This document shows, one piece after another, positions 1 through 64,000 of a DNA stretch of 64,000 nt. Position 1 is the stretch's first letter. The number at the start of each line of letters is the position of its first letter. The stretch is taken from the NCBI RefSeq assembly GCF_052425735.1, contig NC_135761.1:59210001-59274000 (forward strand). The letters are read 5' to 3'. The notes under the pieces are model-generated. The model saw nothing but the letters and a program-made list of their open reading frames with translations, searched no databases and had not been told where the DNA came from. Both the position numbers and the translations under genes were made by a program. Origin of the DNA: Oculina patagonica (Eukaryota).

Positions 1-635
1 GTTGGATGCCCCACTGATGTCTAGTAACACCTAACCAGTCTCCGACCAACATTTTCTTAGTTGCTTTCACCTGGTACTAAAGAGTTAAAATTTTCAAACG
101 CTATCGAAGCTGGTCTGATTGTTAGCCCCAAAGAGAAAAGTTATCATTAACTTCAAATGGCCTCAAATAGTCGTTGATCTCTTACTCAAGTAACAGCTCT
201 AATCCGTTTTCCTAGGAAATTTGAGTTCATTTCAACTGCCAAAATTATTGCTGATTGGCCAGCGATAAACCCAACACCTTGTAATTTCATGCATTTCGAA
301 TGTGGGTAAGGCCGGTTGAGAACTAGCAGAAAAATTTACGACGTGCTCGCTGCTTGTCAGTTGTAGTTTTCAAGTGTTTGCTGCTCGCATTTCAAGTGTT
401 TGCTGCTCGCATTTGATCACTGCTCGATCGTGCTCGCAAAAACGCAGTGCTTTACGCTTGCAAATGCTCGCAAAGACCACTCAATATCTCTAAAACTGAA
501 CATGTTTTTTCCATGAGCTCTGTCAGAATGTAGTCGATATTCAAAATGGACATTTAATCTAATATTAAAGATGGGTGCAACATTTGGGAACAGGCGAGTA
601 AAGAAAAGAGATGCACCCGTACAGATAAAGACTGC

Positions 636-1705
636 TATTTAACAATTATTCTTTGGAATCGAGGTGAATAGCGATAGAGGTAGAATATCTGCCGCTATTC
701 CAGATATCCTGGATATTTAACTGTTTTTGACTTCAATGCAGCTCGGAGTTTAACTCAAGATGAAATTCGAAGACTTAAACCACCTGCCACTCCTCCGATT
801 GTCACTCTTAATTTTCTGCCGCTATTCACTGAGATTTTAAAGAATAATTGTTTTAGTATATACACACGAAGTAATCTCAACAACAAGCGATCTCAAAGTT
901 TTCAGAAGGAAACCATTTAAAGTCGATTTAATTGACCTCTCAATTCACGCGTGGAAAACGTACATACAAGCGGCACTAACTGCCATGCGCGAGACAGTCA
1001 ACATAATCTTCAAACATGGCAAATTCAGTTAATCTTCGATAAAATACTCGTCACAATCTAGTAAAACAATCCTTGAAGACAATTCAAACCAGCAATCTGA
1101 ATCAAAAACCTGCTTGCGAAACATTTTGACCGTTGAATCAAAGCTTTTGAAGTTCGCTTGAATTGAAAATTTAAAAAGCAGTTGGCGAAGGATCCACCTG
1201 ATAATACTGTGGTGAAGACTGGATGTTTTCTTCACAAAGACGTTTTCCTGAATATTTGTGGAGGATCTTGGTTGAATAACTCTTGATGTTGTTGTCGATA
1301 AATCTACGGTTTTTATTTCTGCCGATGCCGGGCGAAGAGCGACTTGACGGTAAGCAAATGTCGTTTTACTAGAGTTGTGTGGACATTGTGCTGCAAATTG
1401 CGAAATATGCAGTCTTCTCTTACTTTGAAAACCATCAGGCCAAATTTCGTAGCCTTTTTTGCCTTTTCTGGTACAGCATCTTCTTGTATTCTTAGTATCT
1501 GCGATTTAGAAACGCCGGCGAAACGCGAGTTTACGTAGGCTATTTTGTTTCTGTTTGGATCACGCATTATTCACTCCGAAGGGAGTGATGTAATTATTCA
1601 CATCATTCACTCCGTAGGGAGTGAATAATGCTCATTAGCCCGAGATAGCGAACCAATCAGATTGCTTGAAACACCAAGATCGCTGAGTGTGTATATTCTA
1701 ATAGT
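636..1705 (-). mobile_element. Non-autonomous hairpin-ended element, probably Crypton-derived
   Basis: Left end is an interrupted palindrome (AACAATTATTCTTT..AAAGAATAATTGTT). Internal inverted repeat TAGTATATACACAC (~853) / GTGTGTATATTCTA (~1687). Minus ORF 1313-1567 SRFAGVSKSQILRIQEDAVPEKAKKATKFGLMVFK resembles, from recall, Crypton/DUF3504 N-termini. Confidence 0.45.
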
Positions 1706-4700
1706 ACATTATCCTCCCTGCTCACTCATTAGCATTAATTATTGGGTAGTGACCCCTGACGAGAAAAGCTCGAGAGGGTATGCCGAAAGAACTAAGAGCA
1801 GCAGGGCGAGTGGTGGGTGGGCGCACCATCTATCCCTCATTTTTTATTAATTATTATTCATTTCAGTACACACAAAGAGAAAAACAAAACAAAACAAACA
1901 AAACAAAACAAAACAAAAGATAAAGATACGGTAACAATACTTCTTAAATCATCTATCCCTCGTATTAATTTACTTACTACCTTTACTGACTTACGTACAT
2001 AACATAAGGCCTCCACTTACTTACTATCTTTGGCCAACGTTCGCAACAACTGACAATTCTAATTAATTCCATTTTATTATATAATGCTAATGACGTCACT
2101 GGGGATGCTAATGAACTATGAATAGTACATTATCCTCCCTGCTCACTCATTAGCATTAAGTATTGGGTAGTGACCCCTGACTGCGCCTCTCCACAGACTG
2201 TGCCTTTATCAACCATTCCCTTTCTAACATACCTTCCATATCTTATTCCTTACACGTACCCATTCCTAATCCTATACCAAATCCCATACCTTATCCCATA
2301 CCTCATCCCATACCTAATCCAATGCCTTCTTTCATTTCTTATCCCATACCAATCCCTCAACCCCATTTCTGAATTCGAAGCATCATTATTCTTGCTGTGA
2401 CTAATTAATAACACTACTTGATTTCACACGAAAATAGCCAAATTACAAAACTACGTAAGTTTTCTCTAGGGTAATAATAGGCTATAATATCCGGTTTATT
2501 AAAACGACGCTGAGGTCCAAACAAAGCAAGCCAGGATAACGCTTATACCACCCGACCCCACCACTTGATTCGACGTAATACAATGTAAGCGGTGTCCACG
2601 CGATTTACGTTCCTCCAACCAACATGGGTCATAACGGATTCTAAAGTTACACGAATGAGATGTTAAATCACCCGCCGTTTTCTAAAATTTCCAAGAAGTT
2701 GCTGCGCGTCAAAAGACAAACTGCAGCTGGCCTGAGCTGACACGGAGTCGGCGAGAATTTAATACTAACGTCACATAGTGTTAAAATGCTTCAGTTCCCA
2801 TAATCGATCGGGCGTCAAGCTAGGTTTATTTTGGCGCGAAAAGTAAACAGTCCCGTACTATTCCTAAAACATTGTCCGCGATTGTTTACGCGATCTTCTT
2901 TTCCGAGAGGGAAGGTTCCCGGCCCACTAGCCCGCAACAAAAAGAGTTAACCGTTAAATCTTAAACCAAAATGTAAGTGGTATTGGTGACTTAAGCCTTC
3001 TTAAGGTCTCTTACTAGCGCTGCTACCTTTGTTAGCAATCAGGGCTCTGCTTCAATGAGGGAGCACTCCCGGCCAAAAGAAACCATTCTCGCACAGCCGC
3101 TGAATAAAACTTAGCTCCGTTAAGCTGTCAGATTATTGTAATCTGTTAATACAATGTCACTGAGAGTACCATTACAGTTGGTAAGTAAAATTGAGGCTAA
3201 TCGCAGAGCCGGTCCACTCTTTCGTAAATCCAGGATCGTGAAATCACCTTTATTTGGATTTGTAACTGGCAAACGCAACTTAACATACACGTCAGTTGAC
3301 AACATTCGTAGAAGGAACTGTTGTTATGTTCTAACCGGCGTTGCCAACCCAATCTCCCGCACGAAATTGTAGACAGTCTACAATGGTAACTCCAGACAGA
3401 TAATGTACACCGTCTACATTATTAGATTTCTGAGAAAAGACTGGAAGCGAATTCGCGGGATTCGCGCGGGGTTTTCTTTGCGTGTACAAAATGGCGGATG
3501 TTCGAGATCAACTGAGCGCTGTCACTGACGAAGCTAAGGAAGCTCTTGCCTCTCTAGAGTCGTCAGTGAAAGGTGGTGGAACGAAAAAGAAGGGTAAAAA
3601 ACGTCGAGTTGATATTCTGTATGACTCCTCCGGTTCACGTATTATAAAAAACCCAAGGAGAGCTTCTATAAAGATGGCTGAATCGCCAAATGAATCCACG
3701 TCCTCGACGAGATCAAACGGTGAGTACCAGTGGATACAGATGAATATTTGGATGGCTATGATTCAGTGTTGAATACTTGTTAAGTTTTCAAAGCTTGTGT
3801 TGTAGTTGGTGCCTCCAGTAGTCATGATAGCGACTTAGTGAGTGTCACTGCAGTGGATTCCATTCAAAGTGAAAGTGTGCCTGATGCAGATGATGATGCT
3901 GTTGATCTAGCTGTAGAGGTGGAATTTGACAGTGAAGAAAACGGTAAGTAAATCATTTCTTTAGGATTTTGAATTGTTAACATTTCCGAAACATTTTAGA
4001 CCATTGACTTAACTGCAGGCCAGCTTGTAGTCTAAAATTCATTTACTTATATTTCTTCAATTTATTCTTCTACAAAACAATGTTATCTGCACTTTTTCTT
4101 CTTTTATCGAAATTTTGTTTCTAAGATCCTGCCACGGCCTTTGTCATGACTCCTACAGACTGTCTGGTAATGACAACACTGCACAGTTAAAATTAGTGAT
4201 TATTGTTAATTGTGTTTTAATTGATAAGTAATCTGCAGTTATACACATGTCCTTATCACAGGTTAAAATTAACACGATCGACATCACTTATCAATTTGTT
4301 TGTCTATCTCTAGACTTCATGTTACAAGAGGCATTTGCCGATGCTGAAAAGCTAATTGAAGCTAATGTGGAGGCTACACAAATGACCTGGCAAACAAGGC
4401 AGACACGCCTTGAAACAAACTGGGAAGGCTTCAGGGCAAACCTTGCATATTATGCTATTTGCCAAGAAGCCTTAACCTTTCCACAACACTGCTCAAAGTG
4501 TTCTGAGGAATTAGAGCAGTGTGTTGTCCGTTGTCTGGATTGTGGCCCTGGTGTCTTGTTCTGTTCGGAGTGTGACATGCAAGCCCATGATCACTATCCA
4601 ATTCATGACAGAGAAGCATGGAATGGAAATTTTTTCAGACCCATTTTGCCAACTGAAGGTGTTGACTCTCAGGGAAAACTTATTTCTGTTGGTAAGTAAT

Positions 4701-6861
4701 GCCACAATGTTAATGTTTTATCTTTTTATTCACAATGATATAAACGTTGACATTTTAAAAATAAACTATATATGTATTGTACAGAGGCCCTGCCAGGGGA
4801 GGTTCCCATGTCACTTGTGTAAATTTAAAAATGTGCCATGTCGCTAGTTTATCAAACTTTGTGTCGCTTTCAGTGGTAAAATTGAAGGAAAATTACTTGT
4901 CGTTGTCGGAATTTAAGTTTTACCAAAAGGGTTGTCGTTTGTTGCGATTTGCTGTCGCGACTGAAAATGATTCTCCTAAGTACGTATGGTAACCTCTTAA
5001 TGTAATGGCTGATGTACATACAACAATCCTCCAAGTTAATTTTTTCCTTAGTGGCCATTTTGCCACCAGCTGCTCAGTTTGGTCACCAGTGAGAAATGTT
5101 AGTCGCTAAATTAAGCTCACGCTCTTAATGCTTCTCCTTAATTTTAGTTGCCAGGCTGCCGACTTTGGTTGCAATTTAGCCGCCAGCTCCAAAATTTTAA
5201 TCGCCATGTCAACTAAAAAGGGTCTTAACTTGAAGGGTTGTATAATAATTATTTTGTTGTTGATCAAGGGTAAGGTACATGATCAAGGTATTAGTTTACA
5301 CAGCCTACCTGATTAATAAATAAATATAATACATATCTTCTTTTGTTTTATGTTGTAGCTCGTTTTGTTCCATGCAGTGCTGATGCATTCTGTTGTTTTA
5401 AGTGCAAGGGCTCAGTGAAGGCCATACCTTCACAATCCAAGTGCATTTTGATAAATCTTAAAGGTCAGTCAATTTTTACGTGAAAGGTTGACTTGCAGAG
5501 TAGCCCCAGGGATTTGTTGCATCAATTTTGTTATGTTTGGTTATTGAGGACATTCAAGATTGTTTTGATGTCATGTTGATCCACATGTTCCAGGACCCCA
5601 CACATATTCAAAAAGTTGCACTCACCACACTGACCAGTCACGTGGACACACAAGTCTCCTTTAGAGTTGAAGGAAAATGCAGTGATTATATGAACAGTTC
5701 AGTTTTGTTCCATTTCAATGGTGTTAATTTGTGTTCAAGGAAATATCAATGTCCACCCCAAGGATGGTTAATTTTTTAATTTTTAGGGGGGATGCAATTT
5801 TGGGTTTCTCATCACAAAATGTGCATATGTAATTTGTAAAAAGCTAAACTGGGAATTACAGGGGGTAAGGGTTCAAATGAGAATCTTTTCTTTGAGGGTA
5901 TGATTATGATTATTTTTGTTGTTATTTTTGTAATTGTTATGATATATTGCCTTTGTAATGTTATATTGTTTTTTTTTTTCATCAGGACGATTTGACCTGC
6001 ATATGCCACAGATGTTCTGTGCCTCTTGTAATGTTGCAAGTGAGGTATCACTTGTTCATTTAGGATATTGGCCAGGCAGTCCCACCAATGCCTCATATTT
6101 TTTTGACCATGCTGTGTTTCAGTTTTGGGACATCATGCAAAAAAATATGCCAGGTTCATCTTCAAGTGCATTTGTAAAGACATTGGCTCAGATTTCAGAA
6201 AAGAAAGGCAGAGTAAGGGGTGTTTAATGTGAACTTAAATTATACTTTTTGGTGTTAATTACTACCGGTTACTACTACTTTTGACATAACCTTACTTTAC
6301 TTAACTAGTTTGGAATTTCTTTGTTACAGTCAGGCACAATCACCCCTGCCACATTTTCTAAAGCCTTTCAGGAATGGCGATATTGCCAGTTTGACCTAAG
6401 TCGAGAGAAGCGGGCACAGACTGCATGATTTGTCCATGCTGCTCGAAAGGTCAATTGGCTTGTCACATGGATGGCAACAGAAAGACATATCGCTGGAAAA
6501 AAGTAAATGCGTAAGTTGTAATCTTTGCATAAGCCTGGAATTCCATGGCTGCCTAGAATTTTATGTACACATTTTTTTTTTGTGTCAGCCTTTTGTGTCA
6601 TGTCTTTGTGTAGTCTTTATTTTGAGGAAATTTGTAAGCTTGTAGTTTGCATGTATTTTAATATTACTTTTAGTAGTTTCCATATTTACTATTACATATT
6701 GTTGTTGTGTTACAGTGGATCCCTTGAATCTTACTATGCTGACACATTCTTTTGTGATGACAAGAAGGTTAAAGATTCTTTGGAACAAACATACAAGCAT
6801 AAATCTGCCAAGGTATACAACATAAGTACTTAATTCTTCATTTGTATTAATGTAGTAAAAT

Positions 6862-7084
6862 CAGGCTTTTAGCCAGGATTTAAAAAGTGTGATTCAAAAA
6901 ATTTTATAAGGCCTGACCCCCATAGGAGGGCCTGAGGAGCATGCATGGTGTTTTTCTGTAGTTATTTTTGCAATGGTCTCTTAAGGTATCTAAAAAAACC
7001 TCTGTATACAATAATTCTTTTATTTTTTTTCCTGAAAAGTGGCCGTCCATAGGACTCCTGGACTCCCAGCTGGCTAAAAGCCTG
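6862..7084. mobile_element. hAT-type MITE in KDZ intron 7
   Basis: 15-bp TIR CAGGCTTTTAGCCAG / CTGGCTAAAAGCCTG with a perfect 8-bp TSD AGTAAAAT (6854-6861, 7085-7092). Confidence 0.85.
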
Positions 7085-7514
7085 AGTAAAATCAGTTTTT
7101 TTTTTTAAGTTTATAATATTGAACTTATTATTATGATTCAGTCTAAGCATTAGATTACAGTAACAAATGTTAATACAGTACTCATGTGGTACTTTTCTTA
7201 AGGGGTTATTAAATGGATACTTTTTCTGTTTTCTAAGGTAAATGGCCAAGACTCATGTGGTCAAGTGCATTGGCAGGCTGCCAAAACAAAAGCCAAATCC
7301 TTACAGAAGCTTGATGAGACTGGAGTAATGGTGGCTGGCTGTCGACATGCTTTGATGCAAAAGGCAGTTGACATGTGGACTGGGGAAATGTATGGAGCCC
7401 TATGGATTTTACCTCCAGGTAAGAGTACTGTTTAAGAGATATAAGGTATTACAATAGTCGAAGTATACAGTACAGGAGTCTTGCCTCATGCTATATATAT
7501 ATATATTTATATAT

Positions 7515-7766
7515 AAACAGTACTGTCTGCAGTTAGATATAGCTCTTTGGCATACAAAGCTTTGCTTTTATGTCCAAATTGAGCACTCTACTAGGATGAG
7601 TCATCGCCGCTAGCATTGCGCATGCTCACTAGTTTTGCTAGTTTGAGCACTCTGGCATGGCTTAGATGGTACCACAAGCGTGGGATCATTTGGGGTGGCT
7701 ATATAGCTTAACCTCCATCCTAGTCTCAGCACTGCACTGATGAGGCCCAGAAGGCCGAAACAGTAC
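7515..7766 (+). ncRNA. Retrozyme monomer (243-nt unit) with a circularly permuted type I hammerhead ribozyme
   Basis: 5' half CTGCA-CTGATGA-GGCC-CAGAA-GGCC-GAAAC-AGTAC at 7732-7766. 3' half AAACAGTACT-GTC-TGCAG at 7515-7532. The overlap AAACAGTAC recurs at 243-nt spacing. Confidence 0.85.
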
Positions 7767-10700
7767 CTAATATACTGTTTATGGTTGTGTTGTATGTGTT
7801 TGTTTTTGACTCATTAATTTCAGTTACATAATGCAGTGGGAACATTCTTTTCTTTTTTTTATCTGTGTTTACATGCCAAGCTTAAGGGATTGATCTCTTA
7901 TTATTATCATAAGCATTCTTTTTATATATTTTTTTTCCAATCCTGTTGTTTTGTGCATAATCACAGAAATACGTGCTTCCCTCTTCTGGTGTAAAGTTTC
8001 TGTTCTATGATGTCATTTGCAAATACTGGCCTTGGATGCAGAAAGTGTGCCAGAGTCTTAACCAAACAGCAGATACATCTATGATTCCAGCTTTGGGTCA
8101 GATGCATGGGAAGTTGCACAAGTCGACTTGTAGAGTAAGTCTTTATGGTGTCTAAGACCAAGCATACTGGGTGTCATTGCGATTAGCCTATATTGCTACA
8201 CAAGAGTCTACCTTGTAAGCAATGTATGTGAAAGTGACTTTTTACTATTGAACCCAAGGTACTGTTTGGGAGCCAATGGCAGGATGGGGCAGGGCTAACC
8301 ACAGGTGAAGAAATGGAAACAGCTTTCCAATACTTGTCAAGGTGCGGTTCAACCACAAAGAACATGTCAAGGGCAGGTTGGTGTATAATTTATTTCACTT
8401 ATCTGTGACCAGAATAAAACAGCTATGGTTTATATTATGTTCTTGTGGTGTACCAGAACATTATTTGCTCAATTAAATATAAACAAACTAATTGTTCTTT
8501 AAAAACTTTGATTTCATTTTAGGACGTATGGAGCATTTGACAGAACATGTCCTGTTCTGGAATGAAAGAAAGATACTGTCCTTGCCTAAATACTTATCAT
8601 TACGTTATGTGAAGGTTTGCTTTTGTTTTTTTCTACACTACACTTGTAAGGTCACTATGTGCCCACCATCCTGGCCCAAAGTTTTGGCCGCATGCAGTTA
8701 CATTGCAATTTACCAAACTGAAATATAGTAAATAAGAACAGTACCCTGCTTAAGATTCATTCATCCTCAAATAACAAATGTCGAGGCAAAATTAGTGTGG
8801 GGGTACTAATGTGTAGTTTGCAGGTCTGAAATCGTCAACACTGCAAACATTATGAGCCCGTCAGTAGTTCCTTTTTGTTCTTTTGTTCTGTCGTTCCTTA
8901 ATTAATGTGTTCACTCACTCAGTTTTTTGTTTTTTTATTAACAGTTCAGGTGTTCATATATATTTAACAATATTTTTACTCCCTATGGTTTTCCTTTGTA
9001 GATCCTTAGAGAAATCGAAACTCAAAGTGATGAACTCGTCAAAACCGGAGTCACAGAAACAGTGCTTAAAGGGTGGAAAAACGAGATAATCAGAGCAGCA
9101 CAAGGTATGTATATGTTGTTTAAAGTCATGTTTGTTTATGTAGTGGTTGATTCATTTATGAATTCATTATTTGTGTGTTTTTAATGTTTAACATTTTTTA
9201 ATTATACATTCGCAAATTGAAAATGGCCTTTTTTCAGTTCATAGTCAGTTCAGCGTATTCAAAGGACAAATTTCAGCCTTCATTTCAGTCGTGACTCATA
9301 AGTGCAAAGCATTCTCCTGGCAAATTTTGGGCTTCATTTCGGCCAAACGTTAAACTCACTTATATTATAATATTTTTTTTAGATGAAGAAGCTTCCAGTT
9401 CTGGTGCGAGTGACAATGAGAGGGCGGAGTACTTCAGACTTTCCCAAGAAATCAAGGAGACTGAAGCACTGGAGCAGTTCAGTGCCATTTCTAGTCACTC
9501 CATTTCAGTTTTGGTTGGCAACTCATCGTTCTTCAAGCAGGCCAATCAACTCCTGGAAGACCTTGACAAGAAAAAACTCCGGCTTGCAACTCTAAGGAGT
9601 AAATTGTTACAAGACGGTGTGGATGAAGGACTGTTGGAGAGTGCTGGTCTTAGTCACTTGCAGAGTCAGTGGCGCAGACCATCCGCGATAAGATCGTGTG
9701 CTCCATGTCTTTGATAAGACAACGTCAGGAGATGATAAACAAGGAGGCAGGTTGGTGGATGATCGAGTGGTGACATGAATACTAATTTTTAACTATGACT
9801 TTTTAATTATGAAGTACTACTGAGATATACGATTCAATCTTGTTCCTTAATTTCAGCTTACTCAAAACAGCGCTCTAAACTAAGAAAAAAGAATGACGCA
9901 GAAAAGAAAGCTGTAATGTGGGAACGCGCCACATGGGCGAGAAACAAAGGCAAACGAGTGGGCGTGAAAAAACCCTAACCGAGAACTGTAGACACCCAAG
10001 CAAAAGCCTACAGTGGCGCTCAGCCGAAAAAATATGACAGTGCAAAAATTACCTCCAAACCTTCCTTCTTCAGAGGCTTGGCGGGTTCTTGGGGCGTCAA
10101 AGCAGAACTTGTATTGGTATCCAGCAAAGACGGCTGCGAAGCCGAAAAAAGACTTACAACAACCAGAGTTAACGCGTTAACGGCCGACGATACAGGAACC
10201 GGTGCAGAGACAGAAGCTGGAGGAACTTGAGTTGTCACAGATGGCTAAACTAAAAATAGTTGAGGCCGGATCCTGTCGTCCACGCTAGTCGGGAGCAGCA
10301 TTTCGAAAACTGCGCTTAGTCTATCCATGGCCAACGTTCGCAACAACTGACAATTCTAATTAATTCCATTTTATTATACAATGCTAATGACGTCATTGGG
10401 GATGCTAATGAACTATGAATAGTGTTTATTTGCATACATCGAAAACGAATCAATTTGCACATCACTTTAGGCAGGAAAATGCACGAGGAACACTAAGAAA
10501 AAGACACCCGTCTGGTACTTCTGTTTGATAGCTGATGACTTCACGAGCAACTGCACTTATCCTCTAGATCAAGAAGTAAGTAGTTCCGATCTAAAGAGAA
10601 ATTAATTTTGACACTTGATTTGACCCCTATTTTCATGGCAGCGCGGTCTACGAAACTTAAATGGCTTGAATACTATTTCTTAAAAATATATTGGTCCAAA

Positions 10701-12467
10701 ATAAATAGTAAATATTCCGGAGGTAAAGTAATTTCCTTTGAAAAGTGGTAGTTTCATTCAGCAACTGTCCGCCATGTTTCCTTGCCTGGATGATATAGAC
10801 GGCCTGGCTTGGTGGCCAAGCCTTAAAATGCTATTGTCACCCTTCGCGGGATAAAAATAATATAACATTTAGAAGAATATTTATGAGCTAAAATCATCAG
10901 GGTCAACAGAAGAAGCAACATGCAAGATATTTCGCAGCGTTTCTGAAGGGCTATTGCCCTAATCAGCCGTCATTTCCAAAACAGTTTTATGGAGGTTTTA
11001 TGCCTAGCTATGTTATTTGTCTTCAGTTAATTGTTGTTAAGTGACCAATCACATGCACTTGCACTGCACTGGATGCCATTTCAATATGTGTGTTGGTCAA
11101 GCAGATTTAAGAACAGCAACTTTAAGAACTGTGTATATTACACTCGATGGCTTGCATAGAGATATCCTGAAAATATAACTGTTTTTGACTTCCTTGCAGT
11201 TCCGGTCGGCGTTAGATGTGATTTAAAGGTTTAAACCACCGCCCTTTCTCCCATTTTCGCTCTTAACTCTCAGCGCGGCAGCAATTTAGACAACCAGTGA
11301 CGTCACAAGGTTGTTTTAGCCGCGCCAAGATGGTCATTAATTTTGGGCCCAATCAGCCAACTTCTAAAATTTCGACAGTGGCACTTTTCTCTTACGTCTG
11401 GACAAAAATAATGAGATTGAGGGCTAATGGATCTCGAAAATTTACAACTGACCAACTGCAATGACTCTGGCATTTGGCAAATGTTCTGATAATTAAAAAC
11501 GCGGAAAACGGATTAACCCAACAACAACAAGCTTGTAAAATAATAGATCTGCGACTACGTAAAGCTGACGATAACTTGCAGGGTCCATAGCTAGCAAGAG
11601 ACAACACGAGGCAATTGCCTCGTCTAGATTTTAACCCATGCAAAATTAAAACCAAAATACTCTTAGATGGGAACATTATCATTAGTTGAACGAGATTGCC
11701 TTTTCTGCTAAAAATAGCGTTTCAGAACTTCTAGATTTTAAAACTTTCTGGGGGATATACCTCCAAGCCCCTAGCAACTTGTACCTTTAGCGATCGCAGA
11801 TCTTGCCTCGTCTGTGCCAAACGTCTGGCGAAAGTCAATTTCAATGGCGTTGACAATTTTAACTCTTCAGTATAAGATGATAGCAAATAAGAGAATGCTG
11901 GTCTGAGACAGGGTAAGGGTTAAATTCCACAGCGGGGGTACACCACCCAAACATTTTTACGTAACGCCAGGGTTTATCCCTAGGATATCCCACTTTCAAC
12001 TTAAGGACGATGTGTAATTGGCGTCACTAAAATTATTGGAACATGACAATAATGTCAAATGCCCTCCAAGTTGTTTTTAATCAATGATTGCTTTTATTTT
12101 GAACGTTCTTGAAATTAGGTGCCTCGTTTCCCTCAGAAGTACATGCAAAATCATACACCACCGCACCAGGGGGGAGGGGATGGACTCCCCTGGTACCACG
12201 GTGGACGCCCCCCGCTGTAAGTCCAAGGGTTAAGGTTCGTAATCAGTGTCAAAACACACAGTGTCAATCAGTGTACACTTTTTCAAGTATTAGTTTATAA
12301 GTACTCTAAGCCGCTCCATCGATTCACGAGTACAGAACTTCATAACTAACCCTCACTCTACATCGGGTAAGATTGGCACAGTTCTTGAACAATTAAGATC
12401 ACAGAAATAGAAGTGTTTCCCCGAGACAAAAAACAATGCGACGAATAGCAGCTATGTTATGCCTGTT

Positions 12468-15400
12468 TTACTCCACAATGGCATAGTTAACCTCAGCGGT
12501 TGGTGTGATCGTAGACTCAGGGGTAGGCGTGCGTAAAATACCACCAGCTAAAAGAATTCGACCATTGTTTACAACGACGATTTCAGAACCACTTCCATTT
12601 TCACTGCTCTCTTTCCCTGAACCGCTGCCATTAGCGCCTTCACCACTCTGCTCGGAATCTCCACTCATCTGGTCTCCACTTTCTTCACCACTTTCCTGCT
12701 CTCCACTTTCTTCACCACTTTCCTGCTCTCCACTTTCTTCACCACTTTCTTGCTCTCCACTTTCTTCGCCGCTTTCCTCCTCTCCACCTCCTTCAATGCC
12801 TTGCAGCTTTCCACTTTCTTCACCGCTTTCCTCCGCTCCACTTCCTTCACCGCTTTCCTGCTCTCCACTTCCTTCACCGTTTTCTTTCTCTCCACTTTCT
12901 TCACCGCTTTCCTGCTCTCCACTTTCTTCACCACTTTCTTCGCCGCTTTCCTCCTCTCCACCTCCTTCATTGCCTTGCAGCTCTCCACTTTCTTCACCGC
13001 TTTCTTTCTCTCCACTTTCTTCACCGCTTTCCTCCTCCCCACTTCCTTCTCCGCCTTGCAGCTCTTCTCTCTCTTCACCGCCTTCCTCCTCGCCACTTTC
13101 GTCGCCGCTTTCCTGTTCTCCACTTTCTTCACCGCTTTCCTCCTCCCCACTTCCTTCACCGCTTTCCTGTTCTCCACTTCCTTCACCGCTTTCCTCTTCA
13201 CCACTTTCTTCACCGCTTTCCTGTTCTCCACTTCCTTCACCGCTTTCCTCCTCCCCACTTCCTTCACCGCTTTCCTGTTCTCCACTTCCTTCACCGCTTT
13301 CCTCCTCCCCACTTCCTTCACCGCCTTGCAGCTCTTCACTTTCTTCACCGCTTTCCTCTTCACCACTTTCTTCACCGCTTTCCTGTTCTCCACTTTCTTC
13401 ACCGCTTTCCTGTTCTCCACTTTCTTCACCGCTTTCCTGTTCTCCACTTTCTTCACCGCTTTCCTGTTCTCCACTTTCTTCACCGCTTTCCTGTTCTCCA
13501 CTTTCTTCACCGCTTTCCTGTTCCCCACTTTCTTCACCGCTTTCCTGTTCTCCACTTTCTTCTCCGCTTTCCTGTTCTCCACTTTCTTCACCGCTTTCCT
13601 GTTCCCCACTTTCTTCACCGCTTTCCTCTTCCCCACTTTCTTCACCGCTTTCCTCTTCCCCACTTTCTTCACCGCTTTCCTGTTCCCCACTTTCTTCACC
13701 GCTTTCCTGTTCTCCACTTTCTTCACCGCTTTCCTGTTCTCCACTTTCTTCACCGCTTTCCTTTTCTCCACTTTCTTCACTACTTTCTTGCTCTCCACTT
13801 TTTTCACCGCCTTCCACCTCCCCACTTGTTTCACCGCTTTCCTGCTCTCCACTTTCTTCACCGCTTTCCTCCTCTCCACTTTCTTCACCGCCTTCCTCTT
13901 CCCCACTTTCCTCACCGCTTTCCTGTTCTCCACTTTCTTCACTACTTTCTTGTTTTTCACTTTCTTCACCGCCATCCAGCTCTCCACTCTCTTCACCGCT
14001 TTCCTGTTCCCCACTTTCTTCACCGCTTTCCTGTTCTCCACTTTCTTCACCGCTTTCCTTTTCTCCACTTTCTTCACTACTTTCTTGCTCTCCACTTTTT
14101 TCACCGCCTTCCACCTCCCCACTTGTTTCACCGCTTTCCTGCTCTCCACTTTCTTCACCGCTTTCCTCCTCTCCACTTTCTTCACCGCCTTCCTCTTCCC
14201 CACTTTCCTCACCGCTTTCCTGTTCTCCACTTTCTTCACTACTTTCTTGTTTTTCACTTTCTTCACCGCCATCCAGCTCTCCACTCTCTTCACCGCTTTG
14301 TTGTTCTCCACTTTCTTCTCCGCTTTCCTGCTCTCCACTTCCATCGCCACTAGCGTTTTGTCCGCTTCCTTCGCCGCTTAGCTGTTCTCCACTTTCGTCG
14401 CCGCTCTCCTCTCCACTTCCTTTGCCACTTTCTCCACTCTGATGAATTGCACTTCCACCACTCTCCTCTACACCTGAACTTTCAATTTCGTTGTCGTAAT
14501 ATTTGACAGCAGAGTTTAACTCTTGTTCAATATCTCGAATCAGTCGATCTATATCATCCGAAAAACTGTCACTTGAGTAGTCGTTCCACCTTGCAGGGAA
14601 TGCTCCTGGAATAAATTTGATACAGAAAATGTAAAATAAGTTAACTGTCAGTTATCAACTACAAACCTTTGAAATCCTTCTCTCTAAAGCCAAACGTTAA
14701 GACAGTCACTGAAAAGCTAAGCTTTGTACGCCGCATATGCATATACAATTTATTAATTTTAATCCTCCAAGTTTACCTGTAGGCAATGTGTCTTCCATTG
14801 CATTTTTTACAACGTTTTGTTTTTAATCTTTTTAAAAATTCGCTTCGAACTCTTACAAAGTGCGGGGCGGGGAAAGCCGAAAGTGGCGTTGGATTTTTGC
14901 GTTTGACAGCTGTGAAAGAGGGAAATGAGAAAAGATGCGGCGAGCTAAGGAAAAATACGGGTAAGGGCTGGGTTATTAAAACTGTGAGTTAATTATCGCC
15001 TGGTTAGTACTTAGTCTGTTCATAGTCCCTCTATTTTCTCTAAAGTTTGTCGACAGCGATCGCATAAGCAAAATATAAACTGCGGGATGACAGGCAAGTC
15101 ACTTCACATGTTGCATTTGAATCCACCGTTTAAGTTTCCTTTCCGTCTTAAACCTAAGTTGGTGTTGACCGATGCCTTTGACTTGGCGTAAAGGTTGTAA
15201 AGGCCGTCTTTGCCAAACCTTTGAGATAAATTTGACTGTGAAAGAGTCCTTCTTTTTTAAAGGCGTGACAAAGTTACAGTGAAATGTAAATTTGACTAGT
15301 TTCAAAAGTACTTTTGCCTCGCGTCAAATCTTTACAAAATTTCTGTCAAAGGTATTATCAATGGACTTGCTTGCCTTTGACACTTGTGTCAAAGGTAGTC

Positions 15401-15727
15401 ATCCACCTTTGTCTCACCTTTGATACGAATCAAAAGTGAGCAAAGCCAACTTCTCGTGCCGTGATATAGCTAAATTTTACGCGCTCTTTCTAGCTATGAT
15501 ATGATGGGGCCCATCTACTAGCTATGTGTGGATCTCATATGAAAACAGTTTCCTTATTGTCAATAAAAGCCTGAAAAATCATTTTATCAGCGTCAGCCCT
15601 ATAATGTTCTCTCTTGTACTTGAGAATAAACTTTATGTGTAAAAAATACAAACATAACTAATGAACTTTACTGACCTGTAAGAGGAATACACCATGTGAA
15701 AAATAACATGCCGATAAATAGCACAGG
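12468..15727 (-). CDS. Putative secreted acidic Ser-Gly-Glu repeat protein (proteoglycan core or biomineral-matrix-like); first exon not located
   Basis: Large open exon 14605-12468 (~712 codons) follows a TTCCAG acceptor and reads [12 protein letters not shown]... then (QESGEESGE)n. Small upstream exon ~15727-15676 ([17 protein letters not shown]) is signal-peptide-like and has a compatible phase-1 donor. The 3' end may be spliced further. Confidence 0.75.
12600..14440. repeat. 27-bp coding tandem repeat with a 297-bp higher-order duplication
   Basis: Unit TTCACCGCTTTCCTGTTCTCCACTTTC. Diagnostic variant CTTTTCTCCA recurs at 13761 and 14058 (297 = 11 x 27). Confidence 0.95.
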
Positions 15728-16332
15728 CTGAAAAAGAGAACGGAAAGAACATTGCAGAATTACAATTACAAACCTTTGCTCTGAGGGGGTGGTAATGTTT
15801 AGAATGCATATACTAGCTGACTAAAAGCTGTCTAAGTTAAATTGACCAATACTGACTAGACCAAAAATACAGTGGTGACATTCTGAATGCACTTCTGGTG
15901 CTAAATGCTTTGATCACAACATATAGCTCCAGTGGACATTTTTTCTTTGTTTTTCCTGTTAAACTTATATAACAAAATGACTATAGTGAGGCAATTTTAA
16001 TTTACTTAGCCAAAAATGCTTTAGGTGCACTAATTACCCACTTAAAACGACTCGCTTTGATTTTGTATGTTTGCTATAATCCTATAATACATTTTATTAA
16101 TGAGCATTCTCAAATTAAAGTTGCCTAGTTTCTTTTGTGAATATCTGATCGCCCTGTCCATTCAGTTACACAATTCCTAAAGTTCATTCTTCAATCTCCT
16201 TTTTTTGTTCCGAACTCAGACATTAGTTTTGGATAAAAAATTCAATGGTCGAGTGAAACTGTACTATTACTTAATTGAATTAAATTAAATTAAATTAAAC
16301 TAAATTAAAGCTTAAGTTAATAAGAAATGGCT

Positions 16333-16425
16333 TAGCTCGCAGCGAGTCTTCCTGAAGCTTAATGGTTAGAGCACCCGACTGGTGCGCGGATTGTCATGAT
16401 TCGACTTCCGTCGGGGACTCAGAAT
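16333..16425 (+). mobile_element. Degenerate tRNA-derived SINE head
   Basis: A-box-like AGCTTAATGGTTAGAGC and B-box-like GATTCGACTTCC, followed by GTCGGGGACTCAGA; no intact cloverleaf. Confidence 0.55.
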
Positions 16426-16430
16426 CCACC

Positions 16431-16663
16431 GTACTGAAAAAGATGGCGACTGGTACATTTACCGACAATCCCTAGCGTGCAAAAGCGCAAAAATACGCTC
16501 ATTAAAACGGACGGAAACCTCTAAAAACTTCAAACCTTGTATGAACAATGTTGTTAGTACAAGGACAAATTTCGCAGAAAGGTGTTTGTCCTTGTGCGCT
16601 ATTGGCTGTGTTACGTTCGAAAACTGCTATGGTAAAATGTACAGCCGCCATCTTTTTCCGTAC
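16431..16663. mobile_element. MITE
   Basis: Imperfect ~30-bp TIR GTACTGAAAAAGATGGCGACTGGTACATTTACC / GGTAAAATGTACAGCCGCCATCTTTTTCCGTAC. Confidence 0.65.
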
Positions 16664-17920
16664 TTTCTCACTCAAAGTTAGTTACTTCTTGGCAAGGAAT
16701 TAAGCTCAAAATTTAAGATCCACGGTGGTAGAGAATTGTAAAAGTCCTCCCGTGTTTCGAACTATACAGTTAATTTTAACTTTTTATGCGTTCTTTCCAA
16801 AACGATTTCGTTACCATGGAGTTTGGTAAATTTCGACGGCCATAACGCAGATTTGTAAATCTAAAAGTGGTAAAATCCCTTTCTTACAGGGAAAAAGCCT
16901 CATTGTTTCTGGTATTGCTCAATTTATAATAAAAAGGGATAGATTAAAAAAATGCTCAGCATGAATACTTCTAAATGTTTTTTCAAATTGAAAGAAGGGA
17001 AAGCGAAATCTTATTTCATTAGAAAAAATCCATTGAAAATTATTGAATTGAAAGTGAATATTTATTCCAGTAAAGTTGTACAGTAAAACGAGATACAAAT
17101 CAGCGTACAAATCTGCTAAGATTCTTCTAACCGATTGCCTTTAAACAGCACGCTTAAAAAGTTATTTGAGGGCATTTAAAGTAGGCGACAATATACGTAA
17201 GCTTAAAGATCTGCGCTACCTTCCACGAATACGGACTTCAAGATCCATTTGAACATTGTTACGTTGAAAATCTTAGCTATTTACACGAAAACACAGGAAG
17301 CCGATCAAATAAATATCCCCATTATTAAAGGCTTTTGATGTCGACGTTAACGGCGATATTATTTTTAGAGTTCACGTATGCCTTTGTTTTGAATAACAGT
17401 TGAGGATATTACAGAGTTAATTTATAACCATTCTGAGGGTCGATCGAAAAGAGAACAATCTGAAATCAAAATTTCTAGTTGTTTTAAATCGTTTGTCTTA
17501 CCGAAACACTCAGGATGGTCTTCATATCCACTTCGGAGCCTTGCTGATTGGAAATAAAATTTAAGCTCTCGCAGGAGCTTGTTAACAATATCAGCAACGA
17601 TGATTTCAGATCTTAATTTATAGACCGAGATTTGAAGCAATCTGTCATTCTCACCCGTCACATGAGTAAATACTTCTCTGAAGAGGTCAGTTTCAATTTT
17701 TTGCTGACGTAAATAAACCCATAACTGAATATTTCTGAGGGACAGTGCTGGGTTATGGTCTCGTGTACTTACGCAGACGAGGTTACTCAGCTGCTGATCA
17801 TTTTCATCAGTCTCTGTCCCAGACCATCCTCTCTTTATGCTTAGGGAGCGTTGTATTACGCAATTTAATATTACAATAGAGTTGATGTTCGCGGGCGTAA
17901 ATAGTTTTTGGCCCGACTCA

Positions 17921-18465
17921 GGGCCTGTTTATATGGAGGAGAGTTGTCCCTGGTAGGAGGGTTACCCTCCATACCGAGCCACCCCGGGCGAGAGAGCTTT
18001 TCATACGTTTCTTTAAAAGTAGCTGCGAACTGTTTATATGAGAAATTGCAAAGTTGGCTCGGGGGGTAGGGTGACCCTGGGTGGAGGGTCACTCGCTTTG
18101 AAGGTAGGCTGACCCTGGGGAGCGAGCCAACTTTTTTCCATATAAACAGTTTGGTTATTTTTGCCTCGCCTACCAGGGACAAGTTGACAAATACGGAGTA
18201 TGTGCAAATGCAGCAATCGTCCAAAACAACATCGAAGTCGGCGGTAAATTGTCCAAAAATAGTCTACGTAGATGTTTCAGCGTTCCTGATTTTAGAAAAG
18301 GCCGCGAAAATAGATATTTCAAAATAACTCTCGCCAGTCTTTTGAACCGACAGGGCCAAGTTTTGGCTCGGTCAACAGGGACAACTTTCTCATATAAACG
18401 CTCGGCAAAAGATAGCGCGGGTAACTCTCCTACCAGGGACAACTCTACTCCATATAAACAGGCCC
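17921..18465. mobile_element. PIF/Harbinger-type MITE
   Basis: Long TIR GGGCCTGTTTATATGGAG..GAGTTGTCCCTGGTAGG / CCTACCAGGGACAACTC..CTCCATATAAACAGGCCC, flanked by TCA and TTA. Confidence 0.8.
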
Positions 18466-18659
18466 TTAGGCTCATTTTCGCTCGAGCCGCATTGTTATTA
18501 TTATTCTAGAGTTTCTGTCACAAAAAAATACTTAATACATAACGAAATAGTTCCTTTGTAAGCAAAACTTTTGAACCTCGCTGTTTTACCCGGCACATGT
18601 CGCTTTAACGGACAATAATGTTAATCCATTTCATCCATTTTCTTTACAATTAATCCGCT

Positions 18660-18752
18660 TAATATAAACGCATTGTACACGGGCACTTTTAATATAAAAG
18701 CATTGTACACGGGCACTTTTAATATAAAAGCATTGTAAACGTGCACTTTTAA
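18660..18752. repeat. 30-bp tandem repeat, 3 copies
   Basis: AATATAAAAGCATTGTACACGGGCACTTTT repeated three times with few mismatches. Confidence 0.9.
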
Positions 18753-19160
18753 TGGCCCCTAATTTGAAGGTCATTAACCGTCTTGACGGTACTACTTTTC
18801 AACTGTAATCCAAGAAGTGAATAGAGCCATTTTTCTACACCAATCCAACATTGCAACTGCACGAAAGCAATTCGCCTCTAAAGAACGTTTGTTTCATTTT
18901 TAATCGTGGGAACCGTGAAATAATGCAGGTCAGCTCCCAAATTTGCATATACTAAAAGGACACCTTAAAATTCAATACATTTGAAAGCTTAGATATCGAT
19001 CAATACAGTACAAGTCGATAACTCAATGGTTAAAAAAATGCAGGCCTCGTTTTGCCAGTATACCAATTACCGTACGCTAAACTAGAATTTTTTCTATAAA
19101 TTGACATTACCTTTACCAATCAAAATATTTGCATCTATATAATAATAATATACATGTGAA

Positions 19161-19740
19161 TTAACAAATGGTAAACGTCATAGCGTGCACTATTGAGTTA
19201 CAGATGCACGCGGGAGGTTGCTAAGCACGAAAGATGCGTAAGAGTCGCCCGAGGCGATAGCCGAGGGCGACTCTAGCTTCTTGAGTGCTTAGCAAACCTC
19301 CCAAGTGCATCTGTAACTCAATAGTGCACGCTATGACGTTTACCATTTGTTTTATAGCACAACTTTTAGGATATTTATTAAAGTTTCTTTGTGTAAAAGT
19401 GCGCGCGCTTATTTGAAAAATTGCGTGTAGTGCTCGCGTAAACGCTGACGAAAACCTAAAAGAAAAAAACAAACAAAACAAAGTTTTGAATTATTTCAAA
19501 CTTGCATTATACCTCAAAGTCTTTCAGCATTATGGAGAAATGGTTTTTCTTATGTTTAGCTTTTTAAATTCACAGGAAAATCGAGAAAACTCGTAAAGTA
19601 GTGGCACTTTCTTATGTCATGTCGCAACAGATCAGCGCGCGCGCACAGGTTGAAGCATACGTCAGCGTGCACCCATGGGCAAATAGTAGACGCTAAATTA
19701 ACCAATCAGAACGCGCGCTTTACTTTAGTTGTGCTATAAT
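19161..19740. mobile_element. Hairpin-ended non-autonomous element (terminal palindrome plus asymmetric inverted repeat)
   Basis: ~190-bp palindrome 19162-19351. ATAGCACAACT (19354) / AGTTGTGCTAT (19727). Absent from the paralogous segment, which reads GTGAAT|ACTGG at ~56765. Confidence 0.85.
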
Positions 19741-19957
19741 ACTGGTTAAACTTCAACAAAACAATTCTCCAAAGCAACATCATATGATCTAAGATGCGGT
19801 AGCCAAAAACTAAACTAATCGATTCTGTAGCAGGTGCCCATTTGTCAAATCCGTTTCACTCCATAAACATACTTTATGGAATTAACTAGCTAATGCAATT
19901 AAAATCCTTGTGAAGCGACGTTGTAAAATTGCTTTCATGGCTTAAAACCATTAAAAA

Positions 19958-20848
19958 TCAGCTGTTGCAGAAAATATACTTCACTGTATTGGTGTACTCC
20001 CCGTTAAATAAAAACCACATCATGTAAAATCCATCAGAAGCAAACGCAAAAGAAATACCAAATCGTTGCCAGAAATATCCTGCCTTGTTAGCCAAACAAA
20101 CATCGCATACAGTACTTATACATCTGACAATGTACCACGGTAAAATTGATATCACCATTGGCAAATAAAACATGGCGAACTTTTGTAAATATTTTCGAGC
20201 GCCTAATGCATTTCTGGCTCTCTCAAACTCGGCTTTTTGTCGCTGTTGTGGGAGTTGGTTGGATTCATCTGGTGCCACTCGAGATGATCTGTTTTTAAGC
20301 TTTCGGTAGGTTAACCAACATACCACAATGAAAGCCAGCCACGAGCAAGAGCAAAATAGATGAATGTAAACGATGTAATAAGTCCGTTCGTCGATTCCGG
20401 TGAACGACAAACAGGAGCACAGCAAGCACAAAGAAACAATGGACAGAGAAACCAAGTAAGTGGCCCGTTTGGTAATTTTTACTCGGTGGAAATGAGGATG
20501 CGTGTAAGCGGCATATCTCTCAATGTTCATCAGTAAGAGCATTGCAAGCTTTGACGCGATCAAGAAATCCGTTAACAGCGACGTGAAGCTTGGAAAATCG
20601 AAAGTTTCTAGCTCGTTGTTTACGCCTCGAAGGATTTCAGTGACGCCGAAATATGGCAGAAGAACTGTCCCAGCCAACAAGTACAGCACAAGACTAACAT
20701 CCTCGATTCTGTGAATTGCTTTGCGAGTCACGTTCAAAGGATTCTTCACAACGGCAATAATAAGAATAATACTTCCAAAACAGGCCAAACAAGCAAAAAT
20801 AATCGATATTGTTCCGTTTGCTACCATAACCGCGGAATAAAACTCCAT
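19958..20848 (-). CDS. Intronless rhodopsin-type 7TM receptor (orphan GPCR), copy A1
   Basis: 296-aa ORF from MEFYS with about seven hydrophobic segments, NIERY after TM3 and ILPWY in TM6. An alternative upstream ATG lies at 20938. Confidence 0.85.
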   Translation of the reverse strand: MEFYSAVMVANGTISIIFACLACFGSIILIIAVVKNPLNVTRKAIHRIEDVSLVLYLLAGTVLLPYFGVTEILRGVNNELETFDFPSFTSLLTDFLIASKLAMLLLMNIERYAAYTHPHFHRVKITKRATYLVSLSIVSLCLLCSCLSFTGIDERTYYIVYIHLFCSCSWLAFIVVCWLTYRKLKNRSSRVAPDESNQLPQQRQKAEFERARNALGARKYLQKFAMFYLPMVISILPWYIVRCISTVCDVCLANKAGYFWQRFGISFAFASDGFYMMWFLFNGEYTNTVKYIFCNS

Positions 20849-22387
20849 GTCTAGAACTGGTGTAATAGTATTTTTCACTTTTTTTAGGGTTGTCAGGCAA
20901 GCGTTATCAGCAAAATCATACCATCTGCCAAAACACATGACAGATTCAAAAAGCAATTTAGTGTTATGAATATATTTCTATATCTCTATGCATAATTGGC
21001 AGAAATCGTCAAAATGTTTCCTGCTGAGACTGTGTAATCAACTCAACGGACAATTATATACCAGATGAAATTTCGCCTCCTTTATTAGAAACCTTCAATT
21101 TGTAAGTGCTATAAAGGGCTTAGTTAACCTTGCAATATCATATCAGGCAGACAAGTGACAAAATTCAATACAAAATGTCTACGAGATATTGTCATTTATC
21201 AGTTAAAACAAATGCACATCATGATCAATCGCTAAAAAAATAAAATGTTTCGTGGCTTGGGGTACTAAGATGGATAGAATATTAAAAATGAAAACGACTC
21301 GATAAATTAATGAGTGGCTACACCTGTCAAAATGACAATTTAACAAGAAGACTACCGCAAAAATTAACTAGATATTTAATCGTGATCCATTCAGTAGCCC
21401 AATGTTTACCAGAATTGAAAGATTTGTGGAATAGACCTTTTCGCTTGGGAATCCGATTTAAATATTTTGCTTTTGAAAGCACCATCTATTTACGAATGGA
21501 GCAATAAATACAATTTAATTCTTCTGATATCCTCTTAGCGTAAAACCAAGCGGTTTTGTCGAATGCTAATGAGTCTGAGTTGTGATTTTAAACCATTTAA
21601 ATTGGTTATGAGCAGCTGTTGACGTCTGTTTACGTTCAAGAACAAGCAAAGCCTTCATCGATTGGCTAGCATGTTATAGGTTACAAAATAATTTTGCATT
21701 CTGATAATAAATGTTACAAAAGTGGTAACGAATGCGAGGAGTAATGACTCCTGCAAATGTAAAACATAGCAAATAGACAGCTTCATTGTTCATATCATAC
21801 GGTGGAAAAGCTGAAGCCCGTCATTTTTTCATTTTTTTCGACCTTCTTACATATTACGTTCACTTATTTTTTTTATCTACTGATCTTCACTGCACATAAC
21901 TGAAATCTGAATTTTTTAAAAATGTGAAGATCCATTGCATTTGATTCCGAACGTGAAAGTATTTAGCCACTAAATTTAGATTAGTACAACTAAACTTATC
22001 GCGTTGGTTTCCTCACTCAGTACATTTCTGTTGTAGGCGCCGTCAATAGTCCCAAAAATGCCGGATTCACAGTGATCATAAAAGCGTAAAACATTTTTCA
22101 ATAGTTAATTTAATGATCCCATTTCTTTTCACTGTAATGAGATATTTTACTAGAAATAGTTAACACTAGGTTGCCCCCGCTGTTAATCAGTTTTTCTTTT
22201 CTGTACATGCTTTTCTACAGCCAATTCTTTCGCTTGATATCTTGGCTCTTCTGTCTATTCAATCATAGTTAGTAGAGGGGGACTAACTATGATTCAATTA
22301 ATTGGAAAATAATTTTCTGTTTTTCCTTGACGGCTTGTGTTTTCTAATGGTTTCTGGCCTTCTCTTCATCACTGTGATGATGGAAAC

Positions 22388-22909
22388 AGGGTGATTTGGG
22401 CAAAAATAAGCGCGTGACGCGTGAAAACAGATCGAATCTGGCCGTGATCCGTGAATTTCCGACCGTGGTCTAATGTGACGCGTGATCTCCTTATTTTGAG
22501 GACCGTGATTCGTGATTCAAGCTGAATACGTTCGCGAACTGAAAACCGAAGATAAATTAAGTAATCAAAAATCAATTTAAGGTATCGAAGCAACTGAATT
22601 AATAAGACTCTGATAAACGATACAATCTTAAAGCCAAAGACTGACATTGTATAAGGACGCGTACTTTGGCTCAATTTGTGCATTTTAGGTCTCGTCTTAC
22701 ATTGTGGACTCGCATGAGAGATCAGTTTTGCTATTGCTTGGCTATTGAAAGGTAAATGCAACACGAATTAACTAATCAGTTAAAGCTCATTTATTATAAT
22801 GATGAATACCCAAAAACGTAATTCGAGAAATGGTCAAAAAACATACGTGATTCGTGATTTATAAAAAATAGGCTCGTAATTCGCGATTGAGACCCCCCTT
22901 TACCACCCT
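22388..22909. mobile_element. hAT-like MITE
   Basis: CAGGGTG...CACCCTG termini with many subterminal CGTGA motifs. Confidence 0.55.
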
Positions 22910-23765
22910 GTGGAAAGAGGACATACTCGAACATACGTTTCAGTAAAGTCAAGTGAATAAACAAAACAAAGCGAAATTATGCAAAAACTCGGAAAGATTA
23001 ATGATAACGTAAATTTAATTTCAAGAACGGGACTGCAGCATCTTGACATCATTTCGCCATCAGATTTGCTGTGGTGAGTGATCTCAGCTAGACTCAAGCT
23101 AGGCTCTAGACAAAGTTCTTCGTCTTAATTTGACACGCCGGGTGGTCCTTCAAAAAACGCGTGTCTCGCAAAATTTTAGCCAAATTTCAGAGGTCTCGCC
23201 GTCTCGAATTTTTCTTTAACGCCTTTTCGGAGTCTCGATTTCTTTTGCAAGGCTTAAAAGGTCTCGGGCTCGCAGAAAAGATATCAGTCTCGCCGTCTCG
23301 CGAAGTGTCGCATTTACCATTCGACACCCCTGAAGGTCGACCTCTCGCGACTTGCGTCGCTCGTTTTCGCGGCCGTCGCTCACTGGCCGGGCCACTTTGC
23401 GGACTCGAACTCGCTTCACTGTGGCAAGTCTAGATCTTAACGAGGATAAACTTAAGAAACAGCAAAACATTTTAGCATTTGAGCCCAACTGCTTTTTTTA
23501 TGTATTTGGGCTGAGAGCCCAAGCATGAAGAATGACATGAGAATTCTCACCTCTGTCAATATAAACGCCTGCCGCGAGTCTTAAATAATTATCTCGAGAT
23601 CTCTTTTGAATTCCTTTTCTTGATGCTGCATATCATCTAGTAAATCTCCTCCGGAAGCGGATGGAATCTTGGCCCGACGGCGATCAACTTACTGATAAAG
23701 ACTCTTCTGCGTTCAAGTAGTTTGTGCCTGGTAAATCGCGGTATTGCCGGACTAAGGCTTGCTTA

Positions 23766-24280
23766 CCGTAAATGATCTAATAAACGCCCTCTCTCAAATA
23801 AACGCCTCGTATCTAATAAACGCTCCCCTTGAGGTATAAAGTTTGTATTAGACGCCCCTCTCTAATAAACGCCCCGTGTCTAATAGACGCCCCCTCCAAG
23901 GATCGCCTCAAAAACCAAAGTAACGTTCCATAGAGTAAAATCACGCAATTAATTTAGTTTTTTGCTTGATTCGAACATCGAAGAGGCGAACGATACCAAC
24001 ATGGTTGACCCCGATGTCGATGAAAACATCGATATCGAACTATGAGCGGCATCTCCAAGCTTTGCATTAGCGCAGAATAGATTAGGCTCCTATTCACAAA
24101 CTCTGTTTTCTGTTTTACTCCGCGCCGGCAAACTTTGTGTCTTATTTGTTTTGTAGACGTTGTTTCAGTTAATGTGAAATAAACGCCTCTCTCTAATAAA
24201 CGCCTCATATCTATTTAACGCCCCCTGTAGGACACCTAAAATTTAATAGACGCCCCGGGCGTTTATTAGATCATTTACGG
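23766..24280. mobile_element. Tc1/mariner-type MITE
   Basis: TIR CCGTAAATGATCTAATAAACGCCC / GGGCGTTTATTAGATCATTTACGG, flanked by TA on both sides; subterminal TAATAAACGCC repeats. Confidence 0.85.
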
Positions 24281-26303
24281 TATCGTAAATCGCGGACAAA
24301 TTTGTAGATATGTTGGTACGAGTTCCTAAACAAATTTAGGAACTAAAATTCATTTTCATACTTCTCTGTGAGTTAATTATCGCGAACTCTTTTCAACAAT
24401 TGCATATCCTTCAGGTTGAAATGAATAAGCCTTGAATAAAACCTCGAATTATCTTTACCCTTCTCCAAGCTGGAAATTAAATTTTATCAGCGTTTGCGTT
24501 GTTGTCGAGTGCGCACGTGTTTACGCTGATCAATGGGTTGTCATCATCACCCAATCACCACGCAGAGATTCGTTCATCTTGCGTCATCATTGACCAATCA
24601 CCTTACAGGCATTTATCACACCTCCCGATACTACTTTCAGGCATTCTGCACAACTCCCGATACTATTTGCGCGCCCACTTTGGTCAAATCATGACTTTTC
24701 CTGTTTTGGCCTCTGGGCCACAACCCTGCGGGGGCAATAAGCAGGTGAACGCAGTATACTGTAAAGTGTGATTGAAAAAAAAAAGCTAAATGTAGAATCT
24801 AAAGAAATAATTATTTTAAAGAATTGGTCTAATGGTAAGCTCTTGTAAGCCTTAAACCGCAACACTTATGGTGTTTGCTAAATTGAATTACCTGCATTCG
24901 TGTTCGCAAGTATGACCAAACAAACCGCAGTATAATGGACTACAAAAGTGTGTGAGGCTTCATAATAATAATAAATTAAAGGTGTTGCTTCACGCAATAT
25001 CTTTGTTATACAGCTTAGCCTGCGATATGGTCACGTGGCACCTAACCCTAAGGAACAGGTGCCAGTTGATGATGGTGACATCACTTCTCCGAAAAGTGAC
25101 TGAGCCCGCGTGACGTATTTTTTTTCGCGATTGCTTTCTGAGTACTCGTGAGCGCTCGCGCTGGTTTTTTTGATTGGATGAAATAATTTTGAAACTCTTC
25201 GAGTGCTTCAACGAAGATTTGCCAAAAATGGCACTATTCCCCCGACTGGCTGATCGAGAATCAAGGATTGAAAACTAGTGAAAACGTGAACCAGCAATCA
25301 AATAAAAAAACATATTCTGATTGCCGTCATTGCATAGAATGCAATCTCGAGTTTAACACCTGGTCCCATTATAATTTATGGTCATGTGACACTGTTCAGC
25401 AGGTGTCTCGTTTCGGCTGCTGACCGAGGAGTATTTAAGAAAGACCAATTCAGTATATAGAGTATAAACAAAAATAATAATAAAAAGGGCCGGTGTGCTG
25501 TTTAACTATATTCTACTGGATATCGTATTTTGGATGTCGCCCTACAAGATAACGCACTTTTTGTTGACCTTTCGTTCATCAAAGCTTAGAAGTGCTCATC
25601 GTCTTTATAACCGTTACGTTTTTGACCAATTTCTTGAAATCTTATGAATTGTAACCGCTTCTGCATGCATTGCGTGTCGTTCCTTGTAATTGTTTGGTTG
25701 CACTGGAGTCCTTATTCCGGTGGTATTTTTAGAGCAATAAACTACAATCAAATCTCGTAAAAAAAGAAACGCAAACTTAAATACTAATTTTACCTATAAA
25801 GTATCGTACATTTTCTTTTAATTTTTGCGTATCGAATACGCGCGCAAAAACATTGTTGGAAGTTTGTTCATGCTACAGTTAATACCATATTACAAACATT
25901 TGAAATTGTTTGCAACTACAGCTATATACTTTTGTAAATATTTTCCCATCTTGTTAAAAAAACATTGTTTAAAAAGAAATTTGGTAATTGTTGTTTGAAA
26001 TTTATATATTTATTTTTCATTGCCAAACGTTACTATTTTACGTTACTTTTAACTGTTAGAGAAACTGTGCAACAAACTGTACTGTACTAGCTGTACTACA
26101 AACGGCAAACTCGAATTCTTTCTTCTCGCAACTTGAATCCTTACCAAATGCAATCAAAAGAGCAAATACCTTGACCTATTCTTATCTTTACCGTACCCAA
26201 GTTCGCAAGTAGCCAATCAGAAGCATGATTCTACATTTGATTAGCTTTTTTTAGTGACACTTTACAGTATACTTTTCCACGGTTTTTTGAAAAGCAATTC
26301 TTT

Positions 26304-26472
26304 CGATCCTCGATCCCCGATCCCCGATCCTCGATCCCCGATCCTCGATCCCCGATCCTCGATCCCCGATCATCGATCTTCGATCCTTGATCCTCGATCC
26401 TGGTTTTCCAGGAAACCAAAATTCGATCCTCAATCCTCGATCCTCGATCCTCGATCCTCGATCCTCGATCCT
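26304..26472. repeat. Heptamer (CGATCCT)n array, probably a transposon subterminal repeat
   Basis: Two runs of CGATCCT/CGATCCC, each ending in GTTTTCCAGGAAACC. Confidence 0.85.
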
Positions 26473-27139
26473 AGTTTTCCAGGAAACCGTGAAAATTGCT
26501 GGAGTCTGGAACGAGACTTGCTTATGAGCTAAAGAATGTCAGAGCTCGTTGTCATTCTCGTACCTCGAGTCTTCGTCCCTTCTGCGCAGGCTTGAAGAAA
26601 CGAGCGACTCTTCGCTCGTTTCCTGACCGCGGGTCAAAGGGAACGAAGACCCTGGGTACGAGGATGAGCTCGTTGTTAGGAAGGTTTGCCACGTCTCGAA
26701 ACGTCGGACAAAATATTCTCTTCAGCGCGTTGTTTGATGATCAGCTCTAATGCTGCAAGGTATGTGTACATACAGTAATAACATCTGTAAGGTTAAACTT
26801 TTTGATTAATGCTTTCTCCATTGATGTTAAGAAGACAAAATCACTTCCGCAATGAAGCGAATCGAAATTACTTTCGCTTTTATTTTTCTGGCTTCGTCAC
26901 GATCATTTGCGCCTCAAATTATTTTGGGTTTTTTGATAGCATGTTAAGATGGAATTATTTAGGCGAACTGCAGTATATATGTGTATAAATTTTAACAATT
27001 TGTTGTTCCAGTTTGAATCCCTGTAAGCTGCTGTAAGCTTTGAACTTTCTGTTACCTTTATGTTGTGGTTCAGTGTTACCCTAGCCTGGGAATAATTTTG
27101 TATTTTCCTTTGTTTTATAGTCTGTACTATATATGTTGG

Positions 27140-27279
27140 CAAGATTTCCGCACAGCCCCATACATTAATTATGCATGCAATTTTCTGTCTGACTCGTTGT
27201 TTTCGTGATTGGTGTTTGTGTATGGTGATAGTATGAAATAGTTGCATACATAATTAATGTGGGGCTGTGCGGAAATCTT
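27140..27279. mobile_element. Short foldback element or MITE
   Basis: ~40-bp inverted arms AAGATTTCCGCACAGCCCCATACATTAATTATG / CATAATTAATGTGGGGCTGTGCGGAAATCTT. Confidence 0.7.
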
Positions 27280-27908
27280 CCCCCAACATTTACAAAGCAT
27301 CCCCTTCTTTTGGGCCATTCCACTTTATGCACCTTTTCAGCTGCAGGAGGGGAGGCCGGGCATTTAAACTTAGCTGAGACTTTCTGTTCAAATTCCCAAG
27401 CCCAGAGCATATTATTTTGTGGATGTTCAAAAGAGTCCCTAAACTTCAATAAAATGTTGTGAGAAAGTTCATTAAAATGGTCGAAAGTCCCCACTACTAC
27501 GGGCAAACAGTAACTAGCTGGCAAATGTACAAGAATTCCTTCCGGACTGTATTTATTCTGGATTCTATAGGCTCTACTCCTTAAGATTACAGCTGTCTCA
27601 GACTCAATATCACGAGGATTACAAGGATTCGAAGGATTCACTTCGTACGAAATTTCAATATGGCTTCTCATACAAAAGAACAACATTCAACATGTCCCAG
27701 AAACACTTTCGGTCCGATGACAATTACGTCATCGCGTACACTCCCCCCGGTTGACCATGATAGAATGGTCAACAGTTCACTCTGTTGAAATCAACTGATC
27801 AAACTAGCCTTAATAGACAAACTGTCCTCAGATTAGCGAACAAGAAAAAAAATATGAAAACACAACAAACAATGTTCAACGTTCATAGTAAACTTAATAG
27901 TTCAATGT

Positions 27909-30900
27909 TCATTGTTCATCTTGCAATTCTGCAATCCACCTTCGTCTTAATCGTTCTCCTTCAACTGCGGCCTTACGCCGTTCTCGGTTTCCTCTCACTA
28001 GCCCTCGTGCTGACTGCTCTCGCGGTTCTAGTACTGGCTCCGGCTGGGCGGTTTCACTGGCAGCACAGCTCACTTCCAGTGGGTACAGTAATTGTAGGGG
28101 CCTTCTCAAGAGACTCGTTCTCTTTGACTTCTTCGCTTTGACTCTGACCTCAGCACCTCGATTTTGTCCATCCTTGCTTGTCAGGATCCGTTCCACTTTA
28201 CCCAATTTCCAATGGGATCTCGGATGTCCTTCATCATGGACCAAAACCAGGTCACCTACAGAGACCAAACTCGATCCAATTGCTCTCTTAACTCGGCAAT
28301 GGGCATTTCTTAGCTCAAGTAGGTATTCTGCTCTCCATCTCTTCCAGAAATGGCCCAGAATCATGTTTAGATGTCTTGCTCTCCTACTCAAGTCATTTTG
28401 CGAAATTCCAAAGTCTTCATCTTGTGGGCTGTCTACCTCAGGAAGAGCGTTGACTCTCCGGCCAATGATAAGATGGGCAGGAGTGAGGGGCTCTTCTAGA
28501 TCTTCAGTTGAGACATAGGAGATCGGTCGGCAATTTAGAATCATTTCGGCTTCTGCAACGACAGTCACAAGCTCATCCTGTGTGAGTTTAGCTCGACCAA
28601 TTGTCTTCTTGAGACCGCTCTTCAGTGATTTGACTAATCGTTCATAGAAACCTCCCCACCATGGGGCCTTCTCCAGATTGTATGACCACTTTATCCTCTC
28701 CTGGGTGAAGTGCCTTGTCACACTGGGGTCGTTCACTATCTTCTCGAGTTCCTTGGAGGCACTCTTAAAGGTTTTAGCATTGTCTGATATCACAAAGGAA
28801 GGCATTGACCTACGAGCAACATATCTTCTAAAGCACCTCAAAAATGCTTGGGCAGTTAGGTTTGGAACAACCTCAAGATGCACTGCTCTTGTTATGCAAC
28901 ATGTGAATAAACAAATCCACACCTTTCGGTCCTTCTCACTTGTAGATTTCACATAGAGGGGGCCAACATAGTCCAATCCGATGTAGGTAAATGCAGGGGC
29001 CTCCTTAACTCTGCAACTAGGTAAGGGTGGAGGAGGTGGTGTCTTGTAGGGTTTCCCTTGGAACTTCTTACAAACTGTATAGCCAAACAGCAACTTTCTG
29101 ATGAAGTAGCGACCTCGAACAATCCAAAAGGTTGATCTCAGTTCAGCAAGTGTCTCCTTAACACCTCCATGCATGACCTTTCTGTGACAGCTCCAAACAG
29201 TGAGGGTGGTAAGATGATGTTTGGCATCAAGTAAGATGGGGTACTTTGCAGAATCCGCCAGATCAGAGTTTCCGAGTCTCCCTCGACATCTCACAACTCC
29301 CCTTTCATCCTCGAACAAGTTCAACTGCTGTTTCAAAGACCTGAATTTGTCCTTATCCTTCAACGATCGCTGAACTTCCTTTATCCAACACAGTTCCGCT
29401 TTCTCAATGTCTGCACTGGTTACCTCTGGCTTCTCGTCAGTTCCTCTACGTTTCGCCTTCAGAAGCCTGATGAATTTGAAAACCAGAGCGGTGACCCGTA
29501 GGAGGCGCTCACGGCAGCTGAATGCTCTGCAATCAATGACATTATCCAGTGAGGTCGATTGACTGTTCACAGTTAATGCAGAGAGGTCTCCAACCAACTC
29601 CGCCTTTCGATCCTTTGCTTTCATTTCTGAGAGACACTCCTCTGGAGGCAACTCCTCGTCAAACTTGTTTGTTTCCTCAGACCCCTCAGGATCAATTAGC
29701 CATTTTGGCCCATTCCACCATAAGGTACTAGCCGCTAGTTCACGAGAACCCATACCCCTGGAGAGTATGTCCGCTGGGTTGTCTGAACCAGGGCAATGGT
29801 TCCAGCACTCTGCAGGTACGAGCTTCCTTATCTCATCTACCCGATGCTGCACAAATTGTTTCCACTCCTTTGCACTCTGTACAATCCAATACCAGGCTAC
29901 CTTTGAGTCGGTCCAACACACCAACTTGCTAATCTCTATCTCAGAAGTAAGAGCTTCCTTAACGCTGCGCATCAGTCTAGCGAAAACGACGGCCGACAGC
30001 AGTTCTAAGCGCGGTATGGTCTGGTTAGAGAGAGGGGCTACTCGTGTTTTTGAAGCTACAAATCTGATGTAGTTGCCATGTGTGGTCACAATGCGCAGAT
30101 AGACAATCGCCCCATACGCCCTTGCAGATGCATCACAGAACCCATGAAGTTCACTCGTGACAACTTCCCCTTCTATGTCGGTGTAATAGCATCTGGGAAG
30201 GGTGAAGGGTTTTACATCCTGTAGTTGGGCCACAAGTCTTTGCCAGGTTGACTTGCAAGAACCTTCTAGTGGGTCATCCCAGTCCCTCTTTTCCTTGCAC
30301 AGCTCTTGAAACAAGATTTTGAATTGGATAGTGATTGGGGAAATAACACCAAGAGGATCATAGAATTTGGACACCGTACTGATCACATTTCTCTTTGTAG
30401 GCTCTACTTTCCTTGCCAAGGAAGCAGTCTCTGTGAGATCAAATACGAGGTTGTCATTGTGAAAGTTCCACAGGGTTCCTAATATCTTTTGCTCGCCAGG
30501 GTCTTCAATGACTGGAGTTCCCAAGATGCTCCTTGAGTAGGTCATGTCCTCCTCTTCAACCTTGTGTCCATCTGCCATCACTGTCTCAGCAATCTGACTC
30601 CTGCCAACAGCCTCTTTCGGCTGAGCTTCTTCGCTCCTTGAAGCTGACCTCTCATTTATCTCAATTCTCTCACGCAGCTCTTCAGAATTGGTGACAAATT
30701 TTCGCAGATTGAATCCCGCTTCCTTCAAACGCAATTTGGACTTCACATAAAGCTCAAAGGTGCGATTCACATCACCGTCGCCTGAGGTCAAGTCATCAAC
30801 GTAAATACTCTCGAGAAATTTCTGTGTGAAGCTAGGATCACACTGTTCATATTGTCCTATGTGATGCTGGATAGTGGCATTCAGCAAAAATGGACTCGAG

Positions 30901-33818
30901 GATAGACCAAACACAACCCGTGAAAACCTCAGAACAACAACTTCAGGTTCAGCCTTATCAATGTCCTTGACCCACAGAAACCGGAGTACATCCCTGTTTT
31001 CTTCAGCGATGTGAACCATTAAGAAAGCCTTCTCAATGTCTCCGACAAGCGCAACTCTGTAACTACGGAACCTTAACATGATGTCAAAGATGTTCTGTGC
31101 GAGTAGAGGACCAGCATGTAGACACTCGTTCAATGACGCTCCGTTTGACCTTGCTGAGGCGTCGTAGACGACTCCAAACTTTGTGGTTGACTTGTCCCTC
31201 TGGATGACCGCATGGTGAGGGATGTAATGTATGCGATCAGACTCTGGCTTGGCCTCCTTGTCAACAACTTCCACAATTCCTCTCTCGATTTGGTCTTTGA
31301 TGACACTGTCATACTCTCTCAGGATGTCGGGCTCCTTGCGTAGTCGACTTAACAAACTGCTTAGCCTTCGCTGGCTTAACTCGTAATTATCAGGGAGCGG
31401 TGGGTGTGTAGCCTTCCACGGGAGATGAACTTGATAGTGGTCTCCTCTGTACGTCAACTTCTCTAGGAATTCTTCATGAATGCTGGGAGTCTTTATGCCG
31501 AGAGACTCCAAGTCCCAAAATTTCTTTAACTCTCCTTGCAGGCCTTCATAGGGAACTTCATCAGTGGCACATTTTAGGATGTGGGTTTCCACAAGATTGC
31601 TGCTTTGCTGACTTCCAGGATCTCCGTGACACACAGGGCCTGAGAGTACCCATCCTAGTTTGGTATGAATAGCTGTGGGACCTTGAGTTCCTCGGATGGT
31701 GTGACCAGTCACAAGATTCCAATAATAGTCTGAACCGACCAAAATGTCAACATTGAGAGTTTCCCCTTCGGCACAATAATCAGCTAGACTTAGACCTGAA
31801 AAACAGACATTGTCATTCACCACTTGCTCAACAGACTGACCCTGCAAAGGTTGGCAAATCAGAGGCACAGTAAAGGCTGACAACAACAGATTGGGTCCCC
31901 CTTTCAGCTCGATCCCCAGCGATGCAACTTCCACGAATTCAACTCTCTCATCTGTGGATCCAAATGTCTTAATTGAGACTTGTTTCCTTTCCAACACTGG
32001 TAATTGAAGAATGTTCTTCAGGTTGTCTGTCAAATAGGTGCGCTGACTACCACTGTCCAAGATGATTCTAGCCTTGACCTTGCACTCTGGTCGCTGAGGA
32101 TTGTAAACAATAGCCTGAGCCGTTTGAAGTAACACTGGTGTCGAAGAATTCGAGTAACAGACCACAGAATTGGTACCTGGTTGCACTGTTAGACCTTGCT
32201 GTTCTGGAACTGGTGTAGACACTGTAGGTGCAGGGTAGGTTGGTGGCACTACGTTAAAATTACTTTGACAGATACTGTCATGGTGCCTTCCATTACACTT
32301 ATGACATTTGGACTTGGATGGACAGTTGCGGCTTATGTGATCTTTCCGAAGGCACACAAAACATCTTCCATACTTCTTTAAAAGATCCTTCCGAGCTAGT
32401 ACATCGATCACTGTTTTGCAATCCTTTGATGGGTGTTTTCCTCTACAGTAAGTGCATGTTGGACCATAAGCATTGCCATTAAAGAGGCTGTGTGTTGTTC
32501 CTGGATCCTTTTTGTTCTTATTAGGAGGCTTAGGAGGCAAAGACTGATTTCCATTCACAGAGGGTACCCCAGCTCTTTCTCTTGCCTCTAGTTCCCTTTT
32601 AAAGATCGCAAGAAGCTGGTCCAATTGCCAGTCGTCATTCCCCATTTCTCTAGTGATAACAAGACGAAAGTCTTGTGGTAGTTTAATCATCAAGATGGAC
32701 GAAAGTAACCCACCATATGTTTCACGAGGAACTCCCAGTGACTTTAGGCTTCTGACATTTGATTCAACAGTGTCATGGAGCTTCCGTAAGCTCCTCATGT
32801 TAAGGTGAGATGTTACAGTGTCAAGGTTCAGCAAAATCTCCATGTGACGATTGATTATTTGCTGCTTATTGCCGAATCTACCTTTCAGAATTTCTATTGC
32901 TTCGTCATAATTCGATGCAGTTAGAGTCAAACCCGAAATTGCTTCAGCTGCTGACCGTTCAAGACGCGAAATTAAGTAATTAAACTTATCAATGGCAGAA
33001 AGACTTTCGTTTTTATGTACTGAGGCTTCAAAGGTATCCCAGAAAGAAATCCACTTACTATGATCGCCGTCGAATTTCTTTAGTTCCAACTTCGGTAGTT
33101 TGACTTGTGTTTTTATCGGTGTTGACGCTGAAGAATCCGCCAAAGAAGCACTTGGAGGTGAGGCACCATTTTCGTTTTGACCTGAAGCACTTGGAGGCGA
33201 GGAACCATTCTCGTTTCGACCTGAAGCACTTGGAGGCGAGGAACCATTCTCGTTTTGACCTGAAGCACTTGGAGGCGAGGAACCATTTTCGTTTTGACCT
33301 GAAGCACTTGGAGGCGAGGAATCATTCTCGTTTTGACCTGACACACTTGGAGGCGAGGAACCATTTCCATTTTGACCTAAAGCACTTGGAGGCGATGAAC
33401 CATTCTCGTTTTGACCTTCTGGAGCTCTCACCGGACCTTCTTCTGTCGGCGTGCTTGCTGGCACGTTTGGTTGCGCGGGAAGATTCGCAACAACACCATT
33501 TGTGTTTACATTTGATGACAAGGCGTGATCTATGTTAGCTATAGCCAGCTGGATATTTTCCTCGACCAAATCTGCCCGCTCTATTTCGGCTTCGATTTCC
33601 TCTTCGTCCACAAGGGCCAAAATTTCCATGTCGAGTTGTCGAAGAGTGGTCCGTTTCGCCTGAAGGCTTGCCTTTTGTTGATTCAGCTTGACCGCGTGCT
33701 TGGCGATTTCTGACAAGTCTCCTGTGGCGAGGACTTCGATTGCAGACGTAATAATACGGGTTGCGGTGGACCTGTGACCTCCACGCGTCCTTCGCTTTCT
33801 AGAAAGTTCTTCAGCCAT
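27909..33818 (-). CDS. BEL/Pao gag-pol polyprotein (Gag with triple Zn knuckle, protease, RT, RNase H, integrase)
   Basis: 1969-aa ORF with KLPKLELKKFDG, three Cys/His knuckles, ILDSGSQ, DIEKAF, YVDD, GFCDAS, IPRLEL, GLDYVGP, SDNAKTF and APWWGGFYERLV. Confidence 0.97.
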   Translation of the reverse strand: MAEELSRKRRTRGGHRSTATRIITSAIEVLATGDLSEIAKHAVKLNQQKASLQAKRTTLRQLDMEILALVDEEEIEAEIERADLVEENIQLAIANIDHALSSNVNTNGVVANLPAQPNVPASTPTEEGPVRAPEGQNENGSSPPSALGQNGNGSSPPSVSGQNENDSSPPSASGQNENGSSPPSASGQNENGSSPPSASGRNENGSSPPSASGQNENGASPPSASLADSSASTPIKTQVKLPKLELKKFDGDHSKWISFWDTFEASVHKNESLSAIDKFNYLISRLERSAAEAISGLTLTASNYDEAIEILKGRFGNKQQIINRHMEILLNLDTVTSHLNMRSLRKLHDTVESNVRSLKSLGVPRETYGGLLSSILMIKLPQDFRLVITREMGNDDWQLDQLLAIFKRELEARERAGVPSVNGNQSLPPKPPNKNKKDPGTTHSLFNGNAYGPTCTYCRGKHPSKDCKTVIDVLARKDLLKKYGRCFVCLRKDHISRNCPSKSKCHKCNGRHHDSICQSNFNVVPPTYPAPTVSTPVPEQQGLTVQPGTNSVVCYSNSSTPVLLQTAQAIVYNPQRPECKVKARIILDSGSQRTYLTDNLKNILQLPVLERKQVSIKTFGSTDERVEFVEVASLGIELKGGPNLLLSAFTVPLICQPLQGQSVEQVVNDNVCFSGLSLADYCAEGETLNVDILVGSDYYWNLVTGHTIRGTQGPTAIHTKLGWVLSGPVCHGDPGSQQSSNLVETHILKCATDEVPYEGLQGELKKFWDLESLGIKTPSIHEEFLEKLTYRGDHYQVHLPWKATHPPLPDNYELSQRRLSSLLSRLRKEPDILREYDSVIKDQIERGIVEVVDKEAKPESDRIHYIPHHAVIQRDKSTTKFGVVYDASARSNGASLNECLHAGPLLAQNIFDIMLRFRSYRVALVGDIEKAFLMVHIAEENRDVLRFLWVKDIDKAEPEVVVLRFSRVVFGLSSSPFLLNATIQHHIGQYEQCDPSFTQKFLESIYVDDLTSGDGDVNRTFELYVKSKLRLKEAGFNLRKFVTNSEELRERIEINERSASRSEEAQPKEAVGRSQIAETVMADGHKVEEEDMTYSRSILGTPVIEDPGEQKILGTLWNFHNDNLVFDLTETASLARKVEPTKRNVISTVSKFYDPLGVISPITIQFKILFQELCKEKRDWDDPLEGSCKSTWQRLVAQLQDVKPFTLPRCYYTDIEGEVVTSELHGFCDASARAYGAIVYLRIVTTHGNYIRFVASKTRVAPLSNQTIPRLELLSAVVFARLMRSVKEALTSEIEISKLVCWTDSKVAWYWIVQSAKEWKQFVQHRVDEIRKLVPAECWNHCPGSDNPADILSRGMGSRELAASTLWWNGPKWLIDPEGSEETNKFDEELPPEECLSEMKAKDRKAELVGDLSALTVNSQSTSLDNVIDCRAFSCRERLLRVTALVFKFIRLLKAKRRGTDEKPEVTSADIEKAELCWIKEVQRSLKDKDKFRSLKQQLNLFEDERGVVRCRGRLGNSDLADSAKYPILLDAKHHLTTLTVWSCHRKVMHGGVKETLAELRSTFWIVRGRYFIRKLLFGYTVCKKFQGKPYKTPPPPPLPSCRVKEAPAFTYIGLDYVGPLYVKSTSEKDRKVWICLFTCCITRAVHLEVVPNLTAQAFLRCFRRYVARRSMPSFVISDNAKTFKSASKELEKIVNDPSVTRHFTQERIKWSYNLEKAPWWGGFYERLVKSLKSGLKKTIGRAKLTQDELVTVVAEAEMILNCRPISYVSTEDLEEPLTPAHLIIGRRVNALPEVDSPQDEDFGISQNDLSRRARHLNMILGHFWKRWRAEYLLELRNAHCRVKRAIGSSLVSVGDLVLVHDEGHPRSHWKLGKVERILTSKDGQNRGAEVRVKAKKSKRTSLLRRPLQLLYPLEVSCAASETAQPEPVLEPREQSARGLVRGNRERRKAAVEGERLRRRWIAELQDEQ
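33140..33420. repeat. 39-bp minisatellite within gag (GQNENGSSPPSAS, about 7 copies)
   Basis: Unit TTTTGACCTGAAGCACTTGGAGGCGAGGAACCATTCTCG repeated in frame. Confidence 0.95.
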
Positions 33819-35047
33819 TTTTTCCTCGATGAGATTTGCGGAATAGCACAGAAATTCAACTCAGCTTGACTCACCACTCGTTTGCAAGACTCGTTTCAAT
33901 CGGTTTCCATCCGGCTCCTAAGGCCATGTACAAGAATTCCTTCCGGACTGTATTTATTCTGGATTCTATAGGCTCTACTCCTTAAGATTACAGCTGTCTC
34001 AGACTCAATATCACGAGGATTACAAGGATTCGAAGGATTCACTTCGTACGAAATTTCAATATGGCTTCTCATACAAAAGAACAACATTCAACATGTCCCA
34101 GAAACACTTTCGGTCCGATGACAATTACGTCATCGCGTACAGGCAAATCCCCTGCCTATGCCCGGCCTCCCCCTCAGTGGCTTAACATTGATAGGTGAAT
34201 TATATCCACATGACACTTCGTCCCATAGACGTCAGGTTTAATAGTCAAATTAAGCCCCCACTCCCTAGAATAATATCAGTGCTGACATGATGCTCTCCCT
34301 CTCTCCCTTTAACCCCTCAGAAAAAAAATTCCCTACCCTTTTCAGAATTATGTATTCTGGTGTGCCCAAGTCAAAGAAAATTAATAAGTGGAAAGCAATC
34401 TATATAATAAATAAATAAATAAATAATTAATTGATGGTTATTGACTGGTTTTATTCGAAAATTTGTACTTTGCCTTACATTATTTTTAATTAGTCATTTT
34501 AATTAAATAAATTGTTTTCGATTTTTATCAAAAAGCAATTTTTTATAAAAGCCAAACAACAATTTTTGTAAGTGGACATGTAAATTTCAATTGAACAGAT
34601 GACATTGAGGCTTAAGGTCATTGCCCTGTATTGCATTGCGCATCCTTACTGCGCAGATTTTTATGCGTAATAAGCGTGCGCGAGCGAGCGCACATAATCA
34701 AAATGGCGGCTTTTTTCTATGTGGCTTAGTCCGTGAGAGAAGTAAATTGTCGCTTTCTCGTAAACGAGTCTGGTGACCTATCATTTTTTCTCATATTTTG
34801 GGTGTAGCGATCAAATTCTCTCTGTAAAATGAAAACAGATCAATTCTTGTGTTTGAAAAATAAATTATCGCTAAAAACATGTACTTTCCTAGTTCTCGCA
34901 GAAGAATTTTAAAGGAATTATATGCAATATACAAGGTCTTCCTGCTCCTAAACGACTCTGGTGACCCCCCTTTTTTACTTCAAAATTAAAGTTCCCTTAA
35001 AGTAATAAACCAGTAGGCGAAGTTCGGTTAAAAAATTGTGTTCAGTA

Positions 35048-35048
<1 letters not shown>

Positions 35049-35085
<37 letters not shown>
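35049..35085. repeat. (TTA)n microsatellite
   Basis: Direct reading. Confidence 0.95.
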
Positions 35086-35086
<1 letters not shown>

Positions 35087-35289
35087 TCAGGGCAATGACC
35101 ATAACAGATCTTAAAATGCATAACATGTAGTGATCCTTGTACCACGATTGGTCATCATACATCTTTCATGCCAGAACATGTATTTAACAAATATCACCAC
35201 CTTATAAACTGGGAAGTAATTTTTCAAAGCAGACCTAGATGGGCATGAAGGGGTTAGTAAGGGTCTTTCTGCACTAGCAGGCAAAATAG

Positions 35290-35460
35290 GAGGAGCAGGG
35301 ATGGCGCAGTTGTGAGAGGGCTCGCCTCCTACCAGTGTGGCCCAGGTTCGATTCCCGGACATGGCGTCATATGTGGGTTAAGTTTGTTGTTGGTTCTTGT
35401 CCTTGCTCCAAGGGTTTTTCTCTGGGCTCTCCAGTTTTCCAACATTTCCAATTTCAATTC
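35290..35460 (+). mobile_element. tRNA-derived SINE
   Basis: A box GATGGCGCAGTTG, B box GGTTCGATTCCC, then body ATGTGGGTTAAGTTTGTTGTTGGTTCT. Confidence 0.75.
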
Positions 35461-36393
35461 AGTTGAAGCTGGGTTCTTCATTGGCTCTGGGTAACACAGG
35501 GTCAGACGAAAATAGAAAGGTCAGCTTGCCCTTCGGGCAAGCCATTATCTTATCTTACTAGCCCGTAGCTCTCAGAAGCTAGCCCAAAGGTAATTTGCAT
35601 AATTAATTATATGCAAATTTTAAATTGTTCTTCCTTTGGAGACAATAAATACATAAACATTCAAAAAGAAAAAGAAAATAATCTTACCACAAGAATTTAA
35701 ACAAACACATTATTACGATTTTGTGGCAACTAACTAGGTTTGTAGCTTAATGTAGATCCTTCAGGATCCTTCATTGTAATCCTACATTTCAAGAGACACA
35801 ATTCATATGCATACATGACGTACCCAATGCCTGCAATGCATTTTGGGGCGTTTTCAAAAGTGGTCAGCCATTTGCAAGTTTTACGAAGTGATGGAGTACT
35901 TTACGGCAAAGCAATACCATGGATTGGAACACTATGACTTCTTTTCTTATTTTGAACGTTTTAGAAGCAAAGATCTTCCAATATAATAATTTTCTGGAAG
36001 GACACAATTCCACAGAAAATGGCCGTTACTCATCTTATACAGAGGGAATATAGTAGCCACGTTCAAGTTGGCGACTGTAAAACAGTTTTAGTGGCCAAGG
36101 ATGCAGTGAGTCACATTTTCGAGCCCCAAATTTTCCCCTCTAATTTGTCTGGTGCACATTAATTTTGTTTCTGAAGGTTGTCATAAAAAAACAATGTTTC
36201 TTGCCCGTGTGTTGCTTGCCCGTCGGGCAAGTCGTGATCAGAATATGCTAGCCCGACGGATAATTCTACTAGCCCCGGGCTATCGGACAGCACTTTTGTC
36301 GTGCCATGGTAACAGCAAGTATATGCCTGGGGAAGCCAAGAAACACCCTTTGTTTGCTTTCTTCTACTCTCTACATCCCCAGCATCTACATAA

Positions 36394-36419
36394 CATCATC
36401 ATCATCATCATTTTCATCG

Positions 36420-36458
<39 letters not shown>
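36394..36458. repeat. (CAT)n microsatellite
   Basis: Direct reading. Confidence 0.95.
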
Positions 36459-36459
<1 letters not shown>

Positions 36460-36545
36460 TTAACTGTTATTCTTTTCTGACAATCTAGTGTTTCTGTCAG
36501 AGGGGCTTTAAAATTAGAGTGATATGAACTCATTAATATTGTTAA

Positions 36546-37579
36546 ATGTGTGGTTCCAGAAAATATCCATACCCCCACCACGGAGGGTATTTCACATAAG
36601 ACCCCCCACCTCTCTGGAATTTCCGTTTTTGTTAAGAAAAATAAACCCCCCCACCCCTCCGGAATTTCCAAAAGTATATTGCGTACCCCCCAGCCCCTCT
36701 GGAAAAAAAGATAAATTGTACAATGCTCTAAATTTTAGGCCACCTCTCTTGTAAACAGTTACAGTGTATAACTGATCGATCGGAAGATATGTTAGAACGA
36801 TACATACGTTACATGTACTGCTGAAGACAAAATAAGAAATTTCCTCAAAAGTAAACAAACAAAATATCTGGTAGTCACTTGTCAAATTACCTTGTTGTAT
36901 AACCATCCATCCCTTTTCATTCCAATCGCTTTAGAAAACCGCTATTAAAATGTATCAGAACACGGATTTGAAGTGTTGATATAAACCATAAACATTCACC
37001 GTAAACGTGATCGCAAAATCGCTAATGCTCGCTGAGAAAGCAAAATTTAACAGGAAAATTACAAACAAATAGCCAGAAATAACAAAACCATGTTAATCTC
37101 GAGTTTCTGACATCATTACACTATTTTCATCGCTAATAAACATGAAACTTTTCACAAACAAGAACGATTTTCCTTCGATCGAACGTGAAACAAGCAACCC
37201 TTGACACCAGTGCCTTTCGGTCAAACCACGTTCGGGGGACTGGTAACAAGTAATGGCGGACGAACGAACATGGAGGATTTCAGTGAAATTATTTGCTTTC
37301 AGTGTGCTTTCAGGAGAAAGAAAACCCGTTTTAAATGTAAAGCGATTGTGAATCAAGAACCCAGAGTGCTATTTTTGCTATGTAAAACACTTGTAGAGTA
37401 GGTAAGAAACGATTTTTGAAACTAGTTTGCACTGCATCAAACTTGACCGTCTGGAAACATAATTCCACTGGCAACCCCCCCTCCTCTTCGGAATTTCCTG
37501 GGCCCTTGACCCCCCCACCCCCCTGGAATTTCCAATTTCCTCCGTGGTGGGGGTATGGATATTTTCTGGAACCACACAA
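36546..37579. mobile_element. Non-autonomous DNA transposon with ~35-bp TIRs
   Basis: TGTGTGGTTCCAGAAAATATCCATACCCCCACCACGGAGG / CCTCCGTGGTGGGGGTATGGATATTTTCTGGAACCACACA. Confidence 0.85.
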
Positions 37580-37642
37580 TGTGATCCTTTTGCAAGGAAA
37601 CACCAATCAGATGTGAGAGGAGTTACACTCAAACCCAGTAGT

Positions 37643-37824
37643 AATAGGCCATTTCTGTGATGCCTTTTTCCCTCTGCTTCAAAGCAAGTGCACCCCTTTC
37701 ATATGGAAATGAGTGTTACTGGCATGGTTATTGTCTTGCAAATCAAACTCATTTCCATACGAAAGGTTATGTACCAGGACTCCATTTGACACTGAGGTAA
37801 ATGTCAACTCGGAAATGGCTTATT
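37643..37824. mobile_element. Short MITE
   Basis: AATAGGCCATTTC / GAAATGGCTTATT termini. Confidence 0.6.
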
Positions 37825-38325
37825 ATCCCTGTTGGCTTATCTGATTGGTTGCAGTAAAATTAGCATGCAATTCAACTTCAAAATGAAAACGTGTTTGCAG
37901 CACCATTTGTGTGCACTCAAAAGATTTTTTAAAACAGTTTTGAATGTTCCCTTATGTTACCACTATCCTATTAATGAGAATTGTTTTTCATTATCTACAC
38001 AGAATAATTATTGATAACCTTCAAGTCAATTCAGACTGCAAAACTTGAATACATTCAGTGAGAACTTTTATTCCTCTCTCAAGTGATATTTGAAGGTTAG
38101 TTCAGAAATGCTCATTAATTTTCAGATTCTGCAAAATATATTGTTTATTCCTCGCGAAGCGAGGCCGAAGGCCGAGCGTAGCGGGGTGTATAATTTTGTC
38201 CCTCAAAGGGCTCAGGCGGATGAAATCTCATGTGGAGTTTACGGTCATATATATCTATATTTATTTATTTATTTATTTATTTGTGAGCTTGGTGTGTGGC
38301 GGAAATGACGTCACATGGCCGCCGC

Positions 38326-38406
38326 GCGCTGGTGGCCTAATGGTAAGGCGTCGAACTTGAAATCAGATCTTCGGGGATGAGGGCGCGGGTTCATATCCGG
38401 CTAGGG
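38326..38406 (+). pseudogene. tRNA-Ser(TGA)-derived sequence followed by a T-run
   Basis: GTGGCCTAATGGTAAGGCG..ACTTGAAATC..long variable region..GCGCGGGTTCATATCC; the acceptor stem does not pair. Confidence 0.6.
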
Positions 38407-38864
38407 TTTTTTTTTTAGTATTATTTTTTTTTGTGGGTTCGAATCCTGAGCCTTTCATTTTTATCGTTTTTCTTTTCGGATTAAAATACTGTAACACTGA
38501 TTTCCACATAATACTCCCTCAATGCCTATTCAGGCTATAAACTGCTGGTGTTGAAAACTGTTCATTGTTGTATGAAAATTTGCCATTTCGTTCTGAACCC
38601 ATTGTTGCTGATGTTAAGGCTGATCGGGATTTCTCCATCCATTGGAAAGATAATCATCTCTGTTTACTGTAGTTCCTGTTGCTGTTGCTGTAATTGTTGT
38701 TGTTGTCTATGCGTGGCGCTATTTTCTCGAACAGACTGTAATCAAATATTTCTCTCCTCCTCCGATTCTAATTGTAAGCGCGCTGCATCACTTTCCCTTC
38801 TTAATTGTAATCTATCCTGTAGCTGTTAAGTTGATTCTACTAAAAGTCTGTCTGTATAATTTTG

Positions 38865-39350
38865 TCTCAGTAATTGTAATCTCTGTATTCTTGTGTCTTC
38901 AGCTTCTGTTTGTATTCTATCCGCGGCATTTTGTCGAAGTCTCTGTAATCGTGCGGTTCCTTGTTGTTCAGTTTCTGTTTGTATTCTGTCCGCGGTATTT
39001 TGTCGAAGTCTCTGTAATCGTGCAGTTCGTTGTTGTTCAGTTTCTGTTTGTATTCTGTCTGCTGTATTTTGTCGAAGTCTCTGTAATCGTGCAGTTCGTT
39101 GTTGTTCAGTTTTTGTTTGTATTCTGTCTGCTGTATTTTGTCGAGGTCTCTGTAATCGTGCAGTTCGTTGTTGTTCAGTTTCTGTTTGTATTCTGTCCGC
39201 GGTATTTTGTCGAAGTCTCTGTACTCGTGCAGTTCGTTGTTGTTCAGTTTCTGTTTGTATTCTGTCTGCTGTATTTTGTCGAAGTCTCTGTAATCGTGCA
39301 GTTCATGGTTGTTCAGATTCTGTTTGTATTCTGTCTGCTGTATTTTGTCC
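38865..39350. repeat. 69-bp minisatellite, about 7 copies
   Basis: GTCGAAGTC or a close variant recurs at 38933, 39002, 39071, 39140, 39209 and 39278. Confidence 0.95.
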
Positions 39351-41563
39351 GTTACTAGGCAGCAATAACCCAGAGCTTCGCGAGGCCCTGCGAGTCACGT
39401 ATTACTAGTAAACTATTATTGGATGAGGTTTTTGTGATATCCGGAATAATCGAGGGTCGAAGTATTAAGTAGCTTTAAGTGTTAAGTGTTGTTTTATTAT
39501 ACATTGTTTAAAGAAAATAACCACAAACGATTTCAACACTTATTCTAATTTCTTTTTGTTATACATCTCCTGAATGTTTTTCTCCTCAAAGTATTTGTGC
39601 ACCAGTTCCTTTGCAACTTTTGTTGATTTTTTTTATGATTTCCGAGTCTTTATCATCCGGCGATTTTTTGATTTTATTTTCCTGCTTGGTTGAAGAAGCA
39701 AATCAACAAGCCATGTTTTCACTCTGTGGGTGACCTTTTTCGATTTCCCTTGAAGGTTCGAGTTATCGGGATTCAACTGTACAATTTTACGCGTAATAGG
39801 TGCTTAAATAATAATAATACATAATATTTTAAGAGGAGGCCTCCAATCACATAGGGGTGGTTTTCAGGAGGGTCCTCTGAGAAAATAAATCTTTTAAACC
39901 TTAAAATACATTAAAATCTAAAATACAACCACAAATGATTGAACTTTAAAAAAAATAAAAAAAAAAATAGAAGCTTTTTTCTATTATTTTGGCTTGGCTC
40001 ACAAGAAAGATTAATATCTTGTCGTCTTCACAGAAAAAGGGAACAGCAACCTATCATTTTTTCAGCTGTTATTTTGAGTGTACCATAGTAATCGTTGTCT
40101 TCTGTAAAATGTGCGTTAAGGGTCAATTCCATGTCATGGACGTTACGTGTCAGAGAAATTTTGAGCATGATTTTTCCTTGTAGCTTACATAGTGCAAAAT
40201 ATTTTGTGTATTTTTTTATATAAAACATATCAACAGAATGGGACAAAACTGAGCCCTTGTAAAAAAAACAACTGGGATCTTGACGGGATTCGGTGGGGTC
40301 CCGGCGGGATTATGGCCGCCGGGATCATGCCTCCCGGCGGGAATCCTGGCAGGTATCCCGGCGGGATTCTTGGTGGGAATAAAATTCCTGGCGGCCATAA
40401 TCCCGGCAGGATCCCGGTTGGGATTCCTGTCTGGAAATGACATTCCAGGTGTACATAATCCCACTGCCGGTGGACCAAGATTCCCGGCAGGCATAATCTT
40501 GCCAAAAATCTTGCCAAGATTCGCGGTGGGAAGCAAACTTCCCTGTGGCCATAATCTTGCCGGATCTCGCCAAGATCTTGGTCTGAAGAGAAATTCCTGG
40601 CTGCCAAAATCTTGACAAGATTCATTGCAAGAATCCCATCAAGACTTTTGGTTACCAAAAATTTCTTTTCCTCAACGACATTCATGGCAGGAATTCTGGC
40701 ATTTATTTACAGCGTACAGCAAATACTGACAAACTAGTTAAACACAATTAGTAAACATATCTTGGCATTTCACATACCGACGAAACAAACACAGTTCTGT
40801 ATCAAAACAACATCAAATATACAGAAGATTACAGAAAAAGATGGCCACAGTGTCAGTTTTGCTACCAAGCACATATATTTGGCAATGGTTGCACAAGTTG
40901 GAGAGCTTTTAATAGTTCAGAAGCAAAAAGTGAATATTCTTCTGTAAAATTGTTGGTTTTAATACTGCAGACATTTCAGGCAAGATCTTACTGTATAACA
41001 ACCCTGTTATTTTTTCTGTAGCTTAATGATGTAAAATCCGTGACAAAATTGTGTAACGTCCATGATGCATTTTTTCTTCCCAAAGAAAAAGGGCAATGGA
41101 AATTTCCACCCATTTTCTTGTTTCCTTTAACTTATCCACAGAACACAGAAAGGGCATTATTCCCTAATTAAATGTCAATTTTTCACATAAAAATATCCAT
41201 GTTTTGACAATGTGGTCATGTAACGTCCGTGACAATATGTGCACCACCCTAATAATCTGTTTAAAATTGTTCAGCCTCATAATAATCTATATCATTTGAA
41301 GGTACCTCATTATAGCAATAATTACAATGTGTAACCCAACATGTTAATGTAATGACTTTCCCTATTTGTTTTGCTAAAGCTTTAGTTGATTGGATTCAAA
41401 TTAAGTGATAGAATATTAAGCATGTTTTGTACCCTAGTGGGTACCCCTCCAGGGGAGAAATGTTTTTTTTTTTTTTGTCAGATTTTAGAGAAATGAACTT
41501 CTGAGAATTCATCAATGGCTTATTTGTTTGCAAATTCTAAATTTTTTCCGCTTTAAGCAAATA

Positions 41564-41822
41564 CCGTAAAATTCCGGTTATAAGCCCTGGGCTTATACAA
41601 CTTCGTAAGGGGTTTTGAGTGGGCTTATAAGTGGAGGGGCTTATATCCAGGAGGGCTTATAAGCGGAATAAAAAAATCGTTTTGAAACGAGCCATGTGAG
41701 TGTTGATCGAAATATGCTTTTAAGTTAAAAACGCACAATAAAGCAACATTTAGCCCTGTTCAGTACTGTCATCCAGCAGAGGTGGGCTTATATCCAGGGG
41801 GGCTTATAACCGGAATTTTACG
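41564..41822. mobile_element. Tc1/mariner-type MITE
   Basis: CGTAAAATTCCGGTTATAAGCCC / GGGCTTATAACCGGAATTTTACG with TA flanks. Confidence 0.8.
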
Positions 41823-42784
41823 TAGTTGGGGAATGGAAAAAAACCTTTAAGTGTTGCAGCTTTTAAATAACCCTGCAAGAAAACGCTAAAAGAATCGGGA
41901 AAGTATTAAAACGCCAGAAATATTATATCTTTAACAGTATATACATGTAAGTGTATGACCTGCAAGTTGTCAATGAATGTAGTTCAGACCTACTTGGTCC
42001 TGCAGAATATTTGTTACTGTAAATAATTTGTAAATGACTATAACAGTTATTAACAGTTTTAGTTTATGACCTGCAAGGCAATTCTTTGCTGTTTGAATTC
42101 AGCCAGCAGTTGTTTGAAACAGCACTATATTTTTTGCTCTGTTTATTGCCATACTTTGTACTTGATTATTTATCTACTAGAAGATGGGTTTCCATGTTCT
42201 ATAAGAAATTAATATACAATCTTCGTTCACTGTCCAAAATCCACGCGCGCAATTGGTTAAAACAGATCACGTGATTTTGCTTTACCTGTCGTCAGCAAAC
42301 TCCGACAGTGCAGTATTGACAATAATGCACAAAAATCGTGCATTATTGAAAATGTCTTCAGTTTCAAGGCTTGCAGAAGTGTGAAAAAAAAAATATTCCT
42401 CAAATAATCAACGATCCAATACCAAAAAAATCGAAGAGGATAACAACTTGAAGCGCTTTCATGTTCAAAGGTAGACTGCAGCTTTATAAATACATTTTTG
42501 TGTGCGATTGACTTGCTTGTTGCTTGATTGTGAAAGCCATCGACTTGCTTTGAACAAGCTTCTCGCTGACTGTATTTATGAACGACCACAGCTGATGGAC
42601 AATTTTATGAACCATTGTAAGCTTTATATTTTCTGTACGGCTTTTTTGTGATTTTTATATTATTGATCTAATCCCGTGTAATTATGTACTACTACACTTC
42701 TTATTTTTAAACATTATTGTTTGAAGTCTTTGAAGTTCGTTAAGTCGATGATCGCTTGCAGTGTACTCAGATTGTATATTAAAA

Positions 42785-42968
42785 GGGTTAGAGTCTGTCC
42801 GTTCGTGTTTTGTAGACAAATACACGCACTTGCTGGCCGCACAATGAACTCGAAATTTTCAATACTGCACTCGGCTACGCCTCGTGCAGTATTGAAAATT
42901 TCTCGTTCATTGTGTTGCCAGCGCGTGCGTGTATTTGTCAACAAAACACTCACAACAGTCTCTAACCC
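42785..42968. repeat. Long imperfect palindrome, probably the terminus of a hairpin-ended element
   Basis: GGGTTAGAG..TTTTCAATACTGCAC-TCGGCTACGCCTC-GTGCAGTATTGAAAA..CTCTAACCC; same loop type as at ~19250. Confidence 0.75.
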
Positions 42969-45301
42969 ATAAATAATGCACGCTTGAGGTCTAGAAAAGC
43001 TGCTGGGCATTCAGTTGCTTTTCTAGACCTCAAAAGTGCAATATTTTCTTATAGAACATGGAAACCCATCTTCTAATGGGTTTAGAATATAGCGTTAAAA
43101 AGAGCACAGAACTTTAATACAAAATTGTACAAGACTCGCGGCTGCTTACGGCATTTACAAACGCACGCAACATCGGTAAAGCAATAGTTTAGTTTATTTT
43201 CTTTGGCGGCTTCTTTATAACTATAGATACCATTTCATTCATATTTCCTATTAATTTATCAGTCCTTTCTCCGTCTACCAAAATATTCTCACACAGCCGA
43301 CAAATCTAGTTGAAATATTTGCGCATTCAAGTTTGGTTAGGGACTGGTCATAAAGTACAGGTGGGGGTGGGCCAGAAAAATCGATTTTCTAGTAGACAAA
43401 ATTTTAGTGGCCCACCCTTCCTAGTTAACACAAAAAATGTAGCCCACCCTTTTAATCCTAACACAAAAATCACTGACCCCCCCCCCCCCCCCGTTTATAA
43501 TAGACAAAATACCATTAACGGGTCAAATATGTTGTACATGACCTACCAGTTCTGAGTTATGAGGCTGTAATATCTTGTCATTCTCTGAGCCACTTCCTGG
43601 AGCTGAACAGGGAAATTTAGCACAAAACCCACAGAGGGCTTTGTTTGTGTTCTGGCAGTCACCTTTTATATATTCAGAGTTAAGTAGAGCTCTCCTGGCC
43701 GACAACCTGCCGACAGGTTTTGGCTGATGTCGACCAACTGTCGGCCGACAGCCGGCCGACAGGCGGTGATGTGTCGGTAAGATGTTGGTAAGTTGTCGGG
43801 TATACGGTAACACTAAAACAGGCCAAAACAGTGCAAAAACTTCTCCACACAAGCACTCGCTGAAATCGCCCTAGAATCCTTTGCGACCCCTTCCAAGGGG
43901 GAATGAGACTAAATTAACCAATCCAATATGGCGGAGAAAAATGGAGTAGCTGTGTTCGTGTAAATTCTCCAGTCGATTTCGGCAGCGCAGAAGCTGGTTT
44001 TTCAAATTCGCCTCTAATTTCGATTTAAAAAGAACAGAAGTGGAGTGTTCTGTCTTCAGATTGTGGCTAAAAAAAGGTTTCTTACCTCAAAACGTTTCTA
44101 GAGTCCCGCTTGTACAAAACAAGAGAATAGAGGCAAAGTCGTTCAGCGAAATTCGACAAATAATTCGCATATCCGGGGTACCGGGCTTCTATAGTTTTCA
44201 GCTATGTTCTATAAAAAACAATGCCCGCTAGAATTCCATTGCTCGTATACAGCGGTTATATTCTAATTTATATTATAGATAGGAGTCTACCCGCACTCTG
44301 ATTGGCTAAAAACCTATGTTTTATCAGAGTATAAAACATAGAAAAATCATGTTTTATTGTTTTTCGTCAGCTTTCCTTGAGTGCTTCGCGCGTCGTTGAC
44401 TGTTCGTTGGCTATAACCACTCGTATCCAACAAGGGCGAATGAAATAATTGTTTTATTAAATTCCTTTTTTAAACGAAGTGAGGCGGGAAAAATTGTGGC
44501 GCAGTGTTGACTGCTTGAGTTGAATGAAACTTGCAAGGAAAGTGAGCGAGAGTTTTCTTTCGAAGATTTTCTTCGACAATCTCCTCTTAAATCGTCTATT
44601 CATACTGGATGGAACTTGATTGTGACAGCAATTAAGGTTTACGAGAAGATCCGAAGCAATAGCTTTTCTGGAAATTATACGCGTTGTTCAAGTCGAACGA
44701 AGCAAGGGACGGATGTCATCGAGACTACTATATAATGCTGAGATGAAATTGCACTCAGAAACGGTGAAGTTTATTGGCTTAGGCTTCTTTATTTGTTAAA
44801 AAAAAACTTTTAACAATTCTATCTTTGCAGTGTACTTAATGACTTGCAAGTCAATTTTGTTTCCAACCAACAGTCACCAGTTGGTTGATGCAGACTAAAC
44901 TTTATTTTCTTAAAGTTTTGTTCAGAAGTACATTTCAGATCCTGTGCATGCATAATCTTTGCTGTAATTTTTGCACGATTCTAATTTTTTAATATTTTTG
45001 TAGTCTTTACAGTACAGTTCATGACCTGCTGCAGTCAATTCTTTGTCATCATTTGAAGACAGTTACCAGTTTGTTAATGCAGCACTATTTCTTAAAGGTT
45101 AGTACAGAACTACATTTCAGATTTTGGTGAATGCTTTTGTATGATACTAAACTACTACTAGTGTGTAAAAAATTGTGATTCTGCATATTGGTCACAGAAA
45201 TTATTTGTTGCATAACTCCACTCAAAAATTGTCTTTTTCCAGTCCCAAGATGTAAATTTACCTCTTATTTATAACCTGTGACAACAATTTCTAAACTGAA
45301 G

Positions 45302-48300
45302 ATGATGGTCTCTGATGAGGAGAAGAGATGGCTTGTCGTTGGAATTGCCATGAACAAAGTAGCAGCTCCAGTATTGAGAGATTTTGTCAGACAACAAATG
45401 GACAGGCATTATGCAAATAACACCTTCTACCATGGTCTGACTGCACTATGTACCCTGAAGACACTGACTTATCCTCATGTCAATGCTGATCCCAACCTTA
45501 AAAGATTGAAATTTCAGAATATTAACAACAATCTTCACAACCATGGCAATCATAAAAACCTCTACAACTACAACATCAACAGTTCAGTAGACTTGGCCAA
45601 GTTGTTTCTGCCAGATTATCTTGCTGAGTTTTCAGCCTTTGATGAGTCACTGGACACGAGTGCTATCCTTCGCTTGTTGGGATTTAATCATCCTGCACCT
45701 ATTTTTCCATCTCCAAATCCATTAATTTCCGTTCAGACTTCAGCTGATGATGTCAGGGAAAATGTCAGGAACAAGTGGGGCCATTGTAATGTCACTGACT
45801 GGACTGAAGTCCTCTTCAATGATCGTTTTTCCAAGCTGGAGACCTTGGTGAGAAGTCTGGGACTGACTGGTGGTATGGAGAAGAATGCTTTAGATCAACT
45901 TTCTGATTGGAAAACAAAAGGTGACCGTATTTCATAAAGTCATTACAGTTCATTTTTTAAATCAGTGCTTTCCTGCGTTATGAATCATGATATTGTTGTG
46001 CTGAGTTGTGGAAACTGAAAAGAATTCATAACGTTCACATTGCTTACCTTAACATGGGTGTTTCAAGATTTCTTAGTTTTCCTTTAACATACTACTGTAA
46101 TTACACATCAGATGTACCAGACTACAATTGATTTGGCACAATGGTTCAGTTTGATTCTCTGGTTTTACTTATCCCTACCACACCCTGTTCCCATCCAACC
46201 ATACTGCACCGCTCTTCAAATTCCCTTACTTCTCCTATCCACTCTTTTCCCTACCATACTGCATCACTTACGAGCCCCACCACACCCAGTTCCCTCCATT
46301 CTGTACCACATCATATCAGGTCTACACCTTGTATCGCTCCTTATTTCCCCACAACTCCTTCCTTCCACATAATATCCGTTACATCCCATACCACAACTTA
46401 TCTGCTACATGCACCAACCTAACCACGGCACACCTCATCCCCAACTTCAAATGGAAGAGCAAGCTTTGAGTGCTCAATAGCAAACCACGTTTTTACATAA
46501 TGTGATATCATGCTGTGTTACGCTTAATTTACACCCTATTTCCTGCTAGCCCTTCCACACCTCAACTTTTACCCACCCTACCAGAATTCATCCTATACTG
46601 TAACAGCTAGACCCAATCCCCTGCCACACTTACCAGGCCTCATCCCCTGTCACTTCATCCCCTACAATCATTACCACACATTCCCTCCAACACTACTAGA
46701 ATTCATTGCCTGTGACCCTTCTCCTCACCCTACTTCGTTGAATCAACTACACATCGCAAACCTTATCATACTTTATCTCCCTCAATTTGTAACACACACT
46801 CTCTTCCTGCCTGCCACATTTATGACGCCCCAACCCCTACGACACATCCCCTACTGGCTCACCACCTTATTTCCTAGAACCCCTTCAAGACACCCCTTCT
46901 CTGGCCACCCCCACCACATCCTATTCTCAACCATGCCTTGCAAAGCCCATTCTACAGTCGATCAAACCTTATCCAACAGTCCCTGACAAAAAGTATCTTC
47001 CCTTTTGTCAAGCCATTGGTGTTTTGTTTGATTGTAGGTTGCCAGCTGTGTATGGGGCATGCTGTGGATCAAAATCTTCTTTCTCTGGTGGAACAAAATG
47101 TTAAGGAACTCATAAAGAAAATCGAGAAAAGTGAAGCAGAACAATCAGCCATTCAAGAGGAACTGGCTCAACAGGGAAAAGATCAAACTGATATGCAAAA
47201 CGCTGTTGGCTTACTGCAAGATCAACAATCGTCAACAACAGTTCAACTGGAGGAACATGATGAGCAGTTGGAAGCAGTGCTAGATTGGAAAGAACAGCAA
47301 ATGAAAGAGAATGGAAAAATTTTGGAAAAACTTGTATCAGTTGAGAAAACTCTCAGTGAAGAATTGTTGATCCGAGTTCAAGGAGTGGAAGATGATCTCA
47401 GTGGAGTAAAAGCACACATTTCGCAGACAGATGAGAGAGTGAAACAACTGGAGGAAAATTTCAGCGATGAAAGGAGTAAAGATGACAGACAAGGTAAGTT
47501 TAATTTGAATTTCCATAAATCTATCTCCTCATTGGTAGAAATGTTTACTTTAACCCTATTCATAATTAAATATTCGATGTGATAAAAATACACTATAAAA
47601 ATAAGCTTATTAAAACGTAAATCCGAAATGTATGACAAATTTGTCTTGCCTTTGTATCAACCATTACATCAACCAAGGTTGTGTACAGACTGAATGTTAG
47701 GATTCCAGGGTAATTCATTGCCTATTTTTAGAATATTTTAAATAATGTTTAAATCTAGCCAATCAAATCAATTGTACTTAAATCCCTTACAACAAGGGGA
47801 TTTTAAAACAGTTGATCTTATTTGCTAAATTTTAATTTCCTTTGCTAAACATCTTGCCAATTAAATCGTGTGTCTCCAGAGCCATTTGTTCCTAGTGTCC
47901 CAGGCTCAGCCGGCTAAGAGGGGCAAGTGGCCCTGGGGAGGAGAATGACAACAACATAGAATCCAGTCTACCTCGTGTATGTCAATTGGAACCGGAAGTG
48001 CCCAAGGTTTATGTCTACTAAGAAAAATGATTGACTAGATGGAAAGCTTTAAAGCACTTTTTTGAAACATATTTCACTTTTTAAAAGCAAGGAAGGGGTT
48101 CAGAGCGATCTTAAATTAAATAGAGTTAAACCTCTTTTAAGCAGTCACCCTCAGGAATTTTTATATAGCTCTTATTTTTTCCATACAATGCACGCTTTCA
48201 TTGGTTGATTCATGGCCACATGACAGGTAACAAAGAACCCCTTTTCCGCCGATAGTCTGTGGGTGGGCAACATTTGCAAAGCTGGACAGCATTTTTTGAT

Positions 48301-51300
48301 GTCAGGGTAACAGTGCACTGTTGCCCGCTAGCGCATGTGAGCAAAGGGTGGCAATTAATTTTGTCACCCTCGAATCTCAGTGTTTCCCTTGGCTCCACGT
48401 TGGGAAACATTAAGATTTTCGGGGGAAAAAAATAGTTGTTTTTCTCGGGACCAGTCGTTAAGTATTTTTTTGTATGGCAAGACTGTCTTTGTTGTAAACC
48501 AAATATCAACATTTTGCTAAAACGTTCAACACGAAACGAGAAAACAAATTACATTTGCCGTGACTAAGGGCTACTCATAGCTTAATTTCGTGAAACTGGA
48601 CAGCTTTACCTCTATTAAAAGAGGTCTGATTTACAGCAAGTATGGAGAACCGTTTCTGGGAGGGTGACTGCTTAACAGAGGGCCGGTTTATACAGGTTTG
48701 ACTGTCTGTATAAACGTAGTATTCATTTGTCATTTCTAAATCAGTTCACTTTTATTCTTTTTTCTCCTCAGATGCTTCTCCTGTGGATACGTTTGATATC
48801 AAAGGCTGTCAGAGGAAGCTTGCGGAGCATTATCAAAGAACAGCCAAGGTGCCCACCACTGTGTGGTCCTCAGTATTTCAGGTGGACCTTGACCAGATCT
48901 ACACTCGACTGTCCTGGGTAAAAGAAAAACAAACGCCAGCTGGGTCATCACAAACGGAACTGGGTCATTACACTGAACTTTTCACTGAGAAAACTAAGAA
49001 CGGTGCTGTGCCAAAGAGAATTCTCGTGCGAGGGGAGACTGGAATTGGAAAAACTACTTTCGTTAAAAGGCTGCTTGTGGATTGGTCGAATCTTGAAAAG
49101 GCAAAGATGAATGAGGAACAGAAAGACGCACTGAGGAAGTTTGAGCTTGTAGTGTCTGTTAATCTCAAAGACGTACCCAAGTGCCAGACGTTAAGAGAAA
49201 TTTTAAGTCGGTCACGTCTGTTTCCAGAGGATGAAGAAAAATCAATAGATGGTCTTCTCTCTTACATCAGGAGGAACCAAGAGAAAGTTCTAGTTGTGTT
49301 TGATGGTTACGACGAGTACCGCACTGGCAGCAAAGCAGAAGAAAAGTATGGCAGCCGAAGCAACTCTCCAATCTACGAAATATTTCACGGGAATATTTGG
49401 AGAGACTGTACCGTCTTGGTGACCACCCGATCTTCCAGAGCAGATGAGATGCAAGGCCCTGCCAACATGCAAGCTGAGATCACCGGGTTTACTATGTCTG
49501 ATAGAGAGGATTTTATGAGAAAGATGATTGGGAGCCAAACTCAGATGGATGATCTATTGTCATTTCTATGGAAGACCAACATGAAAGACCTAGCAAGAGT
49601 TCCGCTACTGGCTCTCTTTTTCTGCTTGCTATGGAAGGAAGAGAAGGAGAAGTTGATGGAGCTTGTTAAAAGTAAAACTAAATTGTTTCGAGCAATCACG
49701 AAGCACATTTTACAGCACAGCCACAGAAAACACTCTCCTCACGTCTCGAAGCTAAAAGAAGCGGATTATGAGGAGATCCTTGCTGAAATAGGAAAGGTTG
49801 CTTTGGCAGGTCTTCTTAAAGGCGATCTGGTGTTCGAGTTTGGTCAACTGCCTGAGAAAGTGCGTGGTGAAGAAAGTGTCATTGTTGGCCTTCTTCAATT
49901 ATCTGAGTACGGACCAAGTCTGGAACCAATGGAGATGGTATCCTTCATTCACAAGAGCATACAAGAGTACTTAGCGGCTTGGTACATAACTTATAGATGT
50001 GTCCCAGAAAGAAGTCTCGGTGGGATTGAACAGCACGCCCGCACCTTGGAGGATTGTGAGGCCTTGGAGAATGTTTTTCAGTTCATTTGTGGTTTGTCTG
50101 ACGACGGAGCAGTGAAGGTTTTGCAACACTTGAAATCAGTCAGAATCTCTGACCCAACACTGGATTTATCAAAGATAATACCAGATGTAGAAAACGAGAC
50201 AGACGTGCCACTGTTTGACGTCACTGATAGGCACCTCAGGTTCAGTGACTTGGTTTACGACTCCTTCCAAGAGGTTCCCTCCAAAGCTGAACTCTTAATT
50301 CATTGTTTTGATTGCACTGGTGGAATCGTCCTTGTTACCGGAGATAGACCACTTAATGAACTTATAGCGAAAGACAACGTCTTTACTAAACTAGCACAAA
50401 ACTGTATTTTTCTTTTTTTTGCCATTTCGTTTGGTAAGTCACTGGATTTTCTTAATTGTCTACAGATGCCACTAACATTACCAGCGAGTTCTAAAATTAT
50501 TACAGTGGGAGACTTGCTGGTAGGAAAGGTCCATGAATCTCCGTATTTAGATTATGGCTGTTGTTTTAGTGCAATCCTTTGTTGCCATAATGGTCAGTGT
50601 CAGTTTTACATAACACAATTGCTCCTGTCTTGTGAATACCATGAAAGACTATTAACGGAATCTACCGTAGATTCTGCTCCACCTGTCGCCTTGAGTTTGT
50701 CTGAAGTTCATAAGTTATTTTCTTTGTAGTAAGCTAAGCGACCAAACAGTGAAAGCTCTTGGTGCAGTCATTCGAAATTGTAAGCATTTGACTAATATTG
50801 TGGTTCAGGAGAGCGGTGACTCCATATGTGATTTTTTGAAACAAGTACCAAATCCCAGTAACTGCTCTTTGATGATCGCCTATGACGAATTTGATTTACC
50901 CCCAGGTGTTAGTGTTCACCTCACATCAGCTGCAGCAGTAGAGCTTGCCAGTTTGTTTTTGCGATTTAACAACATCATCACTCTTGAGCTTGACTTGAGT
51001 GATTGTTGTTCTGTAGCAGTGGAGACACTGGTTACAAGTATCACACACAAGACTCTTGAGAGACTGAAACTGAGTGGAATATGCCTGACTTCAAAAGCAG
51101 CTGCAGCGCTTGGTCAGTCACTTCCTGAAATGTCGTCTCTGCAAGAACTGGAGTTAACTGGGGTGAATGGAGGCATGGTGCAAGCTGAGGACATGGAAAA
51201 GCTATTTGGTGGATTCAGCAGACCACTTCCTCTGCACAGGCTTACTTTCAGTGATTTCAGCATTAGAGGCTGCCTTGCATCACTCGCCAAAATTTTTCTG

Positions 51301-54300
51301 TTCTTACCCAGTTTGAGGGTGTTGAAGCTTGAAGAGTTAGACATGGATGAACATGACCAGTGTGGTCTGCTGGAGAGCGGGTTTATTTGTAATAAACTGA
51401 CAGCACTGAGCATAGAGGGGAAAGACACAGTGAGAAGTGTTACATGCCACCTGGATGAAAACGAACTTACGCTGGATGGAGTAGGCCTGACTCTAGCAGT
51501 AGCTGTAGCGCTCAGTCGATTACTTCCTGAAATGTCGTCCTTACGAACACTCAAGTTAACTGGGGTGGATGGAAGCATTTTGCAAACTAAGGAAATGGAG
51601 ACGCTGTTTGGGGGATTTAACAAATCGCTGCCTTTGATCTACCTTACTTTCAGTGATTTCAGCGTGAGAGGTTGTCTGACTCCACTCACCAAAAGCTTCC
51701 GCTTTTTCTCCAATCTGAGAGAGTTGAATCTTGGAAGGTTTAATGGAGAGTTCAATATGGATGAACAGAACTTGTGTCTTCTGCTGGACAGCTTAAGATT
51801 CATTCCCAATCTCAAGAAATTGAGCGTAAAGGGCAAACTACTGAGTCAAGCACATTTGCTGCACAGCAAAAGTAAAAACAATAGCTAGTTTTACACACAA
51901 GACTCTCGAACAACTGCACCTGGATGGAATCAGCCTGACTCCAGCAGTTGCCGCAGCGCTTGGTGAGTTACTACCTGAAATGTCATCCTTACAAACACTC
52001 AAGTTAACTGGGGTCGATGGAAGCATTGTGGAAACTAAGGAAATGGTGGCACTGTTTGGAGGATTCAACAAACAATTGCCTTTGAGCGAGCTTACTTTCA
52101 GTGGTTTCAGCGTGAGAAGTTGTCTGGCTCCATTCACCAAAAGTTTCCGCTTTTTCCCCAATTTGAGAGAGCTAAATCTTGGACACTTGCGTATGGATGT
52201 ACATAACTTGTCTGTTCTGCTGGAGAACTTAAGAGTAACTCCTAATCTCAAGAAACTGAGCATAAAGGGCAATTCACTAAGTCAAGTGCATTGCTGCACT
52301 GTGGAAGTAAACCCAATAGCGAGTGCTACAAACAAGTCACTCGAACAACTGCACCTGGATGGAATATGCCTGACACCAGCAGTAGCCTCAGCACTCGGTC
52401 AGTTTCTTCCTGAAATGCCGTCTTTAAAAGTGCTCAAGATATCTGGATTGTATGGAAGCATTTTGGAAGCTAAGGAAATAGAGGCACTGTTTGGAGGGTT
52501 TAACAAAATACTACCTTTGAGCGAGCTTAGTTGTAGTGGTTTCAACGTGAGAGGTTGTCTGGCTCCCCTCACGAAAAGCTTCCGCTTTTTACCTAATTTG
52601 AGAGAGTTGAATCTTGGACAGTTCAATATGGATGAACAGAACTTCTGTCTTCTATTGGACAGCTTAAGATTCATTCCCAATCTCAAGGAACTGAGCGTAA
52701 ATGGCAAATCCCTGAGTCAAGCACATTGCTGCACTGCGGAAGTAAACCCAATAGAGAGTGTTACATACAAGACTCTCGAACAACTGCACCTGGTTGGAAT
52801 GAAACTGACTCCAGCAGTAGTCGTGGCACTCGGTCGGTCTCTTCCTGAAATGCCGTCATTAAGAGAACTCAGGTTATCTGGGGTGGATGGAAGCGTTTTG
52901 GAAGCTAAGGAAATGGAGGCGCTGTTTGGAGGATTTAACAAAACACTACCTTTGTGCAAGTTTACTTTCAGTGGTTTCAGCGTGAGTGGTTGTTTGGCTC
53001 CACTCACCAAAAGCTTCCGCTTTTTTCCCAATCTGAGAGAGTTGAATCTTGGAGAGTTTAATGGAGAGTTCAGTATGAATGAAAAGAACGTGTGTCATCT
53101 GCTGGACAGCTTAAGATTCATTCCCAATCTCAAGAAACTAAGCGTAAAGGGCAAATCACTGAGTGAAGCACATTGCTGCACTGCAGAAGTAAATCCGATA
53201 GCGAGTGCTACACACAAGACTCTTGAGCAACTGTACCTGGATAGAATAAGCCTGACTCCAGCAGTAGCCGCAGCACTCGGTCGGTCACTTGCTGAAATGC
53301 CGTCATTAAAAGTACTCAGGTTAACAGGGGTGGTTGGAAGCATTTTGGAAGCTAAGGAAATGGAGGCGCTGTTTGGAGGATTTAGCAAAACACTGCCTTT
53401 GAGCAAGCTTACTTTCAGCGATTTCAGCCTGAGAGGTTGTCTTGCTCCACTCACAAAAAGCTTCCGCTTTTTCCCCAATTTGAGAGAGTTTAATCTTGGA
53501 GGGTTTAATGGAGAGTTCAATATGGATGAACAGAACTTGTGTCTTCTGCTGGACAGCTTAAGATTCATTCGTAATCTCGAGACACTTAGCGTAAAGGGCA
53601 AGCTACTAAGTCAAGCACATTGCTGCACAGCAGAAGTAAACCCAATAGCGAGTGTTACACACAAGACTCTTGAGGAACTGCACCTGGATGTAATAAGCCT
53701 GTCTCCAGCAGTAGCCGCGGCACTCGGTCGGTCTCTTCCTGAAATGCCGTCATTAGAAGAACTCAGGTTAATTGGGGTGGATGGAAGCGTTTTGGAAGCT
53801 AAGGAATTGGGGGGGCTGTTTGGAGGATTTAACAAAACAGTACCGTTGCGCGAGCTTTCTTTCAGTGGTTTCAGCGTGAGTGGTTGTTTGGCTCCACTCA
53901 CCAAAAGCTTCCGCTTTTTCCCCAATCTGAGACAGTTGAATCTTGGAGGGTTCAATGGAGAGTTCAATATGGATGAACAGAACTTGTGTCTTCTGCTGGA
54001 CAGCTTAAGATTCATTCCCAATCTCGAGATACTTAGCGTAAAGGGCAAATCACTGAGTCAAGCACATTGCTGCACAGTGGAAGTAAATCCAGCAGCTAGG
54101 GTTACACACAAGACTCTCGAGGAACTCCACCTGGATGGAATAAGCCTGACCCCAACAGTAGCTGCGGCAATCGGTCGGTCACTTCCTGAAATGCCGTCAT
54201 TAAAAGTACTCAAGTTAACTGGGGTTGATGGAAGCGTTTTGAAAGCCAAGGAAATGGAGGCGCTGTTTGGAGGGCTTAGCAAGACACTGCCTTTGAGCGA

Positions 54301-55024
54301 GCTTTCTTTCAGTGGTTTCAGCGTGAGAGGTTGTCTTGCCCCATTCACGAAAATCCTTCACTTTTTTCCCAGTTTGAGAGAGTTGAATCTTCAAAAGTTA
54401 AACATGGATGAACATGACTTATGTGACCTGCTGAACGCACTTTCCTCCACAGCGGAAGTAAACACAACAGCTAGTATCACTTGCAAGGCTCTCGAGAAAC
54501 TGAATCTCATTAGAATAAGCCTGACTTCATCAGCAGCCGCGGCGCTTGGACGGTCACTTCCTGAAATGTCCTCCTTACAAAAACTTCGGTTAACTGGGGT
54601 GGATGGAAACATTTTGGAAGCTAAGGAAATGGAGGCGCTGTTTGGAGGGTTTAACAAAACACTGCCTTTGACCGAGCTTACTTTCACTGGTTTCAGCGTG
54701 AGAGGTTGCCTTGCTCCACTCACAAAAAGTCTCCAGTTCTTCCCCAATTTGACACATTTAAATCTTGGTAAGTTAAATATGGATGAACATGACTTGTGTG
54801 ATCTACAGGAGAGCTTGCAATTCATTCCCGATCTGTCGATGCTGAACCTTTCACGCAACCCACTGGATCAGGCAGTGAGATCTATCGTGCCACACGTCAG
54901 TAACTTGCTGAAGCTTCAGAGGCTTTTCATTGTTCAAACAGGTCTTTCTGAAGAAGATTTCAATTATGTTATAGAGACCGTCCGGCAAGCTCTACCTGAA
55001 CTCACAATTTATGGAGACAGCTAA
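45302..55024 (+). pseudogene. NLR immune receptor: HEPN (DZIP3-like) - coiled coil - NACHT - LRR array; two frameshifts in this sequence
   Basis: Exons 45302-45920, 47038-47493 and 48772-55024 join in phase 1. RNKWGH (Rx4H), Walker A GETGIGKTT, Walker B VVFDGYDE, VTTR, FIHKSIQEYLAA, then LxxLxLxG repeats. Frame breaks at ~50697 and ~51856. Confidence 0.88.
51050..54850 (+). repeat. Tandem LRR super-repeat, 9 modules of 375-448 bp
   Basis: The ATG of the L[P/A]EM motif lies at 51130, 51532, 51980, 52415, 52850, 53297, 53744, 54191 and 54566. Confidence 0.95.
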
Positions 55025-56197
55025 TTCTCCTCAGTTTCCTGTGGTGTGATTTGACTACTTTTATTGACTACTTTGACCATCCCTCTTTGGTACTGACTTT
55101 CGTAGCTTCTAGTCGAACTGTTTACTAAGAGGCTAACGAGATAAAGTGGTTTAAATGTATTCTAACATATTCATTGCCGCTTTGATAGGAACTCACAGCA
55201 AAGCAACTAGGCCTACGGGAAAAAAAACTAGTCCTGCGCATGAATTAAATTTCATTCTGGTCCTCTTTTGTTCTTTGCTGCGTTAAATTTACTGTCGTGC
55301 CAAACTTAAATCAGGATCCTGAACGCAATTAGAGTCATCTGAGTCATCAAAATAAACGCCGCAGGACGCTGAGATCTTAAGATACTGCCCATGTACATGA
55401 AGCATTGCAGCTTCATGGATATGGATCGCCTCGAACATGTCAATTAGCGGTATGCTTCTGGCTAAGCCGATCACTGTACCACACAGCCAAAGGCGTATCT
55501 TCAGTACAAAGTTGTAATTTAAATCTTTAGTAAAATGAATCTTATACATGGCTTGTGACAGCAAAAAAACAAAACTTCATTGTCAGTGTGTTTGACGGTG
55601 ATGTAACATGTTAGCCATTTGCCAAACATAAACACGTCACTGAACGATTTAGAAATAGCTTTAATTTTAGAAATGTCATGTTTTTAAGTCTGCATTTAAA
55701 ATTGTAAATAGGAGGGCATTTCATTTTAATAAAGTAAATATACAGACTTTACAACATTGCAAACATTGTCATGAAAAAATTTAGAATCGTTATTTAGGAA
55801 CAGTTTCAACTTCATCATTTTATTTATTTGCAACTTCAGAATTACAAATACAAATTAAAATAACGTAAAAAGATAGGGCGAGGAGACCTCCAAGAAACCA
55901 CAAGGCTTATGGGGGAGGCCACCTTGGGTTAGCAATAAGTTTGTTATTTCGCTGTGAATGTGCAGCTAGGCCAATTTCAGACTCATTTTATTAGAAATTT
56001 AATCATTTTTTTCTTAAAAGAAGAGAAGCTACTCGAACCAGTGATCGATTCTGGTAGAGAATTCCAAATTTTAGGACCCTGGAAAAGTATTGTAAACTGA
56101 ACATGACTTCATAACTTCATAACGAGTATAGTCTTTATGATCTACGCATAAAACACTTACATTTATCTTCTACACTTACGCATAAAACACTTACATG

Positions 56198-56645
56198 TAT
56201 CTTCGAATAAACCGCTTCATTAAGCTATAACATGCTTCAAAACGAAGTGTGAGAGTTATCGGTGCACGAATATCTGGTAAAAACAAAAGTGATATTGAAA
56301 ATCGCTGCCGGAAAATTCGAACGTCTGTTGTTAAACTGGAGTTCTGATTTGATGACTTTCACAGTATACCAAGGCAGAATACTCAGTAACAAAGTTACCA
56401 AAAATAAAGTTACAACTTTCAGATATTTTCTCGCTGTCCGTGAGGAATGTTTCCAGTAAAGCTCTAACTTTTCCAACTCTGCTTTTGTGTTTTAGTTTCC
56501 AATAAGTTACAAATGTCGTGATCAGTAAAAACGACATCGGTACTGAAAAGAAAACATGGATGTTAACTGTGTAGAAGACCTTTTCGTTTATCCCAGCAAA
56601 CGATAAACACAAAAAGCAGCAAGAGTGATTCTGTTTCGAATAACG
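56198..56645 (-). pseudogene. 5'-truncated, frameshifted paralogue of the GPCR at 61306-62223
   Basis: SFAGINEKVFYTVNIHVFFSVPM..TYWKLKHK and KYLKVVTLFLV..ILPWY lie in different frames. Downstream flank 55290-55780 matches 60550-61040. Confidence 0.85.
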
Positions 56646-56649
56646 CGAT

Positions 56650-58980
56650 CTCGTTTTGCCAGTAGACCAATTACCGTATACTGAACTAAAATGTTTTCTA
56701 GAAATTTTCATCACCTTTACCTATCAAAATATTTGTATCTATATAATAATAATATACATGTGAATACTGGTTAAACTTCAACAAAACAATTCTCCAAAGC
56801 ATCATCATATGATCTAAAATGGGGTAGCCAAAAACCAAACTAATCGATTCTGTAGCAGGTGTCCATTTGTCAAATCCGTTTGACTCCACAAACATAATTT
56901 ATGGAATTAACTAGCTAATGCAATTAAAATCCTCGTGAATTGACGTTGTAAAATTGTTTTCATGGCTTTAGATCATTGACAATCACCTGTCACAGAAAAT
57001 ATACTTCAATGTATTGGTGAACTCCCCGTTAAATACAAACCACAGCGTGTAAAACGCATCAGAAGCAAACGCGAAAGGAATAGCAAATCGTTGCCAGAAG
57101 AATCCTGCCTTGTTTGCCAAACAAACATCGCATACAGTAGTCATACATCTTACAATATACCACGGTAAAATTGATATCACCATTGGCAAATAAAACATGG
57201 CGAACTTTTGTAAATATTTTCGAGCGCCTAATGCATTTCTGGCTCTCTCAAATTCAGCTTTCTTTCTCTGTTGTGGGAGTTGGATGGATTCATCTGGTGC
57301 TACTCTGGATGATCTGTTTTTTAGCTTTCGGTACGTTAACCAACATACCACAATGAAAGCTAACCACGAGCAAGAGCAAAATAGATGAATGTAAACGATG
57401 TAATAAGTCCGTTCGTCGATTCCGGTGAACGACAAACAGGAGCACAGCAAGCACAAAGATACAATGGACAGAGAAACTAAGTAAGCGGCCCGTTTGGTAA
57501 TTTTCACTCGGTGGAAATGAGGATGCGTGTAAGCGGCATATCTCTCAATGTTCATCAGTAAGAGCATTGCAAGCTTTGACGCGATCAAGAAATCCGTTAA
57601 CAGCGACGTGAAGCTTGGAAAATCGAAAGTTTCCAGTTCGTTGTTTACGCCTCGAAGAATTTCAGTGACGCCGAAATATGGCAGAAGAACTGTCCCAGCC
57701 AACAAGTACAGAACAAGACTGACATCCTCGATTCTGTGAATCGCTTTGCGAGTCACGTTCAAAGGATTCTTCACAACGGCAATAATAAGAATAATACTTC
57801 CAAAACATGCCAAACAAGCAAAAATAAGCGATATTGTTCCATTTGCTACCATAACCGCGGAATAAAACTCCATGTCTAGAACTGGCGAAATAGTATTTTT
57901 CACTTTTTTTAGGGTTGTCAGGCAAGCGTTATCAGCAAAATCATACCATCTGCCAAAACACATGACAGATTCAAAAAGCAATTTAGTGTTATGAATATAT
58001 TTCTATATCTCTATGCATAATTGACAGAATCTTTAATATGTTTCCTGCTGAGTCGGTGCAATCAACTCAACGGACAATTATATGCCAGATGAAATTTCGT
58101 GTCCTTCATTAGGAACCTTCAATTTTTAAGTGCTATAAAGGGCTTAGTTAACCTTGCAATATCATATCAGGCAGACAAGTGGCAAAATTCAATACAAAAT
58201 GTTTACGAGATATTGTCATTTATCAGTTAAAACAAATGTACGTCAATCGCTAAAAAAAATGTTTCGTGGCTTGGGGCACGAAGACGGATAGAATATTAAA
58301 AATTAAAACGACTCGGTAAATTATTGAGTGGCTACACCTGTCAAAATGACAATTTAACAAGAAGACTAGCGCAAAAATTAACTGGATATTTAATCATGCA
58401 TGATCTATTCAGTGGCACGTAGTGGCCCAATGTTAACCAGAATTGCACGATTTTCTAAAATAGACCTTTTTGGGAATCCGATTAAAGGATTTTCCTTTTA
58501 AATGCACCATCTATTTACGAATGGAGCATTAAATAAAAATTAATTCCTCTTAGGTTCTCTTAGCTTTAAACCAAGGGGTTTTGTCGAATGCTAATGAGTC
58601 TGAGTTGTGATTTTAAAACCTTTTAAATTTGTTATCAGCAGCTGTGGACGTCTGTTTGCGTTCAAGAACAAACAAAACCTTCATCGATTGGTTAGCATGT
58701 AATAGATTGCAAAAAAACCTTTTGCACTCTGATAATTATAAATGGAACAAAAGCGTTAACAAATGTAAAAGAAATGGAAATAGGAAACTATGGTGTTCAT
58801 AACACATGGTAGACCGCTGGGAGAAATTACCCCGTCATTTTTTGAGTAATGTTACATAATGCATTCACGTTCTTTTTTACCTCTCGAATCTTCGTTGCAC
58901 GCAACCGAAATTGAATTGCTGAGAATGTGGAAATTTATTTCATTTTATTCCGAAATTTAATTTTTAAAAATGTGGAGATT
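56650..58980. repeat. Segmental duplicate of ~19046-21930 (GPCR A plus flanks)
   Basis: Colinear similarity from TCGTTTTGCCAGTA to TTTAAAAATGTG; the 19161-19740 insertion is present only in the left copy. Confidence 0.92.
56983..57873 (-). CDS. Intronless rhodopsin-type orphan GPCR, copy A2
   Basis: 296-aa ORF nearly identical to 19958-20848; NIERY and ILPWY motifs present. Confidence 0.85.
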   Translation of the reverse strand: MEFYSAVMVANGTISLIFACLACFGSIILIIAVVKNPLNVTRKAIHRIEDVSLVLYLLAGTVLLPYFGVTEILRGVNNELETFDFPSFTSLLTDFLIASKLAMLLLMNIERYAAYTHPHFHRVKITKRAAYLVSLSIVSLCLLCSCLSFTGIDERTYYIVYIHLFCSCSWLAFIVVCWLTYRKLKNRSSRVAPDESIQLPQQRKKAEFERARNALGARKYLQKFAMFYLPMVISILPWYIVRCMTTVCDVCLANKAGFFWQRFAIPFAFASDAFYTLWFVFNGEFTNTLKYIFCDR

Positions 58981-61305
58981 TATTTCACTTTATGCCGACA
59001 ATGGATTATTATAAAGCAGGTGAACGCTATCGAAAGGATCTATATTGCATTCATAATGACATCGGAAGTCACCCATCAATTTTCAATTGGATGCTCAAGA
59101 GCTAGGAAAATTCCCTACAGAAATAAACCAAACTTCGTAGTGAGCATTAGTTCGTCAAAATGGTTTAAAATAATTAATACAATTCCCTCTTTGAATATAT
59201 CCTAATGGTGTTGTCATTTTGCCTCGTTTACTTCTCACATTTATGACCAAACAATTAAATTCGGGCTAAATTTAAAGTACTTGTACTGTGGGATTTCTCA
59301 GCATGGCGTAATTTAAAATACAATGGGAATACGGCCTAATCCCTACTCGACAGAATTATAATTACAACTACGGTTGCGGTCTGCGACCACCGAGCCGCAC
59401 CAAAACACTCTTTGTGCCTCCTTAGCAGACAATTCGTTAGATTAGGTTATATTTATTTGTAATTTATAAACATTCATTTTAAATTGTATAATTCATGAGG
59501 TCAATAAAAATTTATACCTTAATTAAATTGGTGATTTCCCGTTTCTGCGCTGAAAACACAAAGAACCTGGTCTGTATAAATGGAAGCAATTATCTAAATG
59601 ATGCCATTTCGATAGCTGGAAACCAATACCAATTCAAAATTTGTCAGTAAACAGACGTAAAATAGCTAGAGATTTTATAACCTAGACCATTTTGTACCGA
59701 TAGAATCCGATCGTAGCAAAAAAGTCATTAGTATGGAACCATGATTTATACATAACCTTATTGATAAATAAATAATTAACATTTGCCATATCAACGATGC
59801 AGGAAACAAAAAACCTTACATGACCTTATGACTTTCAATAGCTTCACAAATGCCATTTCAACAGATTCTATATTTGAACTTGTATAAACAATTTTCAAAA
59901 AGACAAACAAACGGACAGCTGTGGTTACCAAGTTTGTAAAATTTAGACAGTCTTATAGTATGAATTTAAGTGTTGATTTATTACTAACAATTATCAATAA
60001 ATGAACCTTAAACCTATATGTCACTACCTTAAACTTATATGTCACTAGAAAATTACGAAATCCTATCTTACTAATTTACTGATGATTATTTAAATTGTAG
60101 TTGTTGTAAAGCATGCAGTTTCACCTCGCTAACATAAAGCCATTATCCAAAATTTGGAATGCTAATTTTTCCTAGCATTTCGTTATAGGTATGTACGAGA
60201 AAGTGAAAACGTGGCTGACTAGCTTGCGTCCAAAGCTCCACTGAAGTTATAACAAAAATTCTAGCTACCCGAAATTAACAAGAATATTTTATGATTGATA
60301 GCACATGCGACCATTAGGTTATAGCCTTGTCATAATTTTAATTATATTCTTGTTAATTTAATATAGCCTATTAATTAAGATATTAAAATATCTTAATTAA
60401 TAGGCTATATTTAACTTCAGAATATTATGCCACAAAAAAAGCAAACAAATGCACGACCTTTAACATTTTTGGTTGACTTAGGCCATGTTGGTAAGTCTGT
60501 ACTGATTTGAATTTGTAATAATATTTCAATGTTTCATGCTGCTTTAAATTAATGTCGTGCCAAACGCAAAATCAGAACCAGGATGCACTTAGAGTTATCT
60601 ACATTCATCACAATCAACGCCGCCATACACTGAGATCGTTAGATATGCTGACGGATCCCTTATTGGCCTCTCAGCTTCATGGATATGGACCGCCTCGAAC
60701 ATGTCAACCAGCAATATGCTCATGGCTAGTAAGCTGTTCGATCATCTACCACACACCCTAGGAGAGGACGTGGGACGTATCTGCAGTACAAAACTGTACT
60801 TCATAGTCGTCTACATGACTTGTGACAGCACAAACAATCCTTCTCGTCAGTTTGATTGACAATGTTGCAAAATGTAAACTGTCAGCCATTTGCCAAGCAT
60901 ATACAAACAAATGCACAATTTTTAAATAACTTTAATTCACAAATGTCATGTTAACTGAGTCTGTATTTGAAATTGTAACAAGTTCGTGGGAATTTTATTC
61001 AATTTAATGTAGTAAACATTTAACATTGTAAATATTGTCTAAAGCAAAGCTTGTGGGTAAAGTAAATAGTACAAAACATAGCGAGATTAAAAAACAACGT
61101 TTCGACATCGTTCACGATGTCATTGACCTACGTATTTACTTGATAATGACATCGTGAGCGATGTCAAAACTTTGTTTTTAAATCTCGCTATTTTTTTTTC
61201 ACTAAGGGTGACAAAAAAAAAACAAACTTGGAATCGGAATCTTGTTTGCAGGTAGACTTTTATCTTCATGATGCGACTCACCTTCGTGATGTACGCGTGA
61301 AACAA

Positions 61306-62223
61306 TTATCTTAGAATAAGGCGCTTCACTGAGTTATAATATGCTTCAAAGCGAAGTGTGAGAGTTATTGGTGCAAGGACATCTGGTAGAAACAACAGTG
61401 ATATTGAAAATCGCTGCCAGAAAAATTCCACCTCAGTTGTTGAGCTAGGATTCTGGTTTTTAACTTCGATAATTTTCACAATATACCAAGGCAAAATACA
61501 CAGTGACAGAGGTACCAAAAATAAAGATACAACTTTCAGATATTTTCTCGCTGTTCGTGTGGAATGTTTCCTGTGAAGTTCTAACTTTTCTACGGGCTGA
61601 GGAATTTCGTCACTCACAACTCTGTTCTTGTGTTTCAGTTTCCAATAAGTGACGAAAGTCATGATGAGCGAAAGCAACATTGGGAACGAAAAGAAAACAT
61701 GAATGTAAACTGTGTAGAAGACATTTTCGTTTACCCCGGCAAACGATGAACACACAAAAAGTAGTAAGAACGACTCCGTGATAAATAAAGTGATGAACGT
61801 TCTCCTTTTTGTCGTCATTCGACGATGAAGATACGGAGAAATAAACGCTGCGCATCGTTCGATGGAAATGAAAAGAGATACTTGAACGTTTGCTTGCGCA
61901 AAGACAAAAAACGTCGAAGACAAGTAGCTTGGAAAATGGATAGTTGTCGCGGTAATTTCTAAGCCATGAAGAATCTCAGCGATTCCAAAATACGGCAGAA
62001 ACATTATGCCGGCCATAAGGTTAGCGTAGAAGAAAGCTTTATGAATTTTGTCAATGACTTTGTCGAAACGAAGAGGATTCTTGGCTGTCGCGAAGATTAA
62101 AACAATGTTTGTGAAACAGATCGTCACTGAAAGTAACAGCGAGAAGCATCCATTTAAAATCAAAATGACAAACTCAAATCTCCTCAACTTATCTTCGTCT
62201 CCCTCTGTGGTTATATTACGCAT
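61306..62223 (-). CDS. Intronless rhodopsin-type orphan GPCR (B), distant paralogue of A
   Basis: 305 aa from MRNITT (N-glycan site), about seven hydrophobic segments, SIERC; shares KNPL, LPYFG, ARKYL, ILPWY and FWQRF with A. Confidence 0.85.
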   Translation of the reverse strand: MRNITTEGDEDKLRRFEFVILILNGCFSLLLSVTICFTNIVLIFATAKNPLRFDKVIDKIHKAFFYANLMAGIMFLPYFGIAEILHGLEITATTIHFPSYLSSTFFVFAQANVQVSLFISIERCAAFISPYLHRRMTTKRRTFITLFITESFLLLFVCSSFAGVNENVFYTVYIHVFFSFPMLLSLIMTFVTYWKLKHKNRVVSDEIPQPVEKLELHRKHSTRTARKYLKVVSLFLVPLSLCILPWYIVKIIEVKNQNPSSTTEVEFFWQRFSISLLFLPDVLAPITLTLRFEAYYNSVKRLILR

Positions 62224-62892
62224 TTTAAGGAGCAACACTTTTTTCAAGACTTAGGCAAATTGCAGCATAACAATGACCCAAAAGGTTTGAAATAGCGAGC
62301 TTCACGCGAAGTTATAAACTCTGCTAAATATCCGATTTTGTCGCCTCGTAATATAATAGCGACGGAAGAAACACTTAAAATATATTGGCAACTATTTGCT
62401 TTTGAATTTTCTGGCCAATCCGAGTGAACATAAAGTTAATTGAAATTGAATATGCTGAGTTGTGTAGGGAAAGAAAGACAGCTGTAAATTACCATGGAAA
62501 ACAACATTACGCCGAGACAATACCAAGCAGATGGAACTCACAGCCGACTGAGCATATTAACTTATTGGTCTAGTGATATGTTGCCAGGCTTAAGTAGAAA
62601 ATTTGTATAACCAACTTTCTAACAAATCTTCAAGAAACTGGTTTTTTTAAAAAAAAACATGTGGTTGTTTTTATGGAAACAGTGTGACATTAAGAATTAG
62701 AATCAATGACAAACTGGCTTTGTGTTCATCATAGTGCAAAAATTGAGTAATCAAAATACGCCACCTCCTAATTACAACAGAAAATATTAATCTAAATTTG
62801 AATTTCAACTTAAATGCAGTATAATGGTTTCCAGCCGCAATCCCTGATGTTTGGAAAAGATTGGTTTAAAATTCCTTACTGATCACAATGAC

Positions 62893-63100
62893 ATCACAGT
62901 CTGCGAACTTCAATATCAAAATAAAACGCAAACTGTTGAGCTACCTTACAAAACGGAACATTCTCTGTATGTACCATTTTGTGCAATTACCACAATTTTT
63001 TATTTTAAATCACAGTCTGCGAACTTCAATGTCAAAATAAAACGCAAACTGTTGAGTTACCTTACAAAACGGAACATTTTCCGTATTTACCCTTTTGTGC
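62893..63100. repeat. 115-bp-period tandem duplication
   Basis: ATCACAGTCTGCGAACTTCAAT..CCTTACAAAACGGAACATT at 62893 and 63008. Confidence 0.85.
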
Positions 63101-63282
63101 AACTAAAGATTTACTGTTTTTGCAAAACATAACTCGAACAGAACAGAACCCGTAACTCCAAGAGGATAATGGCTTAGACAACGCAAATTGATTAGGATGC
63201 ACAGTACATCTAAAAGTGTTTCCTTCGAGGTCTCCGATATGAAATCCACCATCATATCATGCACGAAATAACGTCGTAATTT

Positions 63283-64000
63283 CTAGCTGCCCGCCGCCTT
63301 CTTAGATGAGGCGATGACACACGGAAGAGAACTACCAAAGCTGCCTAAACAATGGACGAAAAAATGTTCAGATCAATGTTTTTTCTAATACACCTTTATT
63401 ATTTGCAAATATTTTTTCGTCTTCGACAAGAAGCAAATAAACTACAAGAAGCCAAGTATTACACAAGGGAAATAATAAAACGTAAAACATAAACGAGATG
63501 CGTGAACCATTCCTTTCACTCAGTCAATCATGCTTCGTTTTATTGTTCCCGAGAGTTGGCCCTCAACGACCATAATGACCTGAAATGAAAAAAATAATTA
63601 AACGGTAATTAATTAGTGCGCGTTGGGTTCTGATCTGGAGTGACATCTCACTTATTCCATTCTTGTATAAGTATCCCTATTTGAAGGAAATTTGGCTCAT
63701 AAGGTCAAATATGGCGCATGTACACCTTTGGGCAGAATATAGGTTATGTGCAATAAAAATAAAATAAAAAGTGTCAGAAAAAGTCACCTTGTGAAACACT
63801 GTACATGGCATCGAATCCTTTTCTGGTATTACGACGATTGGATTTAAAAATAATCGTTATCTTTTCTCCCGTTCCTCGGATAAACACCCTGGTAACATAT
63901 GGTGAACGATAACGGTTCCTCATCCGGGACCCATAACGGCTCTTTGCCCGGGAGCCATAGCGACTTCTCATCCGGGACACACGGCGGCTCTTTGTTCGTC
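63283..64000 (-). CDS. 3' end of a gene with a probable CUB-domain C-terminus (partial)
   Basis: Exon >64000-63788 ends KITIIFKSNRRNTRKGFDAMYSVSQ (CUB-like F-x-S..GF-x-A-x-Y) with a GT donor. Candidate last exon 63344-63283 (GSFGSSLPCVIASSKKAAGS*) is in phase. Confidence 0.55.

Follow-up and report, generated by a model that had tools for sequence, protein, structure and literature searches.

The 252-nt insert at positions 7515–7766 of the window (the 64,000-nt stretch of Oculina patagonica DNA analyzed here) is, with a probability that we put at roughly 0.88, a dead, solo, 1.03-unit copy of a 244-nt non-LTR retrozyme of stony corals, belonging to a family that would be copied by a borrowed reverse transcriptase from (TA)n sites. 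Retrozymes are protein-free retroelements with a type I hammerhead ribozyme in each unit. The present element is already known in kind, since hammerhead retrozymes of stony corals were reported and examined by experiment in 2020. What modest value the case has therefore lies not in the element itself, which is nothing new, but in the family-wide insertion anatomy and in two unit-length copies that are opened within the stem III palindrome.

An earlier note on this DNA, made from the letters alone, had described a circularly permuted hammerhead, with the core and stem II at the 3′ end of the insert and the GUC triplet and stem I partner at its 5′ end. Every element of both halves proves correct base for base, with the cleavage point after C7527. 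The parts of the insert and its immediate flanks are as follows.

7492..7514, no strand: TA-rich microsatellite remnant at the 5′ junction, the usual family target (from the sequence and the junction statistics of 36 insertions)
7515..7766, plus strand: retrozyme insert of 252 nt, equal to one 243-nt unit and a 9-nt terminal redundancy (family unit positions 232 to 240)
7515..7523, plus strand: left copy of the 9-nt direct repeat AAACAGTAC; insertion L002 begins at the same position
7520..7527, plus strand: 3′ strand of stem III (GUACUGU) and C17; predicted cleavage after C7527, the sole site in the insert
7528..7533, plus strand: 3′ strand of stem I (UGCAGU), partner of 7731–7736 in the fold
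7731..7736, plus strand: 5′ strand of stem I (ACUGCA), from the predicted fold
7737..7743, plus strand: conserved core CUGAUGA, from the sequence and from the Rfam alignment at array junctions
7744..7756, plus strand: stem II hairpin GGCC-CAGAA-GGCC, pair probability 1.00 in the isolated insert
7757..7766, plus strand: core GAA, then the 5′ strand of stem III (ACAGUAC), 7 bp possible with 7520–7526 across the insert
7758..7766, plus strand: right copy of the 9-nt direct repeat AAACAGTAC, the atypical 3′ end of the insert
7773..7782, plus strand: TACTGTTTAT, which repeats the left junction ATAAACAGTA (7513–7522) as its reverse complement; as RNA it pairs with 7758–7765 and competes with stem III

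In letters, the 3′ end of the insert reads CTGCA (7732–7736), CTGATGA (7737–7743), GAAA (7757–7760) and CAGTAC (7761–7766), and the 5′ end reads CTGTC (7523–7527) and TGCAG (7528–7532). The two halves overlap, as had been claimed, by AAACAGTAC, which recurs with a period of 243, and the description of the insert as about one monomer agrees with its length of 1.03 units. Compared with the family majority, which we built from 20 units and used solely for counting differences, the inserted unit differs at 9 of 243 positions, none of them in the hammerhead core. Contigs from the DNA of another public coral sample cover 7424–7599 and 7737–8100; because these contigs span both junctions and differ from the window at several flank positions, the insertion is real, exists beyond this one assembly and is no assembly artefact.

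Used as a query, the 252-nt insert gives at least 57 matches in the same 529-Mb genome, at 87–96% identity and with a best E value of 6e-114. Some of the family stands in head-to-tail arrays of 2–3.1 units with a period of 244–245, the kind of tandem copies for which the note had proposed a genome search, and the three-unit arrays are 99% identical internally. A complete hammerhead is found at each array junction, so that the molecule obtained on paper by joining the two halves of the insert exists as a contiguous motif at natural tandem junctions of the same family. This joined 34-nt motif occurs 62–65 times in the genome, compared with 0 occurrences of a reversed-pattern control, and the resemblance to a hammerhead is far beyond chance. 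The unit has a GC content of 0.46 and no ORF (no stretch free of stops in a trimer exceeds 64 codons), and its fold is stabler than those of dinucleotide-preserving shuffles (z −2.4 to −3.4). The family has several of the properties by which metazoan non-LTR retrozymes are recognized, namely tandem repeats of 150–450 bp with a type I hammerhead per unit, of which the window copy is a solo unit; non-coding sequence of less than 50% GC that lacks LTR, PBS and PPT and forms a stable self-paired monomer; and dispersed copies from retrotransposition, here 34 independent insertions with a (TA)n target and a constant 3′ end. Sequence comparison places the insert in this dispersed and tandemly arrayed 244-nt family with type I hammerheads.

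The genome also contains other sequences of related interest. An initial look at the whole genome gave about 70,000 hammerhead candidates. Rfam searches of seven array loci returned tRNA-like genes only (Rfam tRNA, 61 bits; L006 538–609 and 1222–1293, and L005 2087–2158), which sit at most ~70 nt from retrozyme arrays and one of which is repeated at a distance of 684 nt. Two retrozyme copies of assembly G000, at C4:30251762–30251805 (plus strand) and C4:30320250–30320293 (minus strand), are 87% identical to the window copy, with stem II enlarged by a 10-nt insertion; their inverted placement 68 kb apart suggests a duplicated block. At G000:C13:78909–78953 (minus strand), 79 kb from the chromosome end, is a different hammerhead that has the same stem III and cleavage site (GAAACAGTACTGTC) and a long stem II (GTGGGCCAAC...GTTGGCCTAC). 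Finally, 26 loci (L032–L056, hammerhead at 1501–1545 in each) form a large, near-identical family with the motif ACTCTG-CTGAAGA-GACCcaatcaGGTC-GAAACAGCTGTC^CAGAGT, which matches Rfam Hammerhead_1 at 50.8 bits and whose copies often occur as inverted or tandem pairs 400–850 nt apart.

The conserved parts of a type I hammerhead (CUGANGA, GAAA and an A15.1–U16.1 pair before an H17 other than G at the cleavage site) are all present in the insert, with CUGAUGA at 7737–7743, GAAA at 7757–7760 and ...CUGUC^ at 7523–7527, and these parts are contiguous at the array junctions. In the minimum-energy fold of the insert, three helices form about the core, as in a hammerhead whose helix I is open-ended: a stem I of 6 bp, a stem II of 4 bp and, across the insert, a stem III of 7 bp, a length that it reaches because of the palindrome. 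Within arrays, stem III is predicted to be a local hairpin of 3–4 bp. When the 252-nt RNA is folded alone, the hammerhead three-way junction is the minimum-energy structure, with pair probabilities of 0.8–1.0; positions 7520–7526 pair with 7760–7766 (7 bp), C7527 is unpaired and 7528–7533 pair with 7731–7736. Rfam, which the note had proposed as a check on the joined motif, gives a mixed answer. At gathering thresholds the window has 0 matches, as expected when the motif is split across 200 nt. At the tandem junctions, the best match is Hammerhead_HH9 (22.9 bits, E 0.005 in 901 nt), and all core bases are aligned in place, but this score falls short of the gathering threshold of 52 for the hammerhead model; the short stem III and stem II suit the models poorly. 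Self-cleavage of the Oculina RNA is predicted by analogy with the Acropora millepora homologue, whose core, stem I and stem III are the same and whose self-cleavage has been shown.

A clue to how the family spreads is the anatomy of its insertions, for which we mapped 36 of about 50 copies. Three of these (L016, L018 and L020, on contig C4) are segmental duplicates with identical flanks, leaving 34 insertions that count as independent, have unrelated flanks and lie on most chromosomes. Nearly all of them (32 of 34) end at unit positions 8–15, where ...GUC^UGCAGUUA(G)AUAUA runs straight into TA repeats. Their 5′ ends differ, so that copies measure 0.20 to 3.11 units (more than one unit in 18/34), and are enriched in the hammerhead region, with 18/34 falling within 24% of the unit (p = 3e-4); three copies begin at most 1 base from the cleavage site (unit positions 1, 1 and 2). 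A run of (TA)3 or longer is present at a junction in 30/36 insertions, compared with 1.2% of control 14-mers from the same loci. A constant 3′ end, together with graded truncation at the 5′ side and joins at microhomology, is what marks target-primed reverse transcription. Moreover, because the constant 3′ end lies past the cleavage site, every template had a hammerhead site that was either uncut or re-ligated. The same holds for the window copy, which contains the cleavage site within it, so that the note was right to propose a circular or multimeric template. As judged from the sequences, a circle and an unprocessed multimer would fit the data alike.

We propose the following route of copying. 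Source transcripts of tandem arrays would cut themselves at each hammerhead to yield unit-length RNAs, which could then be circularized, as has been shown in the A. millepora relative. A borrowed reverse transcriptase, probably that of a (TA)n-targeting Penelope-like element, would take a nicked (TA)n microsatellite as its primer. The primer would anneal at the conserved UAGAUAUA, 8–14 nt downstream of the cleavage site, and the enzyme would copy the RNA backwards through the intact hammerhead site for 0.2 to 3.1 units, after which the 5′ end would be joined, often at A/T microhomology. For the window copy, synthesis may have both started and stopped in the stem III palindrome (CAGTACTG), in which case one unit and 9 nt would have been copied. 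With both ends in the palindrome, the halves of the hammerhead come to lie at opposite ends of the insert.

A 2020 review describes metazoan retrozymes as having no conserved motif that points to a helper enzyme (PMC7761336). In the present case, several observations point to Penelope-like elements as the likely source of the enzyme. A (TA)n insertion bias of these elements is published (PMC8557442). The Oculina genome contains at least 150 GIY-YIG matches, and two of the 34 retrozyme insertions (L007 and L012) abut the ends of GIY-YIG ORFs in the same orientation, with only TA repeats between. The abutting Penelope-like elements have a hammerhead-like motif of their own in the 3′ region and a (TA)n terminus. 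The target and the insertion anatomy of the retrozyme are thus those expected of a non-autonomous partner of an autonomous Penelope-like element resident in the same genome. Shared sequence is another matter. Motif searches of the genome found no Penelope-like element with the hammerhead or 3′ tail of the retrozyme, and with stem II relaxed they returned only two retrozyme variants and one unrelated C13 motif; the tails of the adjacent Penelope-like elements differ from the retrozyme tail except in the terminal TA run. Because no Penelope-like element shares the hammerhead or tail, we infer rather than identify the helper, and the adjacency may merely reflect a common microsatellite target. 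ORFs beside other hammerhead families were considered as helpers and rejected, being host genes (Branch enzyme, F-box/WD40) or having no Pfam match.

The two loci at which retrozyme and Penelope-like element adjoin are composite. At L007 (1–1357; G000:C7:21241348–21242704), the 3′ part of a Penelope-like element encodes a GIY-YIG domain (E 4.7e-8) in an ORF that stops at 1002 and has the hammerhead-like motif CUGAGGA...GAAAUAUA^GGUGA at about 1207–1245; the element terminates in ...GTGGAAAAT joined to (TA)12, immediately beyond which lies a retrozyme copy of 1.69 units. L012 (1773–3254; G000:C1:846919–848400) is a (TA)n insertion hot spot, in which a 2.07-unit retrozyme is followed by a 5′-truncated Penelope-like element (ORF 1859–2716, GIY-YIG), then by the 108-nt tail of a second type of Penelope-like element (2966–3070) and finally by long TA runs and, where the locus ends, the same 108-nt tail inverted. 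The tail at 2966–3070 starts exactly at its own hammerhead cleavage site, mirroring the retrozyme copies that start at TGCAG.

Within the family, the window copy has an ordinary 5′ junction, with a TA-rich flank (7492–7514) and a start base in common with L002, and an odd 3′ end, stopping at ...GAAACAGTAC in the stem III palindrome, 12–19 nt short of the constant family 3′ end. Among the 36 mapped insertions, only L017 likewise has both ends in the palindrome (243/244 nt, at a non-TA site). In addition, ATAAACAGTA (7513–7522, including two flank bases) is inverted at 7773–7782, an arrangement unique to the window copy among the 36. Searches for an empty site gave none: the flanks of the insert occur once in the genome, apart from a paralogue that is partial and reaches no further than window 7395, JGI metagenome contigs scanned twice for exact words yielded 0, and the public Logan contigs examined contain no empty allele. 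Whatever the origin of its 3′ end, the window copy is a footprint and not a source, since an insert with a single cleavage site can release neither unit RNA nor a circle.

A different account of the 9-nt repeat is possible, although we would not wager on it. One exact 243-nt unit from a circular monomer, of RNA or cDNA, could have integrated at a pre-existing AAACAGTAC by a Campbell-like or microhomology-primed join, in which case the repeat would reflect target homology and not overshoot by reverse transcriptase. The period of the repeat is one unit, and L017, at 243/244 nt, has both ends in the same palindrome at a non-TA site. Furthermore, an empty site with a single AAACAGTAC would form a contiguous 10-bp hairpin with 7773–7782, which mildly favors homology over overshoot. 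This account nevertheless requires a pre-existing 9-nt match to the element, whereas L002, an ordinary insertion, has the same start base and no such repeat; no empty site was found in the genome or the JGI metagenome contigs, and there are only two examples. Both processes could also operate in one family. Tentatively, UAGAUAUA might prime on nicked (TA)n for the enzyme of a Penelope-like element, with intact-site templates, and the window copy and L017 might be footprints of circular monomers that arrived by a second, homology-guided route. If true, the family anatomy would be the missing sequence handle on the mobilization of metazoan retrozymes. The constant 3′ end, (TA)n target, 5′ ends at the cleavage site and adjacency to Penelope-like elements make the idea of such a helper testable with defined sequences.

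It is improbable that the odd 3′ end arose later, from a standard insertion of 1.1 units that at first had the canonical 3′ end (...GTC^TGCAGTTA-ATATA and a TA repeat) and went on to lose ~10 nt (TGTCTGCAGT), which would make the repeat accidental. In its favor, L002, a canonical copy of 268 nt, begins at the same unit position, the bases that directly follow 7766 (CTAATATA) look like two variants of the canonical tail, TTAAATATA and TTATATATA, and the window copy, with its 9 differences, is relatively old. However, a deletion would have to be combined with one or two substitutions, and both the inverted repeat at 7773–7782 and the parallel case of L017 would be left unexplained.

With the insert read as a solo copy left by reverse transcription, its place in the host sequence can be considered. 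The surrounding features are those of a KDZ transposase-like gene.

5958–6227, plus strand: CxC3 domain (Pfam, 3e-21)
7265..7419, plus strand: upstream coding block homologous to KDZ transposase (Pfam KDZ positions 56–99), followed by the consensus donor CAG|GTAAGA
7973..8155, plus strand: downstream KDZ-homologous coding block (Pfam KDZ positions 120–166, 5e-3, below cut-off)

The insert and both KDZ-homologous blocks are on the plus strand, so that the note was right to give the insert the sense of the KDZ gene. Its placement of the insert in an intron is borne out in part. The insert does lie between two same-strand KDZ-homologous blocks, with a strong donor, CAG|GTAAGA, at 7419|7420 and acceptors at 7966 and 7996, but among the GT-AG pairs checked the reading frame is kept only with a weak donor at 7430 and not with the strong donor at 7420. 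The insert thus occupies a stretch without coding sequence inside a KDZ transposase-like gene, and this stretch is plausibly an intron. The gene copy may be decaying. The Pfam KDZ match to positions 56–99 spans 7265–7435 (1e-7), and the only paralogue of the upstream block (L062 1654; G000:C4:49951796) is 99% identical and diverges at window 7395; at 7396, 4 nt are missing from the contigs of two further DNA samples. Positions 7395–7396, which also mark the end of the KDZ homology of the block in Pfam, may be a gene breakpoint or a frameshift.

The public runs in which the sequence occurs carry the label coral, and RNA runs were examined as Logan assembled contigs. Coral RNA-seq contigs match only the retrozyme part, at ~90–95% identity, and some run into the genomic flanks of other copies. 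The presence of family sequence in these contigs indicates that the family, or close relatives of it in other corals, is transcribed. Neither a back-junction nor a unit-length RNA is seen in the coral RNA contigs, which as assembled contigs cannot reveal circles, and two RNA runs gave no contig over the flanks of the window copy.

The note had further suggested that pairing across the insert might still permit cleavage of the host transcript. Structurally this is possible for the RNA in isolation, but the suggestion fares poorly once the flanks are included. With 35 to 200 nt of flank, 7758–7765 pair with 7773–7780, and the active fold lies 2.7–5.8 kcal/mol higher, with a probability of ~0.01; the downstream inverted repeat captures the 3′ arm and thereby disfavors the active fold in the flanked transcript. 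By this model, regular cleavage of the host transcript would be unlikely, and a short kinetic window during transcription is possible. We therefore regard as very unlikely the idea that the split hammerhead functions as a cis-regulatory ribozyme, cutting the KDZ pre-mRNA in its intron after C7527. Its core bases are all intact, it lies in the sense of the gene, and the isolated 252-nt RNA folds fully (stem III 7 bp, stem I 6 bp, probabilities 0.8–0.9). Against this stand the near loss of the active fold in its flanked context, the absence of flank transcripts from the two assembled RNA runs, a frame across the gap that cannot be closed with the strong splice sites, and the status of the insert as one of ~45 dispersed copies that show no trace of selection. 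When the KDZ transposase-like gene is annotated, the copy can be treated as a harmless passenger within its non-coding gap.

That the family is instead ordinary satellite DNA spread by duplication at the DNA level, or a chance likeness to a hammerhead, is scarcely credible, since the segmental duplicates L016, L018 and L020 on C4, with identical flanks, fit such spread but the other 34 insertions are unrelated in their flanks, end alike at the 3′ side and are truncated to graded extents at the 5′ side, the control for the motif gave 0 matches, and experiments have shown activity of the hammerhead in the close relative from A. millepora.

The closest known system to this retrozyme family is that of A. 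millepora, for which Cervera and de la Peña 2020 (NAR, PMC7229834) described a non-LTR retrozyme with 225/245-nt tandem units and a canonical type I hammerhead. They measured self-cleavage at about 0.8 per min, found linear and circular RNAs by northern blot and RT-PCR, and stated that similar sequences exist in other stony corals (PMC7229834). The two families are alike in unit size (244 nt here and about 245 nt there), tandem arrays, lack of an ORF, GC content below 50% and self-paired fold, and they have identical stem I, core, stem III and cleavage site, as well as the next 23 nt. From stem I through 23 nt past the cleavage site, clone Amil224 (PMC7229834 supplement) is identical to the present family at 64/67 nt, with differences in these 67 nt only in the stem II loop, and the remainder of the unit is visibly homologous. 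That loop is AGAAA in A. millepora and CAGAA here, and a motif search found 0 occurrences of the A. millepora variant in this genome, which makes the Oculina element a sister family in another coral and not a new kind. The families also differ in scale, with about 1500 motifs and arrays of up to 62-mers in A. millepora, compared with ~45 insertions and arrays of at most 3.1 units here. Cleavage and circles were shown by experiment in A. millepora.

Penelope-like elements reportedly carry hammerheads in pseudo-LTRs, as Cervera and de la Peña are said to have found in 2014. Such elements resemble the retrozyme in having type I hammerheads, head-to-tail partial tandems and 5′ truncation, as well as a (TA)n target (Craig et al. 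2021, PMC8557442) that hides target-site duplications. In both, some copies begin exactly at the cleavage site (retrozyme copies L021 and L023; the Penelope-like tail at L012 2966–3070). Unlike these elements, the retrozyme has no RT/GIY-YIG ORF, and in place of a minimal dimeric hammerhead it has a real stem III, of the canonical retrozyme type. A 2026 preprint by Li, Clavereau & Pollet argues that animal retrozymes derive from Penelope-like elements.

More distant parallels exist in other non-autonomous elements. Plant LTR retrozymes (Cervera, Urbina & de la Peña 2016, PMC4918200) are likewise non-autonomous, with hammerheads that excise a unit RNA that is then circularized and reverse-transcribed, but they have type III hammerheads, LTRs, PBS/PPT, 4-bp TSDs and mobilization by Gypsy elements, none of which is found here. 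SINEs and LINEs offer another parallel. Their target-primed reverse transcription also gives a constant 3′ end, graded 5′ truncation and 5′ microhomology, and also needs the enzyme of a partner. By contrast, the retrozyme has neither poly(A) nor a LINE-derived tail, and priming would occur at an internal TA-rich motif; because such priming is internal to a repeating or circular template, retrozyme copies may exceed one unit.

Follow-up and report, generated by a model that had tools for sequence, protein, structure and literature searches.

A gene in a 64-kb stretch of the genome of the coral Oculina patagonica (the whole analysed stretch, referred to below as the window) begins with an exon that was predicted, from the letters of the DNA, to encode a HEPN-like effector retaining an Rx4H RNase motif and joined to a coiled coil and a NACHT domain. 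NLRs with a HEPN head rank among the most numerous candidate immune receptors in corals and bivalves, and the locus raises the question of what kind of HEPN domain this is, if it is one, and whether the window copy still encodes a complete receptor with a nuclease head. The analysis described below makes it likely that exon 1 is the effector module of a coral NLR-type gene, that its product is a divergent HEPN domain of the CXorf38/DUF4559 kind, predicted to act as an RNase switched by oligomerisation, and that this particular copy is truncated.

Gene structure, splicing and truncation of the window copy

The first exon lies in an open frame extending from 45278 to 45937 on the forward strand, with the first ATG at 45302. 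The exon closes with AAA-AAA-G followed by GT at 45921-22, so that one base of the next codon is left at its 3′ end (phase 1). The original prediction gave it about 205 residues and placed the motif-bearing string VRENVRNKWGHCN at its end. The size was borne out (206 residues), but the string corresponds to residues 151-163 (nt 45752-45790), 43 residues before the exon end, and the last residues are DWKTK. The second exon is charged and heptad-rich, and only weak coiled-coil-type matches were obtained for it with Pfam. In the third exon, Pfam identified a NACHT domain (PF05729, E 2.7e-20) with the P-loop GETGIGKT, plus NLRC4_HD2, an NLRC4-type helical domain. No death-fold domain was named by Pfam in the spliced gene parts, in line with the prediction that the gene lacks one. 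Tandem repeats were searched for in the introns and none were found. The positions of all the features are listed in Table 1.

Table 1. Features of the HEPN-NACHT gene and of its damaged 3′ part; positions are those of the window.
Feature	Position	Strand	Description
Exon 1	45302..45920	+	206 codons + 1 base; CXorf38/DUF4559-like HEPN; phase-1 end
D118, candidate partner of the catalytic His	45653..45655	+	Conserved acidic residue
Predicted catalytic motif R156-N157-K-W159-G-H161 (Rx4H)	45767..45784	+	C-terminal end of helix 140-160
Exon 2	47038..47493	+	152-codon coiled-coil linker, symmetric phase 1-1; acceptor AG 47036-37, donor GT 47494-95
Exon 3, in-frame part	48772..50729	+	NACHT + helical domains; premature stop 50727-50729; acceptor AG 48770-71
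17-bp deletion site	50698..50699	+	Versus paralogues L043 and L039 (alignment A2); frame +1
LRR cassettes	50699..55024	+	Mostly open, out of frame with NACHT; ORFs 50749-51888 and 51980-55024; LRR Pfam families
TTT versus TT in four sister LRR cassettes	51855..51857	+	Candidate 1-bp insertion, second frame shift; homopolymer, assembly sequence only (alignment A3)

Splicing was followed on contigs of four public runs aligned to positions 45700-51699. Two of these are DNA (X1, the probable source run, and X2, an independent coral metagenome sample) and two are RNA-like (X4, with the same species label, and X8, with the label of another species). In the two DNA runs exons and introns were equally covered, about 38-fold. 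In X4 and X8 the exons were covered while coverage of the introns was at or near zero, and these contigs thus behave as RNA. The joints 45920>47038 and 47493>48772 were seen in X4 and X8, either with GT..AG ends or as loose ends that spell the adjoining exon. Exon 1 is therefore linked to the coiled-coil and NACHT exons by introns with GT..AG junctions, all in phase 1, as had been anticipated. Translated to the first stop, the spliced exons 1-3 give 1010 aa, identical to the public protein P0124, in which NACHT is the sole domain named by Pfam.

The NACHT frame of the window copy terminates at the stop codon 50727-50729. The paralogues are colinear through this site and have single open frames of 1310-1506 aa; in-frame C-terminal LRRs are present in paralogues L039, L041 and L043 and absent in the window copy. 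As the DNA contigs X1 and X2 and the RNA-like contig X4 span the site without gaps (50186/50310-50771), the 17-bp deletion is real and transcribed. An intron at 50729 in place of the frame shift was ruled out, since the paralogues are colinear and the RNA-like contig is unspliced across the site. An assembly error behind the deletion was also ruled out, the same sequence being found in the independent coral metagenome sample. Downstream, the LRR cassettes have remained open for the most part, and the damage is therefore recent. Because the frame is cut off by the deletion behind the NACHT helical domains, the locus is a truncated or recently decaying member of its family, while paralogues in its neighbourhood retain the complete HEPN-coiled coil-NACHT-LRR frame. 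With its LRRs out of frame the window copy cannot be a complete ligand-sensing NLR. The prediction of an NLR thus holds for the NACHT domain with its P-loop and fails for the in-frame LRR sensor, which the 17-bp deletion has removed. With its stop in the last exon, the mRNA would be expected to evade nonsense-mediated decay; the transcript would encode a 1010-aa HEPN-coiled coil-NACHT protein devoid of an LRR sensor.

Fold and family of the exon 1 domain

When window exon 1 was searched against Pfam, no match was obtained at E 0.1, nor at E 10. Relatives are plentiful in the genome of O. patagonica itself, with at least 69 matches to exon 1. Fourteen of them, at 79-92% identity, lie on the same chromosome-scale contig as the window, and tandem clusters at about 40% identity are found on three other contigs. 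More distant are two stand-alone genes, L034 and L035 (27-28% identity), which are bona fide DUF4559 members (PF15112, E 4e-26), bear a coiled coil and a membrane tail, and also match HEPN_Swt1 above its threshold, at 28.3 bits, on the motif helix. Intermediate paralogues match both HEPN_Swt1 (on the motif helix) and DUF4559 just under threshold; against the DUF4559 profile the paralogues score 17-20 bits, the cut-off being 27.

Profile-profile comparisons were carried out with hhalign on three alignments, all from the same genome: the window family minus its DUF4559 members (A6), 11 DUF4559 exons (A5) and 16 true DZIP3-like HEPN exons (A4). A6 aligned with A5 at 98.2% (E 3.2e-14); 175 of 192 columns were covered and the R..H motifs fell opposite each other. 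The window sequence alone gave 97.2% against A5. With A4 (PF18738) the value was 0.9%, over just 35 columns around the motif. The likeness to DZIP3-type HEPN fusions that the original prediction had put forward was accordingly abandoned in favour of CXorf38/DUF4559. When the spliced HEPN and coiled-coil exons were compared with DUF4559, the HEPN part only was aligned and the coiled-coil exon did not align with the DUF4559 tail; homology between these two segments is thus unsupported.

HEPN domains are defined by a core of four up-down helices, the second and third of which are separated by an insert (PMC3710099). In the AlphaFold2 model of exon 1 (pLDDT 87.8, pTM 0.83) the domain is all helical, with long predicted helices at 5-39, 140-160 and 169-185 and a variable middle at 40-139, and a HEPN-type all-alpha four-helix up-down core is present in the predicted structures. 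Helix 140-160, modelled as the third core helix, ends at the motif His. The top structural matches in Swiss-Prot were human and mouse CXorf38 (TM 0.66, probability 1.0; residues 4-206 versus 12-211), followed by SWT1. Among AFDB clusters the best were uncharacterised invertebrate proteins (27-34% identity, TM about 0.8), some of them named NB-ARC, NACHT or 'DZIP3-like HEPN', and then fish CXorf38 homologues. Searches of solved structures were less specific. Foldseek returned nothing from the PDB at E <= 0.001, VIA-align against 48,161 PDB chains returned generic helical bundles with Z < 8, among which the HEPN structure 1wwp (Z 5.9) and Csm6 4rgp (Z 5.7) were within noise, and a profile search of PDB sequences gave chance-level matches alone. 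As nothing specific came from solved structures, the fold assignment rests on profiles and predicted structures. On these grounds the exon 1 domain is placed in the HEPN superfamily, nearest to CXorf38/DUF4559 (Swt1/Abi2 clade), and the HEPN-like N-terminal effector with Rx4H was upheld by the profile comparison, the AlphaFold model and the conserved motif, with human CXorf38 as the best structural match. Given the profile-profile match together with sub-threshold Pfam scores, the window exon is best regarded as a sister or outlying subfamily of CXorf38/DUF4559 and not a member by the Pfam threshold.

Two other assignments of the domain have to be weighed against this one. That it is an unrelated helical bundle with a chance R...H pair, as the generic matches among solved structures might indicate, appears extremely improbable: the match to the DUF4559 profile spans the whole domain, the HEPN_Swt1 matches fall exactly on the motif helix, CXorf38 is matched structurally with probability 1.0, and the motif is invariant. 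A DZIP3/hRUL138-like HEPN (PF18738), as commonly described from the NLRs of invertebrates, is very unlikely as well. One structural neighbour (33% identity, TM 0.81) does bear the automatic name 'DZIP3-like HEPN', and PF18738 is found in 11-38% of the members of the Atlas neighbour clusters. Window exon 1, however, has no PF18738 match up to E 10, 1 of the 19 paralogues reaches E 0.1, and the comparison with the 16 true PF18738 exons failed as described above; the motif of these exons is R-N-T-V-Y-G-H, that is Rx5H, a spacing other than Rx4H. At least 150 PF18738 exons are present in the genome, none of them in the window family.

The CXorf38/DUF4559 (PF15112; PMC3710099) affinity can also be read from individual blocks. 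Besides the whole-domain profile match and the structural match to human CXorf38, the window family and DUF4559 share an N-terminal K/R-x-W-L/V-x-x-G-x-A-L helix, an A-K-L/V-F block, R-N-x-W-[AG]-H and the upstream Asp. The two differ in the insert: DUF4559 exons have invariant Cys there (C-x-C ... C, noted as a zinc ribbon in 2013), whereas the window family has no conserved Cys and a Cys-poor loop of low model confidence in its place. The window exon, unlike DUF4559, is below every Pfam threshold and has its coiled coil on a separate exon.

Predicted active-site motif, selection and proposed mechanism

The HEPN motif, Rx4-6H, closes helix 3; its R is followed by a polar residue, an acidic residue is often found upstream, and the roles of these residues have been summarised (PMC3710099). 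In the window family R156, N157, W159 and H161 are present without exception in 121 of 121 homologues; their identity to the window exon is 37-91%, with a single homologue below 60%. Conservation of this degree greatly exceeds chance. The motif is also kept in 19 of 19 paralogues, down to 27% identity, with the R off by one residue in two DUF4559 members. The conservation of R and H across paralogues, on which the original prediction had made its RNase claim depend, was thus found. D118 is conserved in 120 of the 121 homologues, is invariant across the paralogue alignment A1 and aligns with the near-invariant D of DUF4559. A His-Asp dyad was proposed for human CXorf38 in a 2026 preprint, in which RNase activity of the family is still hypothetical; none has been demonstrated in the literature for any CXorf38-family member.

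The ratio dN/dS of exon 1, calculated with nine close paralogues, is about 0.23, and by this sequence measure the exon is under purifying selection. Its dS is 0.19-0.21 against four paralogous genes, compared with 0.28-0.68 for the NACHT exon and, in three of these pairs, for the coiled-coil exon; for NACHT alone the range is 0.36-0.68 in the same gene pairs. High DNA identity between paralogues ends at the exon borders. The low dS of exon 1 fits either concerted evolution or extra constraint.

RNase L/Ire1 KEN, PrrC, Csm6 and Cas13 are HEPN RNases in which two HEPN domains pair to form the active site. By analogy with these enzymes, the HEPN head of the coral protein would be a metal-independent endoRNase, its active site being assembled only by the pairing of two HEPN domains. 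Oligomerisation of NACHT upon ligand binding would bring the heads together, the coiled coil possibly helping or restraining their pairing, and the paired heads might then cleave RNA as an antiviral or cell-suicide output. A homodimer prediction of the HEPN domain, run without controls, gave a score of 0.01, a value that speaks neither for nor against dimerisation. The RNase L/Ire1 KEN domain, an animal HEPN RNase with an active site made on ligand-induced dimerisation, offers a mechanistic precedent; it differs in being a circularly permuted HEPN on a kinase-like domain and has no sequence match to the window exon. If the head is indeed an oligomerisation-switched RNase, corals and bivalves would couple sensor and nuclease directly, as bacterial defence systems do, and would not work through adaptors and caspases in a cascade like that of vertebrate NLRs.

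The same domain could be a HEPN homologue that has lost RNA cleavage and become an RNA-binding sensor or a homotypic adaptor, to which free-standing HEPN proteins would be recruited in the manner of the death-fold domains of vertebrate NLRs. Certain HEPN domains of eukaryotes (Swt1, nematode expansions) are considered inactive binders (PMC3710099), NLR-linked HEPN domains were called 'RNA-binding' in one coral genome paper, and L034 and L035, with their coiled coil and membrane tail, could be the adaptor partners. This reading is nevertheless unlikely in view of the conservation of R, N and H and of the upstream D, which extends to paralogues at 27-40% identity; such conservation is typical of active HEPN families and is lost in inactive ones. 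That the locus is a transcribed pseudogene with nothing functional about it, in which exon 1 is intact through recent breakage or through gene conversion from intact paralogues, is a more serious possibility, falling short of probable. It would account for the 17-bp deletion and the candidate 1-bp insertion, and a dS near 0.2 in exon 1 against the higher NACHT values is as expected if exon 1 has been homogenised. Against it, the frame is intact over 1010 codons, up to and including the NACHT helical domains, is transcribed and spliced, and ends in a last-exon stop that should spare the mRNA from decay. The pseudogene explanation concerns the window copy only and is compatible with the reading of the family as oligomerisation-switched RNases.

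Selection should act against an LRR-less NLR if it were auto-active and bore a toxic RNase head, but transcripts of the truncated allele are found and the allele occurs in several samples. This suggests that the window copy is inert or that a simple induced-proximity model is incomplete. The truncated allele also provides a mild argument that the head has no toxicity by itself.

Relation to known systems and use of the module

HEPN-NACHT fusions with the same RNase hypothesis have already been published for cnidarians and molluscs, in 2013, 2021, 2022 and 2023 (PMC3710099, PMC8260672, PMC9646362, PMC10236652). In 2013, CXorf38-family HEPN domains joined to NACHT and DEATH domains were described in cnidarians and cephalochordates and predicted to act as antiviral RNases (PMC3710099). 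DZIP3-like HEPN is reported to be the commonest NACHT partner in anthozoans, with 17-83 proteins per species (PMC8260672), and DZIP3-like HEPN-NACHT proteins are reported from Porites and Pocillopora too (PMC10236652). In the pearl oyster, Rx4-6H is kept in 194 of 202 HEPN proteins (PMC9646362). The DZIP3-like HEPN NLRs of anthozoans and bivalves in these reports (PMC8260672, PMC9646362, PMC10236652) resemble the window family in an N-terminal HEPN with R..H, followed by NACHT and then LRR, WD40 or TPR, in large tandem expansions and in the role proposed for them, and a DZIP3-type effector exon of O. patagonica has the same phase-1 end; the two types differ in the HEPN family itself and in the spacing of the motif. 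The bacterial STAND/NLR-like proteins Avs and bNACHT (PMC3710099, bioRxiv 10.1101/2022.07.19.500537) follow the same logic, in which a sensor repeat and a STAND switch activate an enzymatic effector by oligomerisation. This likeness is a functional one, drawn from the literature, and not orthology.

What the locus adds is small: a branch that escapes Pfam, is not of the DZIP3 type and has no zinc ribbon, in a copy that is truncated. As a sizeable HEPN subfamily escapes Pfam, domain censuses miss it. The practical gain is modest, in that the locus points to intact paralogues, such as the genes at C4:58.29 Mb and C4:62.72 Mb, fit for a first biochemical test of the predicted RNase.

A HMMER search through the full set of 1.84 billion representatives returned 596 clusters (50% identity) of the window HEPN family. 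The family occurs in cnidarians, and automatic cluster labels and predicted-structure neighbours point to molluscs. Long cluster members carry NACHT-LRR, nSTAND3-ankyrin, NB-ARC/AAA_16-TPR or Roc-COR, the HEPN being at the C-terminus in the Roc-COR members; the HEPN part was named by Pfam in none of these long members. These results raise the possibility, which we regard as doubtful at present, that the Pfam-invisible, zinc-ribbon-less branch of CXorf38 HEPN is a shuffled phase-1 exon cassette by which the switch NTPases of animals, in five classes or more, are armed directly with an RNase (NACHT-LRR, NPHP3_N-WD40, nSTAND3-ankyrin, NB-ARC-TPR and Roc-COR). Were it true, Pfam-based censuses of HEPN-armed NLRs would undercount, and animals would own true sensor-nucleases like bacterial Avs and bNACHT, working without adaptor cascades.

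The exon modules proposed in the original prediction were recovered elsewhere in the genome. At C4:6.38 Mb, homologues of the HEPN and coiled-coil exons, bounded in phase 1 just as here, precede an NPHP3_N-type NTPase with WD40 repeats. A DZIP3-type HEPN exon of the same genome likewise has a phase-1 end, before its NACHT-LRR exon. The shared phase may have favoured the swapping of effectors. A true DUF4559 domain is also fused to a STAND NTPase in this genome: on contig C6 it heads an AAA_16/DUF7779 NTPase with TPRs, all in a single exon.

Divergence of the effector exon

Synonymous divergence between the HEPN exon of the window gene (exon 1, 45302-45920) and its counterparts in four paralogous genes of the same genome (L002/L039, L003/L040, L004/L041 and L006/L043) was about 0.2, as against 0.28-0.68 for the coiled-coil and NACHT exons (47038-50698) of the same gene pairs, the coiled coil being compared in three of the four. 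DNA identity between the window gene and these paralogues falls sharply at the borders of exon 1. Either concerted evolution acting on this effector exon or a constraint at silent sites could account for its low synonymous divergence.

Frame breaks and an intronic repeat

The long LRR array is thrown out of frame with the NACHT exon by a 17-bp deletion at 50698/50699, and an apparent 1-bp insertion at 51855-57 splits the array again. The repeat in intron 2 gave 813 first-look candidates across the genome, and DNA contig depth over it was 15-28x the single-copy level. Copies match in both orientations, those on one strand shifted by about 95 bp against those on the other, which indicates that the repeat is palindromic and MITE-like.

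Features in the window and elsewhere in the O. patagonica genome
Feature	Location	Strand	Remarks
LRR cassette array	window 50699-55024		out of frame with NACHT exon
Dispersed repeat, ~183 bp	window 47748-47930		intron 2 of HEPN-NACHT gene
Stand-alone DUF4559/CXorf38-like gene	L034 944-1969	+	C1:34.55 Mb
Stand-alone DUF4559/CXorf38-like gene	L035 581-1582	-	C1:36.55 Mb
DUF4559 HEPN followed by AAA_16/DUF7779 STAND NTPase and TPR repeats	L071 328-5205		C6:34.56 Mb
DZIP3-like HEPN (PF18738) exon cluster	C8:26.6-30.6 Mb		example
DZIP3-like HEPN (PF18738) exon cluster	C9:12.4-13.5 Mb		example

HEPN domains in other architectures

The products of the two stand-alone genes (334-342 aa) contain a coiled coil, end in a hydrophobic tail and are possibly membrane-anchored free HEPN proteins. 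The L071 gene encodes 1626 aa in a single exon and lies in a tandem cluster of about ten genes of its type. DZIP3-like HEPN exons, of which at least 150 strong examples were found in the genome, are arranged as large tandem clusters; among the matches listed, those of contigs C9 and C7 lie inside open frames of about 1500 aa. Relatives of the window HEPN domain also lie at the C-terminus of two public Roc-COR GTPase proteins (P0147 and P0148), carriers that belong to a switch class other than the STAND NTPases.
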